This document shows, one piece after another, positions 1 through 64,000 of a DNA stretch of 64,000 bases. Below the pieces are notes generated by a model. It searched no databases, was not told the DNA's origin, and saw nothing but the letters and a program-made list of their open reading frames with translations. Source of the DNA: Patescibacteria group bacterium (lineage in GTDB: Bacteria > Patescibacteriota > Doudnabacteria > UBA920). The DNA lies in contig DAIMCS010000003.1 in NCBI GenBank assembly GCA_036726225.1, forward strand, positions 9,769-73,768, in the 5' to 3' direction. The position numbers were made by a program, and so were the translations under genes. Each line of letters opens with the position of its first letter. The stretch's first letter is position 1.

Positions 1-277
1 CTCCGCTTACTGCAAGCGCTGCTGCTACGTCGTCCTGCGTGGAGAGGGGATTGCTGCCGCAAAGCGCAACTTTTGCCCCGCCCATAACTAAGGCTTTAAC
101 CAGCACAGCGGTTTCTTTGGTTACGTGCAGGCACGCGGCAATGCTTATATCTTTAAAGGGTTGGTCTTTTTTAAACCTGTCCATTAAAATCTGCAACACC
201 GGCATTTCCCTTTGCGCGAGCGCAATATTTATTTTGCCTTGTTTGGCAAGTTTAAGGTTTTTAACTTTGTGAGGCAT
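1..277 (-). CDS. ahcY: S-adenosyl-L-homocysteine hydrolase, N-terminal 91 codons. The gene runs off the window start and is not in the ORF track because it is truncated.
   Basis: The reverse-complement translation from the ATG at 275-277 reads MPHKVKNLKLAKQGKINIALAQREMPVLQILMDRFKKDQPFKDISIAACLHVTKETAVLVKALVMGGAKVALCGSNPLSTQDD. It matches the AhcY N-terminal motifs EMPxLM, CLHxTxxTAVL and STQD. An AAGGA ribosome-binding site lies 9 nt upstream. Confidence 0.8.
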   Translation of the reverse strand, partial: MPHKVKNLKLAKQGKINIALAQREMPVLQILMDRFKKDQPFKDISIAACLHVTKETAVLVKALVMGGAKVALCGSNPLSTQDDVAAALAVSG

Positions 278-318
278 TTTGATAATCCTTATTTGTTAGA
301 CTTCCGCCCTGGGCGCAT

Positions 319-340
319 CCCTGCCGGCCGGGCAGGCGGG
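319..340. repeat. GC-rich palindrome, family B (CCCTGCCGGCCGGGCAGGCGGG), in the ahcY 5' region
   Basis: Near-perfect palindrome. Related copies are at 17744..17763 and 20666..20685. Confidence 0.6.
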
Positions 341-399
341 CGCCTCCGGCGGAAATAATATCCGCATTAGTATAGCAGAAAAGCGGGCGATTTAAAATT

Positions 400-434
400 C
401 CCCTCCCTTTATGGGAGGGGTTAGGGGAGGGTGG
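400..434. repeat. GC-only palindromic element, family A (CCCCTCCCTTTATGGGAGGGGTTAGGGGAGGGTGG), intergenic copy
   Basis: A stem-loop plus a half-copy tail. It abuts the stop codon of the minus-strand ORF at 435. Related copies are at 24715..24749 and 40279..40361, with variants at 10187..10225 and 18093..18119. Confidence 0.7.
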
Positions 435-716
435 CTATTGCTCAATACTATTTAACTCGTTTTGGATTTCAATGTGGTTCTGGATTTCTGAAGTGTTATT
501 TAGTTTAACTTGTTCTATGGCGCTGTCGCCGGTTTTTTTCACCGACTCCCGACTGCTCGAGCCGCCATAATACATAGCAAAAATAATTGCAATTATTACA
601 ATTGCTAAAATTAGGGAAATTAATACAAAGCCTTGATTTTTGTCTGAAGCGATCATTTTTGTTATTATAGCATAATCTACGCGGAACGAATTCACGTTAA
701 AAAAATTGGAGGACAA
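435..716 (-). CDS. hypothetical small membrane protein with one N-terminal transmembrane segment
   Basis: 93-aa ORF. The hydrophobic segment is GFVLISLILAIVIIAIIFAMYY. It is pilin-like but lacks the Glu at +5. Confidence 0.4.
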   Translation of the reverse strand: MSSNFFNVNSFRVDYAIITKMIASDKNQGFVLISLILAIVIIAIIFAMYYGGSSSRESVKKTGDSAIEQVKLNNTSEIQNHIEIQNELNSIEQ

Positions 717-717
717 A

Positions 718-924
718 ATGTCACACGGACTTCGTCAAGGCGTGCGCTTTACTGAACCTCAATTGCAAAGAATCATTGCACTGCTCACAACCACTGATAT
801 GCCGATTCCGCAAATAGCAAAACGAATGCAATGTTCGCGTAGCGCTGTGATCTCGATAAATAGGAAGTATGCTATACGTGACTACGCAGGGAGAAGACAA
901 AGTTGGACGCAATTGAAGACGTGA
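718..924 (+). CDS. small helix-turn-helix protein (IS3-OrfA / sigma region-4-like HTH)
   Basis: GGAGG ribosome-binding site 7 nt upstream of the ATG at 718. The pattern FTEPQLQRIIALL..IPQIAKRMQCSRSAVISINRKY resembles transposase-OrfA HTH domains. GC is elevated relative to the flanks. Confidence 0.45.
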   Translation: MSHGLRQGVRFTEPQLQRIIALLTTTDMPIPQIAKRMQCSRSAVISINRKYAIRDYAGRRQSWTQLKT

Positions 925-975
925 AGGAATGAGTGAAAGCCCTTGTTTTTTCTGCAAGGTGCGCGCGTTTTTAGG

Positions 976-1012
976 CCGGAGTAAGCAGGCGCTTACTCCG
1001 GATTTTGTTTAT
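976..1012 (+). terminator. rho-independent terminator
   Basis: Hairpin CCGGAGTAAGC-AGGC-GCTTACTCCGG followed by ATTTTGTTTATT. Confidence 0.6.
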
Positions 1013-1100
1013 TGCGGCTATTGACGGTGTTGCCTTCCTATGGTAGTGTTATGCAACCAAATATACCGCTTAAGACGGTTTTCTTCAGGAGGAATTACCG

Positions 1101-1445
1101 ATGCCACGAGCAAATAGAACGATTTCAGCGATTGATGCAAATCTCATTGTGAGTTTTAGCGACCAGCACGCTTTGACGAAACTCCGAAAGCGAGTGGGCC
1201 GACCAACCGAGGGTACTGAGGTTGTGCTTGGACGCATCAAGAACAACGGCGTTGACCTTGTTGTCCGATACACCGAAAAAGGACCGGTCTACCGGTTGTC
1301 GGGCGGAACAAAAGAAGACGTTAAGGCTGTCCGGTCGAGGATCCTTAACGAGCAGGACTTCTTCACCGACTTTAAACCTGCCGTCAGCGCCACTACTCCG
1401 GCCGAACCTCAAGTTGAGATTAGTGTAGCAGCGCCAGCGGAGTAA
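1101..1445 (+). CDS. hypothetical protein, GC-elevated (about 50%)
   Basis: 114-aa ORF. AGGAGG ribosome-binding site upstream of the ATG at 1101. No recognisable domain. Its composition is unlike the surrounding AT-rich DNA. Confidence 0.5.
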   Translation: MPRANRTISAIDANLIVSFSDQHALTKLRKRVGRPTEGTEVVLGRIKNNGVDLVVRYTEKGPVYRLSGGTKEDVKAVRSRILNEQDFFTDFKPAVSATTPAEPQVEISVAAPAE

Positions 1446-1461
1446 ATGGCGGAGAGTCATA

Positions 1462-1520
1462 AGGCGTTACTCTTTGGAAGGATTCAGCAATGAATCCGGT
1501 ATTTCCAAAGAGTAACGCCT
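1462..1520 (+). terminator. long perfect hairpin with an 18-bp stem and a nested inner hairpin, probable terminator
   Basis: AGGCGTTACTCTTTGGAA ... TTCCAAAGAGTAACGCCT. The inner hairpin is GGATTCA-GCAA-TGAATCC. A T-rich tract follows. Confidence 0.5.
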
Positions 1521-1599
1521 GTATTATTGGTATAGCTTTTTTTAAGCATTTATGTTAAAATATCCAGAGTTGTCGGCCGTCCCGCTGAGCGGGATCATC

Positions 1600-1618
1600 T
1601 GGTAGAGCAACGGTTTTG
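1600..1618 (+). other. tRNA fragment: 19-nt identical copy of the tRNA-Thr D-arm and anticodon-stem region
   Basis: TGGTAGAGCAACGGTTTTG matches 1728..1746 of the intact tRNA-Thr. The flanking sequence does not fold into a cloverleaf. Confidence 0.5.
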
Positions 1619-1675
1619 CTCCGGCGTGAAGTCGAAGTCCCGACTCTCGAAAAAGCGAGACGTCGGGATAAACCG

Positions 1676-1805
1676 CCCCGCAGCATTTTTCAAATTATCA
1701 TCGGTAGCACGCCGATGTAGCTCAGTTGGTAGAGCAACGGTTTTGTAAACCGTAGGTCGTCGGTTCAAGCCCGACCATCGGCTCCATTTGAAAAATGCTG
1801 CGGGG
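1676..1805 (+). repeat. perfect 19-bp inverted repeat enclosing tRNA-Thr
   Basis: 1676..1694 is CCCCGCAGCATTTTTCAAA. 1787..1805 is TTTGAAAAATGCTGCGGGG, its exact reverse complement. Confidence 0.8.
1711..1786 (+). tRNA. tRNA-Thr (anticodon TGT)
   Basis: Cloverleaf read by hand. Acceptor GCCGATG/CATCGGC. D-arm GCTC-AGTTGGTA-GAGC. Anticodon stem ACGGT/ACCGT with loop TTTGTAA. T-arm GTCGG-TTCAAGC-CCGAC. CCA is encoded. Confidence 0.85.
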
Positions 1806-1877
1806 TAATAGCAACAAAGATTATTTTCGCCGAATAATCTAAACTAAAATTTTTAATCAATAATCAATAATCTAAAA

Positions 1878-2033
1878 ATGTCACAAGATCACCTTATAAA
1901 CTTGGAATGTACAGTTTGCCACAACTTAAACTATCAAACCAAGAAGAATAAAAAAAATACCGCCAAAAGGTTAGAGCTGAAAAAATTCTGCAAATTCTGT
2001 AAAAAGATGCAGCTCCACAAGGAAACCAAATAG
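1878..2033 (+). CDS. rpmG: 50S ribosomal protein L33
   Basis: 51-aa ORF, below the ORF-track length cutoff. The translation is [51 protein letters not shown]. It shows the L33 CxxC...CxxC signature and the C-terminal HKETK. Confidence 0.85.
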
Positions 2034-2198
2034 CCCAAGCCCTATTATCATAAATTTAGGGATCCCAAAAACGTGGAGCGCATCCGCCCTTGGCGGAGGC
2101 ACGCGTTTTTGGGAAAAAGGAGCAACAACGAATTAAGTGAAAGTTTTGTTTTTACAAAACTTGAACGATAATGAGTTTGTTGCGACGAGGGGGGTTCG

Positions 2199-2272
2199 TA
2201 CAATGGTAGTACTGCGGTCTCCAAAACCGTTAATGTGGGTTCGATTCCTACACCCCCTGCCATAAAAAGTCC
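2199..2272 (+). tRNA. tRNA-Trp (anticodon CCA)
   Basis: Acceptor GGGGGGT/ACCCCCT. D-arm GTAC-AATGGTA-GTAC. Anticodon stem GCGGT/ACCGT with loop CTCCAAA. T-arm GTGGG-TTCGATT-CCTAC. Discriminator G, then CCA. Confidence 0.85.
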
Positions 2273-2275
2273 ACC

Positions 2276-2308
2276 GGCTAGTCCGGATGGACTTTTTATG
2301 ATTGTAGT
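2276..2308 (+). terminator. hairpin plus T-tract after tRNA-Trp
   Basis: AGTCCACCGG-CTAGT-CCGGATGGACT followed by TTTTT. Confidence 0.5.
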
Positions 2309-2443
2309 AGGAATCGAACGGGTTGAAGCGAGGCTAGGTTGACTCAGCAGAGTCAACCACAGCCGAGCGATCTGCAATGCGAGCTGGCGCAGCATTGCAG
2401 CAACCCAGGGCAACGAAGTCCCACTGCAGTGGGACGAGGCGGA

Positions 2444-2462
2444 ATTCCTACACCCCCTGCCA
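2444..2462 (+). repeat. 19-bp direct repeat of the tRNA-Trp 3' end (att-like)
   Basis: ATTCCTACACCCCCTGCCA is identical to 2254..2272. The upstream context cannot form a T-arm, so it is not a second tRNA. Confidence 0.75.
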
Positions 2463-2545
2463 AAAGAATTCCTGTTAACGCAGGAGTTTTTTTGTTATAA
2501 TAAGTTTGGAAAAATAATGACGTCTCCATTTCATTTAATTACTCT

Positions 2546-3283
2546 ATGGACAAGTTTGAATCTGAATTTAATCCTACCCCTGAAAAATTTTCTCCTAACC
2601 AAGAGTTCGGAGAAGGCGCGGCGGATTTTATAGAAAGGGCTGCCAGCCAATCTGTTTCTAGGAGCTTTGATATTGCCGCTAATGAGAAGAAAAATTTTTA
2701 CTCACAAACAAGGATTTATGACGACCCTGGTTTAAAAGAACAAGAAGAACAACCTTTGCGGACTATTGAAGACTATTTTTGTAAAGCTGGTTTTTTGGAA
2801 GCATGCTACACCAAACTTTCAGGTAAAAATTTAATTGCGGAAGAAAATCGGGTGGAAATAGAAAAAGCCTTTAAAAGCCAATTATTGCGTGACAAAAATA
2901 ATTGGCTTAAGGACACAAGTCATGACCTGCCTTCACCTGTGGCTTGGAATGTCGCAGATTATTATTTATTTATGGGGCAAAAGGACTGGGATGAACAGAC
3001 TAACAATTTGGTTGAAAAGACTTTGAAGAGTGAGGTTGTAAATGAATTGGCTCAAAATAATAGAAGAAATTTGGAAGCAGCGGAAGCAGCGTCAAGGTAT
3101 GTTTTGTTAAGCGGTAAAAATGATTTTTTACCGGAAGAATTAACAATTATGTTAACCGCTCTTAAAGAACGTTTTAACCAGTCAAGAGAGGCTGAAAATC
3201 AAGACCCTATTTTCCCCCCGGCTGCAGAGAACGCATTAAGATTTGCTGCTTTTTACTCAATTTTGAAGAAAAAAGAAGCATAG
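2546..3283 (+). CDS. hypothetical protein
   Basis: 245-aa ORF with no recognisable motifs. Confidence 0.5.
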   Translation: MDKFESEFNPTPEKFSPNQEFGEGAADFIERAASQSVSRSFDIAANEKKNFYSQTRIYDDPGLKEQEEQPLRTIEDYFCKAGFLEACYTKLSGKNLIAEENRVEIEKAFKSQLLRDKNNWLKDTSHDLPSPVAWNVADYYLFMGQKDWDEQTNNLVEKTLKSEVVNELAQNNRRNLEAAEAASRYVLLSGKNDFLPEELTIMLTALKERFNQSREAENQDPIFPPAAENALRFAAFYSILKKKEA

Positions 3284-3348
3284 GATTTAGAAGGCCTGTT
3301 ATTTTTTAAAACAATTAGAACGCTGTTCTACACTGACTGCCACAAAAA

Positions 3349-3376
3349 AGCACAACGTTTGAGCTGTGCTTTTTTG
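3349..3376 (+). terminator. rho-independent terminator
   Basis: AGCACA-loop-TGTGCT followed by TTTTTG. Confidence 0.55.
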
Positions 3377-3426
3377 TGTTAGAAATGGGCCATGTCCAAA
3401 ATTTCATAATCATTTCATAATAGGTA

Positions 3427-3435
3427 TGGTATAAT
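3427..3435 (+). promoter_or_regulatory. extended -10 promoter element TGgTATAAT
   Basis: Sequence match, 28 nt upstream of the ATG at 3463. Confidence 0.4.
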
Positions 3436-3462
3436 TAACGTGAGTTTTTATTAAAAAAATTT

Positions 3463-4167
3463 ATGGACTTTCAACAAAACAACACTATTGTTGACCCAGC
3501 TTTTGCCCAAGACGAGCAAAGCTTTATTACACAAGTTTTTGGCTGGATGGCAACGGCTTTGTTAATTAGCGCATTAGCTGCTTATTATGTTTCGAGTACT
3601 CCTTCCATAATTGAGTTTGTTTTTGGCACCCCCTTTGTTTTTTACGGATTTCTAATACTCGAATTGCTCATGGTGGCCTATTTAGCCGGCATGGTAAAAA
3701 CCATGTCGCTTACCACCGCGCGCATAACTTTTATTATCTATTCAGTTCTCAACGGTGTAACTTTAAGTTTTATTTTTTTAATTTATACTTCAGGTTCTAT
3801 TGCGGTTACATTTTTTATTTCAGCGGGCGTATTTGGGGCAATGGCAATCTATGGTTATTTTACAAAGACCGATTTAACCTCTTGGGGGAATTTGTTGTTT
3901 ATGGCACTTTTGGGTTTAATAGTGGCAAGCGTAGTAAATTTGTTTTGGTTTAACGAAACGTTATATTGGGTAACCACCTATGCCGGAATTTTAATTTTTG
4001 TGGGACTAACGGCCTATGATGTGCAAAAAATAAAAAATATGAATACGGTCATGGACGGTAATTCCGACGAAGATAAGAAAGAAGCAATTATGGGAGCGCT
4101 GACATTGTATCTTGATTTCATTAACTTGTTTTTAAATTTCTTAAGGATATTTGGCAAAAGGAAATAA
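3463..4167 (+). CDS. Bax-inhibitor-1 / YccA family membrane protein
   Basis: 234 aa with seven hydrophobic segments. The C-terminal GALTLYLDFINLFLNFLRIF matches the BI-1 family signature. Confidence 0.7.
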   Translation: MDFQQNNTIVDPAFAQDEQSFITQVFGWMATALLISALAAYYVSSTPSIIEFVFGTPFVFYGFLILELLMVAYLAGMVKTMSLTTARITFIIYSVLNGVTLSFIFLIYTSGSIAVTFFISAGVFGAMAIYGYFTKTDLTSWGNLLFMALLGLIVASVVNLFWFNETLYWVTTYAGILIFVGLTAYDVQKIKNMNTVMDGNSDEDKKEAIMGALTLYLDFINLFLNFLRIFGKRK

Positions 4168-4232
4168 AAGCAATAATAAAAAAAGCTCAACTTATTGTTG
4201 GGGTTTTTTTGTATGGAAAAGTTATATCTAAA

Positions 4233-5444
4233 TTAACCTAAAACTAAAAACCCGGTAAGGTACATTATTAGCAAGCCGACAAAAAAACCTAAAACATTTG
4301 TAACTGTAAATATGGAAGACCATTTATCTTTTGCCATAAAGTGGAGAATGTCAAAAGTAACATCAAAAATTGCTCCGCTGCCAATGGCCAAAAAGAGCAC
4401 GCCGTAAACAGGGGAGTACGCAAAGCCGCCAATTAAGCTGCCAAGGATGGTGGGGGCGCCGGCTAACAGTCCCAGTAGTAAAAGGTGGCCTAAAATTTTT
4501 CCTGTTTTACTTTTAGTTTCGCCGTGGGCTAGGGGGGAGATTATTGCAACTCCTTCCGTAACGTTATGGACCATAAAACCAATTACAAGCGTAGAACCCA
4601 AGGCAACTTCACCGACGGCGTAAGCACTGCCAATTGCCAAGCCCTCGCTTAAATTATGCAGGCCAATGCCAAGCGCGATTAAATATGCCCAAACTAAAGC
4701 CCTTAAATGACCGCCTCTTTCCGCCATATGGAATTCGGTTTTATAGCTGACAGCGCCCAAAACTAAAATTGCGGAAATAAAACCAATCACCAAAAGCCCA
4801 ACCCCGTTAAAAGCATTTGGTAGGACTTTAATTAATTCAATCGATTCAGCCAGGGTATCAAAACCTAAAAACAGCAACAGCCCAATAGTTAAAGAGAGTA
4901 AGAACAAATAACCTTTGCCTCTGAGCCTGCGCAAAAATGGAAACCAGAGCAGCCCGAGCAGTATGGGTATAACCCCTACATACACGCCTAAGATAATAAA
5001 AGTCTTTAAATATTTTTCGTCAACCGTTGGCGTTAAAAACGCCACGTCAACTGCTTTTTCAAAAGTAACGCCGTCATTGGAAATAAGGGTGAACGCAATG
5101 GGGTCACCGTCAGTCCACGGATAGGCCAAGGAGACCACACCGCTTTCCAACGGTTTTAAAGTGTTGCCCGGCGTCATGGTAAATTTCCAAATAATCTCAT
5201 TAACCACGGCCTGGGCGACAGTTACAGGCTCCGGGCCATCGTTAAAAACTTCCAATTCAACGCGTTCAGGTGTGAAAACAACCCTTTGGATGACGAGCTT
5301 TTCAACAGGCGGCAATTCGGCTTTAAACACTCCCAGCGGGCCGTATTTAAGGAATCCCCACAAAAGTAAAACAAGTAAAAACAGGGGCAGCAAAAAACTT
5401 GCCCAGGTTTTTAAATATTTACTTAATATTTTTTCATCTGGCAT
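4233..5444 (-). CDS. ZIP-family metal cation transporter with an N-terminal extracytoplasmic extension
   Basis: The ZIP signature motifs HNLSEGLAIG and HNVTEGVAII sit within transmembrane segments. Confidence 0.7.
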   Translation of the reverse strand: MPDEKILSKYLKTWASFLLPLFLLVLLLWGFLKYGPLGVFKAELPPVEKLVIQRVVFTPERVELEVFNDGPEPVTVAQAVVNEIIWKFTMTPGNTLKPLESGVVSLAYPWTDGDPIAFTLISNDGVTFEKAVDVAFLTPTVDEKYLKTFIILGVYVGVIPILLGLLWFPFLRRLRGKGYLFLLSLTIGLLLFLGFDTLAESIELIKVLPNAFNGVGLLVIGFISAILVLGAVSYKTEFHMAERGGHLRALVWAYLIALGIGLHNLSEGLAIGSAYAVGEVALGSTLVIGFMVHNVTEGVAIISPLAHGETKSKTGKILGHLLLLGLLAGAPTILGSLIGGFAYSPVYGVLFLAIGSGAIFDVTFDILHFMAKDKWSSIFTVTNVLGFFVGLLIMYLTGFLVLG

Positions 5445-5448
5445 AAAT

Positions 5449-6489
5449 TTATTCCATTACCATAAACATACCGGTCCAGCCTAATTCGGAAAATTCCGTA
5501 ACGTGAGAGTGGAACATATACATACCCGGTTCCCTGAAACGTACGTCTAAAATTGACCTTTCCGCCTGGCCCATAACTATAGTGTCTGTAAAATTATCGG
5601 GAGTTTGGCTCGTCCCTGTTTTGTACTCGTTAAAAAAATTAGCGTGGAGATGGAATGAATTTACCGGGTCAAGTTCTAACATGTTAGCCAAATAAACGCG
5701 GACCAACTCACCTTTTTTAACGTGAATGGGGTTGTCATTGTAAACAAATGCCTGCGTGTTAACTGCGTAAACTTCGTTGGCGCCGTCAACGTTAACATCA
5801 AAACCGTTCATTACCATTATTAACTCTTTGTCTGCCTTGGGCCTGGTGTCCACTTTGGGGTCCACTATATAAGCCCCGTATAAACCCTTTGATATATGCT
5901 GGGAAACGGGATAGCTGTGGCAATGATAAACATGAGTGCCAAAGGGCAGGGCTTTAAATTCATATTCAAAGTTTTCTCCTGGCAAAACCATATCCTCAAA
6001 AGCTGAACCGTCCATTTCTGCTGAATGGAAACCGTGGAAATGCGCACTGTGGGGTTTGGTGCCGCCGTTAACGAGGCTGATTCTAATTGTGTCGCCTTCG
6101 GTAGCGCGGATTGTGGGCCCCGGCACCTGGCCGTTATAAGTCCAGGCCGGGTAAAAGACGCCGGGCGCAACCTCAATTTCTTTATCTACAATATAAAATT
6201 TATATTCACGAAGCAGTGTACCGTTGGGCAGGGGAGTTTCGTTATAATATTGGGCCCGCTCGCTGGGTGGAAGGTTATTAAAATTCCAGGTGGTCAAAAA
6301 TTCAGTCGCGTCGAAGTCATCGGTTTGGTACTTTCCGGTGGCGCCAATATTTTCCTGGGCATGCTGCTGCAAATGTTCATAGTCAGGTTCTTCTGAAGGC
6401 TGGTGAATAATTGCAAGCAGCCTGTAGCCGACAAATACCGCCACAATTGCCGCAACAACGCTAATTAAGGTTAGGGAAATTTTTTTCAT
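5449..6489 (-). CDS. membrane-anchored two-cupredoxin-domain multicopper oxidase (NirK/small-laccase-like)
   Basis: Cu-ligand motifs HSAHFHGFH, HVYHCHSYPVSQHISKGLYG (HCH...H) and MFHSHV. N-terminal transmembrane anchor. Confidence 0.6.
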   Translation of the reverse strand: MKKISLTLISVVAAIVAVFVGYRLLAIIHQPSEEPDYEHLQQHAQENIGATGKYQTDDFDATEFLTTWNFNNLPPSERAQYYNETPLPNGTLLREYKFYIVDKEIEVAPGVFYPAWTYNGQVPGPTIRATEGDTIRISLVNGGTKPHSAHFHGFHSAEMDGSAFEDMVLPGENFEYEFKALPFGTHVYHCHSYPVSQHISKGLYGAYIVDPKVDTRPKADKELIMVMNGFDVNVDGANEVYAVNTQAFVYNDNPIHVKKGELVRVYLANMLELDPVNSFHLHANFFNEYKTGTSQTPDNFTDTIVMGQAERSILDVRFREPGMYMFHSHVTEFSELGWTGMFMVME

Positions 6490-6493
6490 AGGT

Positions 6494-6919
6494 TTATATT
6501 TGGGGTATGGCTACTCCATGAGGGTCGTACTTGGGGTGGCCAATGAACCGGTCGAGTTTTTTTATGACATTGTCAGAAAAAGCATGCTCCAGCTTATGTG
6601 CTTCAGCGTGCACTTTATTTTTAGGAATTTTTAATTTCCGGTTTAAAAAAACTTCAATCAGGCGGTGTTTGTAAGTTAGTTTTTTCCCAATTAGTGTGCC
6701 TTTTTTTGTAAGCTCAACAGAAGAATAAAAAGCGGGTTTGATTAATTTTTGTGCCATAAGCTCGTGTAACCTTTCGGAGACTGTAGACTTACTCAAATTT
6801 AAATAACGGGCAATTTGGGTTGCCCCAACTTTGCCGTATCTTTGTTTGAGTATGAATATGGCCCTTATATAGTCTTCCTTAGTGGAAGTAAGGGGCTTAT
6901 TCTTAGGTCGCTTTTTCAA
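6494..6919 (-). CDS. DtxR/MntR-family metal-dependent transcriptional regulator
   Basis: KEDYIRAIFIL...ATQIARYLNLSKSTVSERLHEL is a DtxR-type winged HTH. Confidence 0.7.
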   Translation of the reverse strand: MKKRPKNKPLTSTKEDYIRAIFILKQRYGKVGATQIARYLNLSKSTVSERLHELMAQKLIKPAFYSSVELTKKGTLIGKKLTYKHRLIEVFLNRKLKIPKNKVHAEAHKLEHAFSDNVIKKLDRFIGHPKYDPHGVAIPQI

Positions 6920-7114
6920 GTAAAAATGTATTTAAAGGGCTCCCAAATTTTCTGCTGCGATTTAGTTTTTGGAAAATTTGGGAAGAGGGGCAACGCCCGA
7001 AACGACGGTGAGTCCCGCCTTTGGCGGAACGAACGAAGTGAGGGCGATTGACCCGAGTTCGCCAATACGAACTTTTAGATATAATATATTATCTATGTCT
7101 TTTTGTCAACAAAT

Positions 7115-7141
7115 AAAACCCCGTCTCTAGAACGGGGTTTT
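7115..7141. terminator. bidirectional terminator
   Basis: AAAA-CCCCGT-ctctaga-ACGGGG-TTTT. Confidence 0.6.
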
Positions 7142-7178
7142 AAAGTTTGAATTTGGCCATTTGCATAATGCAAGAGGT

Positions 7179-7370
7179 TTAAAGTCGGGTTTGTGCACGG
7201 TCTGAATATTCAACGTGCGGCTCGGTTGCGCCTCCCCAAAAACCTAAAACAGCGACCACTAAACCTGTAACTACCATTAATGTCCTAGCGCCGCCGGATG
7301 GGATATACATATAGGAAGCCACAATAACCCAAAGGCCCAGGAGGCCATTTAACCATTCTGTCCAAGACAT
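7179..7370 (-). CDS. small two-TM membrane protein
   Basis: Probable start MSWTEWLNGLLGLWVIV. Two hydrophobic helices. Confidence 0.45.
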   Translation of the reverse strand: MSWTEWLNGLLGLWVIVASYMYIPSGGARTLMVVTGLVVAVLGFWGGATEPHVEYSDRAQTRL

Positions 7371-7403
7371 ATATTTTATCCTTTCACAGCACGTATTACG
7401 CAC

Positions 7404-7759
7404 CGTCGCTTTTTTGGGCGGGCAGAGCCCGTCCCTAAAGCGACTTTGGCCAATTGCTTCGTTATTTTGCTGTGGTTTTTTGTCGACGTAGGTTGACTAC
7501 GTCTCCAAAAATCCTCGCAAAATGCCTCGCACTTGGCTCAATGCGTAAGCCGTGCATAAATTGTTTCGACCTTTAAACTAAAATAGGACTCGCGCGTTTG
7601 AAACCTAAGGGTAAGGCTGAAAAGTCAAAATCCTTAAGACTCAAACCTCTGGCGAGGTTTTGGCGCGCAAGTCCTATCATTTAATTTAACGACGGTCGGG
7701 CTATTTTATTTCAATTTTTTTCTACCTTAACAAAACGCTTTTTTGGGCGGTTATTAATT
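7404..7759. other. GC-elevated noncoding region with nested hairpins and a 15-bp direct repeat (CGCTTTTTTGGGCGG at 7409 and 7736). Possible small RNA or insertion scar.
   Basis: No credible ORF. There is a structured module at 7596..7674: GGACTCGCGCG ... CGCGCAAGTCC with three inner hairpins. Confidence 0.3.
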
Positions 7760-7819
7760 TGGTTGACTATTTTCAGCTCTTGTCATAGGATTTATACAAA
7801 TTTAAAATCGGGGGGAAGG

Positions 7820-8563
7820 ATGAAAAAAACGATGTTAGTGTATGCGGCGGTGTTTGTCTTGTTAAGCGTGTGGGTTAAAACTTCTGCGCAGTTTACAGAA
7901 AATCCCAACCAGGCCCAAGCGCAAGCCGAAGAACGTTTGCGTTTATCCCAACAGTTTTTTGCCCGGGCTTCTAAAGCATTGGCCAAAGTCAGCGGTATTG
8001 AAATAGCCACTACGGTCAGGAAATTTTGGGAGGAGCGGTTTATAGCCAGTGCGTTTAACAGGGCTCCTGACGGCGCTCTTTTGTTTACGACCAGCACCTA
8101 TAGCCGGGAAGTACGACCGGAGCTGATGGTCTTGGTGGTTGCCACGCAGCCGGGCGACAGGTTCTTGCCAGAGGACTTGAGGGACCCGGAAAACCCATTG
8201 GTGCTCGCAAAATACGGTGTTTCGGAAAATCGGCGTGTGCTTTTATGGTATAACCATCCGGTTAGTGAGAAGTGGTTGGCAGCGACCTTGGTAGAGCTTT
8301 TAGCGATTCCATCACTCGGCGCCACTCCCACTCTTGAAATTAGAGACGCTGTTTCCATAAAGGCAAAAGCTGAAGTTATAGGGAGGCTAACTAACGGCGG
8401 GTTCTGGTTTGCCTGGGTAGAGAACAGGCTGCAAAAGGACCGGGATCTGGCCATTGCAGGATTGGACAGGGTCTTTGGCGAAAGCTGGAGCCTGGCCGAA
8501 GAGGCGGACCGTCGGCGAACTTTTGCCCACATACTCAAACATCCCGAATACTTCGAACAGTAA
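7820..8563 (+). CDS. secreted hypothetical protein with a signal peptide, GC-elevated
   Basis: GGGGGGAAGG ribosome-binding site, then MKKTMLVYAAVFVLLSVWVKTSAQ. About 50% GC against a roughly 40% background. The track's TTG at 7763 is rejected as the start. Confidence 0.55.
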   Translation: MKKTMLVYAAVFVLLSVWVKTSAQFTENPNQAQAQAEERLRLSQQFFARASKALAKVSGIEIATTVRKFWEERFIASAFNRAPDGALLFTTSTYSREVRPELMVLVVATQPGDRFLPEDLRDPENPLVLAKYGVSENRRVLLWYNHPVSEKWLAATLVELLAIPSLGATPTLEIRDAVSIKAKAEVIGRLTNGGFWFAWVENRLQKDRDLAIAGLDRVFGESWSLAEEADRRRTFAHILKHPEYFEQ

Positions 8564-8654
8564 GGCTCAAGCTTATGAGAGCTTGGAAGGGCCGCCCCTT
8601 TTGTGGACGGCCTTTTTGTTTTAAAAAAGCAATTTTTTTGCTAAAATCATTATT

Positions 8655-10175
8655 ATGACGACAAAAAAAGCGCCATTTGTTTTAATTGTGCTGGATGGGT
8701 GGGGATACAGGGAAGGCAAGGACCACAATGCCATTGCCGAAGCCAACACGCCGGTTTACGATCATTTGCTTAAAACATATCCGCATACTTTTCTGCACGC
8801 CAGCCAGGAGCACGTGGGCTTGCCGCAGGGTACCATTGGCAACAGCGAAATTGGGCACATGACTATGGGCGCGGGTAAAGTTATGGATACAGATTTAGTT
8901 AGGGTTTCCAAAGCAATGGAAAACCACGATTTTTATACAAACCAAGCGTTTGTAAATTTGTTTGATCACGTAAAAAAGTTTAATTCAACTTTGCATATTA
9001 TGGGGTTAGTCAGCCCGCGCGGGGTGCATAGCCACCAGGAGCATTTGCACGGATTTTTAGAGGCGGCCAAAAAAGTCGGGCTTGAAAAAGTGGTAATTCA
9101 TGCTTTTACTGACGGCCGCGATGCCCCGCCCCAGAGCGCCGCTGAATATTTGTCAGAGCTGGAAAAAGTTATCTCAGATTTAGGCATCGGCTACATTGCT
9201 ACGGCAACAGGCAGATACTATTCCATGGACCGTGACAATAACTGGGACAGGACAAAAAAAGCCGAGGACGCAATATTCCGCGCCAAGGGGAAGGCTGTAC
9301 GAGGCCAAAAACCGTCTGAAACAATGAAAGAACTTTACAAAGAGGGGATTATGGACGAACTTTTAGAGCCTGTAATTTTTTTGGATGACAGCGGCAAAGC
9401 TTACAAAATAGAGGACAACGATGGCGTGTTTTTCTTTAATTTTCGCAATGACCGGACACGGCAGCTATCTCAAAAAATATTGGAAGCATCGAAACATAAA
9501 AATTTGCATTTTGTTACCCTAACCGAATACCACCCCGCCTTTGAAAGCAGCGTGGCTTTCCCGCCAAATAAAATTGAAACCACCCTCGGTTACGAAATTA
9601 GCAGAGCCGGGCTAAACCAGGCGCATATTGCCGAAACTGACAAATACGCGCACGTAACTTATTTTTTTAACGGGGGAAGACAGGAACCCTATGAAAATGA
9701 AATTGATATTTTGGTGGAAAGCCGCAAAGATATAAAAACGCACGACCAGGCGCCGGAAATGAAAGCCGCGGAAATTACACAAAAGGCTTTTGAAATGCTG
9801 GGAAAAGGAGTTGAATTTATTTTAATAAATTATGCCAATGCCGACCTTGTAGGCCATACGGCCAATAAGCCGGCAGTAATTACGGCCGTGGAAACTTTAG
9901 ATACAGAGCTGGAAAAGATTGTGGAAAAAGTTTTATCTTTGGGAGGGAGTTTAATAGTTACCGCTGACCACGGGAATGCGGAAGTTAATTTTGACGAAAA
10001 AGCCGGTGTGCTCCACACCGCCCACACCACAAACTTAGTTCCATTTATTTTAGTCAGAGAGGGGAATTATAAGCTTAAAGAAAGCGGCAGCCTTGCCGAT
10101 GTTGCGCCCACTATTTTGCAGCTTATGAATCTAAACAAACCAAAAGCTATGACCGGCCAAAGCCTTATAAAATGA
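8655..10175 (+). CDS. gpmI: 2,3-bisphosphoglycerate-independent phosphoglycerate mutase
   Basis: 506 aa with the iPGM motifs VLDGWG, GHMTMGAG and ADHGNAE. Confidence 0.9.
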   Translation: MTTKKAPFVLIVLDGWGYREGKDHNAIAEANTPVYDHLLKTYPHTFLHASQEHVGLPQGTIGNSEIGHMTMGAGKVMDTDLVRVSKAMENHDFYTNQAFVNLFDHVKKFNSTLHIMGLVSPRGVHSHQEHLHGFLEAAKKVGLEKVVIHAFTDGRDAPPQSAAEYLSELEKVISDLGIGYIATATGRYYSMDRDNNWDRTKKAEDAIFRAKGKAVRGQKPSETMKELYKEGIMDELLEPVIFLDDSGKAYKIEDNDGVFFFNFRNDRTRQLSQKILEASKHKNLHFVTLTEYHPAFESSVAFPPNKIETTLGYEISRAGLNQAHIAETDKYAHVTYFFNGGRQEPYENEIDILVESRKDIKTHDQAPEMKAAEITQKAFEMLGKGVEFILINYANADLVGHTANKPAVITAVETLDTELEKIVEKVLSLGGSLIVTADHGNAEVNFDEKAGVLHTAHTTNLVPFILVREGNYKLKESGSLADVAPTILQLMNLNKPKAMTGQSLIK

Positions 10176-10240
10176 GCCCGAACCAACCTCTCCCCCGACC
10201 CCTCTCCAAACTTGGAGAGGGGAGGAATGAATTGTAAACT

Positions 10241-11995
10241 ATGCAGACACTGACCAAGCAAACTTTAAAAATTTATTGGCAGCATGCCAGAAAATACAAA
10301 ATCCACGCTTTCGGGATTTTTGTTTTTTTGCTTTTGCACAGTGCGGCGGAAAGCAGCGGGCCGTTTTTGTATAAGCAATTTATTAACCACCTAACCACTT
10401 ACGATTTTTCCCGTTACTCAAAACTTTTAGGCATCCTAGGCTTAATTGTAGGCGCGCGCTTAATCCGCTCCTACGCTTTTAGAGCTAAGGACTACATACA
10501 AAACTATTTTGAAACCCGCATAATGGCGGACTTAAACAACACTTGTTTTAAATATTTGCACCAAAATTCTTACGGATTTTTTTCCGGCAATTTTGTGGGC
10601 AGCCTGGTTAACAAAGTCAAAAAAATGGAACGTGGTTTTGAAACCGTGGCCGACCGCATAATTGACGATTTTTTACGTTCTTTTTTTTCCATCTCTATTG
10701 CCACGATTATGTTGTTTTTCAGCCACTGGCTTTTGGGCCTGGCTTTGCTGCTTTGGTGTATGGTTTATATTGGCACCATCTACTACTTTTCGGTTTTTAG
10801 AATTATGAAGTATAACTTAAAAAAAGCAGAACTCGACACCAGGCTCACTGCCCAACTGGCAGACACCATTACCAATAACGCAAACATAAAACTTTTTAGC
10901 AGCTTTGCCAGGGAGGCGGCGGGTTTTGGCAAAATAAATGAACAGCATTACAGAATGCGCCGCAAGTCGTGGAATTTAATGACTTATTTGGAAGTTTTGC
11001 AAAGCACGTTAATGCTTTTTTTGGAAGGCATTATGATGTATTTCGGCATTAAATACTGGCGCGAAGGGATTTTGACTGTGGGCGATTTTACTTTAATCCA
11101 GCTGTATATTTTTGCTATTTTTGACCGGTTGTGGGTAATGGGCAAGCAGGTTCGGGCGTTTTACGAAGCTTTGGCCGACTCAAATGAAATGACAGAAATT
11201 TTGCTCACCCCCCACGAAGTGGTGGATGTGCCAAATGCAAAAATTTTGCAGGCCGGCCGGGGAAGTATAGAGTTTAAAAAGGTAAGTTTTGGCTACCATT
11301 CCAAAGAGAATATTTTTCAGGATTTTAGTTTAAAAATTTCACCTTCGGAAAGACTGGCTTTAATTGGCCCGTCCGGCGGCGGGAAATCTACAATTGTTAA
11401 ATTATTATTCCGTTTTCACGATATAGATAAAGGTGAAATTTTAATTGACGGCCAGAATATTGCCCGGGTGAGCCAGGATTCCCTGCACAACTCTCTGTCC
11501 TTAGTGCCGCAGGATCCCATACTTTTTCACCGCACCTTAATGGAAAATATCCGTTACTCCAGGCCCGGCGCGTCAGATGAGGAAGTGATGGCCGCAGCCA
11601 AAGCCGCGCACGCCCATGAGTTTATAACCGGCTCCCAGTACGGCTACAATACTTTTGTCGGAGAGCGGGGCATTAAACTTTCTGGCGGCCAAAGGCAACG
11701 CGTGGCCATTGCGCGCGCAATCTTAAAAAATGCGCCCATACTGGTTTTAGATGAAGCCACGTCATCACTCGACAGCGAAAGCGAAAGTTACATTCAGGAC
11801 GCGCTTAAGGTTTTAATGAAAGATAAAACTGTCATTGTCATTGCTCACCGGCTTTCAACTATTATGCAAATGGACAGGATTATTGTTTTAGACAGCGGCA
11901 AAATTGTGGAAGAAGGCAAACATGCAGAGCTCTTAAAGGTACAGCAGGGCACCTACCAGCGCCTGTGGCAAATTCAGGCAGGTGGTTTTGCGTAG
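10241..11995 (+). CDS. ABC transporter with fused permease and ATPase (MsbA/exporter type)
   Basis: Six-TM N-terminal domain. Walker A GPSGGGKST. ABC signature LSGGQRQRVAIARA. Walker B ILVLDEATS. Confidence 0.85.
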   Translation: MQTLTKQTLKIYWQHARKYKIHAFGIFVFLLLHSAAESSGPFLYKQFINHLTTYDFSRYSKLLGILGLIVGARLIRSYAFRAKDYIQNYFETRIMADLNNTCFKYLHQNSYGFFSGNFVGSLVNKVKKMERGFETVADRIIDDFLRSFFSISIATIMLFFSHWLLGLALLLWCMVYIGTIYYFSVFRIMKYNLKKAELDTRLTAQLADTITNNANIKLFSSFAREAAGFGKINEQHYRMRRKSWNLMTYLEVLQSTLMLFLEGIMMYFGIKYWREGILTVGDFTLIQLYIFAIFDRLWVMGKQVRAFYEALADSNEMTEILLTPHEVVDVPNAKILQAGRGSIEFKKVSFGYHSKENIFQDFSLKISPSERLALIGPSGGGKSTIVKLLFRFHDIDKGEILIDGQNIARVSQDSLHNSLSLVPQDPILFHRTLMENIRYSRPGASDEEVMAAAKAAHAHEFITGSQYGYNTFVGERGIKLSGGQRQRVAIARAILKNAPILVLDEATSSLDSESESYIQDALKVLMKDKTVIVIAHRLSTIMQMDRIIVLDSGKIVEEGKHAELLKVQQGTYQRLWQIQAGGFA

Positions 11996-12008
11996 ATTTC
12001 ACACAAAA

Positions 12009-12038
12009 TTGGCAAGTTTTTTAAAAAGTGCTATAATG
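12009..12038 (+). promoter_or_regulatory. sigma70-like promoter: TTGGCA, 18-nt spacer, TGcTATAAT
   Basis: Sequence match upstream of the pilin gene. Confidence 0.45.
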
Positions 12039-12067
12039 TTGAGACTAAAAAGCTTATAGAATAAAAA

Positions 12068-12568
12068 ATGAAACAAAAATTAAATTCCTCCTCTCCAAAA
12101 CCAAACGAGAAGGGGTTCACTTTGTTAGAACTTTTGGTGGTTATTGCAATTATCGGCATTTTGGCCGGGACTATAACCATTGCTGTTACTAATGCCAGGG
12201 TCAAAGCCAGGGACGCTAAAAGAGCGGGGGATATGCGCCAAATGATAACTTCTTTAGAGCAATACAGAATTGCCCATAGTTCTTACCCTACAGGCTCAAC
12301 TTCTATTGGCGCCGGAGCGGCACTGGACGACCCGGGCGCTATGGATTCCGCAGAGGAGCCTTTTATTCCGAACTACATTGGAATGTTCCCCACAGCCCCC
12401 ACACCGGCTGACGGCGGCTGTTCACAGGATCCGGGCGTAGGAGGCAACAACTATTGGTACCAAGCTCCAGACGACGGCATAACTTACACTATTACTTTTT
12501 GTTTAGGGAAGGATACCGGCCAGTGGCCGGCCGGTCCCCGCATTTCCACTCCCGAGGGAGTACAATAG
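12068..12568 (+). CDS. type IV pilin / pseudopilin
   Basis: KGFTLLELLVVIAIIGILA is the class III prepilin leader: cleavage at G|F and Glu at +5. Confidence 0.85.
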   Translation: MKQKLNSSSPKPNEKGFTLLELLVVIAIIGILAGTITIAVTNARVKARDAKRAGDMRQMITSLEQYRIAHSSYPTGSTSIGAGAALDDPGAMDSAEEPFIPNYIGMFPTAPTPADGGCSQDPGVGGNNYWYQAPDDGITYTITFCLGKDTGQWPAGPRISTPEGVQ

Positions 12569-12582
12569 TAAATTTTTAAATT

Positions 12583-13626
12583 ATGGAGACTTTACCCAAA
12601 GTGCCCTTGCCGCCTTTGGCGCATTTTAACGTAAACGATGAAATATTAGACGTCGGTTTAAGCGCACGCAACTATTTTCACAAAGTTTACGCAAAAGAAA
12701 TAAAAATAGGCATTGCAATAAGTATTGTTTTTGAAGCTTTGGGGCTATGGTTAATTGTGGGAAGTTTTATGCGCGGGACTTTGGAAGATCCCCGCGTTAT
12801 TTTTATTTTGTTCCTTCCGGCAGTTGCGTACTTTGGTGCCCTGGCCGTTTTTAAAAAAAAGCTTCGCCACATTTTTTACAGGCAGTTTGCGTCGGCTAAC
12901 GGGTTTTCTTATTTAATGACCGGCTGGTTGGAGGGTTTGTCCGGAGCAATTTTTTCTGTTGGTCACAGCAAGAAGATGGAAGATATAATTGAAGGGAACT
13001 TAAGTGGCGTGCCAATTAGTATTTTTAATTACCAATACACTGTTGGCGGCGGAAAAAGCGCGCATACTTTCCAGCGCACAGTGTGGAAAGTGGATTTTAA
13101 AACTCCCGTTCCCTCCGTAATTCTGCTTGTCGATTCCCATATGTTTGGAGACAACCTTTCCGACAACACCATAAAACTCCCCGGCCGGATTAATTTAGGA
13201 GGGGATTTAGAAAGCCACTTTACATTATTTTGCGAGAAAAAATTTGAAATTGAGGCACTGCAAATTTTTTCTCCGGAATTTTTAAATTTAATTTTTGAAA
13301 ATTATAAACAGTTTAGCCTGGATTTTTCAGACACGAGCCTGTTTATTTACAGCAACAGGATTATTACAACTAAAGTCGAACTTTTAAAATTAAATGAATT
13401 TGCGGACTTGATTGTTGACCGCCTAAGTTTTAAATTGCCCGCTATCTCAAATTCAGTAAAATCTATGAACGAAGCCTTTAAAAAACAACCGCAAGGTTTT
13501 CTTACTTCAGTTTCCGGAACAGCCGCAAAAATTATGGGCAAACCCAATGCCTCGTACTATTTGGTTTTGGGCATAGTTATGTTAGTCTTTTTTGCATTAA
13601 TACTTACTCTTATTTTTATTCGCTGA
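12583..13626 (+). CDS. hypothetical membrane protein (transmembrane segments near the N-terminus and at the C-terminus)
   Basis: 347-aa ORF immediately downstream of the pilin. No known domain. Confidence 0.45.
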   Translation: METLPKVPLPPLAHFNVNDEILDVGLSARNYFHKVYAKEIKIGIAISIVFEALGLWLIVGSFMRGTLEDPRVIFILFLPAVAYFGALAVFKKKLRHIFYRQFASANGFSYLMTGWLEGLSGAIFSVGHSKKMEDIIEGNLSGVPISIFNYQYTVGGGKSAHTFQRTVWKVDFKTPVPSVILLVDSHMFGDNLSDNTIKLPGRINLGGDLESHFTLFCEKKFEIEALQIFSPEFLNLIFENYKQFSLDFSDTSLFIYSNRIITTKVELLKLNEFADLIVDRLSFKLPAISNSVKSMNEAFKKQPQGFLTSVSGTAAKIMGKPNASYYLVLGIVMLVFFALILTLIFIR

Positions 13627-13682
13627 ATTAAATTTTGCGAGTTGGTTTTGACTTTTAGTGAACGATTGTTTACTATTAAATT

Positions 13683-14813
13683 ATGGAGCCACTTGCAAAC
13701 AAAATTAGGCCAAAATCCTTAGAAGATTTTGTCGGGCAGGAACATTTGGTGGGCAAAGGCAAACCTTTGCGTTTGGCTATTGAGCAAAAGCACCTTTTTA
13801 GCTTTATTTTGTGGGGGCCGCCGGGCGTAGGTAAAACTACATTGGCAAGGATTTACGCTAAAGCAGTTGGCGCGGAATATTTTGAATTGTCTGCGGTCTC
13901 GGCCGGCAAGGAAGATATAAAAAAAATCGTTTCTGTCCCAAGCATGCTGGGCCAGCCCAAAATTTTATTTTTGGATGAAATCCACCGCTTTAACAAAGCC
14001 CAGCAGGACTACCTTTTGCCGTCTGTGGAAACCGGAAAATTAACCCTCATTGGCGCTACAACTGAAAATCCATCGTTCGAAGTTATTCCCGCGCTGCTTT
14101 CACGCTGCAGGGTTTTTGTTTTAAACGAATTTTTAGAAAAAGAAATGGACAGCATTATTGACCGCGCGGAAATTAAAATAAATAAGGAAGCAAAGCAGTG
14201 GCTTGTACAAATGGCTAACGGCGATGCCAGACAAGCCATAACCATGATAGAAAACACTTTAAAACTTTACGAGACAATTACCATTGATAATTTAAAAGAC
14301 ACTCTCCAGTCTAAATTTTTGCGTTATGACAAAAAAGGGGATGAGCACTACAATACCATTTCGGCTTTTATCAAGTCCATGCGGGCCAGCCAGCCAAACG
14401 CTGCACTATACTACTTGGCCAGAATGGTGGACGCCGGGGAAGACCCAAAGTTTATTGCCAGAAGAATGGTAATTTTTGCTTCCGAAGACATTGGCTTGGC
14501 CCAGCCAACAGCGCTGGTGGTAGCTAACGCGGTTTTTGCGGCCTGCGAAACTATTGGCTACCCGGAATGCGCAATAAATCTTGCCCACGGCGTGGCTTAC
14601 TTGGCCCAATGCAAAAAAGACCGCTCCTCTTACGACGCTTATTTAGCTGCTATGGAAGATGTCAAAAAACATGGCAACCTGCCAGTGCCGCTTAAAATTA
14701 GAAATGCGCCAACCAAGCTTATGAAAGATTTAGACTACCACAAAGGCTATAAACTTTACGACGAGGACGATTATTTACCGGAAGAATTAAAAGGGAAAAC
14801 ATATTTAACCTAA
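13683..14813 (+). CDS. rarA: replication-associated recombination protein A (AAA+ ATPase)
   Basis: WGPPGVGKTTLARI Walker A, ILFLDEIHRFNK and a RarA/MgsA-type C-terminal domain. Confidence 0.8.
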   Translation: MEPLANKIRPKSLEDFVGQEHLVGKGKPLRLAIEQKHLFSFILWGPPGVGKTTLARIYAKAVGAEYFELSAVSAGKEDIKKIVSVPSMLGQPKILFLDEIHRFNKAQQDYLLPSVETGKLTLIGATTENPSFEVIPALLSRCRVFVLNEFLEKEMDSIIDRAEIKINKEAKQWLVQMANGDARQAITMIENTLKLYETITIDNLKDTLQSKFLRYDKKGDEHYNTISAFIKSMRASQPNAALYYLARMVDAGEDPKFIARRMVIFASEDIGLAQPTALVVANAVFAACETIGYPECAINLAHGVAYLAQCKKDRSSYDAYLAAMEDVKKHGNLPVPLKIRNAPTKLMKDLDYHKGYKLYDEDDYLPEELKGKTYLT

Positions 14814-14843
14814 GCGCAGTTTGTGTTATAATTCACAAATCTG

Positions 14844-14946
14844 ATCCCGTTAGTAGTTTTTTACTTATTTGGCAAACGGCGATCGATAGTTAAAATTATG
14901 GTTGCTTTTAAGGTTTATTATTTACTAACTAACTTCTAACGGGATG
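14844..14946 (+). promoter_or_regulatory. 5'UTR whose 5' end (GATCCCGTTAG) is complementary to the start-codon region (CTAACGGGATG). A TATAAT -10 lies at 14826..14831.
   Basis: 10 of 11 bases are complementary across about 80 nt. The same design occurs upstream of yjbQ at 18156..18258. Confidence 0.5.
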
Positions 14947-15876
14947 AGTTGGTTTTCAATTATTCTTACGGTTTTGGGCTTAGGTTTGTTCGAAACCGTT
15001 TCCTCAATAGACAACGCGGTTATAAACGCAGAAGTTTTAAGCACCATGGGCCAAAGGGCCAGGCGCTGGTTTTTAGTTTGGGGTATGTTGTTTGCAGTGT
15101 TTGCCATTCGCGGCCTTCTGCCCTGGCTTATAGTTTGGCTGGCAGCCCCTTCTTTGGGGCCAATTGGGGCCATTACGGCTTCTTTTTCTTCTGACCCTTC
15201 CGCTTTGGCAGCAGTTGAAAAAGCCGCCCCGCTTTTGCTTATGGCCGGCGGTATGTTTATGATTTTTTTGTTTTTCCACTGGCTGTTTTTAGAGCCCAAG
15301 AATTTTGGGCTTGCCGGGGAAAAGTTTTTTTACAGCCAGGGCGTATGGTTTTATGCCGTAGTTTCCATAATTTTAACAGTTGTAGTCTGGCAGTCCATTC
15401 AAATTAATCCGTTTTTGGCTTTTGCGGCCGTAATCGGCTCCACCACTTTTTTTATTACCCACGGCTTTAAAGAAAACGCAGCGGTTAGGGAAAAGGAATT
15501 GGTGGAGGGCAAAAGCCACCTTTCCGACCTTAGTAAGATTTTTTACCTTGAAGCCATAGACGCCAGCTTTTCAATTGACGGCGTGTTGGGCGCGTTTGCT
15601 TTCACGCTTTCTGTCCCGCTAATTTTGCTCGGCAACAGCTTGGGAGCTATTGTAGTAAGGGAAATGACCATCCGCAACATAGATTCCATAAAAAAATACG
15701 CGTATTTAAAAAATGGCGCGATGTATTCCATTTTATTTTTAGGGAGCATTATGCTCCTTCACGGTTTTGGTTTTCACATTCCCGAATGGTTTTCCCCGGT
15801 TGTAACCTTCGGTGTCATCGCATATTTTTACCTAAAATCCAAAGCTTTAATTAACAAGCAACCAAACAATGCCTAA
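14944..15876 (+). CDS. TerC/DUF475-family integral membrane protein
   Basis: Duplicated ...SIDNAVINAEVL... and ...IDASFSIDGVLGAFAF... motifs within a multi-TM protein. Confidence 0.5.
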   Translation: MSWFSIILTVLGLGLFETVSSIDNAVINAEVLSTMGQRARRWFLVWGMLFAVFAIRGLLPWLIVWLAAPSLGPIGAITASFSSDPSALAAVEKAAPLLLMAGGMFMIFLFFHWLFLEPKNFGLAGEKFFYSQGVWFYAVVSIILTVVVWQSIQINPFLAFAAVIGSTTFFITHGFKENAAVREKELVEGKSHLSDLSKIFYLEAIDASFSIDGVLGAFAFTLSVPLILLGNSLGAIVVREMTIRNIDSIKKYAYLKNGAMYSILFLGSIMLLHGFGFHIPEWFSPVVTFGVIAYFYLKSKALINKQPNNA

Positions 15877-16948
15877 ATTGGAAGTTGTTTTAAGGCACTA
15901 CGACTACCAATTGCCCAAAGAATTAATTGCCCAAGCTCCATTAAAACCGCGCGACAGGGCGCGGCTTTTAATATACAGGCCAACAAACAGCAAAACCAGG
16001 GCCTCTGGCGCTATTAAATTTGATAGATTTTACAATATCGGAAAGTATTTACCCAAAAATTCGGTTTTGGTTTTTAACCAAACCAAAGTTGTGCCGGCCA
16101 GGTTGTGGATGAAAAAACCAAGCGGCGGAAAGGTCCAAATTCTTTATATTGGCCAGGAAGACGGGTTAATTAAGGTCATAGCGGACAGGAAATTATCTAT
16201 AGGATCAATTTTACAGCTAAACCAACATAAGTTTATTGTAAAAAATCAAAAAGAGAACTTTTATTTCCTAAAATTACAATCTAAAATCAGCATCGAGAAA
16301 TTAATGCAAAAATTTGGCCAAACGCCTTTGCCGCCATATATTAAGAATTCTCCGCTTACCGAAAGCCAGAGGCGCAAGGAGTACCAATCAATTTTTGCCA
16401 AAGCCGGATTGTCAGTTGCGGCGCCCACAGCATCGCTGCATTTTACTAAAAAGTTAATCAGCAAACTCAAAAAGCAGGGGATTGAGGTTAAATTTGTAAC
16501 CTTGAACGTAAATTTAGGAACTTTTGCGCCGCTGAAAGAGGAAAATTTGAAAACCGGCACCCTCCATAGCGAAACTTATGAGATTGATAAAAAAACTGCC
16601 TACGATCTGAACCGGTTAAAAAAAGAAAGCAAAACAATCATCGCAGTTGGCACAACGGTGGTAAGAACTTTAGAATCCGCTGCCCGTCCCTTCCATTCCC
16701 GCGAAAGCGGGAATCCAGAATTTGAAATATCAAAGCTATCAGGCGATACCAAGCTCTTCATCAGACCCGGCTATAAATTTAAATTTGTAGACGGCTTAAT
16801 TACCAACTTCCACGTCCCTAAAAGCAGCTTAATGATGCTTGTTGGGGCACTTATTGGCAGAAAAAAATTGTTGGAGCTGTATCAAAAGGCTATAAAAAAT
16901 AAATTCCGCTTCTTTTCGTTTGGCGATGGAATGTTGATTTTAAAATAA
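15869..16948 (+). CDS. queA: S-adenosylmethionine:tRNA ribosyltransferase-isomerase
   Basis: YDYQLPKELIAQAPLKPRDRARLLIY is a QueA N-terminal signature. The gene is 359 aa. Confidence 0.8.
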   Translation: MPKLEVVLRHYDYQLPKELIAQAPLKPRDRARLLIYRPTNSKTRASGAIKFDRFYNIGKYLPKNSVLVFNQTKVVPARLWMKKPSGGKVQILYIGQEDGLIKVIADRKLSIGSILQLNQHKFIVKNQKENFYFLKLQSKISIEKLMQKFGQTPLPPYIKNSPLTESQRRKEYQSIFAKAGLSVAAPTASLHFTKKLISKLKKQGIEVKFVTLNVNLGTFAPLKEENLKTGTLHSETYEIDKKTAYDLNRLKKESKTIIAVGTTVVRTLESAARPFHSRESGNPEFEISKLSGDTKLFIRPGYKFKFVDGLITNFHVPKSSLMMLVGALIGRKKLLELYQKAIKNKFRFFSFGDGMLILK

Positions 16949-16998
16949 AGAAAAGAGGGCCGATTCGCTAGAATCGGCCCTCAAGTGAGTGATGGAGG

Positions 16999-17469
16999 CT
17001 ATTTACGAAAATATATCCGCGAGTGAGTTATAGATTGGTACATTGATACTGCGGAAACATTTATCACAATGGACAATAGGCTATCCGCTATTCCCATCAG
17101 AAATACTGTGTATTGGAAATAAATCAGGATTTCTCCTGATAGCCACCCCCAGTCTGAACTCGGTCCATTTCTGTTCAGTTCACGCGTTGTGAGCCTCATC
17201 AAGAGCAGGAAAAGCAATGATCCAATCATCGAAATCCACGCCATAAGAGGTCTTGGCGTTAGCCCTTGGTTCAAGGATAGGAAAAATTTTCTTAGGCTAA
17301 ACAGGGCGGTTATTAAGATCAACGCTGTTACCGGCAGCCAAGCCCAGCCAAAGGCCTCTTTAGCCAGTACGGGATTGAGGTCAATGATCCGAAAAAATGT
17401 TGGATCAAAGTACCCAATACCGAGCGGCACGAAAGGTACCAACAGTAGCAGCCATACTCGTTTTGTCAT
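16999..17469 (-). CDS. hypothetical multi-TM membrane protein
   Basis: GGAGGA ribosome-binding site 4 nt upstream of the ATG at 17469. MTKRVWLLLLVPF... Confidence 0.5.
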   Translation of the reverse strand: MTKRVWLLLLVPFVPLGIGYFDPTFFRIIDLNPVLAKEAFGWAWLPVTALILITALFSLRKFFLSLNQGLTPRPLMAWISMIGSLLFLLLMRLTTRELNRNGPSSDWGWLSGEILIYFQYTVFLMGIADSLLSIVINVSAVSMYQSITHSRIYFRK

Positions 17470-17680
17470 CTGTCCTCCAAAGTTTGAGCTTTGGTTTATT
17501 ATGTCACATAAGATTTTTACTATCAAAAGCTCTTTTGTGGCTGTGGATATGTAATATTTTTTTATGCTTTAAAATCTTAATTAATTTGAGTATTTTGCTT
17601 AAATTTGTTTTAAATAAGCCATTTATTTTTTATCAATCAAAATTTACCCGCCCTTTAGTGTTGACAGGCGTAAAAACCCC

Positions 17681-17708
17681 TTGATTTTACTGGTATTTTT
17701 GCTAAAAT
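17681..17708 (+). promoter_or_regulatory. promoter: TTGATT, 16-nt spacer, TGcTAAAAT
   Basis: Sequence match upstream of hup. Confidence 0.4.
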
Positions 17709-17743
17709 TTAGATATCAATTAATAAACAGCCCTTCAAAAAAC

Positions 17744-17763
17744 CCTGCCGGCCGGCAGGCAGG
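17744..17763. repeat. perfect 20-bp palindrome, family B (CCTGCCGGCCGGCAGGCAGG), in the hup 5'UTR
   Basis: Self-complementary. It lies between the promoter and the hup ribosome-binding site. Confidence 0.7.
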
Positions 17764-17806
17764 CTCCCTAAAGAGGGAACCACAGAGAGGCTAGGAGACA
17801 AAAAGT

Positions 17807-18079
17807 ATGACAAAGTCAGAGATTTTGCAGGCTTTAGCCGACAAATTAGGCAAAACCCGCAAGGAAGTAAGTGAATTTATGGACGCCATGGTAGAATTGG
17901 CTTACCATATAACCAAAAAAGAAGGAGAATTCGTTATTCCTGGCATGGGTAAGCTCCAAAAAAAGCACCGAGACGCTAGAATGGGCCGAAATCCGGCAAC
18001 CGGCGAATCCATATCAATTCCCGCCAAAACAGTGCTTAAATTCCGCGTAGCCAAACAAGCCAAAGACGCTATCTTGTAA
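17807..18079 (+). CDS. hup: HU/IHF-family DNA-binding protein
   Basis: GRNPATGESISIPAKTVLKFRVAKQAKDA is the HU arm signature. The protein is 90 aa. Confidence 0.9.
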   Translation: MTKSEILQALADKLGKTRKEVSEFMDAMVELAYHITKKEGEFVIPGMGKLQKKHRDARMGRNPATGESISIPAKTVLKFRVAKQAKDAIL

Positions 18080-18092
18080 ACAAATAGATTTT

Positions 18093-18126
18093 AATCCCTC
18101 CCTAATATGGGGAGGGATTTTAATTT
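18093..18126 (+). terminator. terminator hairpin (family A-like: AATCCCTCCC-taatatg-GGGAGGGATT)
   Basis: 10-bp stem followed by TTAATTTT. Confidence 0.55.
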
Positions 18127-18155
18127 TCCCCATTTTATGGTATAATATTACAAAT

Positions 18156-18258
18156 GTCCCGTTAGAAAAATTTTGTGGCCAAATATCAGCCCAAGTAATT
18201 TTAACGGTTTAATTATTTTCTCTAAAGAAACAAAATAAAAGCATTTTCCAACGGGATG
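18156..18258 (+). promoter_or_regulatory. 5'UTR with a 5'-end TCCCGTT complementary to AACGGGA at the start codon. TGgTATAAT -10 at 18138..18146.
   Basis: Same architecture and motif as the TerC-like 5'UTR. Confidence 0.5.
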
Positions 18259-18696
18259 ATCAATTTGCTAAAAAAAATCCAGCTTGAAACTAAAAAACAA
18301 TTTGAAATGGTAGATATAACCCACCATGTGCAAAAAGCAGTTACCGATTCCGGCATAAAGACCGGCCTGGCCGTTGTTTTTTGCCCCCACACCACCGCAT
18401 CTGTCAGGCTTAACCACAACGAGCCGCTGCTTATGCAGGACTTTATGAAAACTATGTATAAGGCTGCGCCGGTGGATATTAGCTATAGCCACGATTTGTT
18501 TGAAGTAAGGCAAAATGTTGCTCCCAACGAGCGCAGTAACGGCCATGCCCACGTAAAAGCCTTTTTACTTGGGTCTTCGGAAAGTTTACCTGTTGAAAGG
18601 GCCCAACTCGTCATTGGCCCGAGGCAGAGCATTTTTTTTGTTGAATTTGACGGCGGTAGGAACAGGGAAGCGTACGTTAAAATTTTAGGTGAATAA
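18256..18696 (+). CDS. YjbQ/UPF0047 family protein (secondary thiamine-phosphate synthase-like)
   Basis: VDITHHV...CPHTTASVRLNHNE...GHAHVKAFLLGSS...FVEFDGGRNRE matches the YjbQ fold motifs. Confidence 0.7.
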   Translation: MINLLKKIQLETKKQFEMVDITHHVQKAVTDSGIKTGLAVVFCPHTTASVRLNHNEPLLMQDFMKTMYKAAPVDISYSHDLFEVRQNVAPNERSNGHAHVKAFLLGSSESLPVERAQLVIGPRQSIFFVEFDGGRNREAYVKILGE

Positions 18697-18854
18697 TACC
18701 ACAGATGCACAGATAAAGGCAGAGTGCGCAGATATTTGATCTGTGTTATCCGCTATTATCCGTGTATCTGCGGAATAATCTTAAGGGGTCGGTCTTAAGA
18801 TGAAAAATTAAGTAAAATAAATAAAAAATATAAAAATTAATAGAAAGGATAAAA

Positions 18855-19535
18855 ATGGACTATTATTCAACTTATCAGGTAACCGTGGTTGATTCTTTAA
18901 GCGCCCTTTACGCAACTGTTATTGGGTATTTACCAAATTTGGTTGCGGCGATTATTGTATTAATTATTGGTTGGTTGGTAGGTATGTTTTTGAGCGGTGT
19001 CGTGCACAAAGTGCTCGACATGGTAAAAATTGACCATTTAGCAAACCAACTCGGCCTTAACAGTCTTTCCGACAAAGTCGGAAAAAAGTTAAGCCTGGCA
19101 GCCTTAGGAGGCTGGGTTGTTAAATGGTTTTTCTTTTTGGGCACTTTTATTGCCGCAGCTGACATTTTAAAGCTAGAAGCGGTTTCCACCTTCCTTTATC
19201 AGGATGTCCTGTCTTATGCAGGCAACGTGGTAGTGGCAATGGCTGTACTGCTTTTAGGTATTTTGGCAGCCAATTTCTTCTCCGGTATAGTTAATGCGGC
19301 GGTTAATGCCAGCGGTCTCCATAAGAGCAATCTTTTAGCCAGTATTACCAAATGGGCCATTATTGCTTTTACAATTTTGACCGTCTTGAGCAAACTGGGC
19401 GTTGATGATTACTTAAAAGAGTTGTTCAAGGCTATTATTGCCATGCTTGCCATAGCCGGCGGCCTTGCTTTTGGTCTTGGCGGAAAAGATACAGCTAAAA
19501 AAGTTTTGGACAAAATAGAACAAAACTTAAGCTAA
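18855..19535 (+). CDS. membrane protein with conserved-TM-helix repeats (MscS-associated N-terminal type)
   Basis: Repeated ...LPNLVAAIIVLIIGWLVGMFLSGVV...-like helices. 226 aa. Confidence 0.45.
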   Translation: MDYYSTYQVTVVDSLSALYATVIGYLPNLVAAIIVLIIGWLVGMFLSGVVHKVLDMVKIDHLANQLGLNSLSDKVGKKLSLAALGGWVVKWFFFLGTFIAAADILKLEAVSTFLYQDVLSYAGNVVVAMAVLLLGILAANFFSGIVNAAVNASGLHKSNLLASITKWAIIAFTILTVLSKLGVDDYLKELFKAIIAMLAIAGGLAFGLGGKDTAKKVLDKIEQNLS

Positions 19536-19653
19536 GCACTAGCGCAAAAACAAAAATATTTTTATAATATAAATTAACGCTAACCGCGTTAGTGATTTTA
19601 GTTTTATTCTTCTAACCATCCCGATGTACATCGGGATGGTTTTAGGCTCTTAA

Positions 19654-20526
19654 ATGATAAGAAAAGTTCTAATTTTTGGGGTACTGTTCTTTTTTGCGAT
19701 AGCTGTTTTTGGCTTGTATTCTGGCTTAAAACAGCGGGCAAATGAAAAGGAAGAAAAACCAGAGACAAAGGCTCAGGAAATTAGCATAACTATTGTAGAG
19801 GGATGGAATAATAAGGAAATTGCGCAATATTTAGAAAAACAGAAAATTGTCACATCTAAGGCTTTTTTAGACACAACAAAAAACTTTGATACGCAAAAGT
19901 ATGAAAGTTTTTTACCTAAGCAAGCTGTCGGGGATTTACAGGGATTTTTATATCCCGACACTTACCGTTTGTTCGCTTCCTGGGCAGACCGAGACAAAAC
20001 CCCGGAAGATCAGGCTTCAGAGCAAATTATTGCAAAGCTTCTGGACAATTTTGGGAAAAAATTACCGGACAATGCCGCAGCCCTTGCCGGCAAACACGAC
20101 CTTAGCGTTTATCAGGCCATAATTTTGGCTTCTATAATAGAAAAAGAAACCGGCAGGAACGCTACTACCCTTGAGCAGCAAAAAGGGCTGGATGAGGAAA
20201 GAAAAATTATTGCGGGAATTTTTTACAACCGCCTAGGCATTAATATGGCCTTAGAGAGTGACGCTACCGTCAATTACATTACCGGGAAAAACACGCCGGC
20301 TGTTTCTAAAGCCGACACGGAAATAGAGTCCCCTTACAATACTTATAAATACCGCGGCCTTGTGCCCAAGCCAATTTGCAACCCTTCGTTATCATCAATT
20401 AAGGCAGCTTTAAACCCGACTGAGTCGGATTACTTATATTTTTTGCATGACCAGGAAACCGGCAAAGCCTTTTATGCCGTAACCTACGAGCAGCATTTGG
20501 CAAACAAGCAGAAATATCTTAGATGA
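19654..20526 (+). CDS. mltG: endolytic murein transglycosylase MltG/YceG
   Basis: N-terminal TM anchor. LQGFLYPDTY and YNTYKYRGLVPKPICNPS match the YceG-family signature. Confidence 0.75.
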   Translation: MIRKVLIFGVLFFFAIAVFGLYSGLKQRANEKEEKPETKAQEISITIVEGWNNKEIAQYLEKQKIVTSKAFLDTTKNFDTQKYESFLPKQAVGDLQGFLYPDTYRLFASWADRDKTPEDQASEQIIAKLLDNFGKKLPDNAAALAGKHDLSVYQAIILASIIEKETGRNATTLEQQKGLDEERKIIAGIFYNRLGINMALESDATVNYITGKNTPAVSKADTEIESPYNTYKYRGLVPKPICNPSLSSIKAALNPTESDYLYFLHDQETGKAFYAVTYEQHLANKQKYLR

Positions 20527-20560
20527 CACAGCGCAGGCGCTGTGTCATCCCGTAAATTTT
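20525..20560 (+). terminator. hairpin GACACAGCGC-ag-GCGCTGTGTC overlapping the mltG stop, followed by ...AAATTTTT
   Basis: 10-bp perfect stem. Confidence 0.45.
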
Positions 20561-20665
20561 TACAACGGCGATCTTAATTTAGGTAAAAATTATACGGGAT
20601 CCATCTCTCGACTTCGCTAGAGACAGGAAAATAGATTCCGGATAAATTTAATAATATAAATTTTC

Positions 20666-20685
20666 CCTGCCTGCCGGCAGGCAGG
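20666..20685. repeat. perfect 20-bp palindrome, family B (CCTGCCTGCCGGCAGGCAGG), downstream of fmt
   Basis: Self-complementary. Confidence 0.7.
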
Positions 20686-20703
20686 CGGAATGACATGAGT
20701 TTT

Positions 20704-21642
20704 TTACTCCAACTTTCCGCCAACAAAATCTCTGTACCCGTTTTCAAATTCTTCAAACGACATTTCTTTTTTACCGGCTAACTGAAGCCGGTTTATTTTT
20801 AATTTAGTATTCCCGCCGCAGACAACAATTCCGCCGCCGATGATTGTCCCACATTCGTGTTCATTCGTTTCCATATCCGTGTTAATCAAACACTCTGTAA
20901 TTTTAATGTTCTGCCCTTTCCAACTCGAATAAATCCCCGGCCAAATGTAAAAAGCGCGGAATTGGTTGTAAATTTCCTGTGCGCTTTTCTGCCAATCCAC
21001 CCGCCCGTCTTCTTTGGTTATGATTTTTGTGTGGCTGGCTCGACTTTCGTCCTGGGGCAGGGGAGTGAGCTTGCCGGAGGTATAGTCTTTCAAAGTTTGA
21101 TTGATAATTTTCGCAGAAAGTTTGGCTAGCCTGTCAGACAAAGTGAAATAATTATCATCCGGCTCAATGTTAATAATTTCCTGAGCTAACAATGGACCGG
21201 AGTCTACATTTTCATCAAGCACAAAAATGCTGGTGCCGGTTTGGGCATCGCCATTTAGCAAAGCAGTCTGTATTGGGGAAGGGCCGCGGTATTTTGGCAG
21301 AATGGAAAAATGGACATTTATGGTTTTATATTTCGGCAGGTTAATTATTTGCAGGGGCAAAATTTTACCGTAGGCAACAACTACAAAAATATCGGCGCCA
21401 ATTTTTTGCAATTCTGAAATAAATGCCGCGTCGGTTTTAGGGTTTTCCGGCTTAAATATAGGCAATTTTAAATCTTTTGCCAAAGCTGAAACCGGGCTTT
21501 CTTCCAAGCTTTGCTTGCGTCCTACCAAAACATCCGGCGTGGTTATCACGCCTAAAACTTGGTGCGTATTATTCAGTGTTTCCAAAATTGGAAGCGCTAC
21601 ATTGGCCGTGCCAAAAAATATAATTTTTAACATTGACTCCAT
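20704..21642 (-). CDS. fmt: methionyl-tRNA formyltransferase
   Basis: MLKIIFFGT...VITTPD...; formyl-transferase N-terminal domain; C-terminal domain present. Confidence 0.85.
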   Translation of the reverse strand: MESMLKIIFFGTANVALPILETLNNTHQVLGVITTPDVLVGRKQSLEESPVSALAKDLKLPIFKPENPKTDAAFISELQKIGADIFVVVAYGKILPLQIINLPKYKTINVHFSILPKYRGPSPIQTALLNGDAQTGTSIFVLDENVDSGPLLAQEIINIEPDDNYFTLSDRLAKLSAKIINQTLKDYTSGKLTPLPQDESRASHTKIITKEDGRVDWQKSAQEIYNQFRAFYIWPGIYSSWKGQNIKITECLINTDMETNEHECGTIIGGGIVVCGGNTKLKINRLQLAGKKEMSFEEFENGYRDFVGGKLE

Positions 21643-21686
21643 GTTGGTATAGTGCTAAATTGTTATTTCAATCTAAGGAGGGGAAG

Positions 21687-21917
21687 ATGGAGATTTTAAT
21701 AGTTGTAGGTATAGTAGTTGCCTTGTGGGTCGGCGCAAAAATTCATTTGCTTATGGCAGCGATCACAGTGATTGTTTTTGTACAGGTTTTTTTGGTTCTC
21801 GGTGTGATAAGGAAAGGGGAAGTGGGGGCCAAAGCAAAGCTGGTTTTAATCACATGTATGGTTGCCTTAGTTGTTATTTGGGCAACCTTAATTATTGACC
21901 AGACCGGTATGCGATGA
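21687..21917 (+). CDS. small two-TM membrane protein
   Basis: AGGAGGGG ribosome-binding site, then MEILIVVGIVVALWVGAKI... Confidence 0.4.
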   Translation: MEILIVVGIVVALWVGAKIHLLMAAITVIVFVQVFLVLGVIRKGEVGAKAKLVLITCMVALVVIWATLIIDQTGMR

Positions 21918-21944
21918 ATTTTTTTCGCATACCGTTTTTATTGC

Positions 21945-22508
21945 CTACATTTTTTTTAGCACTTTCCTCAATACTTCCGCTTCTACCCGGCAATCGACTA
22001 ACGCGTCATGCAAATTATTTTTATCAATCTTTATTTTAAACTTCTTAATTAAATATTCCAAGCCAAAACCGGCAAAATCTTTTTTTGACCTAAGCTGATT
22101 TTTAAGCGCGAGATGGGGATAAAATAATGACCACAAGTCAAAATAGTGGTAGTTAAACTGCCACTTAACGCCGGCTTTTTTGTAAGCGTGCATTAAAAAA
22201 CGCTTGTCATTGTAGCCCACATAGAAAGCCTGAATTACGTTGTGGCCGAAAGTTTTGTCAAAGGTTTTTATAACCTGCTTAAGCGAGGGGGCGTTTTTTA
22301 CAACGTCAAAACTAATTTTATTAACCGCCATAGACTCGCGGTTACGATGTTGCCAAGAACCGGGTTTTATAAAGCTGGAAAAGACTTCTTTTTCTTTTAG
22401 GGTTTTTTTATCCAGCAACACCGCAGCAATTTGAAGCAGGTCGTGCTTTTGCAAATCAAACCCGGAAAATTCAGTGTCAATAAGTAAAATGTCTTTTTTA
22501 AAATTCAT
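21945..22508 (-). CDS. DEDDh 3'-5' exonuclease (DnaQ/RNase T/oligoribonuclease family), catalytic motifs intact
   Basis: Exo I LLIDTEFSG. Exo II YNDKRF. Exo III HDALVDCRVEAEV. AGGAG ribosome-binding site 5 nt upstream. Confidence 0.75.
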   Translation of the reverse strand: MNFKKDILLIDTEFSGFDLQKHDLLQIAAVLLDKKTLKEKEVFSSFIKPGSWQHRNRESMAVNKISFDVVKNAPSLKQVIKTFDKTFGHNVIQAFYVGYNDKRFLMHAYKKAGVKWQFNYHYFDLWSLFYPHLALKNQLRSKKDFAGFGLEYLIKKFKIKIDKNNLHDALVDCRVEAEVLRKVLKKM

Positions 22509-22591
22509 ATACTCCTACGAACCTGCGAACTTTTCGAACTACGAACCTGAAATTTTTCTAAGTTCGTTCCCTTCGTAAGTTCGCAGGAAAT
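22509..22591 (-). repeat. long imperfect hairpin built from CGAAC/GTTCG repeats, immediately 5' of the exonuclease gene
   Basis: Outer stem CCTGCGAACTT / AAGTTCGCAGG. Four CGAAC and three GTTCG units. Confidence 0.6.
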
Positions 22592-23128
22592 TTAAGCTTC
22601 CTTGATTATCTTTCTAAAAATTTCAGCTTCAAGCCGCACTTTTTCCATTGCGTTCCAGGGCTCGTGCTGTTTTAATTTAAAGTAGTCTACAAATGTATGG
22701 AAGGTGGGCATTTTTTTTATTCCGTAGTTTAAGGTATAAACATAACCTAAAGTCCAAAGCTGAATTACGTGATGGTCGTAGTCGTAAGTCACCGCGGCTT
22801 TTTTAAATGCGGTTTTTAAAAACAGAAAATGTTGGAAGCCGTGGGTGGCAAGCAGCACATTGTTGCCGAATTTTTTGCGGAAAAGCTTTATTACGTCGTA
22901 AATTTTCGGGCTTTTGCGCAGGGTGTCAAAGTCTATGCGCAAAATTTTCGCATGTTCATTAATAATAGCATCTAAATAGCTAATTTTAATGTAAGTGTTG
23001 AAATTGTCTTTTTCCAGCAAATTATCTTTATCGAGCAATATTGCGGACAGCTGAATAACGGAGTCTTTGTCCGGATCCTGGCCCGTGGTTTGTAATTCAA
23101 AAAATAAAAGATCTTTAATAAATTTCAT
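22592..23128 (-). CDS. DEDDh exonuclease paralog with substituted catalytic residues (probable pseudo-enzyme or partner subunit)
   Basis: Clear paralog of 21945..22508, sharing ILLDK and VRLEAEI. DTE has become ELQ, HNV has become GNN, YNDKRF has become HGFQHF, and HDALVD has become HEPWNAME. Confidence 0.6.
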   Translation of the reverse strand: MKFIKDLLFFELQTTGQDPDKDSVIQLSAILLDKDNLLEKDNFNTYIKISYLDAIINEHAKILRIDFDTLRKSPKIYDVIKLFRKKFGNNVLLATHGFQHFLFLKTAFKKAAVTYDYDHHVIQLWTLGYVYTLNYGIKKMPTFHTFVDYFKLKQHEPWNAMEKVRLEAEIFRKIIKEA

Positions 23129-23211
23129 ATTTCTACGGATTACGGAATTTTACGGATATACGGATTCGTATGGATATTCCGTATATCCGTACTTATCCGT
23201 ACTCCGTAGAA
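23129..23211 (-). repeat. long hairpin made of four TACGGA repeats followed by four TCCGTA repeats, 5' of the second exonuclease paralog
   Basis: On the minus strand: CTACGGAG TACGGATAAG TACGGATATACGGAATA, then the mirror. Confidence 0.6.
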
Positions 23212-23712
23212 TTAAAACGCTTGTTTTTTCCAGTTCTTAACAACCTCTTCGCCCTGTGAGAATTTCTTTATAAGGTCAATTATTAACACCCCGTTTATGT
23301 GGTCAATTTCGTGCTGTGCTACGCGGGAAACCCAGCCGTCGTCAGTGAATTTAATGGTTTTTCCTTCCGCGGTTTGCGCCTGTATAGTAACTTTTTTTGG
23401 CCTTTTGACCATGCCAAAAACACCGGGTATGGAAAGGCAGCCTTCTTCAATTTCAATTTTTTTAAAGCCTTTACTCACAATTTTTGGATTATAAAGCGCC
23501 ATAAGCGGCACGCCGCTTTTTTCCAGGTTTACAACTATGACTTTTACTGACTTTCCCACTTGTGGGGCGGCAAGACCAATGCCGTCGGCGCTGCGCACTG
23601 TGTCTATCATATCTTTGGTAAGTTTTTTAATTTCCGGAGACAACGGAAAACTAACCGGCTCGGTCGGCTTTCGTAAAATTTCATTTGGATAGGTTAAAAT
23701 CGGTAAAATCAT
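23212..23712 (-). CDS. def: peptide deformylase
   Basis: GIGLAAPQVG, EGCLSIPG and HEIDHINGVL motifs. Confidence 0.9.
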   Translation of the reverse strand: MILPILTYPNEILRKPTEPVSFPLSPEIKKLTKDMIDTVRSADGIGLAAPQVGKSVKVIVVNLEKSGVPLMALYNPKIVSKGFKKIEIEEGCLSIPGVFGMVKRPKKVTIQAQTAEGKTIKFTDDGWVSRVAQHEIDHINGVLIIDLIKKFSQGEEVVKNWKKQAF

Positions 23713-23799
23713 ATGCCGCTGATTTGTCGCTGATTATTACGCGGATTGGTCGCTGAGCGCTTCTTTCAGCGTCTGCTCAGCGTACCTATCTGCGTCAAT

Positions 23800-24086
23800 T
23801 CAGCGCGATTGAGCTTTCTCTTGGTTATGCTTCTTAATTAAATATGCAAACAACCTGCCCGGCGTTTGCACGGTTTTGCTTTCTGCAATTTGTCCGGCTA
23901 AATTCCTTAAAAAATCATGGTTATACAATACCGCCATTTTCAGGTAAAAAGCAAAATGTTTTCTGTCATTTAACTTTATCGAAAGCTCATCTGCCAACAG
24001 GTGGTTAGGGGAATGCAGGTGTGGGTTCGTTTTGGGTTTTTTTTGTGCCTTTGATAAAGATTTTGCAATTTTTCCCAGGGATTCCA
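23800..24086 (-). CDS. hypothetical protein. Probable start MESLGKIAK, possibly leaderless.
   Basis: TATAAT lies 7 nt upstream of the ATG at 24084..24086. The track ORF extends to 24186 but would overlap the 24153..24344 ORF. Confidence 0.35.
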
Positions 24087-24152
24087 TGGTTTGATTATAC
24101 ATCATTATAAAAGAGAATAAAAATGATCGCCGGCAGTTCTGTCGGCGATCTG

Positions 24153-24344
24153 TCATTCGTCTTTTCCATTCCGGGTTGTGTGCCATATCCTAAGCACGGA
24201 CAACACAGTGAAGCCAATCGCAAGCAGGCATATAAAGCCTAAGGCCGTCCGGAATATTCCGCTTGCCGGAATGCCTGCCAACAACATTATCCCTCCTAAA
24301 AACCAAATCAATACGGCGATGAGCAAATTAACCAACGAAAGCAT
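24153..24344 (-). CDS. small two-TM membrane protein
   Basis: 63-aa hydrophobic ORF. Confidence 0.35.
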   Translation of the reverse strand: MLSLVNLLIAVLIWFLGGIMLLAGIPASGIFRTALGFICLLAIGFTVLSVLRIWHTTRNGKDE

Positions 24345-24375
24345 AAGACCTCCTAAAATTGTCCATTTATTCTAT

Positions 24376-24404
24376 AATTTTTTGGTTGTAAAGTCAAACC
24401 TAAA
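24376..24404 (+). promoter_or_regulatory. promoter: TTGTAA, 17-nt spacer, TATAAT
   Basis: Sequence match upstream of the wecB::nudix gene. Confidence 0.45.
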
Positions 24405-24467
24405 AAGGTATAATGTTAGTAAATCATTCCTAAATTATAGGTTCCGCCCTGGCGGGTATGGAATTTT

Positions 24468-25811
24468 ATGAAAGTAGATATTGCCGGATTAAAAGTTGAC
24501 GCAATCAGTAAAGCAGAATTACTGATTGAGGTAATTTCCAGAATAAAAGCAAGCCAAAAAACCTGGGTAACTACGGTGTACTCGGAGTTTTTGTATGCGG
24601 CCTTAAAGGACCCAAAAATAGTTGAATTGTTAAATAAGGCCAATATTGCCGTGCCCGACGGCATTGGGATTTTTTGGGCGAAAAAATATTTGGAAATTCC
24701 GCTTTCTTTTCATTCCCCCCCTTTAAAAAAGGGGGGGTTAGGGGGGGTTAAATACTGGCTTATGGTTTTAAAGGCTTGCTGGCAAATTAAGTATTCTTTG
24801 GCCGCGATATTATTTAACTCCAAGTGGATAAAATCTGCTCTGCCTGAAAAAATAGTGGGCGCAGACTTAATTTGGGATTTGGCCAAACTTGCATCGGATA
24901 ACAATCTTTCAATGTTTTTACTCGGTGGCCACGGCGACACTCCAGAAATTGTTGCTGCGGCAATGAAAGCAAAATATAGCGGCTTAAAATTTGTGGGATC
25001 ATCCAACAAGAACCCAGGTGACCCTTCAACCATAACAGAAATAAATAGCTTAGCACCCGATATTTTGCTGGTGGCTTACGGCCCGCTTCGGCAGGAGAAA
25101 TGGATTTTTGAAAACTTGCTTCATCTGAATGTAAAATTTGCTATGGGCGTTGGCGGCTCGTTCGATTACATTGCGGGTAAAAAATCTGCTCCGCCAAAAT
25201 TTATCCGCTCCTTTGGCCTGGAATGGTTGTGGCGGCTTATTACCCAGCCGCAACGTTTTAAAAGAATTATTAACGCGACTTTTGGGCTGGCGTGGCTTTT
25301 GTGGCACTACAAAGTTTTTAGCAATTTGCCCTTTAGGCCAAATGTAGCAACTGTTATAACGAACAAAGAAAATAAAATTTTGGTTTGCCAGCGCAACCCA
25401 AAAGATTTCCACGTGGACGTTGTCACAACTAAAGATAATTTAAAAAGCAAAAATTATTGGCAACTGCCGCAGGGCGGCGTTGATGTCAAAGAAGATTTGA
25501 TTGCAGCAGCAAGACGTGAAGCCTTTGAGGAAACCGGCCTTAAAAATTTGGAGCTTTTTGGGGTATCAACATCCACCCACAGCTATGTTTGGAATAATGC
25601 GTTGCGGGGTTTTTGGAAAAATCGTGACAAAGCAAACGTTGGCCAAAAGCAAAACATTGTTTATTTTAAATTTTGGGGAAGTGATAATGAAATAAAAGTT
25701 GACGGAGAAGAATTTATTAATTATAAGTGGGTTAAAATAAGTGAGCTTGAAAAGGCGGTACATCCCGAGCGCTTGCCTTTGGCTAAAATAATAGTGGTAG
25801 ACTTAGCTTGA
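24468..25811 (+). CDS. WecB/TagA/CpsF-family glycosyltransferase fused to a C-terminal NUDIX hydrolase
   Basis: N-terminus: PDGIGIFWA...LLGGHGDTPEIV... (WecG/TagA fold). C-terminus: GGVDVKEDLIAAARREAFEETG, the Nudix box. One continuous 447-aa ORF. Confidence 0.65.
   Translation: MKVDIAGLKVDAISKAELLIEVISRIKASQKTWVTTVYSEFLYAALKDPKIVELLNKANIAVPDGIGIFWAKKYLEIPLSFHSPPLKKGGLGGVKYWLMVLKACWQIKYSLAAILFNSKWIKSALPEKIVGADLIWDLAKLASDNNLSMFLLGGHGDTPEIVAAAMKAKYSGLKFVGSSNKNPGDPSTITEINSLAPDILLVAYGPLRQEKWIFENLLHLNVKFAMGVGGSFDYIAGKKSAPPKFIRSFGLEWLWRLITQPQRFKRIINATFGLAWLLWHYKVFSNLPFRPNVATVITNKENKILVCQRNPKDFHVDVVTTKDNLKSKNYWQLPQGGVDVKEDLIAAARREAFEETGLKNLELFGVSTSTHSYVWNNALRGFWKNRDKANVGQKQNIVYFKFWGSDNEIKVDGEEFINYKWVKISELEKAVHPERLPLAKIIVVDLA
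24715..24749 (+). repeat. family A GC-palindrome inserted in frame in the WecB domain, encoding SPPLKKGGLGGV
   Basis: CCCCCCCTTTAAAAAAGGGGGGGTTAGGGGGGGTT. It sits in an insertion of about 40 aa relative to canonical WecG/TagA, between the DGxGxxWA motif and the PEKIxGxDL motif. Confidence 0.6.
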
Positions 25812-25857
25812 TTTTTTTATCTCAAAGATCTAAACTCCTTTTACGGAAGGAGGGTTC

Positions 25858-26112
25858 ATGGCGCAAAAAACCAAAGAAGCTGACCCGGCAACGCTGGCAG
25901 ATATTGTTGATTCACGGGCCGATCAGGTTACGGAGCTTTTAAACATCCCTGGGTTTGAAGGCACCGACCTAATGGTCGCAAAAATGAGCAATGGGTTAAG
26001 CATTCTCTGCAGCAAAAGTCAAAATTTCTCGGTCGGGGATAAGGTTCTTGTGATGAGTGTCTGTTGCCCGAACAACAAATATGGCTCATGCCATGTTTTG
26101 AAGAAGGCTTAG
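25858..26112 (+). CDS. hypothetical small protein with a Cys-rich C-terminus
   Basis: GGAAGGAGGG ribosome-binding site. 84 aa ending VLVMSVCCPNNKYGSCHVLKKA. A terminator hairpin follows at 26115..26150. Confidence 0.4.
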   Translation: MAQKTKEADPATLADIVDSRADQVTELLNIPGFEGTDLMVAKMSNGLSILCSKSQNFSVGDKVLVMSVCCPNNKYGSCHVLKKA

Positions 26113-26218
26113 CTGTGGCCAGGGGTTGGGATTTCAACCTCTGGCCATTTAGTTTCATTTGATAAAGCCCTTTTTAAATGCTAAAATTTAAAGGATTTTC
26201 AATCTAAAATCTTTAATC

Positions 26219-27733
26219 TTGAATCATAAATCTAATACAATCCGTACTCGTTTTGCCCCAAGCCCTACGGGCTTTGTTCATATTGGTTCACTCCGCACCG
26301 CACTTTTTTCATATCTTTTCGCCAGGGCCAATAAAGGCGCGCATGTTTTAAGAATTGAAGATACGGACCAGATTAGAAAAGTTGAAGGCGCGGTTGAAAA
26401 TTTACTGAAAGTTATGAAAACCGTAGGCGTGGAATTTGACGAAGGGTTTTATTTAAAAGATGACGGAAGCGTAGGGGAGAGGGGAGAGTATGGTTCGTAT
26501 TTGCAATCTAAGCGACTTGAAAAATATCACGCTGCTGTCAACCAGCTCCTTAAAGAAAATAAAGCCTACAATTGTTTTTGCAGCCAGGAACGTTTGGAAG
26601 AATTGCGGAAAGAACAAATGGCTTTAAAAAAGCCGGCTATGTACGACAGGCATTGCAGGAATTTGTCGGCTGATGAAATAAAATCAAAGCTTGAAGAGTT
26701 TAAAGCCGCGGGAAAAAATCCCGTTGTGCGTTTTGCTATTCCTCTGGAAGGCAGCACAACAATCCACGATTTAATTTATGGGGACATTACCTATGAGCAT
26801 AAAGTTTTAGACGACCAGGTAATTTTAAAGTCTGACGGTTTTCCAACCTATCATCTCGCTGTGGTAGTGGACGACCACTTTATGGAAATTTCCCACGTCA
26901 TTCGCGCCGAGGAGTGGATTCCGTCAACTCCCAAACATTTACTAATCTACGAAGCCCTTGGCTGGCAACCAACACAGTTCGCACATTTGCCCTTAATTTT
27001 AAACCCGGACAAATCTAAACTTTCCAAAAGGCAGGGCGATGTTTCTGTGGAAGATTTTTTGGCCAAAGGTTATTTGCCGGAAGCGTTAATAAATTTTGTT
27101 GCATTTTTGGGATGGAACCCAAAAACCGACAAAGAAATTTTTTCTCTGGATGAATTAATAACGGAATTTGACTTTGCCAAAATAAATAAAGCCGGCGCGG
27201 TTTTTGACGACAATAAGCTGGACTGGTTTAATTCACAGTACATAAAAAATTTAACGGCCAAAAATTTGGCCAATCTGCTTAAACCGTTTTGGAAAAAAGC
27301 CGGAGTAGAGATAAAAAAATATGAGAATGAATATTTCACCGCCATTTCCGGGCAGGAACAAGAGCGCTTAAAGAAGCTTTCGGAGATAGGGGAGAGGACA
27401 ACTTACTTTTTCAAACAGCCCGAATACGAGGCCGGACTATTAGTTTGGAAGAAATCGGACGCCAAAGATGCGAAACAGAAATTAACAGAGCTTAAGCATT
27501 TGCTAACCGGTCTTAATGAGTCCAAATTTACTCAAAAAGATTTGGAATCAGAAATAAAAAATTTCATAACAGAAAAAAAATACGACAACGGCCCTGTCTT
27601 ATGGCCGCTACGGGTTGCGCTCACGGGCTTACAACAAAGTCCGGGACCTTTTGAAGTGGCTTCTGTTATGGCTGTTGGGCTGGGAAAGAGTGAAATTTTA
27701 AATAGAATAGAAATAGCAATAGCTAAATTATAA
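26219..27733 (+). CDS. gltX: glutamyl-tRNA synthetase (start codon uncertain, probably TTG at 26219)
   Basis: RTRFAPSPTGFVHIGSLRTAL (HIGH region) and KLSKRQG (KMSKS region). Confidence 0.85.
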   Translation: MNHKSNTIRTRFAPSPTGFVHIGSLRTALFSYLFARANKGAHVLRIEDTDQIRKVEGAVENLLKVMKTVGVEFDEGFYLKDDGSVGERGEYGSYLQSKRLEKYHAAVNQLLKENKAYNCFCSQERLEELRKEQMALKKPAMYDRHCRNLSADEIKSKLEEFKAAGKNPVVRFAIPLEGSTTIHDLIYGDITYEHKVLDDQVILKSDGFPTYHLAVVVDDHFMEISHVIRAEEWIPSTPKHLLIYEALGWQPTQFAHLPLILNPDKSKLSKRQGDVSVEDFLAKGYLPEALINFVAFLGWNPKTDKEIFSLDELITEFDFAKINKAGAVFDDNKLDWFNSQYIKNLTAKNLANLLKPFWKKAGVEIKKYENEYFTAISGQEQERLKKLSEIGERTTYFFKQPEYEAGLLVWKKSDAKDAKQKLTELKHLLTGLNESKFTQKDLESEIKNFITEKKYDNGPVLWPLRVALTGLQQSPGPFEVASVMAVGLGKSEILNRIEIAIAKL

Positions 27734-27798
27734 TCCCATTTCACAATTATTCCCCATTGTGGAATTCGTTTAGATCAGTTTTCCGTTTTTGGGGCAAA

Positions 27799-27808
27799 TG
27801 TGGTATAA
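27799..27808 (+). promoter_or_regulatory. extended -10 element TGgTATAAT
   Basis: Sequence match 9 nt upstream of the ATG at 27817. Confidence 0.4.
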
Positions 27809-27816
27809 TTTAGTTA

Positions 27817-29106
27817 ATGTTTAAGCTATATGATACCAAAATAAAACACAAAATCGCCATTGGAATAATCCTTTCCTTATTTTTAGGCTTAAATTTGCAG
27901 CTTAGCGTTGCCGATGAAATAGACGACAAACTTTCGCAGGACCAGGAGAAACTTAAGCAAATTAATAAGCAAATAAAAGACTATCAGCAGCAAATTGCAG
28001 CCACTCAAAGCAAACTTAGCACGTTAAAAAACGAAATTTCAATTTATAACGACGAAATAGCGCTCACCGAGTTGCAAATTGAGGCCAAGGAAACACAAAT
28101 TAAGGATACCAATTTGCAAATTGGCAAGTACCAGGAGCTTATAGACAGAAAAACTATTGAAATAGCCGACAACAAAAAAATTCTGGGGCAGTTAATTGTT
28201 GAGCTCAACGAGTACGACGACCAATACGCGTTAAAAACTACGGTTGGCAGCAATAATTTGTCAGATTTTTTGGACCAAATCCAGTATACCCAAAATATCC
28301 AGGACAAGGTTTACCAGCTGACGCAAAAAATTAAAGCTTTAAAGGCGCAACTGCAAAAAGAGCAGCGCGAATTGCAAATTAAAGTTGAACAGTTAATTGA
28401 ATTCAAACATCAGTTAGAAATAACCGAAGCCGCGCTGGTTACAATAAAAAACCAAAAACAAAAGCTGTTAACCCAGACCCAGGGCCTGGAAAGAAATTAT
28501 CAAAAACTTTTAGCTTCCAGCAAACAGGATGCGGACAATTTACAAAAAGAAATAGACGAGTTGGACGCGCAGGTTAGGGCGCGTTTGGGCAAGAAAACTG
28601 TGCCGGCGGGTAAAGGCGTTTTGGCCTGGCCAATAGACGGGATTTTAACCCAAAAATACGGCAATACGGGCTTTAGGGCATTAGGCTATAGCTTCCATAA
28701 CGGTATTGACGTTGCAGCTCCGGCAGGTGAGCCAATTTACGCCGCGGCTGACGGTGAAGTTATTTATACAGACCACAGCGATGCTTCTTACGGCAATTGG
28801 GTTGCCATAAAACACGACATTACAACAAAGAGCGGCAAGAGCCAAATTATTACTTTGTACGCGCATTTCCAGAGTTTTAAAGTTTCGCCCGGCCATCAAG
28901 TTAAGCAAGGTGATTTAATTGGCTACGAAGGCAACAGCGGTAACACCACAAAAAAGTTATATGGTCCGGAGAGGGGATACCACTTGCATTTTGTGGTTTA
29001 CGACGCGGAAGGCTTTGGGGTAAACGCCGGCAAATACACAAATATTTACGGCTCTTACCGTGTGCCTTACGGTTATACATATAATCCTTTAGATTTTTTG
29101 CAATAA
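27817..29106 (+). CDS. M23 (LytM) peptidase with an N-terminal coiled-coil domain (EnvC-like)
   Basis: Long Q/K/E-rich coiled coil, then HNGIDVAAPAGEPIYAAADGEVIY...GNSGNTT...HLHF, the M23 motifs. Confidence 0.8.
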   Translation: MFKLYDTKIKHKIAIGIILSLFLGLNLQLSVADEIDDKLSQDQEKLKQINKQIKDYQQQIAATQSKLSTLKNEISIYNDEIALTELQIEAKETQIKDTNLQIGKYQELIDRKTIEIADNKKILGQLIVELNEYDDQYALKTTVGSNNLSDFLDQIQYTQNIQDKVYQLTQKIKALKAQLQKEQRELQIKVEQLIEFKHQLEITEAALVTIKNQKQKLLTQTQGLERNYQKLLASSKQDADNLQKEIDELDAQVRARLGKKTVPAGKGVLAWPIDGILTQKYGNTGFRALGYSFHNGIDVAAPAGEPIYAAADGEVIYTDHSDASYGNWVAIKHDITTKSGKSQIITLYAHFQSFKVSPGHQVKQGDLIGYEGNSGNTTKKLYGPERGYHLHFVVYDAEGFGVNAGKYTNIYGSYRVPYGYTYNPLDFLQ

Positions 29107-29115
29107 AATAAAAAT

Positions 29116-30288
29116 ATGAAATTAAAAAAATATTTTTTACTGCTCTTAATCCTCGAGATATTTTTTTCCTATGCTCCGGCTTTTGCGCAGGAGCTTCCGC
29201 CCTATAATTATGCGGAAAACGCCGGGGTTTCGGAGCAAATAAAAAAATATTTGTGCGCGCCCAAAGACCCGGAAAAAAGCCAGACCCAAACGGACATTTT
29301 GGATTCCCAGGGCAACCCAATTACTTTTGACCCAAACCAGGCCGCGTTTAACAACACCAACAGCAGCGTGCTTTATGAGTGCATTAACCGTTTGTATAAA
29401 TTTGCAATTATTTTAGCCTGCGTTGTCGGCGTATTTTTTATAGTCATTGCCGGCTATGTTTATATGGCGGCAGAAGGCAACCAGGAGTCTGTAGACAAAG
29501 CCAAAAATATTTTAACTACCACAATAACCAGCATAGTCATTTTGCTTGCCGGGTTTGTGTTGCTTAAGGCTATTAACCCCGACCTTGTGGAGTTCCACTC
29601 CATACAGCCGCCGGGCATTAAAATTGGGGATTTAAAACTGCCTGAAGACACAATTGGCCAGCAGCCTCCCTATGAACCCGTGGGGGGAGTCTGTAAAGAT
29701 GAAAAGGTTTCGAATATTTGTGAAGGTGTGACCGGAGGCTGTACACAAAATGTTTGTTCAGGTTATTCTTCCGCTGTTGCTGCGGCAGCTGCAAAGTTCC
29801 CCATAACCGGAGCTGATACCCAAGCTTTAATTAAAAGCATAATGTACAATGAGTCCAGCTGCGGGCGAAATTTAGAATCACCTGCGGGCGCGTGCGGCAT
29901 TATGCAGCTTTTGCCTGACACTGCTGACAGGTTAAAAGGCTATTGTGGTGTAGCAACCAAAATAGATTGCGCTTGGTTAAAAAATCCGGCCAATTTTGAC
30001 AAAAGCATTTGTATTGGAGCGGCTTACTTAAAGAACTTAAGTGAAGGCGCTTGTAGCAGTAATAATGAGAGTAACTTAGTAAGGAACCTGGCGGCAGGGT
30101 ATAATGGCGGCTCTAAAGCTTGTGAGGCCAGCGTGAGCTGTGGTGGCGAGGCGGGCTGCGCAGCCCAGCCAATGCGTAAATGGGAATGTACTTGGGATAA
30201 CACAGAACGTACGCAGTGCAACACGGGTTATTTAGAAACCAGGTCATACGCGCCTAAAGTATTGGGATGCTATCAACTAAACAAATAG
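29116..30288 (+). CDS. secreted lytic transglycosylase (SLT/VirB1-like) with a signal peptide, a two-helix hairpin of VirB2/TrbC-like topology, and a Cys-rich C-terminus
   Basis: Signal peptide ...APAFA|Q. Two hydrophobic helices separated by EGNQESVDKAKNILTTT. SLT motifs MYNESSCGR, GIMQL and AAGYNGG. More than 20 Cys residues. Confidence 0.6.
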   Translation: MKLKKYFLLLLILEIFFSYAPAFAQELPPYNYAENAGVSEQIKKYLCAPKDPEKSQTQTDILDSQGNPITFDPNQAAFNNTNSSVLYECINRLYKFAIILACVVGVFFIVIAGYVYMAAEGNQESVDKAKNILTTTITSIVILLAGFVLLKAINPDLVEFHSIQPPGIKIGDLKLPEDTIGQQPPYEPVGGVCKDEKVSNICEGVTGGCTQNVCSGYSSAVAAAAAKFPITGADTQALIKSIMYNESSCGRNLESPAGACGIMQLLPDTADRLKGYCGVATKIDCAWLKNPANFDKSICIGAAYLKNLSEGACSSNNESNLVRNLAAGYNGGSKACEASVSCGGEAGCAAQPMRKWECTWDNTERTQCNTGYLETRSYAPKVLGCYQLNK

Positions 30289-30351
30289 CTTGTCGCATAA
30301 GATACATTGTGCGACGTTATAAATATTTCGTTTTCGCTCTCCCCTATAAAT

Positions 30352-30381
30352 AAAAGCTCCAACTGCTTAGTTGGAGCTTTT
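30352..30381. terminator. bidirectional terminator
   Basis: AAAA-AGCTCCAA-ctgcttag-TTGGAGCT-TTTT. Confidence 0.6.
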
Positions 30382-31630
30382 AAATTAAATCTATTTGTTT
30401 TGTTTTCCTTAATCCCCTAACAAGGGCAGGTAAAATTTTTAACAGGTAATCAATATCTCTCTTTTGGGTAGATTTTCCTAAGGTAAACCGAATGCTGCTT
30501 TTAGCTAACTTTTTTGAATGACCGATCGCTAATAATACGTGTGACGGGTCGAGCTGACCTGTGCTGCAAGCGCTTGCTGTTGAGGAATTTATGCCATAGC
30601 TGTCTAAATAAAACATCAACGACTCCCCTTCCGTATTTTTAAAGGAAAAGTTGACGTTATTGGGTAATCTAAACAATGGTAGATAAAAATCGCGGCCGCG
30701 ATTTTTATCACCTTGATTTAAGGTAGGTCCATTTAAAATTGCATCCGGAATCTGTTTGCTTATTTCAGAAATTAGACGGCCGCTTAGTTTAAAAAGTCTT
30801 AGATTTTCTTTTTGCTTTTTTTTTGAAGCTAACTCGAGCGCTTTGGCCAAACCCACTATCCCCGTAACATTCTGTGTGCCGCTACGCAGCCCATTTTCCT
30901 GCCCGCCTCCGTAAATTAGCGGTTTAAGTTTGACCCCCGAGCGCACATACAAAAACCCAGTTTGTTTTGGGCCATAGATCTTACTGCCGTTTACCGACAT
31001 TAAGTCTACCCCAAGCCTGTTTACATCAAGGTCTAAAAATCCGGCAGCCTGGCAGGCATCGGTATGAAAAATTATCCGTTGCAGGTTATTTTTTATCCGT
31101 CTGTTGTTTTCCGCTTTAAGCCATCGTCCAATTTCGGCTATTGGCGCAATAGTTCCTATTTCGTTATTAGCGTACATTATAGAAATTAAAACTGTCTCCA
31201 GCCTTACAGATTTTTTTAGTTGGTCTAAATTTACAAACCCCTCTTTATCTACCCTAACCAAAGTCGTCTTGTACCCTTCCCCTGCCAGGGCTGCAAAAGA
31301 ATTTATAACGCAGTGGTGTTCTGTTGCCGAAGTAATAAGATGCGTTTTTTTGTGTAGCCGGGCAACGCCAAAAATTGCCAGATTAACACTTTCCGTCCCG
31401 CCGGCCGTAAAAATAATTTCCGAAGGCCTGGCACCAATTAAGTCGGCAACAACAGCGCGCGATTTTTCAACAGCGTCATTAGCCTCCCTGCCTTTTTTAT
31501 AGAGCGATGAAGGGTTGCCAAATTTGTCATTAAAAAAAGGTTCCATAGCCGCTTTAACTTCCGGGTCAACCGGAGTGGTGGCCGCATGGTCTAAGTAAAT
31601 AGTTTTTTTTGGAGTAATTTTTGGCAGCAT
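30380..31630 (-). CDS. iscS: cysteine desulfurase (IscS/NifS class V aminotransferase)
   Basis: PLP-lysine region NGSKIYGPK. Active-site Cys region SSTASACSTGQLDPSHVL. Confidence 0.8.
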   Translation of the reverse strand: MLPKITPKKTIYLDHAATTPVDPEVKAAMEPFFNDKFGNPSSLYKKGREANDAVEKSRAVVADLIGARPSEIIFTAGGTESVNLAIFGVARLHKKTHLITSATEHHCVINSFAALAGEGYKTTLVRVDKEGFVNLDQLKKSVRLETVLISIMYANNEIGTIAPIAEIGRWLKAENNRRIKNNLQRIIFHTDACQAAGFLDLDVNRLGVDLMSVNGSKIYGPKQTGFLYVRSGVKLKPLIYGGGQENGLRSGTQNVTGIVGLAKALELASKKKQKENLRLFKLSGRLISEISKQIPDAILNGPTLNQGDKNRGRDFYLPLFRLPNNVNFSFKNTEGESLMFYLDSYGINSSTASACSTGQLDPSHVLLAIGHSKKLAKSSIRFTLGKSTQKRDIDYLLKILPALVRGLRKTKQIDLI

Positions 31631-31672
31631 AAAAATCTAAGGGTCATTATAGCCCATAAAGCGTGTTTAGAC

Positions 31673-31701
31673 TAGACGCCGGGCTTAATAATTGCTATAC
31701 T
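31673..31701 (+). promoter_or_regulatory. candidate promoter: TAGACG, 17-nt spacer, TATACT
   Basis: Sequence match at the start of the ORF-free region. Confidence 0.3.
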
Positions 31702-31707
31702 GTCTGA

Positions 31708-32224
31708 ACGAAAAACCGCAATCAGCTGCAACTGGATAGTGCTTGGATGCAAAACCTTTCGGTAAGCTTTTTTGAGTTTAGGGGCGCCGATGAAGGTTTC
31801 CAGCCGGCTGAATAAGGACAAACCCCCAATAAAAGGGTCGGCGGATAAAGGAGGAAGTGCACAACGGAGGACCACATCCTGGTTCGTTTCAGCGCAGTTA
31901 ATGTGGACGCGACTTACCCAACCGCGTGTTATACCACTTAATGGTCTAAAACGAGCGCAACAGGCAATACCTGTCATGCATCACATATGCATTATTACGC
32001 ACAACCAAAGGAAAACTGGCTGAAAAGGGCCGGGTACGAGCCGAGTACATTTGGGCCCACGGATAGCCAGGGTTGTCAGGAAAAAGAAACGCCGGGTTTG
32101 TTGAAGTTGCGTATTGGTAATTTAAAATTTTACGCAATTTACAAAAATAGACTTTGGAAGTTTCTGTGTCCAACCACCTTCTTTATTCGCCGCGCGGGCT
32201 ACTTCACAGCCGCGCGGTTTTTTT
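31708..32224 (+). ncRNA. candidate large structured noncoding RNA of about 520 nt, class unassigned
   Basis: No credible ORF; only short overlapping basic ORFs. GC is elevated relative to the AT-rich intergenic norm. Many local hairpins. It ends in a plus-strand intrinsic terminator, CCGCGCGG-N12-CCGCGCGG-TTTTTTT, at 32190..32224. Confidence 0.35.
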
Positions 32225-32621
32225 ATTTGCTGGATTTTATGTAGCCTGCCGCCACCGCTTCTTTTTCTGTATTAAAACACTGTTCGGCATTGGTGCGTTC
32301 GTAAAACGCGCCGCCCTTAATGTGGTAAATTTTTTTGCCACCCGAAGCAATGTTCCCTTTTATTAAGCAATCTGAAACGGCCGTTCCGGTCGCAGCTCCT
32401 GCCACTATCCCCTGCTGGGCGGCTACATCGGCCGCTGGTTTTTTCGCTTCCGCCGTGGTATAATTATTTTGTTTCTTATAAGCATCCCGTCTCATCCCCT
32501 TTTCATAGCTACCGGTTCCAAAACCCACAAAGAAAACAACTACAAAACTTGCCGCAATTATGAGCTTAGTTTTGTTTTCTTTTTCTCTTACCCAGCTTTT
32601 TAGTTGTTCGTAGGTTAGCAT
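32223..32621 (-). CDS. membrane-anchored hypothetical protein with a C-terminal KGNIxxGGKKIYHxKGGxxYxxT...EAxAAGY domain
   Basis: N-terminal TM segment IIAASFVVVFFVGFG. The C-terminal motif is recognisable, but I cannot name the family with confidence. Confidence 0.45.
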   Translation of the reverse strand: MLTYEQLKSWVREKENKTKLIIAASFVVVFFVGFGTGSYEKGMRRDAYKKQNNYTTAEAKKPAADVAAQQGIVAGAATGTAVSDCLIKGNIASGGKKIYHIKGGAFYERTNAEQCFNTEKEAVAAGYIKSSK

Positions 32622-32676
32622 TTGGCTTATTATAGCACAAATTATTGGCCGTAAATAAGGTCAATTTACAAATTAC

Positions 32677-34050
32677 ATGCGTTACGCTTTTATTTTAGGG
32701 AGGGTTTATACTTTATCTGTGGCCGAGCTTATTGCCGTTTTGGAAAAACCTGACCAAAGCCTGGTTTTGTCGCCTCTTCGCAAAGAGCCGGCCGAGGGCG
32801 GTTTGGAGGAAGCGGTTAAGATTTTAGAGGCCTCGGAAGAAGTTTTAATTATAGAAACCCCGGCTGCTTTAAACGTAACTAATTTACAAAAAAAACTTGG
32901 CGGCGTAATAAAAATTTTAGAGGTTGTAGATATTATAAAAAAGCGCCAGAATGATTCGGTTAATTTTGCACTCAAGCATTATTTTAAACCCAGCGTCCTA
33001 AAGAAGCAATTTTTTAAGGAATACAAAGGCAAGATGCAATTCGGCGTGAGCATCTATCTTTTAGATATGAATTTGCTTAAAAGACCGGAACCCAAACCCG
33101 GCGACAAGTTCCAGTCTTTTAATTCCATTTTTTCCGAACCCAAACGCATTGGCATGATGATAAAAAACGGGCTAACTGAAAGCGGCTTAAGCGTTCGGTT
33201 GGTTTTGCCTGAATACAATTCCCTCTCCTTAGCTTCGGTTGTAGTGACAAAAAATTTACTGCTTTCCAAGGGCGCGGAAATTTCTATTTTAGCAGCGCAG
33301 GATAAAATTTTTACGGCTAAAACTTTAAGCGTACAGGATTTTGAAGACTACGGCAGAAGGGATTACCAACGTCCGGTTAGGGATGAAAAACAGGGCATGA
33401 TTCCGCCTAAGGTTGCCCAAATTATGTTAAATTTGGCCAATTGTAAATCCGGGGATACTATTTTAGACCCATTTTGTGGCATAGGGACCATTGTCCAGGA
33501 GGGCTTGCTTTTAGGTTACAGGATGATAGGCAGCGACATAAACAAAACCGCAATAAAAGGCAGTGAACAAAATTTAGAATGGTTTAGAAACCGCTATAAA
33601 ATCGCTCCCGGGAAATACGGCGTGGAGGTCAGCGATGCTACCAAGGTTTCCGATCTTATTGCTAAATCTAACAATAAAATTTCAGCCATAGTTACCGAAG
33701 GTACCCTAGGGCCTATTTATGGCCAGTACCCCAAGGTTGAGGAAATTGCCAAAAATTTTAAAGATCTGGAAAAGCTTTATAAAGCCAGTTTTAAGGAATT
33801 CTCTAAATTTTTACCTTCCGGCGGCCGCGTGATTATGTGCGTGCCGGCTTACAGGCGCGGCCGGGGTGACTACGAGCAGATGCCCAAGCTTGACTTCGCA
33901 CTAGCTTTGGGATATAATCAGTTAGATATTATTTCTCCTGTAATTGCCAAAAAGCTTAAATTTCTTAGGCTTACAGAGCGAAAAAGCGCAATTTACGACC
34001 GAAAGGACCAAGTTGTAGCCAGGGAAATAGTGATTTTTGAGAAAGTTTAA
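32677..34050 (+). CDS. THUMP-like / UPF0020-type RNA (N2-guanine or N6-adenine) methyltransferase
   Basis: SAM-binding DPFCGIGTIVQEGLLLGYRMIGSDIN. Confidence 0.5.
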   Translation: MRYAFILGRVYTLSVAELIAVLEKPDQSLVLSPLRKEPAEGGLEEAVKILEASEEVLIIETPAALNVTNLQKKLGGVIKILEVVDIIKKRQNDSVNFALKHYFKPSVLKKQFFKEYKGKMQFGVSIYLLDMNLLKRPEPKPGDKFQSFNSIFSEPKRIGMMIKNGLTESGLSVRLVLPEYNSLSLASVVVTKNLLLSKGAEISILAAQDKIFTAKTLSVQDFEDYGRRDYQRPVRDEKQGMIPPKVAQIMLNLANCKSGDTILDPFCGIGTIVQEGLLLGYRMIGSDINKTAIKGSEQNLEWFRNRYKIAPGKYGVEVSDATKVSDLIAKSNNKISAIVTEGTLGPIYGQYPKVEEIAKNFKDLEKLYKASFKEFSKFLPSGGRVIMCVPAYRRGRGDYEQMPKLDFALALGYNQLDIISPVIAKKLKFLRLTERKSAIYDRKDQVVAREIVIFEKV

Positions 34051-34133
34051 TTAACCACGAACACACAAAAAACACGAAAGCCACAAAATCAGATTTCGTG
34101 AAGTTAGTGCAGTTCGTGAGTTAGTGGAGAATT

Positions 34134-34412
34134 ATGGCACATAAAAAAGCCGGAGGCTCAACAGCGCTAGGACGCGATTCAGTCTCCAAACGCTTAGGCG
34201 TTAAAATTTTTGGCAACCAAGCCGTAAAAAAAGGACAAGTAATTGTCCGCCAACACGGCACTAAATACTCCCCCGGACGTAATGTTAAAATTGGCGGCGA
34301 CTCTACTTTGTACGCCCTAACCGACGGAATGGTAAAATTCCAGAACAAAATGGTTAAAAAGTTCCATGGAAATTTACGCAGAACCAGAATCGTAAACGTG
34401 GAATCCAAGTAG
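34134..34412 (+). CDS. rpmA: 50S ribosomal protein L27
   Basis: [27 protein letters not shown]. Confidence 0.9.
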
Positions 34413-34453
34413 ATCCCATTCCCGCGCAGGCGGGAATCTATAATTTAAGATTT

Positions 34454-34481
34454 AAAAACCCCCGAGTAACGGGGGTTTTTT
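34454..34481. terminator. bidirectional terminator
   Basis: AAAAA-CCCCCG-agtaa-CGGGGG-TTTTTT. Confidence 0.6.
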
Positions 34482-34482
34482 G

Positions 34483-34737
34483 TTATCCATACTTTATCTT
34501 AAAGGCAAGGATTGATAACACAAATATTTCCGTAATAATGTTTGCAATATATATCGGCGGTTCGTGAAGCAATAATCCATAAACAATCCATAGCGCTACT
34601 CCTATTGCCAAAACTGAGTACGTTGACAAAGACAAATCTTTAGTGTGTTTGGTCTGCCATACTTTTAGCAATTGAGGCAGCTGGGAAATGGTAGTCAATG
34701 TTGCACCCACTGTACCAATAATAAAAATAAAATCCAT
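34483..34737 (-). CDS. SemiSWEET / PQ-loop sugar transporter (three TM segments)
   Basis: 84 aa. The PQ-loop motif ISQLPQLLKVW sits in TM1. Confidence 0.7.
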   Translation of the reverse strand: MDFIFIIGTVGATLTTISQLPQLLKVWQTKHTKDLSLSTYSVLAIGVALWIVYGLLLHEPPIYIANIITEIFVLSILAFKIKYG

Positions 34738-34738
34738 A

Positions 34739-36436
34739 CTATTTTTTTAGTTTAACCACAGCCTTCATAAACCCCGCAAAAAGCGGATGCGGAGAAAGCG
34801 GGCGGGAAAGGAATTCCGGATGGAATTGTGTTCCCACAAAGAACGGATGGTTTTTAAGCTCAATTATTTCCACCAGCTTGCCGTCCGGCGTGGTGCCGGA
34901 AATCACCAGCCCGGCCTTAACTAACTGGTCGCGATATTCGTTATTAAATTCAAAACGATGGCGGTGGCGCTCGTTAATTTTAGCCTTGCCGTTTTTGCCA
35001 ATCCACTTGGCATCCAAGTAAGCTTTTTCTGTAACTGTTCCGCGCGAAATTATGCAATCCCAACCGCCCAACCGCATAGTGGCGCCGTATTCCCTGTTAA
35101 GCAGTTTCTTTTCCTGGTCCGGCATAATATGAATTACCGGATGCGGGTTGTCGTCGTCCACTTCCGTAGTGTTGGCTTTTTTTAATCCGGCAACATGGCG
35201 GGCATATTCAATCGTGGCCATTTGCATTCCATAGCATAAGCCTAAATACGGTACTTTGTTTTCGCGCGCGTACTTTACGGTTTCTATCATACCTTCTGTT
35301 CCCCTGCTGCCAAAACCACCGGGCACAACTATCCCGTCAAAACCGTGTAAAGTTTTCTTTGCGCCGTGTTTTTCTACATCCAGCGCAGAAATCCAGTGCA
35401 AATTAGCCTTAACATTATTCGCCCAGGACCCGTGCTTTATGGCTTCCACAACCGAAATGTATACATCGGCCAGTTTATAGGCGCCTGTCTCATAGTATTT
35501 GCCGACTACAGCAATCTCAACTTCGCGTTTGGATGAATTAATCCTGCTAATTTTGTTTATTAAATCTTTCCACTTTTTAAGCTTGGCCGCTTTTGGCTTC
35601 ATACCAAATTTTTGTAAAATTTTGTCCGTGAGCTTTTGTTGGTCAAAATTCATCGGCACCCTGTAAATACTGTCCACATTAGGCGCGGCAATAATATTTT
35701 GTGCCGGCACATTGCAAGTCCAGGCTAAAGTTTCTTTTCGCCTGTCATCCACCGGTTTTTCCGCGCGGGCTATTAAAAAGTCCGGCTGTATGCCGCTGCC
35801 AATTAACAAGCGGACCGATGTTTGCGCGGGCTTACTCTTCATTTCGCCAATGGAAGGAGGTGTGGGCAAATAAGCTACGTGAATATGCAAGACATCCCGT
35901 CCGTCGCGGTATTTCATAATCCGGTTGGCTTCCATAAACAAAATATTTTGGTACTCCCCTACTGTTCCGCCAATTTCCGCAATAACAAAATCCGCCTTAC
36001 GTTCCCGGGCAGCGGCTTCCAGGCGGCGGATAATTTCTTCGGGCACATGGAGGGCCACTTCAACATCTTCGCCGTCATACTCAAAATTTCTTTCTTTTTT
36101 TATTATATTTTGGTAAATTTGGCCGTTGGTAATGTAGTTGGAAGCAGACAGGTCCGCATTCATAAACCTTTCGTAATTTCCCAAATCCTGGTCAGTTTCC
36201 ATACCGTCTTTAGTCACAAACACTTCCCCGTGTTCCTGCGGCCTTATTGTGCCTGCGTCCACATTTAAATACGCGTCCATTTTTACCGGCGCAACCCTAA
36301 AACCCCTAGATTCCAAAAGTGCCGCCAAAGAAGCGGTTGTTACACCTTTACCAACACTAGATATTACTCCGCCGGAAACAAAAATGAATTTAGTGTCTAA
36401 CTTTTTCGCTTTTCTTGGCTTGATATGATATGACAT
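34739..36436 (-). CDS. pyrG: CTP synthase
   Basis: FVSGGVISSVGKG and a glutamine-amidotransferase C-terminal domain (GLCYGMQ). Confidence 0.9.
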   Translation of the reverse strand: MSYHIKPRKAKKLDTKFIFVSGGVISSVGKGVTTASLAALLESRGFRVAPVKMDAYLNVDAGTIRPQEHGEVFVTKDGMETDQDLGNYERFMNADLSASNYITNGQIYQNIIKKERNFEYDGEDVEVALHVPEEIIRRLEAAARERKADFVIAEIGGTVGEYQNILFMEANRIMKYRDGRDVLHIHVAYLPTPPSIGEMKSKPAQTSVRLLIGSGIQPDFLIARAEKPVDDRRKETLAWTCNVPAQNIIAAPNVDSIYRVPMNFDQQKLTDKILQKFGMKPKAAKLKKWKDLINKISRINSSKREVEIAVVGKYYETGAYKLADVYISVVEAIKHGSWANNVKANLHWISALDVEKHGAKKTLHGFDGIVVPGGFGSRGTEGMIETVKYARENKVPYLGLCYGMQMATIEYARHVAGLKKANTTEVDDDNPHPVIHIMPDQEKKLLNREYGATMRLGGWDCIISRGTVTEKAYLDAKWIGKNGKAKINERHRHRFEFNNEYRDQLVKAGLVISGTTPDGKLVEIIELKNHPFFVGTQFHPEFLSRPLSPHPLFAGFMKAVVKLKK

Positions 36437-36470
36437 GTGATAAATTGTGTCATTCTGAATGACACATTAA

Positions 36471-37085
36471 TTATTTAGTAAATTTAAAAGTTGAAAGTAT
36501 CTCACTAAACCCGGGTTCAATGCCTAGTAATATATATGCAAACCCATTTTTTCTGACAAAAACAGCGCCACCATTGTTTCCGCTATCATCAATAACTGAA
36601 TAATATTTTCCTATTATACCGTCTAAAGTAATATTTTTTTCCGAAACCGCACTCTCGGCATATTTTTTTTGCTCATCATTTATCTGTTCATCGTTTTCCG
36701 GTACAACCGCGATTGATGATATCCCATGAGAATTTTGATCCTTGATTTCAAATACTCCATACGGATGCTCGCCTACGTCGACCTGCTCTACAGTCGCATT
36801 GGACGGATATTTTAACTCAAACCTAAACGTTTGACTCTTGTAAGCTTTCCAACCTTCGCTTTTATTCACCCTATGCACCGGCAAACCGCCTTCGGTTTCG
36901 TAGTAAAGCTTTTGGCGGTAAATACTTTGCTGGTAGGAAAAAACGGCTAAGCCAATTCCGGAAAACAAAAGTGCTGCCATTAAAATCAATAACAGGTTTT
37001 TAAGACGGGGATTTTTTGTAAAAAGATCCTGGGGTATATTTTCAAAGCCTGTTGGCTGCGAATTGTTTTGACTGAAATTGTCCAT
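36471..37085 (-). CDS. hypothetical membrane-anchored protein
   Basis: 204 aa with one TM segment (LLLILMAALLFSGIGLAVF). Confidence 0.45.
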   Translation of the reverse strand: MDNFSQNNSQPTGFENIPQDLFTKNPRLKNLLLILMAALLFSGIGLAVFSYQQSIYRQKLYYETEGGLPVHRVNKSEGWKAYKSQTFRFELKYPSNATVEQVDVGEHPYGVFEIKDQNSHGISSIAVVPENDEQINDEQKKYAESAVSEKNITLDGIIGKYYSVIDDSGNNGGAVFVRKNGFAYILLGIEPGFSEILSTFKFTK

Positions 37086-37531
37086 TAGTTTGGTTCTATT
37101 TTAATCTTTATGCTCGCAGTTATGCCGCTTGCCAGCTTTAACTTTACCTGATGTTCGCCTAATTCTTTAATGGGCTTGGTTAAATCCACCTGATTTTTTT
37201 CCAAAGACAAATTAGTTTTTCCGTTTACAGCGCTTAAAACATCTTTTTCATGAACACCGGAAAAAATTTGGCCTTTGTCCCCTACTTTGACCTTAATTGT
37301 GAATACCCGCTTTTCTAAGTCCTGCTTTGCGGATTGCAGGCGCACAATTTCGCGCCGGTGCTTATCGTCAGCCTCTTTTTGTTCCTTGGCTACTTTAGTC
37401 TGGATTTCGGTGGTGGCAACCTGCGCAAAGCCTTTGGCAATTAGGAAGTTTTTGGCAAAACCGTCACTCACCTCTTTTATTTCCCCTTTTCTGCCCTGAC
37501 TTGGGGAATCTTTAATAAATATAACTTTCAT
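37085..37531 (-). CDS. rplI: 50S ribosomal protein L9
   Basis: [30 protein letters not shown]. The start is set at the ATG at 37531 rather than the track's 37549. Confidence 0.8.
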
Positions 37532-37717
37532 ATGAAAACAGATGTACACTGATTAATTACTGATAACACGGATCCGTGTCTTTTCGTTTCTTTGTCTGTG
37601 TCAGTCGGTGTGTCCCAACAAAAAAGAGCCCATTTCGCGAGAGTCGCTTTTTGGGCTCTTTCTTAGTATATAAGATTAAAGTAGTTTGTCAATAACTCAA
37701 AATTGCTCTTAATTAAG

Positions 37718-38635
37718 CTAAATTCTTAGATATTTTCTAATGGCCAGCAGAGTTGAAAGCACGGACAAAAACAAAGCTAGGCCAAAAAGAATGAGGATTA
37801 GGTAAGCAAAGTTAAACAGGTTGTTGCTGTAAAAGCTTACCTGGGGGTTTACGTAGCCAATAACTTTGGGAAGGATTCTTGTGAAGATTGGAATAAATAA
37901 AGCGGTGGTAATTGCACTTGAAAAAATACTGTACAAAATACTTTCTACTAAAAACGGTCCCTGAATATACCAGTTAGTTGCGCCCACCAGGCGCATAATT
38001 TCCACTTCTTCTTTGCGGTTATAAATAGTTAGCGTAATGGTGTTGTAAATTACCAAAATGGCAATTACAGAAAAAACAATAACTAAACCTAAGCCGAAAG
38101 TAATAATAAATTTTAAAATTTTCTCCAGGCGTTCAATAACCAGCCGGTTGTCCTCGAAATTTACTTTGTCTATAAAATTTTTGTACTCCGCGGCCTGCAA
38201 CTTTTCTGAAACAGCGGGATAGTCGGCGAGCTCATGTGTTTTAATGTGCAAAGTGGCGGGAAGCGGGTTTTCCGTAAGCTCATTTAAAGACTGCATTATA
38301 AGCGGGTCACTTTGGTGGTTGGCTTTAAACTCTTCAAACGCTTGCGCTGCGGAGACGTAATCCACCTCTTTAACTTTCGGGTCAGCAGTCATAGCGTTCT
38401 TAATAGAGTTAATCTGTTCCTCCGCAAGGCCAATTTTAAAATACACGCTAATGTCCACCGTGTTTTGAATAGTTTTAATGGAATAATTGGTCAACATAAA
38501 TAATAAAAACAACGTGGAAAAAATAACTAAGGTTATGGTCATAACCATAGTCGCCGCGGTTGAAAGCCACAAATTTCTTCCAAAATTTGTAAAACCGGTT
38601 TTTATTACCCTAAAAAATGAAATTGAATCTAACAT
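37718..38635 (-). CDS. ftsX: cell-division ABC transporter permease FtsX
   Basis: FtsX topology and C-terminal motifs. Adjacent to ftsE. Confidence 0.8.
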   Translation of the reverse strand: MLDSISFFRVIKTGFTNFGRNLWLSTAATMVMTITLVIFSTLFLLFMLTNYSIKTIQNTVDISVYFKIGLAEEQINSIKNAMTADPKVKEVDYVSAAQAFEEFKANHQSDPLIMQSLNELTENPLPATLHIKTHELADYPAVSEKLQAAEYKNFIDKVNFEDNRLVIERLEKILKFIITFGLGLVIVFSVIAILVIYNTITLTIYNRKEEVEIMRLVGATNWYIQGPFLVESILYSIFSSAITTALFIPIFTRILPKVIGYVNPQVSFYSNNLFNFAYLILILFGLALFLSVLSTLLAIRKYLRI

Positions 38636-38678
38636 AAATAGCTTGTAGCGAGAAGCGTCTAGCGTGTAGGTCTACACA

Positions 38679-39377
38679 CTAAAGTTTATACTTGCCTTTC
38701 TCTTGCTCTAGTGTTATTTTCCCGTCCTCGATTGTAATAACCCGCTTTTTAATTTTATTTACCAAGTCAGACGCGTGCGTGGCTAAAATTACTGTTGTAC
38801 CGAGCTGGTTAATTTTTAAAAGCAAATCTAAAACTTCAGCGGCATTCACTTCATCCAGGTTCCCTGTAGGTTCGTCGGCCAAAAGCAGTACAGGCCTATG
38901 CGAAAGTGAACGGGCAATGGCCACGCGTTGCTTTTCACCGCCCGACATTTCGTGTGGAAAACTGTCCTTTTTATGCAAAAGTCCCACTAGTTCTAAAACT
39001 TTTGGGACTTCTTCTCTAATTTTTTCTAAGGCATGGCCGCAAACTTCCATAGCAAAAGCCACATTTTCAAAAGCAGTGCGTTTGGGCAGAAGCTTAATGT
39101 CCTGGAAAACCATACCAATTTTCCTTCTTAAATAAGGCAAATCTGCCTTACGGACTTCTGTAATGTCTATGTCGTCAATTAAAATTTTTCCGCCGTCAAT
39201 TTTTTCTTCGCCAATAATTAGCTTAAGTAAAGTGGTTTTTCCCGCTCCGGAGAGACCGACAAGAGAAATAAATTCGCCCTGGTTAATTTGCAAATTTATG
39301 CCATTTAAGGCAAGGGAACTGTTCTCGTAATTTTTTACTACGTTTTGGAACTTGATCATTTTTTGTATAAAAAACAA
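38679..39377 (-). CDS. ftsE: cell-division ATP-binding protein FtsE
   Basis: GLSGAGKTTLLK, LSGGEKQRVAIARSL and LLLADEPTGNLD. Confidence 0.85.
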   Translation of the reverse strand: MFFIQKMIKFQNVVKNYENSSLALNGINLQINQGEFISLVGLSGAGKTTLLKLIIGEEKIDGGKILIDDIDITEVRKADLPYLRRKIGMVFQDIKLLPKRTAFENVAFAMEVCGHALEKIREEVPKVLELVGLLHKKDSFPHEMSGGEKQRVAIARSLSHRPVLLLADEPTGNLDEVNAAEVLDLLLKINQLGTTVILATHASDLVNKIKKRVITIEDGKITLEQEKGKYKL

Positions 39378-39439
39378 ACCCTAATAAATAAGCTAGTAAA
39401 TTGCATTATAGCATTAATTTACTATTTTCAAAAATTTAT

Positions 39440-40624
39440 TCAGGCAGTTTTCCCGCCCGCTGCCTGTTCTAAATATTTTTCCACAAGTTCGTCCAATTCC
39501 CCGTTTAAAACACTATCCGGGTCGCTGGTTTCAAAGTCAGTCCTGTGGTCTTTAACCATTTTGTATGGATGTAAAACGTAAGAGCGGATTTGGTTGCCCC
39601 ATTCTGCAGATTTAAACTCCCCACGGATCTCCTGTTTTTCTTTTTGCAGCTTTTCTTCTTCCAGGGTTTTAAGCCTGGACATTAAAATTTTCATTGCCAC
39701 TTCCCTGTTTTGGTGCTGGCTGCGTTCGTTTTGGATGGAAACTTTTATGCCGCTTGGAATATGTGTAATGCGAATGGCCGAATAGGTTGTGTTAACGCTT
39801 TGTCCGCCGTGCCCGCTGGCGGTGTTGGCCTCAATTTTTAAATCTTTTTCATCTACCTTAAATTCTTCTTTTTCTTCCAAAAGCGGCAGGAGTTCTAAAA
39901 GCGCGAACGATGTTTCCCGGGTGTGAGCGGGGTTGAAGGGCGATAATCGTACGAGCCTATGTACACCCGCTTCGCTTTTTAAAAGTCCATACGCATAAGT
40001 CCCGTGGACTTCCACCACTGCTGTCTTAACCCCGTTTTGGTCCCCCCTTGAGAGTTCCAAAACTTCCGTAGTAAAACCTTTGCGTTCGCAATAGCGCAAA
40101 AACATTCTAAGCAGCATTTCGGCCCAGTCCTGTGCGTCTACTCCGCCGGCTCCGGAATGAATGGAAAAAATTGCGTTATGGTCGTCGTATTTTTTGGAGA
40201 GCAAGGCGACAAAACGGTTTTGTTTGTATAAATTTTCTAAACTTTCAATTTGTTTTTTTAGATAATCTAAATCATTTTCACCCCTCCCTAGCCCTCCCCC
40301 TAAAGGGGAGGGAACGGCTGCAGCTTCCCCTCCCTTGATGGGAGGGGTTAGGGGAGGGTGGTTTTCTTTAGATAAGTCTTTAACTAACTCCAAATTCTCA
40401 ACAACTTGTTTTTCCAAATTTTGCCAAAAATCGTAAAACTTTTTTAGCTGGTCGTACTCTTGGGAAACTTTTTTAGCATGCTGATTGTCTGCCCAAAAAT
40501 TTGGCTGCTGCATTAAATCTTCCAATTCCAAAATCTTTTGCTCTTTTTGCGGCAAATTTAAATGGATTTTAAGATTTAAGATTTCAGATTTAAGATTTTC
40601 AAGGCGCTTAATAAGGTCGTTCAT
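39440..40624 (-). CDS. prfB: peptide chain release factor 2 with no programmed frameshift, carrying an in-frame 28-aa insertion
   Basis: SPF and GGQ motifs (RLSPFNPAHTRETSFA, SGHGGQSVNTT). 394 aa against a typical length of about 365. Confidence 0.85.
   Translation of the reverse strand: MNDLIKRLENLKSEILNLKIHLNLPQKEQKILELEDLMQQPNFWADNQHAKKVSQEYDQLKKFYDFWQNLEKQVVENLELVKDLSKENHPPLTPPIKGGEAAAVPSPLGGGLGRGENDLDYLKKQIESLENLYKQNRFVALLSKKYDDHNAIFSIHSGAGGVDAQDWAEMLLRMFLRYCERKGFTTEVLELSRGDQNGVKTAVVEVHGTYAYGLLKSEAGVHRLVRLSPFNPAHTRETSFALLELLPLLEEKEEFKVDEKDLKIEANTASGHGGQSVNTTYSAIRITHIPSGIKVSIQNERSQHQNREVAMKILMSRLKTLEEEKLQKEKQEIRGEFKSAEWGNQIRSYVLHPYKMVKDHRTDFETSDPDSVLNGELDELVEKYLEQAAGGKTA
40279..40361. 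repeat. family A GC-palindrome as two inverted units, inserted in frame in prfB and encoding NHPPLTPPIKGGEAAAVPSPLGGGLGRGE
   Basis: CACCCCTCCCTAGCCCTCCCCCTAAAGGGGAGGG...CCCCTCCCTTGATGGGAGGGGTTAGGGGAGGGTGG. Confidence 0.7.
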
Positions 40625-40716
40625 AAATATGATTATTGCAAAAAATGCTCTTAAAGTCTAGAAATTAAAAGGCGCCGGAGTCAAAAGTGACCCGGGCGCC
40701 TGGTTTGGGCTGGCGG

Positions 40717-41184
40717 CTATTTGTGACGGCTGAAAATTCCGCGAAACCAGGACATCTGACGCGGAGGTTGGACCGGTTTTTCCGTTTCTTCCGATCGCTC
40801 CTTTATCCACGCCTCTATTTCCTCCTTCGACGGCATTACTTCTGCCGCGTGATTTTCGCACAGCTCAATACTTCGGACACAAAACAGTCTTATGAGCTGC
40901 GAAAGGGGTGTTGATCTGTTTTCGCTTAATCTTTCCATCAGTGGATAGACATCCTGTTCAAGCTTGATGAATTTTCGACCGGCAGGCGGTTCTTCAGTAG
41001 CTGGGAGAATTGGCTTAAACAGGGTCCCGCAAAATTCAGATCTGACCATCACATAACTAAAGTGATTTACCCATCTCTGCAAGGGCTGGTTTCCTGTCCT
41101 TGCGAGAAGGATATTTAGCCGCTCTTGTTCTGATTCTTTTAGGGCAAAGCTTACGCTAAGCCACTTTTGGGTGCTGTCTTCCAT
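40717..41184 (-). CDS. hypothetical protein, GC-elevated. Start set at MEDSTQ; the track's 41340 start would overlap folA.
   Basis: About 48% GC. A minus-strand terminator AGGCGCCCGG...CCGGCGCCT-TTTTAATTT lies at 40672..40705. Confidence 0.45.
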   Translation of the reverse strand: MEDSTQKWLSVSFALKESEQERLNILLARTGNQPLQRWVNHFSYVMVRSEFCGTLFKPILPATEEPPAGRKFIKLEQDVYPLMERLSENRSTPLSQLIRLFCVRSIELCENHAAEVMPSKEEIEAWIKERSEETEKPVQPPRQMSWFRGIFSRHK

Positions 41185-41269
41185 CGGGTGTCCTCTTGTT
41201 TGGCGCGAAGACCCCGTAGGATAAACTTTTGAAAGTATATCAAAAAAGCCCTTGAGAATCAAGGGCTTT

Positions 41270-41746
41270 TTAGTCTTTCCTTTTGTACTTTGCGAAAGTG
41301 AATTTTTTGTGCTTTTCTTCTTCGAGCTTTTCCCATTCACTCCATTTTATGGCCGGGAAAAAAGCGTCGCCCAAATAATTTTCGTGAACATGGGTTATGT
41401 ACATTAAATTTGCAAGAGGCAGGGCCAGTTTATAAATTTCCGCGCCGCCAATTATGTAAATATCTTCCGGCAATGACTTTATTGCCTCATCTAATGACGA
41501 AAAAACTAAAACGCCTTCAGGCGCTTTGTAGTCTTTTTGCCTGCTTATAATTACATTTTTTCTGTTGGGTAAAGGTTTGCCCAGGCGTTTTAAAATAGAT
41601 TCAAAAGTTTTCCTGCCCATTAGGACAGTTTTGCCTAAAGTCAATTCCTTGAAGTGTTTTAAGTCCTCGGGCAAATGCCACGGCAAATCATTGTCCTTGC
41701 CAATGACCAGATTTTCAGCTACCGCGACTGGGCCTAAGATAATCAT
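41270..41746 (-). CDS. folA: dihydrofolate reductase
   Basis: IGKDNDLPWHLPEDLKHFKELTLGKTVLMGRKTFESI. Confidence 0.85.
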   Translation of the reverse strand: MIILGPVAVAENLVIGKDNDLPWHLPEDLKHFKELTLGKTVLMGRKTFESILKRLGKPLPNRKNVIISRQKDYKAPEGVLVFSSLDEAIKSLPEDIYIIGGAEIYKLALPLANLMYITHVHENYLGDAFFPAIKWSEWEKLEEEKHKKFTFAKYKRKD

Positions 41747-41814
41747 TTTTAGAGGAGTTAGGATTTAGGAGATAGGAAATATACGGCTAATTCCTAATTC
41801 CCATTTCCTAATTC

Positions 41815-42627
41815 CTAAATCGCTATCGGGGCCTTTATACTCGGATGCGGGTCGTAGCCTTCTAGAGTAAAATCTTCGTATTTGAAACTAAATATGTCTT
41901 TAACCTCCGGATTGATTTTCATCTTTGGCAAAGGTTTGGGTTCGCGTGACAACTGAAGCTTCACTTGTTCAAAATGGTTGTTATAAATATGAACATCGCC
42001 AAAAGTGTGCACAAAATCGCCCAATTCCCTGCCGGTTACCTGCGCCATCATCATTGTGAGCAAAGAGTAAGATGCTATGTTAAAAGGCACACCTAAAAAT
42101 GTGTCGGCTGAACGTTGGTAGAGCTGGCAGGAAAGTTTGTTGTTGGCCACATAAAATTGGAACATAGTATGGCAAGGCGGCGGCGCGGTTTTTTTGCCGG
42201 CAATTAAGCTCTGCAAATCTGCCACGTTCCAGCCCGAAACTATCATTCTGCGGTTGTCAGGATTATTTTTTATTTGGTCAACCACGTAGGAAATTTGGTC
42301 GTAACTCTCGCCGTTGTAACCTTTCCACGCCCGCCATTGTTTGCCGTAAACAGGCCCTAGGTCCCCGTTTGCGTCAGCCCACTCATCCCAAATTCTTACA
42401 CCGTTGTCGTTTAAATATTTAATGTTGGTGTCGCCTTTTAAAAACCAAAGCAGCTCGTAAATTATGGATTTGGTGTGAACTTTTTTTGTTGTAAGGAGCG
42501 GAAAACCCTCGGCGAGATTAAATCTCATCTGATATCCAAAAATTGACCTTGTGCCGGTGCCTGTGCGGTCGTGCTTTTGCACGCCTTCGTCCATTATTTT
42601 TTGCAGTAAATTTAAATAAGTTTTCAT
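41815..42627 (-). CDS. thyA: thymidylate synthase (ThyA type)
   Basis: [12 protein letters not shown] is the catalytic Cys region. 270 aa. Confidence 0.9.
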
Positions 42628-42629
42628 AT

Positions 42630-43364
42630 TTATGGTTTTTTTAAGTCAATTAGCACAATTCTTCTAACTAATTCCCAAACCCGGCCGTGGACTTCCGGCG
42701 GGGTAAGCAGTTTCCCTTCCTCCACACACTCAACCAGTCTCGTGTTAGGGAATAATTTGGAAATTTCCAAATAAACTTTTTCCGCGTTTTTTAAATGTTT
42801 AATGTCGGCTTCGTGCAAGTCCCGTTTTTTTCCGTTTACGTATTTTCTGGATTCCGCACTTTTTTTATCTACGAGTTTTTGCGCCATAGCCGCGGGCATG
42901 TGAAGAATAATATTAAGGTCAGGCTTGGGAATGTCAAAAATTACGTATTCTAAGTTGTTAAGCCATTTAAAAAATTTCAAACGCTGGAAATCGTCCTCAA
43001 TTTTTCCTCCCTGGTGTCCCGCGTTGGCGGTAACGTAACGGTTAGAAATTACAATTTTTCCCGCATCTAACCACTCTCTAATTTTGACAGAAGCGTCAAA
43101 CCGGTCAATGGCGTAAAAAATTGACGCCGCATGGGGGCCGACCTTGCCGTATTTGCCGTTTAGGTATTCTTCAATCATGCCCGCGGACTTTGTGCCGTAC
43201 TGGGGGAAGTCTGTCATTTCCACTTCGTACTCGTGCAGCTTAAGTTCTTTGACCAACAGGTCGGTTTGAGTCGCCTTGCCGCTGCCGTCAGTTCCGTCTA
43301 TAACAATAAAACGCCCTATACGGGCTTTTTTCTTTGTTGATTTTCCAAATTTTAAGAGCGCCAT
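42630..43364 (-). CDS. tmk: thymidylate kinase-like
   Basis: P-loop [30 protein letters not shown] and lid motifs. Confidence 0.65.
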
Positions 43365-43365
43365 A

Positions 43366-43902
43366 TTATTTTATTTGTTTCATTGTCTCATCTATTTTCG
43401 CGTAAAATTCGTTTAAAGTCCCGACATTCTCAATTTTAAATTCTGCCTGTTTTCCAAGTTCAGGGATCCGCACTTCAGTCGGGCCGTTTTCCTGCTCTTT
43501 AAATTCCTCAAAACCCATTTGGGCGTCGTCCGTCTTTTCGTGTCTTTTGTTATAACGGTCAAACCTCATTTCCACCGGCGCCGTAATATAAATTGTGGTT
43601 CCGCCCCACTGCTTTACCACTTCCATTTCATCCATGCGAATGCCGTTTACAATTACAAATTTAGTCCAGGACTGCTTAATGCGTTTTTCCAGGGCGTTAA
43701 TAAGCACGTGGTCGCCAAAAATTTTGCGCAGTCCCAAGCCCAGGTCAATTTCATTTTTTCTGGAAATTGGTAAATTGAGTTCTTCTAACACCGCGTCTAA
43801 AATATGGGTAAACCGAAAATGCTCTGCTCCATATTTTTGGACCATATAGTTGGCCGCGGTATCCTTGCCCGCTAATTTTTCACCCACCAGCCCTATAATC
43901 AT
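43366..43902 (-). CDS. P-loop nucleotide kinase (dNMP / deoxynucleoside kinase-like)
   Basis: Walker A GLVGEKLAGKDT within the dNTP operon. Confidence 0.4.
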   Translation of the reverse strand: MIIGLVGEKLAGKDTAANYMVQKYGAEHFRFTHILDAVLEELNLPISRKNEIDLGLGLRKIFGDHVLINALEKRIKQSWTKFVIVNGIRMDEMEVVKQWGGTTIYITAPVEMRFDRYNKRHEKTDDAQMGFEEFKEQENGPTEVRIPELGKQAEFKIENVGTLNEFYAKIDETMKQIK

Positions 43903-43985
43903 AAATTCGAAATTACAATTTCGAAATCCGAAAAATATCTAATTTTTAAATTCAAATATTTTTTTTCGAATTTCGTGCTTAGTAT

Positions 43986-44420
43986 TTATTTATACCCGCC
44001 TGTACTTCCAATCCCTCCTCTGTCATTTTCCCGCAAGTGGTTAACCTCTTCCCAAACCGCCTGCTGAACCGGTAAAAAAATGCCCTGTGCCAGTCGTTCC
44101 CCTTTTTTTACTTCAACCGGCCTGCTGGTAAAATTATAAACTATAATGTGGATTTCGTCATTGGGGCCGGCATAATCCGGGTCTACCACTCCTATGCCAT
44201 TTGCCATAGCCAAGCCCTTTTTTAGCGGCAGGCTGCTGCGGGCCGCTATAAGCAAAAAATGCCCTTTTGGGGCCTCAATAACCAGTCCTGTGGGGATTTT
44301 TACCACCTCGCCGGGAGCAACAGTTGTATCTATACTGGCTGCAATATCAAAGCCGGCAGATTCAGTGGTGTGGTATTTTGGCAACGGGACGTCGGCAGAT
44401 TTTTTAATCCGGACTTTCAT
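43986..44420 (-). CDS. dut: dUTP pyrophosphatase
   Basis: ESAGFDIAA, GVVDPDYAG and C-terminal RGGIGSTGGY. Confidence 0.75.
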   Translation of the reverse strand: MKVRIKKSADVPLPKYHTTESAGFDIAASIDTTVAPGEVVKIPTGLVIEAPKGHFLLIAARSSLPLKKGLAMANGIGVVDPDYAGPNDEIHIIVYNFTSRPVEVKKGERLAQGIFLPVQQAVWEEVNHLRENDRGGIGSTGGYK

Positions 44421-44425
44421 TGATT

Positions 44426-44968
44426 TTAGATAGCTTTAATTACCTCATCAATTTTTAAAAAAAGCTCTTGTAAACTTCCTTCGTTAACAATAGCCCAATC
44501 TGCTCTGGCAATCGGTCCGGCCTGGTGCAAATTTTCAATCTGGGAATAATCGCGCGAAACCAATTCTTCTTCCTTCAGTGGGCGAAATGGTCTTATTTTC
44601 ATCCGTTCAATTCTGGTTTTGGGACTTGCGTAAATTCCCAGAACTTTAAAATTTTCTCCGAATTCTTTTTTCAGCTCCAAATATTCCTCCCAAGAGTACA
44701 TACTTTCTAAAATTACGCCGGAGTTTTGGAAAGTGGATTTTATTTTGGGCATATTGGCAATAGCCATGGCTGCCATGCCGTCTTTGACGCGAAATTCTTC
44801 CCTAACCTGCCGCTCCCCTGCTTCACCCGGCGTGCCGCGGCGCGCGGCTTCATCCACCACTGCCTGTCCAAAATAAATTTTTGGCCAACCTAATTTTTTA
44901 ATGATGTATTCCGTGGCTTCCGTCTTACCCGCGCCGGGCAAGCCAACAATGGCCAGTAAAATTTTCAT
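44426..44968 (-). CDS. P-loop nucleotide kinase (NMP kinase-like)
   Basis: Walker A VGLPGAGKTE. 180 aa. Confidence 0.4.
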   Translation of the reverse strand: MKILLAIVGLPGAGKTEATEYIIKKLGWPKIYFGQAVVDEAARRGTPGEAGERQVREEFRVKDGMAAMAIANMPKIKSTFQNSGVILESMYSWEEYLELKKEFGENFKVLGIYASPKTRIERMKIRPFRPLKEEELVSRDYSQIENLHQAGPIARADWAIVNEGSLQELFLKIDEVIKAI

Positions 44969-45501
44969 TATCCAATAGTCATTTTAACATCACCGTCGTT
45001 GGAACGACCCGGGATGTCTTCTGAAAAAATTTGCATAAGTTCTTTGTGCCAGTCTGGGTTTTCTTCGTAAACCTCAACGCTCACACCCGCTTCTTTTAGC
45101 ATATCCAGCGCCTGCGGATTGCGGTAAACTTTGCCAATTACCACGCGCTTTATGCCGCAGGCAATTACGTATTTTGTGCAGTGAATGCAAGGGCTGTATT
45201 TGGTATACATAGTTGAGCCCTGGGTAGATGTGCCGCCCTGTCTGGCAGCCTGAAGCAGGGAGTTATGTTCGCCGTGAATGGTTCTTACGCAGTGGCCTTC
45301 TTCCAGCATATGGCCGACGTCGTTGCAGTGCGGCAAGCCCGCCGGACTGCCGTTATAACCGGTGGCAATAATTCTGTTGTCCTTTACCAAAACCGAGCCG
45401 GCATACAGTCGGTCACAGGTGCCCCGGGCGGCGATAATTTTGGCAATAGCCATAAAATAGTCGTCCCAGCTGGGCCTAAAATGTTTTCTCTCCTCGGCCA
45501 T
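44968..45501 (-). CDS. dCMP deaminase (zinc-dependent CMP/dCMP deaminase)
   Basis: HGEHNSLLQAA (HxE) and YSPCIHCTKYV (PCxxC). Confidence 0.75.
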   Translation of the reverse strand: MAEERKHFRPSWDDYFMAIAKIIAARGTCDRLYAGSVLVKDNRIIATGYNGSPAGLPHCNDVGHMLEEGHCVRTIHGEHNSLLQAARQGGTSTQGSTMYTKYSPCIHCTKYVIACGIKRVVIGKVYRNPQALDMLKEAGVSVEVYEENPDWHKELMQIFSEDIPGRSNDGDVKMTIG

Positions 45502-45555
45502 TTGTTTCTTTTATAGATAATTTATCTTAAACCATTCTACACCAATTTCTTAAGA

Positions 45556-45584
45556 TTGACAAAAATAAATTTTAAGGCTATACT
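45556..45584 (+). promoter_or_regulatory. promoter: TTGACA, 17-nt spacer, TATACT
   Basis: Consensus -35 and near-consensus -10. Confidence 0.55.
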
Positions 45585-45590
45585 GCTTTT

Positions 45591-45724
45591 ACTATGTTCA
45601 AACCACGCACAATAATTTGCATTATTATTGGAACCCCTTCGTAGCGAAGGCTGGTTTTGGACTTATAAAGTTCACATCCGGACCTTCGCAAACGCGGAGG
45701 TCTTTTTAGTTGGAGGATCATCAG
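45591..45724 (+). promoter_or_regulatory. structured leader of about 135 nt with an intrinsic terminator and an alternative antiterminator (attenuator or riboswitch candidate)
   Basis: Hairpin CAATAAT/ATTATTG. Hairpin CCTTCG-tag-CGAAGG. Terminator GACCTTCGC-aaac-GCGGAGGTC-TTTTT. The CGAAGG at 45644 can alternatively pair with the CCTTCG of the terminator. Confidence 0.45.
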
Positions 45725-46069
45725 ATGAAGACAGCTCTTGCAGCAGTAACGGTTTTGGATGCAGTACAGGAATTGTTCAAAGGTTCCTTTGCGCACTACA
45801 AAATTACCGCAACAAGCCGGGATAATTTTTGCCTTTTGGAAGGCACGGATGAAAGCGCCCTATATGCTCACGGCACTATCCGCGTAAAAGGTGCGGCGGA
45901 CTCCATTATTGAGGTCTTAGTGCTGGGCCGGACCGCAAAGTCCCTGCCTGATTGGGGATTTAGCTTTCAGAAGGCGGTGGTGGCCGAAGAGGACAGTTCG
46001 GTTATAGTGGTAGAACCCTGGCAAACAGGCACCAAATACGTCTTTAAGCAAGTTGAGGGACTCGTGTAA
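45725..46069 (+). CDS. hypothetical protein. The track's TTG start at 45710 is rejected in favour of the ATG at 45725.
   Basis: GGAGG ribosome-binding site 7 nt upstream of the ATG at 45725. MKTALAAVTVLDAV... 114 aa. Confidence 0.5.
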   Translation: MKTALAAVTVLDAVQELFKGSFAHYKITATSRDNFCLLEGTDESALYAHGTIRVKGAADSIIEVLVLGRTAKSLPDWGFSFQKAVVAEEDSSVIVVEPWQTGTKYVFKQVEGLV

Positions 46070-46169
46070 TAGGCAGCGTGCAAGCAGTCAACGGGCCGGT
46101 AAGTCAAGATTTACCGGCCCATTACAAAACAACCAAGCAATAAGCTTGGTTGTTTTGTAATGTTTGTAA

Positions 46170-46853
46170 TTAAACTTTCACTTTTATTCCGGGACCCATT
46201 GTCGCGTTAATGCTGACGCCGGAAATAAATTGTCCTTTTACTGTGGATGGTTTGCTTTCGGTTACGGACCGGTAAAATGCTTTTAGGTTTTCCAGGAGTT
46301 GTTTGGAATCAAAATTGCTTTTGCCGATTATTTGGTGGACGTTGCCGGAATCATCATTTTTAAAGTTTACTTTACCGCCTGCAATTTCTTTAATAGTTTT
46401 GCCGATTTCAGTACTAACTGTGCCGGTCTTGGGGTTAGGCATAAGGCCACGGGTTCCCAAAATTTTTGCAATTTGGGCAAGTTTAGGCATAAGTGCCGGT
46501 TCTGCAACGGCCACGTCAAAGTCGGTTTTTTCGGTTTCTTTAATTTGTTTAATAAGTTCTTCTCCGCCAATTATGGTAGCGCCTGCTTCTTTGGCTTCTT
46601 TTTCCTTGGCCTCGGTTACAAAGGCGGCAACTTTTTTGCTTTTACCTGTGCCGTGGGGAAGGCTTACGGTGCCGCGAACTGCCTGGTCGGTTTTTTTGGC
46701 GTCAATTAAAGTGCGGATATGCACTTCAACAGAACCGACAAATTTGGTGTTGGCGGTTTTTTTAGCAAGCTCAATAGCTTCTTCGGCTGTGTAGACTTTA
46801 TTTACGTCCACTTGCTCATTATTTGCTTTTACTCTCTTGGCAATTTTTGACAT
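46170..46853 (-). CDS. rplA: 50S ribosomal protein L1
   Basis: 227 aa; L1 family. Confidence 0.85.
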   Translation of the reverse strand: MSKIAKRVKANNEQVDVNKVYTAEEAIELAKKTANTKFVGSVEVHIRTLIDAKKTDQAVRGTVSLPHGTGKSKKVAAFVTEAKEKEAKEAGATIIGGEELIKQIKETEKTDFDVAVAEPALMPKLAQIAKILGTRGLMPNPKTGTVSTEIGKTIKEIAGGKVNFKNDDSGNVHQIIGKSNFDSKQLLENLKAFYRSVTESKPSTVKGQFISGVSINATMGPGIKVKV

Positions 46854-47007
46854 AAATTTTCTCCTTCGTGGTACAAACCCTATCTGTCATCCCGACCGAT
46901 CCGCCGAAGGCGGAGAGCGGAGGGATCCCTTAATTTAAGAGATTCCTCGGCTTTGGCCTATTGGCCTGGCTCGGAATGACACAAACAGGTCCCACAAAAT
47001 TAATAAA
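46854..47007 (-). promoter_or_regulatory. rplK-rplA intergenic leader, possible L1 autoregulatory site
   Basis: On the coding strand: GGGAUCCC, a CCGCC-UUCG-GCGG tetraloop hairpin and GGGAUGACAGAUAGGG, followed by an AAGGAG ribosome-binding site. Confidence 0.3.
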
Positions 47008-47430
47008 TTAATCTATAACTTCTACACCCATGCTTCTGGCAGTGCCGCGGATAATCTTTTCTGCGGCTGCTAAGTCGTTGGCGTTTAGGTCTACCATCTT
47101 TTTTTCCGCAATTTCCTTAATTTGCTTGGCCGAAATTTTGCCCACCTTTGTGGTAAGCGGGTTAGCGCTGCCTTTTTGCAGGCCAATGGCCTTCATAATT
47201 AAGTTAGAGGCAGGAGGGGTTTTTAAAATAAAGGAAAAAGAACGATCTTCATAAATCGTCATATCCACCGGAATTGTCATATCCCCGCCCGCGGTTTTAT
47301 CGTTAAATTCCTTAACGAAAGCGGCAATGTTAATGCCGTGGGGACCCAGTGCGGTACCTACCGGAGGCGCCGGGGTTGCTTTTCCGGCCGGCAGCTGGAG
47401 TTTTAACTGAATTTTAACTTTCTTAGCCAT
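47008..47430 (-). CDS. rplK: 50S ribosomal protein L11
   Basis: [38 protein letters not shown]. Confidence 0.9.
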
Positions 47431-47540
47431 TGTAATTTGATGGTAACCGCTGTTGTTGCAATTACTTGCATTAACGTTTTAGTGCGGCCTTCGATCACAC
47501 GACGTATCGGTGACCAACCATCCTTTCGATTAATAAAATT

Positions 47541-47768
47541 TTATTCCTTAGCTTCCTTAGAAAGCTTTAACAACCTTTCAAAAAATTTTGGATTTGATTC
47601 TTTAAATGCCGGACTTTCTGTTCTAAAAAATTCTCTTAATTGCTCATCTGTGAGGCCGTGTGCTTCGACTCCCAAGTCAGTTAAAGCCTTGTCAAACCTT
47701 TGAATGCCTTTATTTTCTCTTATATCAGATGCTTGTTCAGCAGCTGATCGGGGTGTTTCGATAGACAT
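47541..47768 (-). CDS. hypothetical small acidic protein lying between nusG and rplK
   Basis: 75-aa ORF with no known motif. Confidence 0.4.
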   Translation of the reverse strand: MSIETPRSAAEQASDIRENKGIQRFDKALTDLGVEAHGLTDEQLREFFRTESPAFKESNPKFFERLLKLSKEAKE

Positions 47769-47801
47769 ATAATTATTTTATTAATTCTTTGTACAAATAA
47801 A

Positions 47802-48347
47802 TTATATTTTCTTAACTTGTAAAAAGTCTAACTCAACCGGAGTTTCGCGGCCGAAAATGGTAACCATAACTTTTACTTTGCCGTGAGCTTCGTCTAAGCT
47901 GCCGACTTTGCCTTCGTAGTCTTTAAACGGGCCGTCCATAATTTTTACTAAATCTCCCGGAGCAAATTCAATTTTATATTTTGGCTCGTCTGCGCCCATT
48001 CTCTTTTTCAAATAGTTGAGCTCTTCTTCTGCAATTGGCGTGGGAATTGTACCGCTGCCTACAAAACCGGTAACGTTGGGGGTATTTCTGACTACGTACC
48101 AGGAATCGTCTGTCACTATCATATCCACCAAAACATAACCGGGGAAGATTTTTTCTTCCACAGTCGTGCGCTTGCCTTCTTTAATCTTAATCTTTTTTTC
48201 CTTGGGCACTATGCAGTCAAAAATTTTGTCCTGCATATCCATAGACTCAATACGCTGCTTTAGGTTAAAAGCAACGCTGTCTTCATAGCCCGAATAAGTG
48301 TGGAGTACGTACCAATGACGTTCACCTGTTACTTGTTGTCTGCTCAT
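47802..48347 (-). CDS. nusG: transcription termination/antitermination factor NusG
   Basis: NGN domain HWYVLHTYSGYE and KOW motif GDLVKIMDGPFKDYEGKV. Confidence 0.85.
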   Translation of the reverse strand: MSRQQVTGERHWYVLHTYSGYEDSVAFNLKQRIESMDMQDKIFDCIVPKEKKIKIKEGKRTTVEEKIFPGYVLVDMIVTDDSWYVVRNTPNVTGFVGSGTIPTPIAEEELNYLKKRMGADEPKYKIEFAPGDLVKIMDGPFKDYEGKVGSLDEAHGKVKVMVTIFGRETPVELDFLQVKKI

Positions 48348-48351
48348 AGGT

Positions 48352-48525
48352 TTACTTTAATACTGCTTCAAAAACTTTTAGAAGTCCGTAGTCAAAAGCG
48401 CCTAAAACAAAAGCCACTACCACGCTAAAAATAATTACCGTAAGGGTATATTTAACGGTTTCGGCTCTGGTCGGCCAAACTACTTTGGCTAATTCGCTTT
48501 TAACTTCGCCTAAGAATTTAAACAT
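48352..48525 (-). CDS. secE: preprotein translocase subunit SecE (57 aa, below the ORF-track cutoff)
   Basis: MFKFLGEVKSELAKVVWPTRAETVKYTLTVIIFSVVVAFVLGAFDYGLLKVFEAVLK. Single TM segment. Located immediately upstream of nusG. Confidence 0.75.
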   Translation of the reverse strand: MFKFLGEVKSELAKVVWPTRAETVKYTLTVIIFSVVVAFVLGAFDYGLLKVFEAVLK

Positions 48526-48654
48526 AAGGCAATTGAAAGGGTCCTTTGGGCCGAATAAATCCGCCTACAGGACAATTATTTAAGCTTTTTTAAAAGGCCT
48601 CGGAGGCCTTTATGAATATATAATACTAAAAGTCTATTTATTTGTCAAACCGCC

Positions 48655-49041
48655 TTAAGGCAGCAGCATTTTAACTTTAGCCATTACTTCGTTTAGGTTC
48701 GTGTTGGCCTTTACAAAGTATTCTTCAATTTTAAGGGCCTGGGCCTTCAAAATATCCTTATTGCTCCACAAGTTGCTTAAAACCACAACTTTACATGTCT
48801 GGATTTCTTCTTCTTTAGCCGCCCTAATTTTTTCCAAAACTTTAAAGCCGTCCAGTTTTGGCAAAAGCAAATCGAGCAAAATTAAATGAGGCCTGTTTTC
48901 AAAAATTTGTTTAACCGCCTCTTCCCCGTCGGCTGCTTTAAGTACCATATAAGTTCGGGTTGTTTCCAGGCGGTCGACTAAGACATTAAGCAGTGCCCCG
49001 TCATCCTCCACAACTAAAATTTTCTTTTTTACATTTCCCAT
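48655..49041 (-). CDS. stand-alone response-regulator receiver (REC) domain protein
   Basis: KILVVEDD...HLILLDLLLPKLDG...VVVLSN. No output domain. Confidence 0.7.
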   Translation of the reverse strand: MGNVKKKILVVEDDGALLNVLVDRLETTRTYMVLKAADGEEAVKQIFENRPHLILLDLLLPKLDGFKVLEKIRAAKEEEIQTCKVVVLSNLWSNKDILKAQALKIEEYFVKANTNLNEVMAKVKMLLP

Positions 49042-49082
49042 ATTTAGAAATATATTAGCATATTTACAAGGCGGTGTGCAAA

Positions 49083-49985
49083 TTATTTAATATGAAAGGT
49101 GGAATTGACAACCCCGCTTTTCCCCACCTTAACCGGCAGGGCGGCCAAAAGCTTTTTTTCTTTTTCTTTTCTTGCGTCAAAAATCATTAACAAATATTTG
49201 CCCCGGCCCGCGCGCAGCAAAAATTTGCCGTCCTCGCGCACCTGGCATTTGCCAAAGGTAATTTCCGGGAACTTGGAATTATGCAGCTCTAAAAGCAGCC
49301 CGGCAGTTAAAAGGCTCCTGTTTGAGGAGATTATTTTTCCAAAAAGGCGGGGCCCGCTAATAATTATGGACAGTAAAATTATGCTTATGTAGGCAATTAC
49401 TATTGCCCAAAAATAGCGGGGAATGTCCGGATAGCTGCGCCAAATAGCAATACCTAAAAATATAAAGCCAAACCAAAAAGCTGTGGCAACAAGCCTTTTT
49501 AGCAATAGTTTTAAAAAGGGATATTTTTTATAAATTTGTGATTTAGCCTGTTGGTTCCAGTCGTCCTGTGTTGGGTCCATGGGTATGTTGGGCGCAACCA
49601 CTTCAGAGTCCCCTGTAAGTTCGAAAAATTCCCCGTGGTACAGGTTTTCGTAAATCCCGTCACTTGAGCCGGTTATTCTGGTTGAAGGGAAGGTGTAGTT
49701 GGCTTTGCGCGCAAAAATTTTAAAGCTGCCCGGATGCGCCAAAAATCCATAGCCCCCGTTTAGGTCAGTAACGCAGGTTTCCGCTTCCCGGCCGTCAGCG
49801 TAAATTAGTTTAACTATTACCGGGTCCAGCGGCTGCTTGCTTACCGAGTCGTAAACTACGCCCCAAAATTGAGAAGTGTTCTTTAAGCTCAAAAAACTAA
49901 AGAGGCTGTTGATTATAGATTCCAGCAAAACCGCTAAATCGCGGGGCGCGGATTTTTTTAATTTGTATGGGGTGGTTTGCTCCAT
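49083..49985 (-). CDS. membrane protein with a CarboxypepD_reg-like beta-sandwich domain
   Basis: WGVVYDSVSKQPLDPVIVKLIYADGREAETCVTDLNGGYGF, plus two transmembrane helices. Confidence 0.45.
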   Translation of the reverse strand: MEQTTPYKLKKSAPRDLAVLLESIINSLFSFLSLKNTSQFWGVVYDSVSKQPLDPVIVKLIYADGREAETCVTDLNGGYGFLAHPGSFKIFARKANYTFPSTRITGSSDGIYENLYHGEFFELTGDSEVVAPNIPMDPTQDDWNQQAKSQIYKKYPFLKLLLKRLVATAFWFGFIFLGIAIWRSYPDIPRYFWAIVIAYISIILLSIIISGPRLFGKIISSNRSLLTAGLLLELHNSKFPEITFGKCQVREDGKFLLRAGRGKYLLMIFDARKEKEKKLLAALPVKVGKSGVVNSTFHIK

Positions 49986-49988
49986 AAT

Positions 49989-50816
49989 TTATTTTTTTCT
50001 TTTTGCGACCGTCAGCACATTTTTTAAAAGCATGGCAACGGTAAGCGGCCCCACTCCTCCGGGCACCGGAGATATGTGTGAAGCAACGTCTTTTACTGAC
50101 TCAAAGTCCACGTCCCCGACAATGCCGCCTCCGGACTCCGAGGTCCCGGCATCTATAATTACGGAGCCGGTCTTTATTTTATTGCCTGTGACCAGTTTTG
50201 CCTTGCCAACTGCCGAAACTATTACGTCGGCTTTCTTCATTAAATCCGCAACGTTTTCTGTTTTACTCCTGGCTACTTCTACCTTGGCCCCTTTTTGGGC
50301 GAGCAGGAAACTTACCGGCCTGCCCACCAGTTGCCCAAAGCCAATAACTAAAAATTGTTTTGCTTTATAATCTGCCACGGACCGTTCCAACAGTTCCATA
50401 ACCGCGGCGGCTGTGGGAAATTCCACGTAAGCTTTGCCCTGGTAAAAAAGTTCGCTATTTATTTTGCCTGTACAGTCGACATCTATGGTCGGTTCAATAG
50501 CGTCCAGGATTGCTTGTTTGTCTAAGCTTGCCGGTAAAGGGAGCTGAACAATAAGCCCGCACATATTCGGCTCTTTATTTATTTTTTTTATTTCCTCAAT
50601 AAGCTCCTGTGTGGTAATGTTGCTTCTAAAATTTGCGCTACGGAATTTATAACCCACCCTTTCGGCGGCTTTAGCTTTCATTTTTACATATTGCGCGGAA
50701 GCCCCGTCATCCCCTACCAAAATGTCGCAAAAAACCGGCACAAATGTGAGTTTTAAAACAGCTTTTTTTATTTCCTCTTCAATTTGTGCAGCAATTTTCC
50801 TGCCGTCTAAAATCAT
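49989..50816 (-). CDS. folD: bifunctional methylenetetrahydrofolate dehydrogenase/cyclohydrolase
   Basis: MILDGRKIAAQIEEEIK and VGRPV..LL motifs. 275 aa. Confidence 0.85.
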   Translation of the reverse strand: MILDGRKIAAQIEEEIKKAVLKLTFVPVFCDILVGDDGASAQYVKMKAKAAERVGYKFRSANFRSNITTQELIEEIKKINKEPNMCGLIVQLPLPASLDKQAILDAIEPTIDVDCTGKINSELFYQGKAYVEFPTAAAVMELLERSVADYKAKQFLVIGFGQLVGRPVSFLLAQKGAKVEVARSKTENVADLMKKADVIVSAVGKAKLVTGNKIKTGSVIIDAGTSESGGGIVGDVDFESVKDVASHISPVPGGVGPLTVAMLLKNVLTVAKRKK

Positions 50817-50917
50817 GAGGTAAGTTTAACAAAAAATGATTATTTGGGCTAATGGGCAAAAAGAAAAGGCACAACTTGCGGGGGTCCGCTTGTTGTGCCT
50901 TTTTTGCTTGAGGAAAC

Positions 50918-51661
50918 TTAATATTTCCTCGGCCTCTGAACGTCTGACAAACGTTGATTGACGTTGATCGATGTTGACGAAAACTGCGCCGCAAGGTTCT
51001 GAAAAATTTTCAGAACCTTTTCCGGGTTAGCTGTCTGTGTATGCACCGAATTCGCCATCTTTTCCGTCTGCGACTGTACATTGGCTAATGTATGGCTCGA
51101 CCGGCTTAAAACATTTATGCCGGCGTATCTGTCGTTTTGCTCTTTTTGGACTCTCGCTTGCTCAGCCTCGTACGCGACATGGCGCGATCCGTTGGAGACA
51201 TCCCGCAAAACCTGTTTGTTGGTTCTGTCTGCGGCGATCCCGGCACCGATGCCCGCGATCTTGCTAGTTGTCTCCGTAATACTTGGACGGTATGAATCTT
51301 CGTTCTTCACCGGCAAGTCTTCGGAGAGTTTCTGTTGCAGTGCCGCTACGGAGTCTTGGATGATTGCGACTTGCGAGTTAAGCAAGTTTACATCCAAATC
51401 TGTGACCGTATGCGGGTTACGCCCATCTCTTTTCAGGATGGTCGAATTGACGAAACTGTTGAGCATGCTCATATTACGATCGATGAATGTGCACAGGCTA
51501 TTTACCGCGCTGGTGAATTCCTGTGCTTTCATGCTGTCGATCTGAGCCTTGGCCCGTTCCTGGTTGCCGATAATCTCAGCAGCCGTGTATGTTCCGTATT
51601 GGGCGAAAGTTGCTGAAGTAAATACCAAAACGAACGTTAATGACATAGCTATACGTTTCAT
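50918..51661 (-). CDS. secreted hypothetical protein with a signal peptide, GC-elevated and atypical in codon use
   Basis: GGGAGGA ribosome-binding site. MKRIAMSLTFVLVFTSATFAQ. About 48-50% GC with CGT/CCG-rich codons unlike its neighbours. Terminator at 50866..50905. Confidence 0.55.
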   Translation of the reverse strand: MKRIAMSLTFVLVFTSATFAQYGTYTAAEIIGNQERAKAQIDSMKAQEFTSAVNSLCTFIDRNMSMLNSFVNSTILKRDGRNPHTVTDLDVNLLNSQVAIIQDSVAALQQKLSEDLPVKNEDSYRPSITETTSKIAGIGAGIAADRTNKQVLRDVSNGSRHVAYEAEQARVQKEQNDRYAGINVLSRSSHTLANVQSQTEKMANSVHTQTANPEKVLKIFQNLAAQFSSTSINVNQRLSDVQRPRKY

Positions 51662-51823
51662 TTTATCCTCCCGATTCGAATTTTTGTGCCCCCAAATGGG
51701 CGAAAACTAGCCGGGGAAAATCCCCAGCTTTCTAATATAATTATAGCATAAAAATACCGCTTTTGTCAAGAAAAGCGGTATTTTAAAATTTGTCTTATTT
51801 AAAGACTAAAATGGGAAGATTAC

Positions 51824-53776
51824 CTATTTCCCATACCTATTTTCAGCCCACCATTGCAGCGCATCTTTTGCTACCGGCACGGCTACCGAGTGACCCTCTC
51901 CCCCGGCTTCAACTAACACTGTAATTACAATTTGCGGGTCTTCAAACGGAGCATAAGCAGTAAACCAAGCATGGGTACGTTTAGGGTCGCTGCCGTCAAA
52001 CTGCGAAGTTCCGGTTTTGCCGGCCGAAGTAATTGGTAAATCCATAAGCTGAATGCCGCTACCGGAGATTACTGTTTCGCGCATTGCCTTTTGCACAATT
52101 TTTAAATTCTCATCTTTAGCAAATTTTTCTACGGAAATTTTCGGCTCGGTTTGGATCAATGCCCTGCCGTCTTTGTCTAAGACTTGGCCCAAAACTCTGG
52201 GCACAAAACCGGTGCCGTTGTTGGCAATAATTGCCGTCCACTGTGTTACCTGCAGCGGGGTTGCCAGCATATCCCCCTGGCCAATGCCCACGTGATAGGT
52301 GTCCCCCAAATACCATTTGCTTAAAATTGCGTCGGACTTAAAATATTCAGCTTTCCAGTCAGGGTCAGCCACCAGCCCCGGCTTTTCCCCCGGAACATCT
52401 ATGCCCGTAGTTTTGCCTAAATTAAATTTTCTGTAATATTCTGCCAACTTTTCTGCGCCCAATCCGTTTGGCACCGCAGTATTAGGGTAACCGCCGGCTA
52501 CGGTGTAAAAATAAATGTCGCTGCTTTTGGCCACCGCGGAGTAAATGTTCATAGGGCCCAGGCCCGCGTGGTTCCATCCAAAAAAATTATAATTAATGGA
52601 CGGGTCGTATTGGTTTGGGATGACCAAAACACCCCGGTCGTTAATTATTGTGCTTTCGGTAACAATCCCCTCCTCCAAAGCCGCCAGCGCGACCATAGGT
52701 TTAACTGTTGATCCCGGAGGGTAGGTCCCGGCTAGGCTCCTGTTAAACAGCGGAAGATTTTTGTCATTTATTAAGGCATTGTATTCTTCGGTTTTCATTC
52801 CTCTGGCAAACATATTGTTGTCAAACCCGGGTAAACTGACCAAAGCCAGCACTTCACCGTTTTTTGGGTTAAGCGCCACAGCCGCAGCTTTAGGGCTTCT
52901 GCCGGCTTTTAAGCCGTTGTAAAGTTTTTCCTGAAGTTCTTTGTCTATGTTTAACTTTATGACATTGCCCGCAATTGGGTTTTTTATGCCCAACACGTCC
53001 AACAGCCTGCCGGTGGCATCTACCTCTACCATGCTCCTGCCGTTTTCCCCGTGCAGGTAGTCTTCGTAAGCCGCTTCAATGCCGGATTTGCCGGTAAAGT
53101 CTACGTTGTCATATTTGTCAGGGTCCAAAGTTTTGAGGTCTTCCTGGCTGGTTAACCCAGTATAACCTAAAACGTGGGAGAACATTTGCGGACTGGGGTA
53201 GTCTCTTACCGGAATTTGCTGCACCGAAAAACCCACAAATTCGTTGGAGCGGGTTTCAAATAAAATTGCTTCCTCGTTGCTTATATTCTGCTTGGCCACA
53301 ATTGGCAAAATTGAATTTGTAGCCGTAGATTTTAACTTTAAGAGTAAGGGCTCCTGCTCGAAGCTAAAAGTTTGCGCAGCTTTTCCGACCTCGGTCCTAA
53401 GGTCGGCCTCATTTTTTGGTAAGTCAAAAGGAATGGCCACCAAATTAAAGCTGGCCGCGTTTTGGGCAAGAGTTTGGCCGTTTCTGTCTAAAATGAGTCC
53501 CCTGGGCGCTAGCAAACTTTGGCTCCTTATGCGGTTTGAGTCGGAGAGTTCCCTAAAAATACTGCCCTGCACAATTTGCAAATAAAAAACCCTGCCGGCC
53601 AAAATTAAAAAAATGCAGGCAAGGGTAAGCCTAATCCAGCTCAAATCAGCGGTTTGCCGGCCGGCGTCGTGGGTCTCTTCTACCTCGCTTTTAGAATCCA
53701 GCGCAGACTCCTCCCAATCCAGGGTTTTGCCCCGTTTGGTTTTACTGAAACTGGTTTTTATTTCAAAAGGATTCAT
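51824..53776 (-). CDS. mrdA: penicillin-binding protein 2 (elongasome transpeptidase)
   Basis: STVKP, SSD (SxN) and KTGTSQ (KTG) motifs. Adjacent to mreBCD. Confidence 0.85.
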   Translation of the reverse strand: MNPFEIKTSFSKTKRGKTLDWEESALDSKSEVEETHDAGRQTADLSWIRLTLACIFLILAGRVFYLQIVQGSIFRELSDSNRIRSQSLLAPRGLILDRNGQTLAQNAASFNLVAIPFDLPKNEADLRTEVGKAAQTFSFEQEPLLLKLKSTATNSILPIVAKQNISNEEAILFETRSNEFVGFSVQQIPVRDYPSPQMFSHVLGYTGLTSQEDLKTLDPDKYDNVDFTGKSGIEAAYEDYLHGENGRSMVEVDATGRLLDVLGIKNPIAGNVIKLNIDKELQEKLYNGLKAGRSPKAAAVALNPKNGEVLALVSLPGFDNNMFARGMKTEEYNALINDKNLPLFNRSLAGTYPPGSTVKPMVALAALEEGIVTESTIINDRGVLVIPNQYDPSINYNFFGWNHAGLGPMNIYSAVAKSSDIYFYTVAGGYPNTAVPNGLGAEKLAEYYRKFNLGKTTGIDVPGEKPGLVADPDWKAEYFKSDAILSKWYLGDTYHVGIGQGDMLATPLQVTQWTAIIANNGTGFVPRVLGQVLDKDGRALIQTEPKISVEKFAKDENLKIVQKAMRETVISGSGIQLMDLPITSAGKTGTSQFDGSDPKRTHAWFTAYAPFEDPQIVITVLVEAGGEGHSVAVPVAKDALQWWAENRYGK

Positions 53777-53871
53777 AAGTTAATTTAAAAGATTGATCAT
53801 GACTGACCAAGATTGACATGATTGTCAGAAATCTTGCTCAATCTTATTTAATCTTACTTAATCATGGTCAA

Positions 53872-54408
53872 TTATTTAATCACTCCCCTGCTCCTTGCTT
53901 CGTAGTTATCCAGGCTGTGCCTTAGGAAATCGTAAAATAAATACATTGGGTATAAAAGCAAAAGATTATAAATGAGGCCGGGTAAAAAGTTGCTCATAAA
54001 AATTTTTAAACTTACATAGCTTGGGTTTAAATTAAATTTTAGGGCTGCAAGCCCCCACAGCCAGACAATTAAGTTCAGCCCCAGCCAGGAAAAAATTGTT
54101 GCCAGGGCTAGATTTTTAAAATTAAGCTCAATTACAAAAATGTAATTTGAAAAAAGGTAAGTGACTAAGGCAATGAGCAGCAAAGCCAGGGTGTGGCCGC
54201 CAAAGAAAGCCGGTGAGTAAAAGTCTAAAAATAAACCGCATAAAAAAGCAACAAATAAAAAATCAAACTCTTTTTTTGCCAAAGCGCTGCACAAAACAAA
54301 AAGAAACAGCAGGTTGGGAATTTGCCCCCAAATTGGAAGTAGCCCAAAAAGACCGAGGTTTGCCACAAGCAAAAACACAATGCAAATAAAATGAACGGCG
54401 TATCTCAT
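53872..54408 (-). CDS. mreD: rod shape-determining protein MreD
   Basis: Polytopic 178-aa membrane protein downstream of mreC. Confidence 0.6.
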   Translation of the reverse strand: MRYAVHFICIVFLLVANLGLFGLLPIWGQIPNLLFLFVLCSALAKKEFDFLFVAFLCGLFLDFYSPAFFGGHTLALLLIALVTYLFSNYIFVIELNFKNLALATIFSWLGLNLIVWLWGLAALKFNLNPSYVSLKIFMSNFLPGLIYNLLLLYPMYLFYDFLRHSLDNYEARSRGVIK

Positions 54409-55241
54409 TTCATGACAAAAACAAAGTCTAAATTGTTAAAAGCAATGGGGCTGACTAACGCGGCTTTTTTGAACAGGTCGTTGCTGGACGAAAGGATGTC
54501 TTTTACTTCGCCAATTAAAATATTTTTTGGGATTTTGTCATTTATGCCGGCTGTAACCGCCAGCCAGCCTTTTTCCAGGCCCGAGGTTTGGGGAATTTGT
54601 TCTAAAATAAGGCCGGAGCCAAACGAACCTTTAACAATCCCCGCCTGTTCAGTTTGGCTTATGCGCGCGTCAACTGAAAAGCTGGAATTGGTAATTAGCA
54701 AGGCGGTGCTTGAGTCTTTGCCGACATAAACAATTTTGGCTACCAGGTAGCCCTGGGAGACTACGGCCTGGCCAATTTCAACTCCTGCATTGCTGCCACA
54801 ATTTAAAATTAAGGCTCCCCCCGAACCAAACGGGTCGTTGGAAAGCACGGTGCAGGGCGCAAGTGAATGCTTAGCGGTTTTAGCAAAGCCCAGTTCGTTC
54901 CTTAAAGCTTCGTTTTCCCTGGCCAGGTCGTTGGCTTCAACCAAATTTTGCTGCAACGAAATAACTTGTGCAGTTAGCCTGGTATTTTCCTGGGCAATTT
55001 TTCTAAGCTGGTAGAGGATAGAAAAAAAATTTTTAACAGGTGAGGCAGCGGTTTTAACCGTGGTAGTTAAGGAGCGGGGCATTTTTAAGGCCAGTTCGCG
55101 CACAGGATTTAGCCAACCCTTAGTTTGCATTAGCACAAAAACTGCCAGGAGCACAACCAGGAATGCAAAAACCGCAAAAGTTTTTGTATAAATAAAACGC
55201 ATATACGCTGATTTCTCGCGGATCCCGTACGCGAATGGCAC
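54405..55241 (-). CDS. mreC: rod shape-determining protein MreC
   Basis: N-terminal TM segment, coiled coil and a beta-rich C-terminus. Sits between mreB and mreD. Confidence 0.75.
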   Translation of the reverse strand: MPFAYGIREKSAYMRFIYTKTFAVFAFLVVLLAVFVLMQTKGWLNPVRELALKMPRSLTTTVKTAASPVKNFFSILYQLRKIAQENTRLTAQVISLQQNLVEANDLARENEALRNELGFAKTAKHSLAPCTVLSNDPFGSGGALILNCGSNAGVEIGQAVVSQGYLVAKIVYVGKDSSTALLITNSSFSVDARISQTEQAGIVKGSFGSGLILEQIPQTSGLEKGWLAVTAGINDKIPKNILIGEVKDILSSSNDLFKKAALVSPIAFNNLDFVFVMK

Positions 55242-55297
55242 GCAGATCCGCGTGAATTTCCGCGTTCTGCAGTTTTCATCCGCGTGAATTTCCGCGT

Positions 55298-56349
55298 TTA
55301 TCTCGGGATTTTGCCTAAGTCCGTAGGCACTAAAACATCTTTTAGAACTTCTAAATCTTCTACAACTACCCCTGCCCCGCGGGCAACGCAGGTAAGCGGG
55401 TCTTCGGCAATTACTATGGGCATTGCCGTGGCTTCGTGGACTAATTTGTCCAACCCCCTAAGCAGCGCTCCGCCCCCGGCCAGTACAATACCTTTGTACA
55501 TAATGTCAGAAATAAGTTCAGGCGGGATTTCTTCAATTACATTTTTTATGCTGTTAACAATCACCTTTAAGCTGTGCATTAAGGCTTCCCTTACCTGGGC
55601 GTCGGAGATGGTTACTTCTTTAGGCAGGCCGGAAACCAAATCCCTGCCTCTCATAGGCGCAAAGAGCTGCTGCGGCAAAGGATAGGCGCTGCCGATTTTA
55701 ATTTTTACTTCTTCGGCGGTCCTGTCGCCAAGCAGCAAATTAAAATTTTCACGGGCGTACTGGATAATGTTTTCGTTCATTTCATCCCCGGCTACGCGGA
55801 TGCTTTTGGAAATTACAATGCCGCCCAAAGAAATAACGGCAATTTCCGTAGTGCCTCCGCCTATGTCCACAATCATACTGCCCTGCGCGTCCTGCACATT
55901 TAGCCGACTACCAATTGCAGCAGCCATTGGTTCTTCTATTAAATACGCTTTGGCAGCGCCCGCATTTATGGCCGCATCCACCACGGCGCGCTTTTCAACC
56001 TCGGTAACGCCCGAAGGGATGCCAATTACCACTCGCGGGCGGCGTAAAAAAGTGTAGGTTTGGGAATGGACTTTGTCTATAAAATACCTAAGCATAGCTT
56101 CGGTAACCTCGAAATCGGAAATGACCCCGTCCACCAAAGGCCTGGTTGCAACAATATGCGGCGGTGTTCGGCCCACCATATTGCGGGCTTCAGTGCCAAT
56201 GGCAAGAATCTGTTTTGTCCTTTGGTTTACAGCCACAACACTGGGCTCGTTTATGACAATGCCTTTGCCTTTAACGTAAACCAGTGTGTTAGCCGTGCCA
56301 AGGTCAATGCCAATGTCTTTGGAGAACCTTTTGTAAATTCTTTCTAGCA
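55298..56349 (-). CDS. mreB: rod shape-determining protein MreB (probable TTG start)
   Basis: DIGIDLGTANTLVYVKGKGIV actin-like ATPase motifs. The upstream ATG in the ORF track gives an implausible MFCHFIFCLRKNK extension. Confidence 0.85.
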
Positions 56350-56429
56350 ATTTGTTCTTTCTTAAGCAAAAAATAAAATGACAAAACAAACAGTAAGGTT
56401 GTTATGTCATTTTATTTTAAGTTTTGATT

Positions 56430-57656
56430 TTACTTTAAAACTTTTTCAACCTCATCTAATTTGACTAATTTAGCCTCGCTTTGGTCGCGATGCTTTACTT
56501 CCACCGAATGCTTTTGTACTGTCTTCGAAGATGTTACTAACCTGACCGGTATGCCAATTAGGTCGGAGTCCGCAAATTTTTCCCCTGCGCTTGCATCCCT
56601 GTCATCATATAATACCTCAATCCCCTCTTTTAACAAAGTTTTGTAAACTTTTTCAGCTTCTATTTCCCCGCCTTTTAAGGCAATTAGGTGGACATTGAAT
56701 GGCGCAACGCTTTTTGGCCATATTATGCCTTTTTCGTCGTTAAATTTTTCAACAATTACACCCATAAGTCTGGAAGTGCCTATGCCATAGCAGCCCATAA
56801 GTACAGGTTTTTTGCTGCCCTGGTTGTCGGTATAAACCAAATTAAACGGGGCTGAATATTTATCTTGAAGTTTGAAGATATTGCCGACTTCTGAAGCTTT
56901 GGCTTCTTTCCATTTAGTTTTTCCGCAGTTTGAACACTCCGCCCCTTCTTGGTAAATTTCTTTGTTTTTCCCCAGACCGCATTTTTCGCAAATGTAAATG
57001 GTGTCTTCGCCGTTTTCAATTTCTACCTGGAACTCGTGGGAGAATTTTGAAAAAGTGCCGCCGCTTGCCTCTGTGTAAACCGCGTCTAATCCGAGACGCT
57101 TGAAAATTTTTGCGTAAGCCGGGGCTGCCACATTGTTGTAATAATTTTCTAAATCTTCCGCCGTTGTGTGGAAGCTGTACAAGTCTTTCATCCTAAATTC
57201 ACGTCCGCGCAAAAGTCCGCTTTTTGCCCTGGGTTCGTCCCTAAATTTGGTTTGGATTTGATATACGGCCAAAGGTAAGTCTTTGTAGGAATTGATTACA
57301 GAAAGCGCCATTGGGGTGACAATTTCTTCGTGCGTTGGGCCAAGAGCGTATTCGTTGCCGTGCTTGGATTTTACCTGAAACAAAACGTCCAAGCCATGCC
57401 AGCGGCCGGTTTTGAGCCAGTTTTCTTTTGGATGCAGGCTTGGCATAAAAATTTCCTGCCCGCCAATTGCGTCCATTTCTTCTCTGACTATTTTTTCAAT
57501 CTTTTTTAGCACACGGTCGCCAAGTGGTAGATAGCTATACACGCCTGCCATGGCTTTTTGCACAAAACCGCCCTGCTCTAAAAGGCGGGCGTTTATTGAA
57601 ACGTCTTCGGAGGGTTTTGTTTTAGTGGTTTTTAAAAAATATTGTGATTGTTTCAT
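56430..57656 (-). CDS. proS: prolyl-tRNA synthetase (short form lacking the editing insertion, with a Cys4 zinc-binding motif)
   Basis: MKQSQYFLKTTKTKPSEDVSINARLLEQGGFV...; class II motifs; C-terminal anticodon-binding domain. Confidence 0.75.
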   Translation of the reverse strand: MKQSQYFLKTTKTKPSEDVSINARLLEQGGFVQKAMAGVYSYLPLGDRVLKKIEKIVREEMDAIGGQEIFMPSLHPKENWLKTGRWHGLDVLFQVKSKHGNEYALGPTHEEIVTPMALSVINSYKDLPLAVYQIQTKFRDEPRAKSGLLRGREFRMKDLYSFHTTAEDLENYYNNVAAPAYAKIFKRLGLDAVYTEASGGTFSKFSHEFQVEIENGEDTIYICEKCGLGKNKEIYQEGAECSNCGKTKWKEAKASEVGNIFKLQDKYSAPFNLVYTDNQGSKKPVLMGCYGIGTSRLMGVIVEKFNDEKGIIWPKSVAPFNVHLIALKGGEIEAEKVYKTLLKEGIEVLYDDRDASAGEKFADSDLIGIPVRLVTSSKTVQKHSVEVKHRDQSEAKLVKLDEVEKVLK

Positions 57657-57665
57657 TGGGGTTGG

Positions 57666-58067
57666 TTATTGGGTGGGTGGAAGATCTAGAGTGCGCAGGT
57701 AGTCAGGTTCCGCTGATTTTATTCCTGGCATGCCTTTGAGATAATCCACCCCGTTCAAAATTGATTCTGCATCACATTTGCCCGGAAGGTTTATCTGAAA
57801 AGCATGGATCTGTGGTATTGTCCTCCCAATTGTAGCATTTAAATGGTTTGCGTAGGTTTCTATTGTAGTTTTATCAGTTTCAGGTTTAGCTACCAAGCTG
57901 ATTGTGTTACATGCCATTAGTGCACCGGTTTTTGGATGTTTAACCCCGGACGTATAATGCGATGAAGGGCTATTTTTTCCTTCGAAAGGTTTAAAATACA
58001 AAAGACCAGCTGACAATAATCCGAGAACGAAAAGAAAAGCAATTAGTATTTTAATTTTTTTGGACAT
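57666..58067 (-). CDS. secreted protein with a peptidase-inhibitor I9 (subtilisin propeptide-like) fold
   Basis: Signal anchor, then ...TIETYANHLNATIGRTIPQIHAFQINLPG...GVDYLKGMPGIKSAEPDYLRTLD. Confidence 0.35.
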   Translation of the reverse strand: MSKKIKILIAFLFVLGLLSAGLLYFKPFEGKNSPSSHYTSGVKHPKTGALMACNTISLVAKPETDKTTIETYANHLNATIGRTIPQIHAFQINLPGKCDAESILNGVDYLKGMPGIKSAEPDYLRTLDLPPTQ

Positions 58068-58068
58068 T

Positions 58069-59034
58069 TTATTTAATAAGTTTCTTCCACCAAGATTCGT
58101 TTGCTTTATACCATTCTACCATGTCTTTGAGTGTGGAATCCAGGTTAGTTTTAGGCTGCCAGCCAAGTTCTTTGGTGATTTTACTATGGTCCATAGCGTA
58201 GCGCTGGTCGTGGCCCGGGCGGTCGTCTACAAATTCTATTTGATCTTCAGATTTTCCCATCAACCGTACTAATTTTTTAACAACTTCCAAATTGGTAAGC
58301 TCTTCGTTGTCGGGCGATACAAAATAGGTCTCCCCTTCCCTGCCTTTTTGTAAAATCAAATCAATCGCCGCGCAGTGGTCTTCCACATTAAGCCATTCTC
58401 TAACCTGATTCCCTGGTTTATAAATTGGTACTTTTTTGCCTTCAAGTAAGTTAGTAATCGCCAAAGGAATTAATTTTTCCGGAAACATATAGGGCCCGAT
58501 GTTGTTGGCGCAATTGCTTATAGTGACGGGTAAATTGTAAGTATTATAGTAAGCTCTTACAAGATGGTCGGATGCTGCTTTGGAAGCAGAATAGGGTGAG
58601 CGTGGGTTGTAAGGAATTTTTTCATTCCATTTTTCTTTTGAATCCAGAGGCAAGCTGCCAAACACTTCGTCAGTAGAAATATGGTGGAATCTTTTAACAC
58701 TATGTTTTTTTGCCGCTTCCAGTAAAACCTGCGTGCCTAAAACATTTGTTTTAACAAAAATGTCCGGTTCTAAAATTGAACGGTCTACGTGGCTTTCGGC
58801 GGCAAAGTGCACGACAACATCTGCTCCGGCCATTGCTTCATTAACTATTTTAGAATCACAAATATCACCTTTTATAAATTTAATTTTATTTTCAACTGAC
58901 TTCAGATTTTCTATATTTCCGGCGTAAGTTAGTTTATCCAATACTATAATTTCATCATTAGGATGATTTTTAACCCAATAATCCACAAAGTTCGAGCCTA
59001 TGAAACCTGCGCCGCCTGTAACGAGTAATCGCAT
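58069..59034 (-). CDS. rfbB: dTDP-glucose 4,6-dehydratase
   Basis: MRLLVTGGAGFIGSNFV Rossmann fold and the YSASKAASD catalytic motif. Confidence 0.85.
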   Translation of the reverse strand: MRLLVTGGAGFIGSNFVDYWVKNHPNDEIIVLDKLTYAGNIENLKSVENKIKFIKGDICDSKIVNEAMAGADVVVHFAAESHVDRSILEPDIFVKTNVLGTQVLLEAAKKHSVKRFHHISTDEVFGSLPLDSKEKWNEKIPYNPRSPYSASKAASDHLVRAYYNTYNLPVTISNCANNIGPYMFPEKLIPLAITNLLEGKKVPIYKPGNQVREWLNVEDHCAAIDLILQKGREGETYFVSPDNEELTNLEVVKKLVRLMGKSEDQIEFVDDRPGHDQRYAMDHSKITKELGWQPKTNLDSTLKDMVEWYKANESWWKKLIK

Positions 59035-60116
59035 TATTTTAATTCCCCTACCTTGATTGTTAAGTTTAATTCAGGACCGCGCCACTGCCCGCCCCGAATA
59101 ATTCCAACAGATACCTCATCTCCCGGTTTATATTTCTCCAAAGCTTCTTCCAGACTTGAATTTTCGTCAACTCTAGTACCTCCCACTGAACCTATGGTAT
59201 CGCCTGCCCGCAAATCGCCTTTTGCCGCGGCAGAACCCTCGCTTACACTCAAAACTTTAGCCCCCTCTATTGTAGTCGGACTTAAAACGGACTCATTTGA
59301 AGTTACAATCCTGTAAGTAAAACCAAAACTCGGCCTTACTATTTTTTGGTTGTTATCAAAGTATAAAGTGATGGCTTTTTTTAATACGTCAGACGATATA
59401 ATTTCTGTACCGTTCCATATTCCGACAACTTCGCCGTCCATATTTACGACGGCTTGTCCGCTTATTAAAGGCCCTTGGGCCTGAGCCCAAAACCCTCTTC
59501 TTGGCAGGTCGCTTTTAAACTGCGAAGAACTAATATCTTTTTGTGATGAACCGACAAAACTGACAAGTATTTTTATTAGAGAGTCTTGTAAGCTCTTTTG
59601 AGCAAAAATAACTTTATCACCGGCAGATAAATCCCCTGAGGCAGTAATTGAGGCCGTGGGCACGTTACTTATATCTGCTTTAAAAAAGACTAGGTTGGTT
59701 GCGGGGTCAGTTGCCATCTCTGTTATTCCAGCTTTGCGTCCGTCATCGAGCAAAACAGCATAGCTCCACAAGTCAGAGGAAAGAATAGCGCTGCCTGTAA
59801 CAAAAGTGCCATCTGAAGTTAAATTTATTGCCGTTCCTACGACGGAGAGAGAATTATTTTCAACATCAACTTGAACTAAAGCACTCAATTTAGATTTTAC
59901 GGAATTGACGGCCAACAAAACATCGCCCGCGTCGCTAACCCTTACCGTTTCCCTGTTGGTAATTACAATGGGAGCCTGCGGGCTTAAAATTTTAAGCCTG
60001 TTTAAAAGCGGCCAGGTGGAAATTTTAGCAACAATAATTTTGCCGGGGAAAATATTTAAAATTAAACTTAAGGCAACGGAAACAATTATTATAATTGCGA
60101 CGTGGTTTTTTTTCAT
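59034..60116 (-). CDS. HtrA-like trypsin-fold protein with a C-terminal PDZ domain, catalytic Ser and His apparently not conserved
   Basis: AQAQGPLISGQAVVNMDGEVVGI aligns to GNSGGPLVNxxGEVIGI with Ser replaced by Ala. PDZ region: GDLRAGDTIGSVGG... Confidence 0.45.
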   Translation of the reverse strand: MKKNHVAIIIIVSVALSLILNIFPGKIIVAKISTWPLLNRLKILSPQAPIVITNRETVRVSDAGDVLLAVNSVKSKLSALVQVDVENNSLSVVGTAINLTSDGTFVTGSAILSSDLWSYAVLLDDGRKAGITEMATDPATNLVFFKADISNVPTASITASGDLSAGDKVIFAQKSLQDSLIKILVSFVGSSQKDISSSQFKSDLPRRGFWAQAQGPLISGQAVVNMDGEVVGIWNGTEIISSDVLKKAITLYFDNNQKIVRPSFGFTYRIVTSNESVLSPTTIEGAKVLSVSEGSAAAKGDLRAGDTIGSVGGTRVDENSSLEEALEKYKPGDEVSVGIIRGGQWRGPELNLTIKVGELK

Positions 60117-60119
60117 AGG

Positions 60120-60878
60120 TTAAGAAATTATTTTCCAGGGGGTAACTAACAACACGGCGAGGCTGGTTGCCGCAATCAGGACCAAATGGAACTGGATTTT
60201 TTTAAGGTTAAGAATATGGAAAAGGTGGTAGTAATTTAAAATTAAACAAAAATAAAAGAAATTAAACAAAAACAGGCTTAAAGCGCTGAAGTGAAAAGGT
60301 AAAAAATTAAAAACCCAAAAGATTTGAGCGCAAAAAAGGCCAATAATTATTGCGCCTACCATTTTTACCCGGTTGCTCTGCGGGATAGATTCGTAAAAGC
60401 TCCTGGTAAGCAGGGCGGAAGCAAAGAAGACCGAGACTAAAAAAACCGGGCCGTAAGTAGGCAGGTAATGGTTGGCGGCAAACAGAGTCATAAAAACCCC
60501 AAAAGCAGTTAATAAAGTTTGGTTTAGCAGTAAATTCTCCGCTTGTTTGCCTAAAATTATTTCACAGGCAGTAATTATTAAAACCGAGAAAATTAAAAAC
60601 AATCCCCTAAGGCCGTCGGAAGGAATTACTAAAAACATACCGAAGGCAGCGCAGAGCAGGAAAAAGGGGCGTAAAATTGCCCAAAGATTATATTGGCCGG
60701 TTTGTTTTAAGTACCAGCGGTTATAATAGGTAACCACTCCCGCGTAAACTAAAAACGCCGGTAAAAGAAAACGGAACACGGGCGCAGGGTCTGCAAACTT
60801 TTGGACAACTATTATAAACAGGAGTCCAATGCAAAGGGAAATGAGCTTATGATTTCTTAGCATACTTTGTAGAAACAA
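60120..60878 (-). CDS. hypothetical polytopic membrane protein
   Basis: 252 aa with eight or more hydrophobic segments. Confidence 0.45.
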   Translation of the reverse strand: MFLQSMLRNHKLISLCIGLLFIIVVQKFADPAPVFRFLLPAFLVYAGVVTYYNRWYLKQTGQYNLWAILRPFFLLCAAFGMFLVIPSDGLRGLFLIFSVLIITACEIILGKQAENLLLNQTLLTAFGVFMTLFAANHYLPTYGPVFLVSVFFASALLTRSFYESIPQSNRVKMVGAIIIGLFCAQIFWVFNFLPFHFSALSLFLFNFFYFCLILNYYHLFHILNLKKIQFHLVLIAATSLAVLLVTPWKIIS

Positions 60879-61689
60879 AAAAACTAACCGCGGCCAGTAT
60901 TAAAATTAAGCTGACAATGGCGCTTAAACGGAATTGCCCAACCAACGTGTTGTCAATTCTTAAGAACTCAAGGCCAAATCTCAAAACATTATACAATAAA
61001 AGGTAGGAAAAGAAAAGCGAGCCGGTTTTGGCTTTAGGGTATTTTAAAAGCAAAATAAAAATAACTAAATTGCCAAAAGCTTCGTATAAAAACCAGGGAT
61101 GGAAAAAAGTAAATTCAGAGAAAGCAACGGGCCTAAATTCAACGGGAACAAACATTTTCCAGGGTAGGTCGGTTGGATAACCAAAAGCTTCGTAATTAAA
61201 CATATTGCCAAAGCGGCCAATAATTTGGCCCAAAATAAGTGAGGGGGCGAGCCAATCTAGCAAGCGTAAAGCGCTGAGCGTGTAGCGGGCAGAAAAAAAC
61301 AGAACTGCACTTAAGCCTCCGATGATTGCGCCGTAAATTGCCAATCCCCCGTTCCAAATTTTTATTATCTCGCCGGGGTTTTCTGCATAGTAATCGAACG
61401 CTGAAAATATATGGTAAATCCTTGCTCCCAAAAATCCACCTATAATAATCCAAAAAATTAAATCTTCCGCGGTTTTCTTTTCAATTCCAAACATAGCAGC
61501 GCGGTTTGTGGCCAAATAAAAACCCGCAGCAACAGCCGCGGCCATAATTATTCCGTAGTAATGAATTGTAATAGGTCCAAGATGAAGGACTTGCGGTAAA
61601 ATCAGCTTACCCAAAAACACATAGCAAAGAAAAAATAACAATGCTGTAAGAGACAAAACTGCAATAACTTTCCCCCATACTTTATACAT
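60847..61689 (-). CDS. lgt: prolipoprotein diacylglyceryl transferase
   Basis: GPITIHYYGIIMAAAVAAGFYLA...GARIYHI...GGLAIYGAIIGG matches Lgt signatures. Confidence 0.75.
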   Translation of the reverse strand: MYKVWGKVIAVLSLTALLFFLCYVFLGKLILPQVLHLGPITIHYYGIIMAAAVAAGFYLATNRAAMFGIEKKTAEDLIFWIIIGGFLGARIYHIFSAFDYYAENPGEIIKIWNGGLAIYGAIIGGLSAVLFFSARYTLSALRLLDWLAPSLILGQIIGRFGNMFNYEAFGYPTDLPWKMFVPVEFRPVAFSEFTFFHPWFLYEAFGNLVIFILLLKYPKAKTGSLFFSYLLLYNVLRFGLEFLRIDNTLVGQFRLSAIVSLILILAAVSFFVSTKYAKKS

Positions 61690-61701
61690 AAAACCAAAAT
61701 A

Positions 61702-62280
61702 TTAAAATAATGCTGCCTGATGTTGCACACCCACCCTTGGCACGGCTTCTAAAATTTTAAGCGCAATTTCCTTGGTCTTAAAAAAGTCTTTGTACAAGAC
61801 CTTTTGGTTGCGAAGCGCGTAATCGTAAATTTGTTTGGTAATTTTTACGTCATCCAAACAATATTTTTTCAGCAAATCCATCCGCCCGTTGTTGTAATAC
61901 AAAATTGCCTCAAGGCCGCTGCCCGTTTTGCCGCTGCCGAGTGTACCTTGCGCGACCAGGTCAAGCTTAATGCGGTGTTGTAAAACTTTTTCAATTTCCT
62001 GTAGGAGGTCCAAATACGGAGTTTGGTGAATGTCAAAATTTAAATACGGTTTTAAAACCTCAAAGTCAAAATCTTTTATGTTGTAACCAATAATTTGGTC
62101 TGCCGTCTGAAGCATTGGCGAGAGTTTGGGCAGCTCGTGTTCTTCGAAAATTTGATAGCGGTCGGTTGTGTAGTCGTAAATCCCGCAAACGCTAATTTTG
62201 AGTAAATGATTTTTACCTCTTCCGCCTACGTCCTGGAAAGATTTTTGAGTTTCTAAATCTAAAACAATTTTTTTCAACAT
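61702..62280 (-). CDS. DEDDy-type 3'-5' exonuclease (RNase H-like fold)
   Basis: LDLETQ (Exo I), GYNIKDFDFEVL (Exo II) and YCLDDVKITKQIY (Exo III, Y-type). Confidence 0.6.
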   Translation of the reverse strand: MLKKIVLDLETQKSFQDVGGRGKNHLLKISVCGIYDYTTDRYQIFEEHELPKLSPMLQTADQIIGYNIKDFDFEVLKPYLNFDIHQTPYLDLLQEIEKVLQHRIKLDLVAQGTLGSGKTGSGLEAILYYNNGRMDLLKKYCLDDVKITKQIYDYALRNQKVLYKDFFKTKEIALKILEAVPRVGVQHQAALF

Positions 62281-62575
62281 TTTTATTTTCTTTAAGTGGC
62301 GTCATCCTGAGCGTAGCGAAGGATCTTTTTTTGAGATGCTTCACTTCGTTCAGCATGACGCCGATATTTGTAGTATATAAAATTTTTCCTAAAAAGACAA
62401 AATAAAACCCTCTCTGTCAAGCTCAGAGAGGGATCCGTGTCGACCCGCCAAAGCGGCGCCGATTTGCTTCCAAGAAAAAAATAATTTTTTGCAAAAGAAG
62501 AAGCCCCGTCCTAAGCTACGGGGCTCTTTTGGTCATCCGCGCCTTGTTTTTTACACTGCTTAGGAAGCGGCTTTA

Positions 62576-62675
62576 ATCCGGTGGATTCATTCAAACCTCC
62601 TCGGGCTTGCTTTGCCCGAAATGGCGTAAAAAATCGGCCGTGTGAGTAAAAGACTCTTAATCCGGTGGATTCATA
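62576..62675 (+). promoter_or_regulatory. two copies of an 18-nt imperfect palindrome TTAATCCGGTGGATTCAT (62576..62593 and 62658..62675) upstream of aspS, operator-like
   Basis: AATCC-GGT-GGATT inverted-repeat core. The copies are 82 bp apart. Confidence 0.4.
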
Positions 62676-62873
62676 GTGCCCTTTTGTGGCGGGTACTTAC
62701 ACCCAGATTACTGCACTCAGTTGCTTCATATGCCCTCCTTGGTCACTCCTTAGACCCTCTTATAGATTGGGTCTTAGGAATATTATACAAATTTGCCGTT
62801 TAAGTCAAGGCTTGTTATAATAAATTAAATTAATTTCCCTGCCGATTGTTTATCGGATTTAGGGATAACACAT

Positions 62874-64000
62874 ATGCACAGAACACTTAGTTTAGAAACA
62901 CCTAATAAAATTGGCCAAAACGTCAGCCTGTCCGGCTGGGTAAACTCCCGCCGCGACCACGGTGGCGTTATTTTTATTGATTTGCGGGACCATACCGGCA
63001 TTGTGCAGCTGGCCATCCACCCCGAGGCGGCTGAGGCTTTTAAAGCAGCGGACAAATGCCGCGACGAATATGTAGTTAAAGTGGAAGGTAAAGTTATTGA
63101 GAGATCTAACGAAACTAAAAACAAGAACATTCCAACAGGCAGTGTTGAAATTTTTGTTTCTCATATTGCGATATTAAACGCTTCCAAACCGCTACCTTTT
63201 CCTATTGCCCACACCGAGGACCAAAACATTAACGAAGATATCCGTTTAAAATATCGTTTTTTGGATTTGCGCCGGGACAAAATGCAAAAAATGTTGGTTA
63301 AGCGCCACAAAATGATTAAATTCATCCGTGACTGGATGGATTCTCAAGGATTTATTGAAATTACAACGCCAATACTAACATCAAGCAGTCCCGAAGGTGC
63401 CAGAGATTTTCTTGTGCCCTCCCGTCTGCATCCGGGTAAATTTTACGCCCTCCCGCAGGCTCCACAGCAATTCAAACAACTTTTAATGGTCGGAGGCGTG
63501 CCAAAATATTTTCAAATTGCTCCGTGTTTTAGGGATGAAGATCCTCGTGCAGACAGAAGCCCCGGCGAGTTTTATCAGCTAGATTTAGAGATTGCTTTTG
63601 CGGACCGTGATGAAACCGTGTTTCAAGAGCTAGAGCCTTTATTTATTGCGTTAACCGAAGAATTTAGTGTCGGTCCCGACGCTTACGGTCGGGACTCCGA
63701 TTCCGTCGAAGGCGGACGTCGGAGTAAAAAATGTTTGCAAAAACCCTTTCCCCGTCTCCCCTATCTTGAGGCTATGGAAAAGTACGGAACTGACCGACCG
63801 GATTTAAGGTTTGGTATGGAAATGGTTAACTTAACCGAAGATTTAGCTGAAACTAAATTTTCTGTTTTTGGCAATGCTATAAAAAATGGCGGGGCTGTTA
63901 AAGCTATTTGCCTCAATGGCGGAGCCAAGCTGACTCGTTCGCAGATTGATGAGCTTACAGAAATGGTTAAAAAAGAAGGCGCTGGCGGGTTGGCTTATAT
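62874..64000 (+). CDS. aspS: aspartyl-tRNA synthetase, N-terminal about 375 codons. The gene runs off the window end and is not in the ORF track.
   Basis: The translation from the ATG at 62874 reads MHRTLSLETPNKIGQNVSLSGWVNSRRDHGGVIFIDLRDHTGIVQLA... It contains the class II motif 1 FRDEDPRADRSPGEFYQLDLE. Confidence 0.85.
   Translation, partial: MHRTLSLETPNKIGQNVSLSGWVNSRRDHGGVIFIDLRDHTGIVQLAIHPEAAEAFKAADKCRDEYVVKVEGKVIERSNETKNKNIPTGSVEIFVSHIAILNASKPLPFPIAHTEDQNINEDIRLKYRFLDLRRDKMQKMLVKRHKMIKFIRDWMDSQGFIEITTPILTSSSPEGARDFLVPSRLHPGKFYALPQAPQQFKQLLMVGGVPKYFQIAPCFRDEDPRADRSPGEFYQLDLEIAFADRDETVFQELEPLFIALTEEFSVGPDAYGRDSDSVEGGRRSKKCLQKPFPRLPYLEAMEKYGTDRPDLRFGMEMVNLTEDLAETKFSVFGNAIKNGGAVKAICLNGGAKLTRSQIDELTEMVKKEGAGGLAY

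Follow-up and report, generated by a model that had tools for sequence, protein, structure and literature searches.

Inventory of the elements in the window

The window, i.e. the whole stretch of 64,000 nucleotides that was analysed (G+C content 42.4%), belongs to a member of the Patescibacteria (CPR) whose closest named relatives are Candidatus Doudnabacteria. A dedicated scan of this 64-kb window identified five G/C-only elements with three arms each, a density of approximately five per 64 kb (Table 1). TM400 is intergenic and lies upstream of ahcY, approximately 120 nt from the start of that gene (position 279, minus strand), where it adjoins the stop codon of an uncalled ORF of 93 residues (435-716, minus strand). 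TM10187 lies between the iPGM gene and an ABC-transporter gene and takes up the greater part of their 65-nt spacer. The remaining three copies are situated within ORFs, one in a gene encoding a WecG/TagA/CpsF glycosyltransferase-NUDIX fusion and an inverted pair in prfB, which encodes release factor 2 (RF2).

Table 1. Coordinates of the triplex-motif elements, their parts and the genes that carry them (positions are those of the window; Y, pyrimidine; R, purine)
Feature	Position	Strand	Description
TM400	400-434	+	class II; CCCCTCCC-TTTAT-GGGAGGGG-TTA-GGGGAGGG-TGG
TM400, Y arm	400-407		CCCCTCCC
TM400, loop	408-412		TTTAT
TM400, R arm	413-420		GGGAGGGG
TM400, loop 2	421-423		TTA
TM400, mirror arm	424-431		GGGGAGGG
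TM400, tail	432-434		TGG
TM10187	10187-10222	-	class II on minus: CCCCTCTCC-AAGTTT-GGAGAGGGG-TCG-GGGGAGAGG; read on plus: CCTCTCCCC-CGA-CCCCTCTCC-AAACTT-GGAGAGGGG
TM10187, outer mirror arm	10187-10195		plus-strand reading
TM10187, spacer	10196-10198		plus-strand reading
TM10187, Y arm	10199-10207		plus-strand reading
TM10187, loop	10208-10213		plus-strand reading
TM10187, R arm	10214-10222		plus-strand reading
Plain hairpin	18093-18119	+	AATCCCTCCC-TAATATG-GGGAGGGATT, then TTAATTTT; third arm absent
WecG/TagA/CpsF glycosyltransferase-NUDIX fusion gene	24468-25811	+
TM24715	24714-24749	+	poly-C/poly-G variant C7-TTTAAAAAA-G7-TTA-G7, within the WecG/TagA-NUDIX gene
TM24715, C7	24715-24721
TM24715, loop	24722-24730
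TM24715, G7	24731-24737
TM24715, TTA	24738-24740
TM24715, second G7	24741-24747
prfB (release factor 2)	39440-40624	-	PCRF and RF-1 domains; one uninterrupted ORF
prfB composite	40277-40360	-	84 nt in frame; two triplex motifs in inverted orientation
TM40279	40279-40312		class II on minus; loop 2 CTA; inverted copy, T/A shifted in all arms
prfB composite, spacer	40313-40326		14 nt; contains the palindrome GCTGCAGC
40327 element	40327-40361		class II on plus; TM400 element with loop TTGAT; loop 2 TTA

A first-pass annotation of this DNA had described GC-only palindromic elements scattered across the window, and this observation was confirmed, with all the quoted sequences recovered in place. 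Compared to the five three-arm G/C-rich elements of the window, none occurred in any of 200 dinucleotide-preserving shuffles, and G/C-rich homopyrimidine/homopurine hairpins gave 12 strand-reads compared to a shuffle mean of 0.07, the shuffle scan being restricted by a G/C filter on the arms. Similarly, the window contains exactly two copies of the 22-mer GGGAGGGGTTAGGGGAGGGTGG, which is absent from all of 100 shuffles. All five sites, as well as the hairpin at 18093, were base-for-base identical in independent ENA, JGI and Logan assemblies, and the elements are therefore not assembly artefacts. The predicted DNA hairpin energies ranged from -9.9 to -11.9 kcal/mol, reaching -25 kcal/mol for the double element in prfB. 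In Rfam searches, only two tRNAs were matched across the whole window at the gathering score, and nothing beyond noise was found at E<=1 in positions 200-520. An SAH riboswitch beside TM400, upstream of ahcY, was considered and rejected, since no Rfam family supported it and the z-score of the fold reached only -1.4.

A three-arm architecture with a mirrored third arm

Each unit spans 34-37 nt and runs from a C-rich arm through a loop of 3-9 nt to the complementary G-rich arm, which is separated by a 3-nt loop from a further G-rich arm. This second G-rich arm mirrors the first in all window copies, i.e. it is the reverse and not the complement, as in the pairs GGGAGGGG/GGGGAGGG, GGGGAGGG/GGGAGGGG and GGAGAGGGG/GGGGAGAGG. 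In a fold where arms 1 and 2 pair as a hairpin and arm 3 runs antiparallel along the purine arm, each position would form a G*G:C or A*A:T triplet, and the complementary strand carries the equivalent pyrimidine-motif arrangement. Judged from the sequence, the elements appear to be designed as purine-motif triple helices formed within a single strand (intrastrand). The first-pass annotation, which took them for simple cruciform palindromes, had overlooked this mirror feature.

Triplex motifs (TMs) have been defined by the ITxF criteria, according to which pyrimidine, purine and third-strand blocks lie on one strand, with stems of 6-15 nt and loops of 1-6 nt (PMC4666352). In the five window elements, the stems measure 7-10 nt and the first loop 3-6 nt, and the second loop is always 3 nt long; TM24715 falls within the 1-6 nt loop limit only when TTT/AAA is counted as stem. 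All five display class II polarity (5'-Y-R-R*-3'), and the second loop reads TTA in three copies, CTA in one and TCG in one, the prfB pair combining TTA with CTA. The copy at 10187, previously listed as a shorter hairpin, is a full three-arm member with different arms. The 18093 element, in contrast, is only a plain, terminator-like hairpin located 14 nt past the stop codon of the HU gene; it is not a triplex motif, although it could be a decayed one.

The mirror rule was also assessed in approximately 3 Mb of other fetched loci, excluding query-selected sites. Here, 181 of 259 G/C-rich hairpins of the 5'-Y-loop-R-3' type were accompanied by a mirror third arm (at most one mismatch), and only 19 hairpins had the opposite polarity. 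The arm core GGGAGGG reads the same in both directions, and only a single flanking G separates a mirror from a direct arrangement in the commonest variant. The stronger support for the mirror rule comes from the rarer asymmetric arms, of which 102 matched the mirror better than the direct repeat and five the direct repeat better than the mirror, with 40 ties. Clear mirror cases include TCTCCCCC-aagtttg-GGGGGAGA-CAC-AGAGGGGG and TCCTCCCC-cttgt-GGGGAGGA-CTA-AGGAGGGG. Among the matches listed in viral contigs (IMG/VR), an exact upstream C arm was present for 47 of 143 mirror-type pairs of G arms compared to 4 of 124 direct-type ones. Where the purine arm has A, T is often present in the third arm (GGGTGGGGG, GGGTGAGGG), which the purine motif permits as T*A:T.

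Adjacent pairs on opposite strands were found 99 times across the fetched loci, most commonly as a TTA unit together with a TCG, CCG, CTG or TTG unit. In E. coli, a TTA second loop defines type A and CCG, TCG or CTG type B, and the two types pair in inverted orientation (PMC4666352); the combinations across the fetched loci echo this A+B rule. Triplex stability alone leaves unexplained both the 259:19 polarity bias and the conservation of loops and flanks across phyla.

In-frame insertions within protein-coding genes

The copies within genes of the window are multiples of three in length, and a stop-free frame is used in each. A typical unit is open in three to four of the six frames, and the prfB composite in two, one of which is read by the gene. 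The 84-nt prfB insert is translated in frame as HPPLTPPIKGGEAAAVPSPLGGGLGRGE. Among 120 close RF2 homologs, most are without an insert at this loop, and the loop of others is occupied by different G/C palindromes. When compared to solved RF2, the match splits in two, with query residues 89-120 corresponding to only seven chain residues. In the AlphaFold model, which is of low confidence overall (mean pLDDT 62) with a confident domain 1, residues 87-113 form a coil between two long confident helices and pLDDT drops below 50 at residues 89-114. The RF2 insert is thus predicted by the model to sit in a disordered surface loop.

In the WecG/NUDIX gene, TM24715 forms a 36-nt in-frame insertion (TCC...GTT) encoding the peptide SPPLKKGGLGGV. 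All but approximately six of 119 aligned homologs read IPLTAK-SYWGK at this site and are insert-free. Patescibacteria relatives carry units within iPGM as well as at a second site in WecG. Further in-frame units, with the host protein confirmed by Pfam in each case, were observed in a ThiL-like protein of Thermodesulfovibrionia, in a PD-(D/E)XK helicase-nuclease of Nitrospinae, which holds four of them, and in a GT4 glycosyltransferase and Fpg/MutM of Uhrbacteria. In loci with less than 50% G+C, 9 of 47 units are located in ORFs that are 120 or more residues long. A function of the insert at the peptide level was set aside, as the same units are read in different frames in proteins that are unrelated. 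The literature search returned no earlier description of intragenic triplex motifs or of palindromic insertions in CPR bacteria, although intragenic REPs are known (PMC3733652).

Gain, loss and inversion between lineages

The presence and orientation of the elements differ between related genomes. The iPGM-ABC transporter spacer, which measures 65 nt with TM10187 in the window, is only 30 nt long and element-free in a relative (L378) with 71% protein identity. A prfB ortholog (L126; 81% protein and 72% DNA identity) contains the same composite, but with CCCCTCCC coherently exchanged for CCCTCCCC in all six arms. Moreover, the 84-nt element is flipped in L126, with an identity of 73/84 in the flipped compared to 64/82 in the same orientation, and all 48 arm positions match only when it is flipped. 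At the orthologous WecG site, the locus L375 has a unit of the GGGAGGGG type in place of the G7 type of the window. The arms therefore change together, which could result from re-insertion, inversion, gene conversion or selection on the fold.

These insertion, deletion and inversion differences support the recombinogenic link suggested by the first-pass annotation. Its further suggestion of active mobility found no such backing: the sites are invariant within the sampled population (ENA, JGI and Logan assemblies), and the metagenome collection yielded neither a flipped nor an empty-site prfB allele with the same flanking sequence. Ongoing mobility is unproven, since the sampled population showed neither insertion polymorphism nor a flipped allele.

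Distribution across bacteria

The 19-mer GGGAGGGGTTAGGGGAGGG was found in at least 120 genome stretches from many phyla. Among the matches listed, the hosts include Sphingomonadaceae, Planctomycetota (anammox bacteria among them), Chloroflexota, Nitrospirota and Nitrospinae, as well as Chlamydiae, Spirochaetes, WOR-3, Acidobacteria, Bacteroidota, a cyanobacterium and Candidatus Uhrbacteria, and in nearly all of these listed matches the 19-mer is preceded by TTCCCCTCCC and a loop. In low-GC genomes of several phyla, the near-identical 37-mer TTCCCCTCCCTTGATGGGAGGGGTTAGGGGAGGGTGA recurs, while the high-GC Sphingomonas copies have the loop GCTTGC.

Alternative explanations

Among the alternatives, a structural DNA signal of benefit to the host, such as a programmed replication pause or recombination hot spot giving rise to adaptive variation as proposed by Holder et al., is unlikely but fares best. 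In E. coli, loci that carry the element vary more than controls do (PMC4666352), and the flipped prfB pair and the varying presence between lineages would be in line with such a role. It is hard to reconcile with residence in the essential genes prfB, iPGM, fpg and thiL, and with copies that are invariant within the sampled population. Furthermore, the copy number reported in the literature varies widely among close relatives, which is typical of selfish DNA.

Formation of a G-quadruplex is a less probable explanation. The two G arms (G3-A-G4-TTA-G4-A-G3) constitute a canonical G4 motif, and a three-tetrad fold competing with the hairpin could act as a DNA or RNA switch; with G4 allowed, ViennaRNA gave similar or lower RNA energies for TM400, TM24715 and TM40279 (three of the five). 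Such a fold, however, needs neither the mirror arrangement nor the C arm, and variants without four G tracts (AGAGGGA-GTA-AGGGAGA and GAGGGGGA-TAA-AGGGGGAG) still obey the mirror rule. In the case of the E. coli element, NMR demonstrated a triplex and not a G4 (PMC4666352).

That Rho-independent terminators or mRNA-stabilising hairpins have converged on G/C-only stems appears very unlikely. The 18093 hairpin after the HU gene does have a T-rich tail, and the minus strand of the 400-420 hairpin weakly passes a terminator-like scan, but a hairpin followed by a T run at a gene 3' end is absent at the copies at 10187, 24715, 40279 and 40327. Three of the five lie within ORFs, TM10187 is located upstream of a start codon without a T run, and termination has no use for the conserved mirror third arm. 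No terminator activity was seen with PIT elements (cited in PMC4666352), and recurrence of the same sequence across phyla also speaks against convergence. The earlier view of the elements as a dispersed repeat family found in both intergenic and coding DNA, rather than as independent terminators, is thus borne out.

Highly improbable is an assignment to the REP/REPIN elements, extragenic palindromes that are cut and pasted as single-stranded hairpins by RAYT, an IS200/IS605-like Y1 transposase. The first-pass annotation had called the window elements REP-like, and short palindromes of 20-40 nt, frequent head-to-head inverted pairs, a short tetranucleotide (TTAG or CTAG) after the hairpin and the precedent of intragenic REPs (PMC3733652) all fit that label. 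The GTAG/CGTC tag is nevertheless absent; the hairpin is instead followed by TTA, CTA, TCG or CCG and then the mirror arm, with TT as the 5' flank. No Y1 transposase, RAYT or other transposase was found among the Pfam-annotated called genes of the loci spanning the window, nor was one found near the E. coli copies (PMC4666352), and REP families are species-specific, in contrast to a 37-mer that is near-identical across phyla.

The other half of that label, a MITE, i.e. a non-autonomous transposon with terminal inverted repeats and a transposase encoded elsewhere, is hardly credible: inverted pairs with CACC...GGTG termini (84 nt in prfB, 99 pairs at other loci) and a GAAAA direct repeat that can be drawn, unconvincingly, around the prfB copy are outweighed by the lack of a consistent target-site duplication at the five window copies and the L126 flanks, by single 35-nt units far under MITE size and without terminal inverted repeats, and by the absence of a transposase among the called window genes.

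Proposed explanation and significance

Altogether, the original observation was confirmed and its interpretation partly supported. The window elements probably belong to the BoxC, PIT or TM family of G/C-rich intrastrand triplex-motif repeats, representing a new sequence variant in a new host range. A possible explanation for their behaviour is that the triplex fold forms only transiently, on DNA that is single-stranded during replication, repair or transcription, and that the family is selfish or neutral DNA, not used by the host at each site. The structure may be kept because propagation or retention depends on the fold. Copies would then persist where they are tolerated, including as Pro/Gly-rich protein loops, and selection would remove those that break reading frames.

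That one polarity prevails and that loops and flanks are conserved across phyla gives a hint of either a directional step mediated by an enzyme or horizontal spread. More speculatively, and with rather low probability, triplex motifs might be ancient pan-bacterial non-coding mobile DNA, with the folded single strand itself serving as the substrate for copying or pasting by a conserved host enzyme. Such a substrate role would explain the fixed polarity, the loops and flanks shared across phyla and the covariation of the three arms, as well as the repeated in-frame colonisation of, and flipping at, the same permissive loops of essential genes. If this were true, the three-way covariation would constitute the first evolutionary (in vivo) evidence of intrastrand DNA triplexes in cells.

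It is three decades since BoxC/PIT/TM elements first became known, and neither their function nor their mode of spread is established. The present data extend the range of the family to CPR bacteria and many other phyla, with nearly the same 37-mer, and the hundreds of natural variants that follow the mirror rule with a single polarity provide comparative evidence that the three-arm fold is under constraint. Two notable behaviours are added to those of the family: units reside in frame in essential genes, and the RF2 insertion is flipped between orthologs. As a practical consequence, predicted proteins gain Pro/Gly-rich low-complexity segments (PPLTPPIKGGE, PLPxxGEGLGEG) from the units, which can also seed spurious ORFs; both effects should be recognised by annotators of metagenome-assembled genomes.

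Comparison with known systems

H-DNA is formed by homopurine-homopyrimidine mirror repeats of two blocks and requires a supercoiled duplex. The window units resemble it in having a mirror-repeat purine tract able to form reverse-Hoogsteen triplets, and differ in that a third, complementary block makes the single strand self-sufficient.

The Rickettsia palindromic elements (RPEs), reported by Ogata et al. in 2000, are palindromic repeats residing in frame in conserved genes, where they are tolerated as surface segments. They are 100-150 bp long, AT-rich, marked by a CGTC tag and known only from Rickettsia, and are not known to have a homopurine mirror arm. The likeness is in behaviour only: the window units also look selfish, reside in frame, are tolerated in proteins and are without a linked transposase. 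They differ from RPEs in size, composition and host, and have a mirror arm and triplex potential.

RPEs are mentioned alongside REPs in PMC3733652, according to which REPs carry an unpaired GTAG/CGTC tag and are species-specific, the GTAG types being linked to RAYT genes, and REP/REPIN elements are thought to act as single-stranded hairpins. The window units share with these the palindromes of 20-40 nt, which are often inverted dimers and sometimes intragenic, but lack the GTAG/CGTC tag, are not species-specific and have no RAYT in the window.

The closest match is the family described as BoxC (Bergler 1992), then as PIT elements (Hoyne et al. 2000) and as TM/TMECO (Holder et al. 2015, PMC4666352), of which 3610 copies were counted in 262 proteobacterial genomes, 23 of them per 4.6 Mb in E. 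coli K-12, where they are 'always intergenic' (PMC4666352). As a single-stranded oligonucleotide, the E. coli TM folds into a triplex, identified as such and not as a quadruplex by NMR, with a Tm of 70-82 C, and the element blocks DNA polymerase in vitro, while DMS footprinting did not detect the triplex in vivo (PMC4666352). Neither promoter nor terminator activity was found for it, nor a linked transposase, and genomic variability is raised around TM loci compared to controls, marking unstable loci (PMC4666352). The TMECO pattern reads 5'-CCCTCNCCC N3-6 GGGNGAGGG N3 GGGNGAGGG and is a class II purine motif (PMC4666352).

Like BoxC/PIT/TMECO, the window elements follow the order Y, R and mirror R with class II polarity, are 34-37 nt long and have a second loop of 3 nt; TTA serves as a second loop, inverted pairs combine differing second-loop types, and T is allowed opposite A. 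A linked transposase is likewise absent, and presence varies between relatives. In contrast to the 9-nt arms of TMECO (CCCTCNCCC/GGGNGAGGG), the window arms are 8 nt long (CCCCTCCC/GGGAGGGG/GGGGAGGG), C7/G7 or CCCCTCTCC, and thereby depart from the strict TMECO sequence pattern, which is found in the prfB insert of a relative (L127), a perfect type B unit reading CCCTCTCCC-TTT-GGGAGAGGG-CCG-GGGTGAGGG. The host also differs, being a member of the Patescibacteria (CPR) with 42% G+C, and, unlike the E. coli copies, three of the five window copies reside in frame inside genes (prfB and WecG/NUDIX).

Features flanking TM400 and elsewhere in the window

The features discussed here are listed below. 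The ORF ending exactly at the boundary of TM400, the intergenic triplex motif upstream of ahcY, was absent from the calls of the source gene callers and gave no Pfam match. Possibly it is spurious, or else a small membrane protein with its 3' end against TM400.

The G+C-rich hairpin in the ahcY (adenosylhomocysteinase) leader reads, on the minus strand, UUUCCGCCG..GCGCC..CUGCCC-ggccg-GGCAGG..GCGCC..GGCGGAAGU. It matched no Rfam family, its fold z-score was only -1.4, and it is possibly an uncharacterised leader or riboswitch-like element. The hairpin CCCTCTCTG-TCAAGCT-CAGAGAGGG, which is followed by a G+C-rich segment, lies in a stretch whose sole Rfam match, RsaA, was sub-threshold, scoring 29.5 bits where the gathering cutoff is 50 bits.

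On a larger scale, cumulative GC skew reaches its maximum near 34 kb (region about 30000-36000), where genes change from mostly plus to mostly minus strand; a switch point related to replication may lie here.

Coordinates of features in the window
Feature	Position	Strand	Remarks
Interrupted hairpin	300-360	minus	three-tier, 57 nt; upstream of ahcY start at 279
93-aa ORF	435-716	minus	TTG start
prfB	39440-40624	minus	one unbroken ORF
ORF-poor stretch	62281-62824		540 nt, lacks ORFs of 80 aa or more
Hairpin	62408-62432		inside ORF-poor stretch

Triplex motifs in coding sequences and viral contigs

Many bacterial release factor 2 (RF2) genes typically carry a programmed +1 frameshift site; none is present in the window prfB. 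Among the aligned RF2 homologs, P0007 and P0014 read NPHPDPLP-SAAAKAMADK-KGEG and P0010 reads NPHPDPLPKGEG. The comparison points to a unit resembling TMECO, the E. coli triplex motif, with 10 additional residues in its first loop, which suggests a nested insertion or loop expansion. In a Nitrospinae MAG (MHDQ01000032.1, L063 42-1292), one helicase-nuclease ORF contains four triplex motifs, all of them in frame and with three arm types among them.

Three-arm triplex motifs also occur on viral-classified contigs (IMG/VR loci L258-L373), including inverted pairs spaced 25-60 nt apart. In the E. coli study, the motif was not detected on phages or plasmids (Holder et al. 2015, PMC4666352).

Follow-up and report, generated by a model that had tools for sequence, protein, structure and literature searches.

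Repeats with the architecture of intrastrand triplex motifs reside in frame within conserved protein-coding genes of several bacterial phyla, which is the new observation of this study. We describe here a copy in the gene for a WecG-NUDIX fusion protein of a Doudnabacteria-like member of the Patescibacteria, located in a 64-kb stretch of DNA that was analysed as a whole (the window). With a probability of about 0.8, we consider this element to belong to a dispersed DNA repeat of the BoxC/PIT/TM_ECO kind, the class II G/C-rich intrastrand triplex motif. Few short repeats of bacteria are as conserved and widespread as the intrastrand triplex motifs, which have neither a known function nor a known copying mechanism. 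Their perfect copies inside RF2, WecG-NUDIX, UvrA, LigA, MetH, and further conserved genes constitute a natural experiment in which constraint at the DNA level can be set against constraint at the peptide level. They also carry a warning for annotation and phylogenomics, where Pro/Gly-rich 'insertions' of Patescibacteria can be repeat DNA, not lineage-specific protein features.

Three-arm architecture and position in the WecG-NUDIX gene

The host open reading frame matches the Pfam profiles Glyco_tran_WecG (PF03808, residues 115-267, E-value 5e-42) and NUDIX (PF00293, residues 289-434, E-value 4e-19). Both domains are present in 120 of the 120 best homologues, and the protein aligns to the TagA structures 7mpk and 5wb4. 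The sequence CCCCCCCTTTAAAAAAGGGGGGGTTAGGGGGGGTT was confirmed by direct inspection at 24715-24749, and the whole motif occupies 36 nt (24715-24750), in which three arms and two loops (10+3+10+3+10) follow each other in the order CCCCCCCTTT-AAA-AAAGGGGGGG-TTA-GGGGGGGTTA. The gene and the parts of the element are as follows:

24468-25811, plus strand: WecG/TagA-family glycosyltransferase fused to a NUDIX hydrolase, 447 aa (Pfam, homologues)
24715-24724, plus strand: Y arm CCCCCCCTTT, homopyrimidine and C-rich, within the arm length of at least 8 nt
24725-24727, plus strand: first loop AAA, within the short-loop range of 3-6 nt
24728-24737, plus strand: R arm AAAGGGGGGG, reverse complement of the Y arm with 10/10 Watson-Crick pairs
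24738-24740, plus strand: second loop TTA, 3 nt long and identical to that of type A
24741-24750, plus strand: H arm GGGGGGGTTA, mirror of the R arm AAAGGGGGGG with 10/10 allowed triplets and 0 mismatches

The sequence-only reading had described a palindromic element in frame. Its in-frame position is borne out by the sequence and the open reading frame, but a mere palindrome does not account for the third arm, which is the mirror of the second arm and neither a direct nor an inverted copy of it; replication-type copying cannot make such an arm. In a single DNA strand, the first two arms are predicted to form a 10-bp hairpin (-11.6 kcal/mol), on which the third arm would dock via reverse-Hoogsteen G.G-C, A.A-T, and T.A-T triplets. 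The two purine arms also match the G3+N1-7 quadruplex pattern, an alternative fold to the predicted triplex. The exact core and the G-run pair each occur only once in the window, and shuffled sequences gave no expectation of any further occurrence.

At the codon level, the filled site PLSFH[SPPLKKGGLGGV]KYW is opposed by the empty sites PFTFRNYW or PLTAKSYW, which places 12 extra codons (24714-24749) in this gene relative to at least 115 homologues. In the host frame they are free of stops and encode the peptide SPPLKKGGLGGV (residues 83-94). The insertion had earlier been put at about 40 aa, a figure that is valid only against the TagA structures and not against the protein's own family, since the private insert comprises 12 codons and the remaining ~34 aa around it are common to all 120 best family members. 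In the AlphaFold model of the protein (mean pLDDT 92.2), residues 82-90 are the sole segment with a pLDDT below 50, and the insert thus coincides with the only low-confidence, and by this prediction disordered, loop of a confident model.

Six loci that were assembled independently (ENA, JGI, and Logan) have the same DNA sequence for the element, and 16 contigs encode the exact protein; hence, the element is not an assembly artefact. In a sister protein (P0002, 68% identity), this site is occupied by a diverged unit, and in-frame units are also present in the WecG genes of two other loci (L007 and L130). The element was probably inserted in an ancestor that this genome shares with GCA_023245915.1. 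Neither an allele with an empty site, nor a duplicated target site, nor an enzyme that could mobilise the repeat was found for the WecG copy, so the term 'insertion' is used here on phylogenetic comparison only. No GTAG/CGTC tag is visible at 24700-24760, nor were terminal inverted repeats with a target-site duplication recognised, and the Pfam-annotated genes in the ~21 kb around the WecG gene (locus L001) include no transposase.

Further units in the window and the inverted pair in prfB

The window contains five perfect three-arm copies at 4 sites, compared with 0 motifs in 20 Markov simulations. Two copies are intergenic, two lie in prfB, and one in the WecG-NUDIX gene (3/5 genic); they represent four different arm sequences, all with a second loop of 3 nt. 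In addition to the WecG-NUDIX copy, the units and the prfB gene are:

400-431, plus strand: intergenic motif CCCCTCCC-TTTAT-GGGAGGGG-TTA-GGGGAGGG, found by the three-arm scan
10187-10222, minus strand: intergenic motif with other arms, CCCCTCTCC-AAGTTT-GGAGAGGGG-TCG-GGGGAGAGG, flanked by the genes for iPGM and an ABC transporter
39440-40624, minus strand: prfB (RF2, 394 aa), profile match, with an insert in the domain 1 loop
40281-40312, minus strand: prfB unit in sense to the gene, CCCTCCCC-TTTAG-GGGGAGGG-CTA-GGGAGGGG, perfect three-arm motif
40327-40358, plus strand: prfB unit antisense to the gene, CCCCTCCC-TTGAT-GGGAGGGG-TTA-GGGGAGGG, perfect three-arm motif

The copy at 400-431 together with its TGG flank (to 434) adjoins the stop codon of the minus-strand ORF 435-716, and its first loop is the sole difference from the plus-strand unit of prfB. 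The two prfB units form an inverted pair, 14 nt apart, with a predicted RNA fold of -56 kcal/mol. They belong to an insert of ~25-27 aa, where residues 89-120 of the query stand against 7 residues in solved RF2. The sense unit is translated as PSPLGGGLGRG (register reading VPSPLGGGLGRG) and shares the WecG register, in which the 3-nt second loop is a Leu codon; the antisense unit is translated as HPPLTPPIKGG, an opposite-orientation reading (HPPLTPPIKGGE). The presence of the same kind of element in frame in both genes, as proposed from the sequence alone, is thus upheld, and more hosts were found elsewhere. The accompanying claim of a common register holds for the unit at 40281-40312 and not for the oppositely oriented unit at 40327-40358.

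In a prfB orthologue from locus L132 (proteins 81% identical), both units retain the perfect three-arm architecture, the encoded peptide is altered, and the T/A/A position is shifted in all three arms. In this comparison the DNA rather than the peptide is conserved, which suggests that the DNA fold is what prfB orthologues keep. We also tested whether an inversion of the whole pair had swapped the arms between the window and the L132 prfB; the arms are compatible with such an event, but the second loops are not. More than 1/3 of the Doudnabacteria-like RF2 proteins have an insert of some kind in one loop of domain 1. A permissive Rfam search over the prfB pair returned only sub-threshold chance matches to microRNA and sRNA models, and over the whole window only two tRNAs reached the Rfam gathering scores.

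Distribution, reading frames, and stop codons in other genomes

Two scans of the genome collection for the motif each yielded at least 120 loci, with in-frame units in the genes for UvrA, CobN, Lgt, ThiL, MnmA, MenD, LigA, MetH, and others; Pfam searches confirmed 10 hosts outside the window. In-frame units in conserved genes were found in the Patescibacteria, Cyanobacteria, Bacteroidota, and other phyla. Among the matches listed, 158 of 174 perfect motifs from other genomes have a second loop of 3 nt, which is TTA in 94 of the 158, counts that are partly forced by the search pattern. At the two positions left unbiased by the scan pattern, the Y, R, and H arms covary, with T/A/A in 107 cases, C/G/G in 11, and mixed combinations in 11. 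Descent within subfamilies, and not selection, might account for this covariation.

The sequence-only reading had gone further and suggested a constraint on the repeat to remain translatable. On this view the repeat would behave like a mobile element that is fit for coding, prefers one frame, and conserves its peptide, and in-frame copies in one register would be a designed property. We consider this explanation unlikely. The register in which the second loop is a codon (U1) is indeed the commonest among forward coding copies (21/43), and in the WecG copy with its flank the host frame is the only open forward frame. Very similar peptides also occur in unrelated hosts, such as TPPLSKGGLGGVS in the LigA of Microcoleus, PPLLKGGLGGV in locus L133, and SPSLLKRGLGGV on several contigs. 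These points have to be weighed against the frame census, which was restricted to sequence of at most 55% GC and scored as coding, by a heuristic, any copy within an open span of at least 450 nt. This de-duplicated low-GC analysis replaced a first-pass frame count on all 135 sites, which we dropped because long spurious ORFs are common in GC-rich genomes.

Among the low-GC matches listed, 169 of 271 perfect copies (62%) lie outside long ORFs and 102 inside, so that the density of the motif is about ten-fold lower in coding than in non-coding DNA, assuming that ~85-90% of the sequence is coding. The 88 de-duplicated coding copies are divided almost evenly between the two orientations, 43 forward and 45 reverse, and are distributed over frames F0 (21), F1 (8), F2 (14), R0 (12), R1 (16), and R2 (17). 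Compared with the open frames of the non-coding copies, this distribution gave chi-square values of ~2.7 and 2.3, which are not significant; in this partial census, therefore, the coding copies show no frame or orientation bias relative to the availability of open frames. Arms made up of purines only or pyrimidines only are free of stop codons in all six frames, and a stop can arise only in the loops and junctions. Among the matches listed, 81 of the 135 scan sites are open in four of six frames, and selection is not needed to explain this. Each of the three forward frames of the commonest form, TTCCCCTCCCTTGATGGGAGGGGTTAGGGGAGGGTGA, is interrupted by a stop, which is hard to reconcile with a repeat evolved for translation, as is the change of peptide between prfB orthologues that retain the DNA architecture. 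The best explanation of the register shared by WecG and the sense prfB unit is therefore a survivorship filter on a sequence that is poor in stops by its very composition.

On the triplex-repeat explanation that we favour, the WecG copy would be translated passively into a Pro/Gly-rich surface loop, and would persist through the inability of its arms to encode stops combined with an insertion-tolerant site. The DNA architecture would be maintained and the peptide would not. The maintaining force could be selection on the structure, or copy correction from other members of the family.

Relation to known repeats and alternative explanations

The closest known counterpart is the E. coli repeat described as BoxC, PIT, or TM_ECO (Hoyne et al. 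2000; Holder et al. 2015, PMC4666352). As described by Holder et al. (2015), the motif of ~37 nt begins with a C-rich arm, which a loop of 3-6 nt separates from the first of two G-rich arms; 3 nt lie between these two, TTA in type A, and inverted pairs combine two loop types. The same account reports that CD and NMR revealed a stable triplex of the E. coli motif in vitro, NMR favouring a triplex over a quadruplex, that the triplex was undetected by in vivo DMS footprinting, and that the motif has neither promoter nor terminator activity nor an association with transposases. The order of parts, with 33-37 nt in all, is the same in the elements described here, and so are the dispersal of multiple copies over both strands, the lack of an associated mobility gene, and the inverted pairing of two loop types, represented in prfB by TTA and CTA. 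The arms differ, being CCCTCNCCC in E. coli and C7T3 or CCCCTCCC here, and the exact pattern CCCTCNCCC N3-6 GGGNGAGGG N3 GGGNGAGGG has 0 matches in the window; it does occur in 7 other fetched loci, including an Andersenbacteria contig. By its sequence, then, the element is assigned to the structural class and not to the E. coli sequence family. The density of copies is ~5 per 64 kb here versus 23 per 4.6 Mb in MG1655, and the MG1655 copies are said by Holder et al. (2015) to be 'always' intergenic, in contrast to the copies read through inside conserved genes here. The Patescibacteria are a group that goes without mention in the parts of PMC4666352 drawn on for this comparison.

A second counterpart is provided by the Rickettsia palindromic elements (RPE), which, as summarised in PMC10969869 from Ogata et al. 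(2000), occur in frame in unrelated housekeeping genes at sites compatible with the protein fold and have other copies in intergenic regions. The likeness extends to short palindromic in-frame repeats in a reduced host genome, and the units described here likewise interrupt unrelated genes in frame, at surface positions that the protein fold can accommodate (the WecG loop and the RF2 domain 1 loop). However, according to the same summary, RPE are ~100-150 bp long, form families with a conserved peptide, and are confined to Rickettsia, whereas the present element has 36 nt and three mirror-symmetric arms, encodes different peptides in four registers, and is found in many phyla. REP/BIME and MITE sequences are also short, G/C-rich, structured, dispersed, and mostly intergenic; REP has two arms, while the element here has a third, mirror arm and no visible GTAG/CGTC tag. 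The purine arms fit the pattern G3-G-G3-TTA-G3-G-G3 and in this resemble the Neisseria pilE G-quadruplex and other bacterial G4 sequences, but a quadruplex needs neither a complementary C arm nor mirrored A positions, both of which are present here. A literature search with the sequence string of the element gave no match, and a search on palindromic in-frame insertions in Patescibacteria/CPR returned nothing relevant.

A role at the RNA level, in which a hairpin and/or an RNA G-quadruplex slows ribosomes at a domain boundary or alters mRNA stability, appears improbable, despite strong predicted RNA structures for the WecG copy (hairpin -19.3 versus G-quadruplex -25.6 kcal/mol). The sister gene (68% identity) retains the G runs at this site despite a genomic GC content of ~42%, and in the AlphaFold model the insert site precedes a long family-specific helix. 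Genic units nonetheless occur in both orientations, the antisense one putting the C-rich strand into the mRNA; identical units lie in intergenic DNA, and most family members lack the insert at the WecG site. Moreover, purine-motif triplexes do not form in RNA according to Holder et al. (PMC4666352), and the mirror arm would be left unexplained.

The three runs of seven identical bases (C7/G7/G7) in a glycosyltransferase of surface-polysaccharide type could also be taken for a phase-variable switch operated by slipped-strand mispairing. Homopolymer tracts drive phase variation in other bacteria. We regard this as very unlikely here, given that the tract lengths are identical in the six independent loci, that the protein is intact on 16 contigs, and that other members of the repeat have interrupted, non-slipping arms, for example CCCCTCCC; slippage at low frequency may nonetheless occur. 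Selection of a Pro/Gly-rich linker as protein, with the DNA symmetry incidental, is extremely improbable. Such a linker would suit the flexible peptide in the modelled loop, but a perfect 10-triplet symmetry is unexpected from codon choice (0 in 20 simulations), and non-coding DNA contains these DNA units as well, while their use in either orientation yields unrelated peptides; the intergenic copies at 400-431 and 10187-10222 effectively refute this explanation. Hardly any credence can be given to the removal or skipping of the element, either as an intron or by a bypass that would make its frame irrelevant, for which a G/C-rich hairpin in an AT-richer coding region, superficially like mitochondrial 'byp' elements, might speak. 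The 'byp' sequences are translational bypass elements of yeast mitochondria. A skipped element would need no stop-free frame, and the coding copies examined all keep the frame and are free of stops in the host frame despite a stop-rich consensus; thus, the frame constraint argues against skipping.

Two further palindromes of the window differ from the triplex motifs:

18093-18119, plus strand: two-arm hairpin AATCCCTCCC-TAATATG-GGGAGGGATT followed by a T run, directly after the HU gene
30682-30709, no strand assigned: AT-rich perfect 12-bp palindrome GATAAAAATCGC-ggcc-GCGATTTTTATC

The hairpin after the HU gene has no third arm and by its sequence looks like a terminator. We rejected a terminator function for the three-arm units, which have no T run, and the E. 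coli elements are reported to lack terminator activity (PMC4666352). A Shine-Dalgarno-like role of the G arms, or mimicry of the anti-SD by the C arm, was set aside in view of the genic positions in both orientations, the variable distance to start codons, and the unexplained mirror arm. A target of the IS200/IS605 type, prompted by the TTGAT loop, was discarded since the first loop is highly variable.

The favoured reading of the element as a triplex-motif repeat can be widened, tentatively and with some doubt, to a proposal in which triplex motifs and other short perfect palindromes together constitute a cross-phylum, RPE-like class of selfish DNA, which colonises essential genes at permissive loops, is especially frequent in Patescibacteria with their compact genomes, and keeps its architecture and not its peptide. 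After Rickettsia, bacteria of the candidate phyla radiation would provide a second example of protein loops shaped by selfish palindromic DNA. If this is true, the single-strand fold would have a role, for instance in copying into new sites at replication forks, or it may instead serve copy correction between units. The palindrome at 30682-30709 matches a 13-aa in-frame insert, GDKNRGRDFYLPL, in the minus-strand Aminotran_5 gene at 30380-31630, which shows that palindromes other than triplex motifs also occur in frame in this genome. Two unrelated palindromes have hit the same inter-codon site of WecG, and a 125-nt multi-hairpin element is in frame in the WecG of one genome and in the RF2 of another.

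A three-arm repeat and its structural class

The sequence-only reading had described a palindrome at 24715-24749, translated in frame within a glycosyltransferase gene. The sequence (CCCCCCCTTTAAAAAAGGGGGGGTTAGGGGGGGTT) and its host-frame translation (SPPLKKGGLGGV) were both recovered, but the repeat has three arms rather than two and occupies 36 nt (10+3+10+3+10; 24715-24750). Related sequences were returned by a C-rich hairpin search of the window near 400, 10190, 18095, and 40290-40350. A motif finder requiring a pyrimidine arm (Y), a loop, its reverse complement (R), a second loop, and a mirror of the purine arm (H), with scoring of G.G-C, A.A-T, and T.A-T triplets, identified exactly five motifs, all of them perfect and with a 3-nt second loop, versus zero three-arm motifs in 20 Markov simulations.

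Triplex motifs identified in the window by the motif finder (coordinates, strand, Y arm, loop 1, R arm, loop 2, H arm)
400-431, plus strand: CCCCTCCC, TTTAT, GGGAGGGG, TTA, GGGGAGGG
10187-10222, minus strand: CCCCTCTCC, AAGTTT, GGAGAGGGG, TCG, GGGGAGAGG
24715-24750, plus strand, in the WecG-NUDIX gene: CCCCCCCTTT, AAA, AAAGGGGGGG, TTA, GGGGGGGTTA
40281-40312, minus strand, in prfB: CCCTCCCC, TTTAG, GGGGAGGG, CTA, GGGAGGGG
40327-40358, plus strand, in prfB: CCCCTCCC, TTGAT, GGGAGGGG, TTA, GGGGAGGG

Wherever the arms of a window copy are asymmetric, its third arm mirrors the second and is neither a direct nor an inverted copy of it; because polymerase copying is unable to make a mirror, this symmetry points to a structural constraint. 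Neither the element core nor the G7-TTA-G7 pair has a second site in the window, and none is expected by chance. Assembly error as the source of the element is excluded, since its DNA is identical in six loci from independent assemblies (ENA, JGI, Logan) and the exact host protein is present on 16 contigs.

Passages of Holder et al. 2015 (PMC4666352) describe the E. coli BoxC/PIT/TM_ECO repeat as a class II purine-motif intrastrand triplex of ~37 nt with the pattern CCCTCNCCC N3-6 GGGNGAGGG N3 GGGNGAGGG, a second loop of TTA (type A) or CCG (type B), and inverted pairs joining both loop types in 5 of the 23 MG1655 copies. The same passages report TM_ECO to be without promoter or terminator activity, not associated with transposases, linked to local genomic instability, and in E. 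coli "always located intergenically"; they also call G/C-rich motifs of its class abundant in both Proteobacteria and Cyanobacteria. The TM_ECO architecture recurs in full in the window copies, TTA loop included, and prfB likewise has paired inverted units that differ in loop type (TTA with CTA). Unlike TM_ECO, none of the window copies matches the exact E. coli pattern, which was found in seven other fetched loci, including an Andersenbacteria contig and, as a coding copy, a Nitrospinae gene. Judged from its sequence, the element belongs in structural class with the G/C-rich class II intrastrand triplex motifs (BoxC/PIT/TM), outside the E. coli TM_ECO sequence family. Rfam contains no family for it. 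It resembles the Rickettsia palindromic elements in behaviour, but is four times shorter, lacks a conserved peptide, and occurs across many phyla. We found no earlier report of triplex motifs in coding sequence or in Patescibacteria, which is weak evidence, as subscription journals were not covered.

Scanned across one genome per species, the pattern CCCCN{4,14}GGRGGGGTTAGGGGRGG returned at least 120 loci, and the matches listed represent Sphingomonadaceae, Bacteroidota, Planctomycetota, Cyanobacteria, Nitrospirota, Chlamydiae, WOR-3, Poribacteria, and Acinetobacter, as well as Doudnabacteria, Andersenbacteria, Uhrbacteria, and Saccharibacteria within Patescibacteria. Nearly all matches listed have the full complementary C arm, though the pattern required CCCC only, and distant phyla among them share the identical 37-mer TTCCCCTCCCTTGATGGGAGGGGTTAGGGGAGGGTGA. 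The T3/A3-extended subfamily, which includes the WecG copy, gave at least 120 loci in a metagenome scan. The variable base was left free in all three arms by the scan patterns, and the Y/R/H positions covary in the matches listed (T/A/A 107, C/G/G 11, mixed 11). In a Poribacteria chromosome (OZ244042.1; locus L096, ~6100-6750), four G7-TTA-G7 triplex-type units lie ~300 bp apart within a tandem repeat.

Insertion sites in WecG-NUDIX and RF2

The host gene (24468-25811, plus strand) encodes a 447-aa protein with Glyco_tran_WecG and NUDIX domains, a fusion kept in 120 of the 120 best homologues; more distant named relatives of this protein and of RF2 are annotated as Candidatus Doudnabacteria, so this Patescibacteria genome is probably close to that group. 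The insertion of about 40 aa proposed earlier stands in comparison with solved TagA structures, where 46 extra residues separate DGxGxxWA from PEKIxGxDL, but ~34 of these are conserved family-wide (...SYWGKILQAAWQIKYSLAAIIFYPKWIKSALPEK) and form a long helix. The private part is exactly 12 codons, PLSFH[SPPLKKGGLGGV]KYW versus PFTFRNYW and PLTAKSYW at empty sites. An AlphaFold2 model built from a 76-sequence alignment has a mean pLDDT of 92.2; the score falls below 50 in residues 82-90 alone, which form a loop flanked by helices 66-76 and 92-116. Residues ~66-79 and 111-125 (GIFWAKKYLEIPL, AILFNSKWIKSALP) both align to one TagA segment (GIVFASKVFKKPLP), and the family-specific ~34-aa segment may derive from a local duplication.

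The nearest relative, P0002 (GCA_023245915.1; 68% identical and sister in a neighbour-joining tree), has a diverged unit with one mismatch at the same site (CCCTCCCTTT-TCT-AAAGGGGGGG-CAG-GGGGGGGTAA), so the insertion is probably older than the split of the two proteins; a further, perfect antisense unit follows ~95 nt downstream. Another homologue, P0104, has two perfect units in antisense-sense order at a different site of the gene. At the exact inter-codon position of the window unit, P0011 (locus L128, ~650-690) has a perfect 13-bp AT-rich palindrome, TTTACATTCATAC-ACGACC-GTATGAATGTAAA, read in frame as FTFIHDRMNV and unrelated to the triplex motif; comparable peptides occur there in P0009 and P0003. 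The palindrome has the look of a second hairpin element, unrelated to the first, using the same permissive site.

In a domain 1 loop of RF2, query residues 89-120 stand where the solved structure has 7. Among 120 Doudnabacteria-like relatives (P0121-P0240), more than 40 have diverse inserts of 5-40 aa, mostly Pro/Gly-rich, in the loop equivalent to window residues 86-120, which marks it as an insertion hot spot. The RF2 of P0123 (81% identical overall) has an inverted pair of perfect units at the same site, with the T/A/A position moved in all three arms of each unit, and therefore a different peptide (PSLTLPLKGRETAVIPLPSGEGLGEG versus PPLTPPIKGGEAAAVPSPLGGGLGRG in the window). The comparison argues that what is conserved in the prfB units is DNA architecture rather than the peptide. 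The WecG gene of one genome (L129, 10001-11449) and the RF2 gene of another (L131, 10001-11215) share, at ~85% identity, a ~125-nt element containing several G/C-rich hairpins, in frame in both (ANAATPP..GG..SSPP..GGVP..GGGG), with stems kept and loops differing; this is direct evidence that structured elements of this sort move or are copied into different genes. The prfB of many bacteria contains a programmed +1 frameshift site; the window prfB (39440-40624, minus strand) is a single unbroken ORF with no sign of one.

Frame use and constraint

In-frame residence of triplex motifs is real and widespread. Pfam verified ten putative coding hosts in other phyla (UvrA, CobN, Lgt, a ThiL-like AIRS protein, a UvrD/PD-(D/E)XK protein, MnmA, MenD, LigA, MetH, and a VapE-like protein), and 102 of the 271 perfect motifs in all low-GC sequence gathered (38%) lie within long ORFs. 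From the register shared with the prfB copy, the sequence-only reading had argued that the repeat is constrained to be translatable. We compared frame use in the 88 coding copies left after de-duplication with open-frame availability in 169 non-coding copies.

Frame use in coding copies (n=88) and open frames in non-coding copies (n=169)
F0: used 21, open 117
F1: used 8, open 59
F2: used 14, open 137
R0: used 12, open 58
R1: used 16, open 137
R2: used 17, open 114

The proposed constraint is not upheld: use follows availability (chi-square ~2.7 forward and ~2.3 reverse, 2 degrees of freedom each, neither significant), 43 copies are forward and 45 reverse, and the homopurine/homopyrimidine arms intrinsically allow no stop codon in any frame, leaving stops to loops and junctions. 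The 38% of copies in genes, against an assumed coding density of ~85-90%, amounts to a depletion of about ten-fold from coding DNA. The reading had itself named a lack of frame preference as evidence against it, and this is essentially what the non-significant values indicate. In the search it suggested for stop codons in other frames, the window WecG copy proved open in the host frame and in one reverse frame, with the second forward frame closed by a TAA made with the flank; the three forward frames of the commonest consensus contain TGA, TAG, and TGA, respectively; and 81 of 135 genome-scan sites, among the matches listed, leave four of six frames open.

A structured repeat of the triplex-motif class thus fills 12 codons of a disordered WecG loop, stop-free in frame. 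We propose that translation would continue through it, giving a flexible Pro/Gly loop that hardly affects the enzyme, that selection would remove insertions at other sites or with stops, and that the three-arm fold would be maintained as DNA, whether by selection or through gene conversion between copies. As DNA, the element has a stable 10-bp hairpin as a predicted alternative fold (-11.6 kcal/mol). The stable G-quadruplex predicted for its RNA (-25.6 vs -19.3 kcal/mol) would suit an RNA-level role, but the existence of antisense copies and the mirror third arm argue against such a role as the main constraint.

Several further observations were made. In a Saprospiraceae MetH (L090, 3-4397), a DUF559 (Vsr-like endonuclease) domain lies in frame at residues 1132-1240, flanked by triplex-motif-like peptides (APPYPPVKGG..., TQSPPSTGGLGGAD), and may be a mobile endonuclease cassette linked to repeats. 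The window contains 25 perfect stems 9 bp or longer versus 1-7 in simulations, the longest palindrome being intergenic (46120-46162, perfect 19-bp stem, CATTACAAAACAACCAAGC-aataa-GCTTGGTTGTTTTGTAATG). A perfect 12-bp AT-rich palindrome at 30682-30709 (GATAAAAATCGC-ggcc-GCGATTTTTATC), in an Aminotran_5 (cysteine desulfurase-like) ORF (30380-31630, minus strand), falls on a 13-aa in-frame insert, GDKNRGRDFYLPL, relative to the L007 and L129 orthologues; in the L131 orthologue, this site holds another insert, of 9 aa. Perfect 12-bp palindromes at 2875-2908 (ORF 2546-3283, plus strand) and 50993-51019 (ORF 50918-51661, minus strand) may be more in-frame hairpin insertions. Cumulative GC skew peaks at ~32-34 kb, and genes turn from predominantly plus to predominantly minus in that region (around 32000-34500), a pattern expected at a replication terminus.

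Follow-up and report, generated by a model that had tools for sequence, protein, structure and literature searches.

Several classes of bacterial RNA, among them OLE, ROOL, GOLLD, raiA, and HEARO, are several hundred nucleotides long, strongly structured, and restricted to particular lineages, and the RNA described here, from a 64,000-nucleotide stretch of Patescibacteria DNA (the window), shares all three properties; like OLE, it also adjoins the gene for a small membrane protein. Two further kinds of RNA resemble it in a different respect. The type I toxin mRNAs hok and AapA1, highly structured transcripts that evolve fast and occur patchily, mask a strong Shine-Dalgarno sequence by pairing it over a long distance with the 3' end, beside the terminator. 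STAB-SD elements (e.g., the 5' stabiliser of cryIIIA in Bacillus thuringiensis) carry an untranslated Shine-Dalgarno sequence that is thought to pair with the 3' end of 16S rRNA, and they form short single-stranded segments within an mRNA leader. Patescibacteria (the candidate phyla radiation) make up a large share of bacterial diversity, and in the searchable literature we found no paper on a structured RNA family specific to them; literature searches on Patescibacteria ncRNAs, the sunset domain, the Patescibacteria anti-Shine-Dalgarno sequence, and Doudnabacteria RNA motifs returned nothing relevant. We are confident that positions 31707–32224 of the plus strand form a real, independently transcribed structured RNA gene, the transcript and its ends being predicted, and it belongs to a family whose members known to date all come from one Doudnabacteria-like clade of Patescibacteria.

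The gene occupies most of a 592-bp gap (31631–32222) between two minus-strand genes. The first (30380–31630) encodes a NifS/IscS-type cysteine desulfurase (Pfam Aminotran_5 at 9e-65; NCBIfam NifS at 9e-130, a match that falls below the curated cut-off of the model) and has a −10 box, TATAAT, at 31646–31651 of the minus strand. The second (32223–32621) encodes a membrane-anchored protein of 132 aa with a single N-terminal hydrophobic segment, as read from its sequence, and a C-terminal sunset domain (Pfam ArfC; NCBIfam NF051437 'sunset' at 4.6e-15), and for its homologues Pfam PF27542 is precomputed; NCBI has found the sunset domain (NF051437) fused to the CPR ribosomal proteins L17, L20, L4, and S2. 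The flanking proteins place the window in Patescibacteria, with a 'Candidatus Doudnabacteria' entry among the best homologues of the 132-aa protein. Genes in the window mostly lack a Shine-Dalgarno site, and in several of them a TGnTATAAT box precedes the ATG by about 7 nt, which is a leaderless layout; the few genuine Shine-Dalgarno sites of the genome read AAGGAGGG.

The segment had been picked out as GC-elevated and ORF-free, and the first description holds: the GC content of the transcript is 0.475 (gap, 0.466) as compared to 0.424 for the window, which corresponds to the 90th percentile of 518-nt windows and is second highest among the 17 gaps longer than 120 nt. The second description is accurate only in the sense that the gap has no ORF that is conserved or that matches Pfam, since four mechanical ORFs (101, 83, 85, and 75 aa) do exist in it. 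The proposed promoter is present on the plus strand (31673–31701), with a −35 box TAGACG (31673–31678), a 17-nt spacer, and a −10 box TATACT (31696–31701) that is TG-extended (TGcTATACT, 31693–31701); it scores 9/12 and predicts a start near 31707. Taken alone this promoter is weak and near the background of the scan, which returned 5 sites against 3.1 expected, and the relatives discussed below have much better promoters at the equivalent place. The scan also listed a promoter-like site on the minus strand at 32172–32144. At the other end, the plus-strand intrinsic terminator (32190–32224) is exactly as claimed, with CCGCGCGG at 32190–32197, a 12-nt spacer at 32198–32209, CCGCGCGG again at 32210–32217, and seven Ts at 32218–32224. 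The extended hairpin, CCGCGCGG(GCU)...(AGC)CGCGCGG followed by U7, folds at −19.2 kcal/mol. It is strand-specific because on the minus strand the palindrome continues into CGAAUAAAGAAGG, without a U-run; our terminator scan skipped it only because of its loop limit of 8. The last two Ts are part of the stop codon of the convergent 132-aa gene.

Between these signals lies a predicted RNA of about 518 nt (31707–32224, plus strand), whose ends are unmapped and taken from the promoter and terminator. It folds with a minimum free energy of −178.9 kcal/mol (z = −5.73 against dinucleotide shuffles, with none of 100 as good), and the minus strand, treated in the same way, has a z of −2.75. Minimum free energy folding and comparison with the family set off a 5' domain (31707–31838) of some 130 nt, in which several hairpins are predicted; this domain varies across the family in both size and sequence and measures about 70–390 nt in the relatives. 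There follows the 5', purine strand of a long closing helix, CGGCGGAUAAAGGAGGAAGUG (31839–31859), which pairs in RNAduplex with a 3', pyrimidine strand, CCACCUUCUUUAUUCGCCG (32174–32192), whose last nucleotides are the start of the terminator 5' arm. Within the purine strand is the octamer AAGGAGGA (31848–31855), identical to a Shine-Dalgarno core and the sole plus-strand copy of that octamer within the 64-kb window. The closing helix encloses an inner multi-helix domain (31860–32173), which is 314 nt long here and 14–314 nt long across the family.

Scanning the whole window with Rfam 15 at gathering thresholds identified two tRNAs only, neither of them in the gap, and at E≤10 the window region gave only terminator-driven noise such as LhrC and atoC. 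Nor was there any match in relatives at gathering (four loci), at E≤10 (L146 and L092), or at E≤1 (seven further loci), the queries at E≤10 being 366–801 nt long; ARAGORN found no tRNA or tmRNA in the RNA of the window or of 12 relatives. The original prediction had noted no likeness by eye to RNase P RNA, tmRNA, SRP RNA, or 6S RNA, and had held that an Rfam hit to a housekeeping RNA would make the segment ordinary; the Rfam scan, at gathering as at E≤10, and ARAGORN agree with the first point and provide no such hit. We accordingly rejected tmRNA, for lack of a match in ARAGORN or Rfam to its tRNA-like acceptor/T-arm domain and tag frame, and also 6S RNA and SRP RNA, for which no covariance model matched the window or its relatives. 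The membership in an ornate ncRNA class (OLE, ROOL, GOLLD, or HEARO) that had been suggested is unsupported: neither these nor raiA gave a covariance-model match in the window or in relatives, the body of the family is hypervariable rather than ornately conserved, and a Shine-Dalgarno-identical octamer in a terminator-overlapping helix has no counterpart in any of them. T-boxes, riboswitches, and other known leaders were likewise without an Rfam match, and there is no conserved sensor domain, the sole invariant being AAGGAGGA.

RNase P RNA deserves separate mention. Its models (RNaseP_bact_a/b) gave no Rfam match, at the gathering score or at E≤10, in the window region, in L146 and L092, or in 11 further loci. 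The size of the RNA would nonetheless suit a very divergent housekeeping RNA of this or another kind (RNase P RNA, tmRNA, 6S RNA, or SRP RNA), the window sequence GAGGAAGUGCAC resembles the CR-I of RNase P (GAGGAAAGUCC), and the helix GUG(U)CCAU/AUGGCAC of L146 resembles, in our own reading, a P4 with its bulged U. However, the CR-I-like strand is the 5' strand of a nested helix (paired to 32174–32192) and not part of a P4 pseudoknot, by eye no CR-IV or CR-V accompanies it, and the RNA is missing from its slot in many relatives rather than universal in the clade, with a sequence that evolves far faster than that of any housekeeping RNA. We thus give this explanation hardly any weight. An ACAGAA..GGCUUA element was not seen by eye in the window sequence.

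Comparison with relatives depended on which flanking gene was used as the anchor. Loci anchored on nifS from 80 GTDB genomes did not keep synteny and had no DNA similarity to the window; a 28-nt BLAST match in L051 was rejected as chance, as it sits within a 1250-aa ORF. Loci anchored on the sunset protein, by contrast, keep the order CTP synthase, L27, methyltransferase, sunset gene, gap, and nifS, and in many of them the gap 3' of the sunset gene measures 330–590 bp. (A sunset-domain scan of viral contigs gave domain-level matches only and no orthologous loci.) In this slot, between the sunset-domain gene and nifS/iscS of Doudnabacteria-like Patescibacteria, we found an equivalent RNA unit in 13 other lineages (L145, L146, L092, L098, L088, L099, L103, L097, L105, L112, L113, L114, and L119). 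The units of these relatives open with a sigma-70-type promoter, TTGAC[AT]-17-TAnnnT, often with the TGA stop codon of the sunset gene inside the −35 box, continue as a hypervariable body of 300–490 nt with a GC content of 0.47–0.53, and close with an intrinsic terminator; the size range of the family as a whole is 300–520 nt. In four relatives the z of the fold was −6.7, −8.6, −4.65, and −6.5.

The hypervariability of the body limits what alignment can contribute. With nhmmer the window RNA aligns to no relative: two groups are linked (L146, L092, L098, L112, and L145 in one; L088, L099, and L105 in the other), and the window stands outside both. A covariance model built from L146 and L092 recovers only its two seeds, and a MAFFT alignment of the window with L088 and L092, in both orientations, was meaningless. 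By eye, the window and L145 share short elements such as CCUGGUUC and ACUUAC. The membership of the window in the family consequently rests on position, architecture, and the octamer. Within the two alignable sub-families, RNAalifold identified compensatory changes in internal helices (13 of 56, 10 of 36, and 35 of 111 pairs), co-variation on a family-wide scale being shown for the closing helix only. Because stitched helix strands and short 3' modules came out of register when aligned with MAFFT, we turned for that helix to a permutation test of cognate against non-cognate duplexes.

The octamer and its helix are what hold the family together. AAGGAGGA is the only k-mer common to all 13 full-length members analysed, with L103, added later, having two sites, and it would be expected at 0.006 copies per 450-nt gap. 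In every member the octamer strand, usually after GGCGG-like purines, pairs with a U/C-rich stretch, UCCUUYUU...CCGCC, just upstream of the terminator, and the duplex energies range from −23 to −44 kcal/mol. The window RNA has this same signature, with AAGGAGGA on the 5' strand at 31839–31859 and a partner at 32174–32192 that abuts and overlaps the terminator; its duplex has an energy of −29 to −36 kcal/mol in RNAduplex, and its cognate 3' strand is the best of 14. Many of the pairs opposite the octamer are G-U. The sequences flanking it vary with the lineage and the partner strand changes with them, so that the strands co-evolve: the mean duplex energy of cognate pairs is −26.7 kcal/mol as compared to −21.3 kcal/mol for non-cognate pairs, and none of 20,000 permutations reached the cognate mean. 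L088 and L099 have variants (AAGAGGGU and AAGGAGAA) at the terminal site and, as in L103, carry the exact octamer further upstream, where its partner is a CCUCCUUCU stretch. The eighth base of the octamer, A, is invariant; the usual 16S tail would prefer a U, not an A, at that position, which counts against a ribosomal partner for the octamer, as does the AAGGAGGG sequence of the genuine Shine-Dalgarno sites.

That the gap might be a non-functional spacer, with features that are remnants or due to chance, is exceedingly improbable in light of these observations. One could point to the promoter, which scores near background when taken alone, and to an inverted repeat that brackets the unit in the window, a 12-nt, 83% pair indistinguishable from chance. 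Set against this are fold z values of −4.7 to −8.6 in five lineages, an octamer that is invariant in 14, helix strands that co-evolve, and a promoter and terminator conserved at the ends of the unit. We thus confirmed that the sequence features of the gap are beyond chance, and the family is clearly under selection for structure. The original proposal of a structured plus-strand ncRNA, including its strand and boundaries, is supported by the 13 syntenic relatives with a strongly folding unit and a co-evolving helix.

A perfect Shine-Dalgarno core whose helix partner is the 3' end, beside the terminator, would also be expected of the mRNA of a small protein, such as a type I toxin-like mRNA whose ribosome-binding site is sequestered as in hok and AapA1. 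The present family resembles those mRNAs in its long-range pairing near the 3' end, its patchy distribution, and its fast evolution, and some gene callers annotate ORFs of 85–101 aa in the gap. They differ in that no conserved small ORF follows the octamer in the family, nor is there a start codon at a conserved, workable distance from it; the GUG in the window comes after 1 nt and opens an ORF of only 14 codons. The ORFs of the members differ in start, frame, length, and sequence, none is both hydrophobic and conserved, and those that reach the nifS start in L088 and L146 look coincidental. The six-frame peptides of the members have nothing in common except in several frames of the near-identical pair L099/L103, and no ORF in the gap matches Pfam. 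A conserved protein-coding frame in homologues, named at the outset as a result that would tell against an ncRNA, was thus looked for and not found. We rejected the protein-coding, leader-peptide, and type I toxin readings because of the absence of a conserved ORF and of shared peptides, and consider a small-protein mRNA very unlikely. STAB-SD elements share with the family a Shine-Dalgarno sequence that lies in untranslated RNA far from any start codon; unlike them, the octamer is base-paired, 70–390 nt from the 5' end, in an RNA without a conserved downstream ORF.

The position of the closing helix relative to the terminator raises a different possibility. In all 14 members the 3' strand of the helix overlaps the terminator 5' arm by 3–10 nt, the overlap in the window copy being 5 nt, and the upstream purine element is often near-identical to the terminator 3' arm, as with GCGGUGA in L145, GCGGG in L098, and, in L114, CAGUGGUG upstream as compared to CAGCGGUG in the terminator. 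The 5' element and the terminator 3' arm are thus both complementary to one and the same stretch, and this three-element arrangement recurs in 14 of 14 members despite their differing sequences. The layout is that of antiterminator/terminator switches. As on riboswitch, T-box, and attenuator platforms, an upstream strand would compete with the terminator 3' arm, making mutually exclusive antiterminator and terminator forms possible in every member, and most copies lie upstream of nifS/iscS. The main rival to the reading that we favour below, less probable than it and to be held only tentatively, is therefore that the RNA is a cis-acting leader that serves as a conditional terminator/antiterminator for nifS/iscS. 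The long helix would be the antiterminator, sequestering the first 3–10 nt of the terminator 5' arm, and termination would follow when a 30S subunit, a protein, or a second RNA bound the AAGGAGGA strand and thereby released them.

Orientation and gene order can be read in favour of such a leader. Thirteen of the 14 copies are co-oriented with the sunset gene and nifS and end 15–45 nt before the nifS ATG, and where the RNA is absent, nifS comes directly after the sunset gene. The window copy is the only inverted one and ends against the convergent gene; a leader would have to have been displaced or decoupled here, and would now read antisense into the sunset gene. However, the inverted copy is complete, from its promoter through octamer, helix, and overlap to the terminator, and it folds strongly. 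It is present in seven independent assemblies of this species, which at 99.5–100% identity across the gap provide no covariation signal; in the strain variant L083, two of 3 substitutions lie in a predicted loop and the third changes an A-U to a G-U pair, and the predicted structure is kept. Moreover, in 11 of 13 relatives a TATAAT-like box, counted by eye, stands 5–11 nt before the nifS ATG and downstream of the RNA terminator, from which it would follow that nifS has its own leaderless-type promoter. In riboswitches and T-boxes one would expect a conserved aptamer, specifier, or T-box sequence, none of which is found, and the helix encloses anything from 14 to 314 nt; at 300–520 nt and with the octamer as its sole conserved core, the family does not resemble leaders that sense ligands or tRNAs, and it matches no leader model in Rfam. 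Finally, every known copy belongs to a single clade in which synteny is conserved to either side of the gap, which makes the association with nifS weak evidence.

The distribution of the RNA is patchy. It is absent from the slot in L144, L095, L101/L102, L109, L110, L115, L117, and L164, while L090/L107 have a rearranged locus. These absences, from at least 10 related lineages, are scattered over the tree of the sunset protein, and because the RNA is missing from the slot in so many lineages it is dispensable or mobile within genomes.

Taking these observations together, we lean, by a small degree over even, towards a free-standing RNA that acts through a Shine-Dalgarno mimic, a function that we infer. 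A free-standing RNA is favoured because the inverted copy in the window is intact, because nifS has its own promoter, and because the size and hypervariability of the RNA are ill-suited to a ligand-sensing leader. Under such circumstances the RNA would work through the octamer, which would mimic a ribosome-binding site, and pairing of the octamer to the U/C-rich strand, weakened by wobble pairs, may gate its access to the anti-Shine-Dalgarno tail of 16S rRNA or to a protein of like specificity. With helix and terminator in competition for one stretch of sequence, a partner that occupied the octamer while the RNA was being made could also shift the outcome towards release or towards read-through. 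More specifically, one could envision a ribosome-sensing switch or a sponge that acts in trans on the anti-Shine-Dalgarno sequence, although we think this rather unlikely. In a sensor, the octamer would be the decoy to which free 30S subunits bind by their 16S tail, and such binding during transcription would block closure of the antiterminator helix; how much RNA is released relative to how much is read through (into nifS in most lineages) would then reflect ribosome availability, and the ribosome would itself be the ligand of an intrinsic-terminator switch.

Whichever of these readings applies, the RNA family is absent from Rfam 15 and from the searchable literature. We rate it as a new class because it falls outside every family that it resembles when tested for membership, a rating that refers to a family known from one clade with conserved synteny and to an RNA known here from sequence alone. 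The family lends itself to experiment, with 14 sequences, ends defined by prediction, and an obvious site to mutate: changing the octamer (AAGGAGGA to AACCAGGA), with or without a compensating change in the 3' strand, would separate a requirement for sequence from one for pairing. If the RNA should prove to be a nifS leader instead, it would represent a new and unusually large type of terminator switch. The sole absolutely conserved element of the family mimics a ribosome-binding site in genomes that mostly lack such sites and favour leaderless genes, and if the octamer contacts the ribosome or a translation factor, the family may offer a view of how minimal cells tune translation or couple it to transcription.

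Most genes across the window lack a Shine-Dalgarno site, and in several of them TGnTATAAT lies ~7 nt upstream of the ATG, which is a leaderless layout; examples of this gene-start pattern are found at 27817, 32621 (-) and 31630 (-). True Shine-Dalgarno sites, with the sequence AAGGAGGG, are rare, and two of them precede small ORFs on the plus strand (21688-21917 and 25859-26112). In two of the related lineages, an ORF begins directly 3' of the octamer, the invariant Shine-Dalgarno-identical 8-mer in the closing helix of the RNA (L088, 4867-4949; L146, 942-1229). Both ORFs cross the terminator and end at or overlap the start codon of nifS, the cysteine desulfurase gene, with an AUGA overlap in L088. 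No other member of the RNA family has an ORF running from the octamer through the terminator to the nifS start, and this arrangement is probably a coincidence.

The 132-aa protein encoded beside the RNA (32223-32621, minus strand; homologues P0001-P0031) has a single hydrophobic segment at its N-terminal end and, at its C-terminal end, a "sunset" domain, which is also found fused to the CPR ribosomal proteins L17, L20, L4 and S2 (NCBIfam). In relatives, the sunset gene ends within the promoter of the RNA, its TGA stop falling inside the -35 box. A 12-nt imperfect inverted repeat (31623-31634 and 32235-32246; GGCAGCATAAAA / TTTTATGTAGCC, complementary at 10/12) flanks the entire inverted RNA unit in the window, and may have been left behind by the inversion or have arisen by chance.

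A candidate second RNA or leader unit of ~300 nt lies at 62488-62810 on the minus strand, with a promoter (TTGACT-17-TATAAT), a fold (z = -4.5) and, at its 3' end, a terminator (GCCCCGUAGCUUAGGACGGGGC) followed by a U-rich tail. Within it are mini-ORFs with Shine-Dalgarno sites, one encoding MKQLSAVIWV* and two identical copies encoding MNPPD* (ATGAATCCACCGGATTAA); the unit has no match in Rfam. The same is true of two long gaps holding short ORFs only, at 6920-7762 (843 nt, GC 0.44), where one minus-strand ORF encodes a hydrophobic product of 74 aa (7179-7403), and at 17527-18255 (729 nt, GC 0.37).

The GC-rich gap at 46854-47007 (minus strand; 154 nt, GC 0.49) attains the Rfam gathering score of no family. 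It separates ORFs of 140 aa and 227 aa, which have the sizes of L11 and L1. Two distant strands in the gap (GUCAUUCCGA...UCGGGAUGAC) form a helix, with one of the window's few Shine-Dalgarno sites after it, and the whole looks like a ribosomal-protein autoregulatory leader.

Follow-up and report, generated by a model that had tools for sequence, protein, structure and literature searches.

An in-frame GC-rich palindromic repeat in the release factor 2 gene of a CPR bacterium, built from a unit found in at least nine phyla and located at an insertion hot spot

We find that the release factor 2 (RF2) gene in the window, by which we mean the whole 64,000-nt stretch of DNA analysed here, carries an in-frame palindromic repeat, an insertion of a known kind, at a position in domain 1 where related RF2 genes carry other extra segments. 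Our preferred explanation, which we hold with good though not full confidence, is that the insert is a small non-autonomous palindromic repeat, selfish or neutral, that selection has filtered to the one permissive loop of RF2. The repeat family, the conservation of its unit across phyla and the insertion hot spot in RF2 are undescribed as far as could be checked: a text search on the unit strings found no paper, and a search of the literature on in-frame repeats in CPR genomes found nothing specific. The hot spot, a reverse-orientation copy of the composite in a related genome and the cross-phylum conservation also go beyond the original prediction for this DNA, which had called the insert unusual; that description does not hold for the kind of insertion, since Rickettsia palindromic elements (RPEs) and intragenic REP dimers encoding 20-30 aa are documented (PMC10969869, PMC3733652).

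The gene in question, prfB, occupies positions 39440-40624 of the minus strand and encodes 394 aa in a single uninterrupted open reading frame (ORF). Its product scores 421.5 bits against TIGR00020 (cut-off 370), and the RF1 models score it under their own cut-offs. The SPF motif (aa 228-230; 39935-39943, minus strand) and the GGQ motif (aa 273-275; 39800-39808, minus strand) are both present, which together with the TIGR00020 score assigns the protein to RF2. The solved structures that match it best are RF2 chains, and the HMMER alignment to solved structures falls into two blocks (residues 4-88 and 121-386) that leave the insert segment unaligned. That the protein is longer than is typical had been pointed out before and is borne out for what is a real RF2, most of the 120 closest orthologues having 360-367 aa. 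The +1 frameshift site is absent from the window prfB as well as from all 120 of these relatives, which are continuous ORFs throughout. No second RF2 gene was found within the 64-kb window, in which 6 of the 52 long ORFs, prfB among them, end in TGA; RF2 activity is therefore needed, and it is plausible that prfB is essential in the source organism. The gene order DHFR, hypothetical gene, prfB, ftsE, ftsX is conserved among the orthologue loci that were fetched. The GC content across the window ranges from 39 to 47%.

The segment that is absent from uninserted orthologues, NHPPLTPPIKGGEAAAVPSPLGGGLGRGE, comprises codons 88-116 (40277-40363, minus strand), that is 29 residues or 87 nt, and not the 28 residues counted in the original prediction, which gave the coordinates of the underlying element and its peptide correctly. 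This element is a GC-rich composite of 83 nt (40279-40361), in which two inverted three-arm units are arranged around a CTGCAG centre. Arm A (40325-40361, plus strand) reads TTCCCCTCCC-TTGAT-GGGAGGGG-TTA-GGGGAGGG-TGG and contains an inner hairpin (40327-40347) and a G-quadruplex (G4) motif (40340-40358, plus strand). Arm B (40279-40314, minus strand) is a variant unit, inverted and with a register-shifted stem (CCCTCCCC/GGGGAGGG) that makes the composite asymmetric, and it likewise contains an inner hairpin (40292-40312) and a G4 motif (40281-40300, minus strand, which is the mRNA sense). The two arms are separated by a central spacer (40315-40324) whose CTGCAG, at 40318-40323, is also found in the copies at the loci L001, L038, L082 and L126. 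The termini, CCACCC...GGGTGG, form terminal inverted repeats. The composite is predicted to fold into an outer stem around two 8-bp hairpins, and the 87-nt insert as a whole reaches -53.5 kcal/mol (z = -4.2 against dinucleotide shuffles). The composite is free of stop codons in three of the six combinations of frame and orientation and the single unit in four of six, and three different frames are in use among the copies examined. The suggestion that the repeat was selected to be frame-neutral thus stands in so far as the added length is a multiple of three nucleotides (87 here, 84 at L001), but only half of the possible readings are open, and a selection filter acting on random insertions explains the preservation of the frame as well as design does.

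The placement of two inverted palindromic units in frame in domain 1, upstream of the SPF and GGQ motifs, is supported, and the insert is far in sequence from both SPF (domain 2) and GGQ (domain 3). In an AlphaFold2 model built from a 65-sequence alignment (mean pLDDT 64.6), in which the domain-1 helices reach a pLDDT of about 80-87, a helix spanning residues 47-87 is followed by residues 89-115 with pLDDT below 50 and then by a second helix from 115 to 143, and no secondary structure is predicted across residues 88-114. In the model the insert therefore forms the turn connecting the two long helices of domain 1, a predicted disordered turn in agreement with the surface loop that had been proposed, and it is probably a disordered, Pro/Gly-rich loop at the distal tip of this domain. 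RF2 domain 1 binds the L11 stalk (PMC3677378, PMC5378476) and extends toward the 30S beak (PMC3677378, PMC5378476, PMC6742477). Given the contact with L11, the neutrality of the insert, which we infer, is an assumption of our reading.

The repeat has one further exact-family copy in the window, a single intergenic unit at 398-434 (plus strand) that agrees with arm A at 36 of 37 bases and lies directly 3' of the stop codon of the ORF at 435-716 (minus strand). The 19-mer core thus occurs twice in the window, against 0.03 occurrences expected by chance, which upholds, if only modestly, the earlier assignment to a repeat family, 'family A', this family having just that one additional member here. 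Two related units share the layout of C-arm, loop, G-arm, TTA-like spacer and second G-arm: a C7/G7 variant at 24713-24749 (plus strand), which is read in frame (SPPLKKGGLGGV) in a WecG/TagA-NUDIX ORF, and an intergenic unit at 10189-10226 (minus strand) with the sequence CCTCTCCCC-CGA-CCCCTCTCC-AAACTT-GGAGAGGGG. No RAYT or transposase gene was seen among the handful of window ORFs that were scanned.

Beyond the window, more than 117 loci of species-representative genomes from at least nine phyla carry the exact 22-mer GGGAGGGGYTAGGGGAGGGTGG, against about 0.1 expected by chance in 596 Gb by our own estimate. The 37-nt unit is almost unchanged across these phyla, and this conservation extends to the C-arm and loop, two parts that the search pattern did not contain. 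Among the hosts are Chloroflexota (Anaerolineae, Dehalococcoidia), Planctomycetota (among them Brocadiales and the isolate Botrimarina colliarenosi), Nitrospirota (Ca. Magnetobacterium), deltaproteobacterial lineages, Alphaproteobacteria (Sphingomonadales, including isolates), Sideroxydans, Chlamydiota, Spirochaetota, Acidobacteriota and CPR (Uhr-, Kuenen- and Doudnabacteria). Many of the copies are intergenic, and in-frame copies within real proteins are common: in CPR genomes, units are read in frame in rsmH (RsmH, PF01795), prmC, dus and a GT4 glycosyltransferase gene, all confirmed with Pfam, and in Anaerolineae they are found in several large membrane proteins. Moreover, the same composite with its CTGCAG centre lies in frame in ychF of another CPR genome (L126). 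Viral contigs yielded no match to the 22-mer, which leaves phage unsupported as a vector, and plasmids and chromids gave only eight imperfect matches. A 57-aa concatenate of the insert peptide returned no scored candidates from a set of 5.8 billion proteins. A conserved regulatory role, considered for the Sphingomonadales loci on account of their identical flanks, was rejected, these loci representing one orthologous copy upstream of an aminotransferase gene; that copy is probably horizontally shared.

We put forward, as a tentative proposal that we would sooner doubt than accept, that the 37-nt three-arm unit (C-arm, loop, G-arm, YTA, G-arm; G-quadruplex-capable) could be one conserved mobile family, spread horizontally through at least nine phyla and moved or maintained by machinery of some kind. 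In the ultra-small CPR genomes this family would have colonised permissive surface loops of core translation proteins (RF2, YchF, RsmH, PrmC and Dus) time and again, and insertions would have returned to the tip of RF2 domain 1 with near-nucleotide precision. If this were true, the elements would be an active and general source of new protein loops. The almost base-for-base conservation of the unit across distant phyla, unlike that of classical REPs, points to horizontal spread or to a conserved recognition mechanism, and even CPR genomes of about 1 Mb tolerate, and possibly exploit, hairpin elements in core genes. These observations also matter for the annotation of Pro/Gly-rich 'low-complexity' loops in metagenomic proteins.

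The position of the insert in RF2 was compared across the 120 closest RF2 matches, which come from Patescibacteria (several carry the label Doudnabacteria) and are 71-81% identical to the window RF2 by BLASTP (74-85% over aligned columns). The typical member of this set has a 9-residue loop at the insert position, for example NNTDESEET, and 33 of the 120 (28%) carry inserts. All 33 internal insertions of at least 5 aa fall at consensus positions 85-90, a stretch of six codons, and none falls elsewhere in the RF2 alignment. They represent roughly eleven sequence types, such as NPHPDPLPKGEG, VQARGLPSSQKQAEGLRYN, VGASFSRPSSEAGGQGQ, TTPSQSEHRDATPTLGGE and SATSPPAPPLARGGGS, with two further inserts being composites of more than 35 aa; they add between 7 and 41 residues and differ widely in sequence. 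DNA was retrieved for five inserted orthologues, and in each of them the insert is rich in GC (50-58%) and strongly prone to hairpin formation (-31 to -87 kcal/mol), compared with 20% GC and -2.8 kcal/mol for the uninserted loop of L006. The alternative raised with the original prediction, that orthologues might carry a homologous non-repeat segment at this position, is not borne out: the extra segments differ in sequence, and every one read at the DNA level is a GC-rich hairpin. A second copy of the respective insert family was found in the flanks of L003 only, and L002, L004 and L005 showed none in 16-21 kb of flank; a mobile repeat is for this reason directly supported only for the types in the window, L001, L003 and L126. 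Disrupted prfB alleles would escape this comparison, as the protein database consists of intact ORFs only. The hot spot amounts to a naturally occurring 'permissive-site map' for domain 1 of RF2, and it offers a clean system in which to study the interplay of selfish DNA and protein structure.

Within this set, the insert of the window RF2 is lineage-specific, its nearest relatives being without an insert. An element of the same family is found in the prfB of L001 (protein P0003), where 83 nt of repeat add 84 nt to the gene. This element matches the reverse complement of the window composite better than the same strand (scores of 61 and 42, respectively), and the 5' junctions of the two inserts coincide within 2 nt, after ...GAA. 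Our reading is that the two copies inserted independently of each other, almost at one and the same nucleotide; replacement in situ is a possible alternative. In metagenome contigs, the composite-centre pattern was found at two loci only, the ychF gene and a second prfB of the L001 type. The window and L001 junctions are nearly identical, which is a hint of some additional local target preference.

A competing account of the hot spot is inheritance, with one ancient insertion at the turn of domain 1 followed by divergence, nesting, gene conversion from copies elsewhere in the genome (including flips) and frequent precise loss. Palindromes between short direct repeats are easily lost by precise deletion. 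Moreover, the inserts of L002 and L003 have the look of nested composites with a common 3' half, the window and L001 junctions lie within 2 nt of each other, and the neighbour-joining tree computed with the loop masked is poorly resolved. Several observations nevertheless make inheritance unlikely in our view. Most of the roughly eleven insert types lack mutual peptide similarity, and the five types read at the DNA level are dissimilar apart from the half common to L002 and L003. In addition, the inserted RF2s are scattered among uninserted ones in the tree, where the neighbours of the window RF2 (P0006 and P0008) and those of P0003 are without inserts, and the window RF2 shares more identity with the uninserted P0006 and P0013 (85%) than with the inserted P0003 (79%). 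Simple divergence cannot flip an asymmetric element as seen in L001, and the junctions are spread over six codons.

Under the explanation that we prefer, a doublet of two inverted GC-rich hairpin units of about 37 nt, each with three arms, would have inserted into AT-rich turn codons of domain 1, possibly by single-strand hairpin transposition or by recombination. The insertion would have added 87 nt (3 x 29) and landed in a frame without a stop codon, a combination that would leave prfB intact with the element being read through, as a 29-residue loop away from the codon-recognition and catalytic domains. That the insert is translated is something we infer from the preservation of the frame only. 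Insertions elsewhere in prfB, or in a closed frame, would be lethal and hence never seen, and such a selection filter would account for the presence of different hairpin elements at exactly this loop in many related lineages. The loop codons are AT-rich, among the lowest 5-10% of prfB in GC content. We rejected the idea that AT-richness alone causes the hot spot, because codons 9-12, 69-75 and 226 of prfB are as AT-rich as the loop and never carry inserts; selection must therefore act in favour of a structurally permissive site.

We regard it as improbable, more so than inheritance, that the insert is functional, either as a hairpin or G-quadruplex that tunes prfB expression in place of +1 frameshift autoregulation or as a loop that modulates the contact with the L11 stalk or RF3. 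Such a role would fit with the contact of domain 1 to L11 (PMC3677378, PMC5378476), with the lack of the frameshift site in all 120 relatives and with the use of one site in 28% of them. It would also fit with the stability of the predicted fold and with the canonical G4 motifs on both strands of the composite, all four such motifs of the window deriving from this repeat family. Most close relatives, the nearest ones included, do without any insert, however, and where inserts are present their lengths and sequences vary widely. Furthermore, units of the same kind occur in intergenic DNA and in unrelated genes, and there is no peptide conservation beyond that dictated by the DNA repeat.

Very improbable, in our judgement, is that the segment is present in the gene and absent from mature RF2, through removal at the RNA level or through translational bypass between GAA-AA sites, for which T4 gene 60 and the mitochondrial 'byp' elements provide examples. 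The element is flanked by identical GAAAA pentanucleotides, which could act as take-off and landing sites (TTTTC on the plus strand, at 40275-40279 and 40362-40366), and a stable hairpin follows directly after the first of these. The same pentanucleotide could be a 5-nt target-site duplication, in which case an element of 82 nt plus 5 nt would give the 87 nt. The GAAAA repeat is missing at the L001 and L126 copies, however, so that matched sites exist in the window copy only, and both the open frame and the multiple of three nucleotides would be needless in a skipped segment. Nor is the putative take-off codon followed by a stop codon. No RNA family was matched at threshold in the insert region, Rfam giving sub-threshold miRNA-like hairpin matches only. 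Likewise, no Hint or self-splicing signature was found; 29 aa are too few for an intein, and the only Pfam domains in the protein are PCRF and RF-1. Byp elements do not keep the reading frame, and the ribosome skips them; as the frame is preserved here, read-through is the simpler reading. The alternatives predict different peptides, namely ENHPPLTPPIK and GGEAAAVPSPLGGGLGR across the predicted junctions of the inserted RF2, and DLSKENDLDYLK across the site if the segment is bypassed or excised. Finally, an artefact of assembly or sequencing is effectively refuted, as is a vertically inherited non-repeat loop: palindromes can give chimeric assemblies, but contigs from two other samples (JGI 3300012172 and 3300011437) carry prfB with 7 and 1 nt differences, all outside an identical insert, so that three independent assemblies agree. 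Units of the repeat also turn up in the genomes of isolates and in assemblies from long reads, the insert has matches in an intergenic repeat and in other phyla, and no counterpart is present in the nearest orthologues.

Among known systems, the RPEs are the closest in behaviour, being palindromic repeats found in frame in housekeeping genes (Ogata et al., 2000; Ogata et al., 2002; PMC10969869, PMC3733652). RPEs are, like the element described here, non-autonomous palindromes that lie in frame in unrelated housekeeping genes and are read through as extra peptides, which are thought to be surface-located, and their hosts also have small, reduced genomes. RPEs measure about 100-150 bp, encode a conserved peptide of their own and are restricted to Rickettsia (other Rickettsiales may have related elements), whereas our element is 83 nt long, is composed of 37-nt GC-rich three-arm units, and lies in a CPR genome with its unit present in at least nine phyla. 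Thus the in-frame insertion agrees with membership of the RPEs and the length and host do not.

The unit also resembles REPs, which are GC-rich imperfect palindromes of 20-40 nt with many dispersed copies, in its length of 37 nt, its 8-bp GC stem and its dispersal over more than 117 loci across genomes. When paired in inverted orientation, two units form a larger hairpin, as in a REPIN, a concept reportedly due to Bertels and Rainey, so that the doublet would resemble either a REPIN or a double-hairpin element in layout. Unlike a REP, the unit carries its G-arm twice, and this third arm gives the doublet an outer stem and two hairpins; REP families are typically specific to a species or genus, in contrast to the cross-phylum distribution of the 22-mer. 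The REP end tag GTAG or CGTC (PMC3733652) is missing from the unit, which ends in TTCC...GTGG / CCAC...GGAA and is therefore outside those REP superfamilies. Intragenic REPs are known from several species, and over half of them occur as dimers or in groups and code for 20-30 aa (Di Nocera et al., 2013, PMC3733652). Moreover, the recB genes of two Xanthomonas species carry different REPs at about the same site, a small-scale precedent for the RF2 hot spot (PMC3733652).

MITEs that make in-frame fusions include ERIC, BOX and cyanobacterial MITEs (PMC10969869, PMC2229807). Our element is similarly small, with terminal inverted repeats, no coding capacity of its own and occasional in-frame intragenic copies, and the 83 nt of the composite lie inside the MITE range of 70-300 bp. 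The possible target-site duplication at the window copy has no counterpart at the L001 and L126 copies, and the unit is far shorter than typical MITEs. To our knowledge, the three-arm element has no parent IS. GC-rich hairpins that invade AT-rich genomes, coding genes included, are also seen among the mitochondrial GC clusters, double-hairpin elements and byp elements. The double-hairpin architecture is common to the mitochondrial double-hairpin elements and the composite described here, the former being organellar. Palindromes within coding sequence are likewise described for the mtDNA of Nematomorpha (PMC6649704).

A unit with the three-arm architecture of the 37-nt hairpin repeat found in prfB (the RF2 unit) lies inside another protein-coding gene of the window. 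This unit, TTCCCCCCCTTTAAAAAAGGGGGGGTTAGGGGGGGTT (24713-24749), sits in an ORF at 24468-25811 (+) whose product is a fusion of a WecG/TagA glycosyltransferase and a NUDIX domain, and its in-frame reading supplies the peptide SPPLKKGGLGGV at residues 83-94, with the Pfam-matched region lying C-terminal of the insert. Two further relatives are intergenic: CCTCTCCCC-CGA-CCCCTCTCC-AAACTT-GGAGAGGGG at 10189-10226, with ORFs 8655-10175 and 10241-11995 on either side, and a weaker one, the hairpin CCCTCCCT-AATAT-GGGGAGGG at 18096-18116, shortly beyond an ORF end at 18079. Only four canonical G-quadruplex motifs, defined as four runs of at least three G with loops of 1-7 nt, occur across the two strands of the 64-kb window (413-431, 24731-24747 and 40340-40358 on the forward strand; 40281-40300 on the reverse), and all four fall within the RF2-unit repeat family.

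In-frame GC-rich hairpins are also present at related CPR loci, namely at 20253-20305 of L004 and 20050-20072 of L006, both relatives syntenic around prfB, and at 8190-8209 of L126, from a further CPR genome. The L004 and L006 hairpins differ from each other and both lie within an Aminotran_5 (cysteine-desulfurase-like) gene, possibly another hot spot for hairpin inserts besides prfB. In the window itself, two neighbouring GC-rich hairpins of a family other than the RF2 unit (GTCCCGAC...GTCGGGAC; ACTCCGA...TCGGAGT) occupy 63670-63725, in frame and encoding the peptide GPDAYGRDSDSVEGGRR, inside the aspartyl-tRNA synthetase ORF 62874-63998 (+); here the Pfam catalytic-domain match is about 15 residues longer than the profile.

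prfB is one uninterrupted ORF in the window (39440-40624) and in all 120 Patescibacteria relatives retrieved, and the internal UGA/+1 frameshift autoregulatory site is absent from every one of these genes. Between prfB and DHFR lies a 207-aa ORF (40717-41340, reverse strand) without a Pfam match, and the syntenic L004 and L006 loci carry a gene of comparable size and position, likewise without one. One relative, L002, has a gene with a 23S_rRNA_IVP domain (PF05635; 12256-12642) between ftsE and ftsX, a position at which the other syntenic loci lack it.

Outside the CPR, seven Sphingomonadales and Maricaulis records (L042, L070, L072, L092, L104, L107 and L117) have a single copy of the RF2 unit in common, which precedes a class-III aminotransferase gene (MPRNYDIAELRRL...) by 34 nt. 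Its flanks are near-identical among these records, and the copy appears to be a segment shared by horizontal transfer, not the product of separate insertions.

The window also holds two other GC-palindrome families. CCATTCCCGCG(A/C)AGGCGGGAATC, with an AT-rich tail, is found twice (16693-16734 and 34416-34457), and CCCTGCCGGCCGGCAGGCAGGC three times (319-340, 17743-17764 and 20665-20686). The CCCTGCCGGCCGGCAGGCAGGC copy at 319-340 is enclosed by a bigger palindrome (298-358) and neighbours the intergenic RF2 unit at 398-434.
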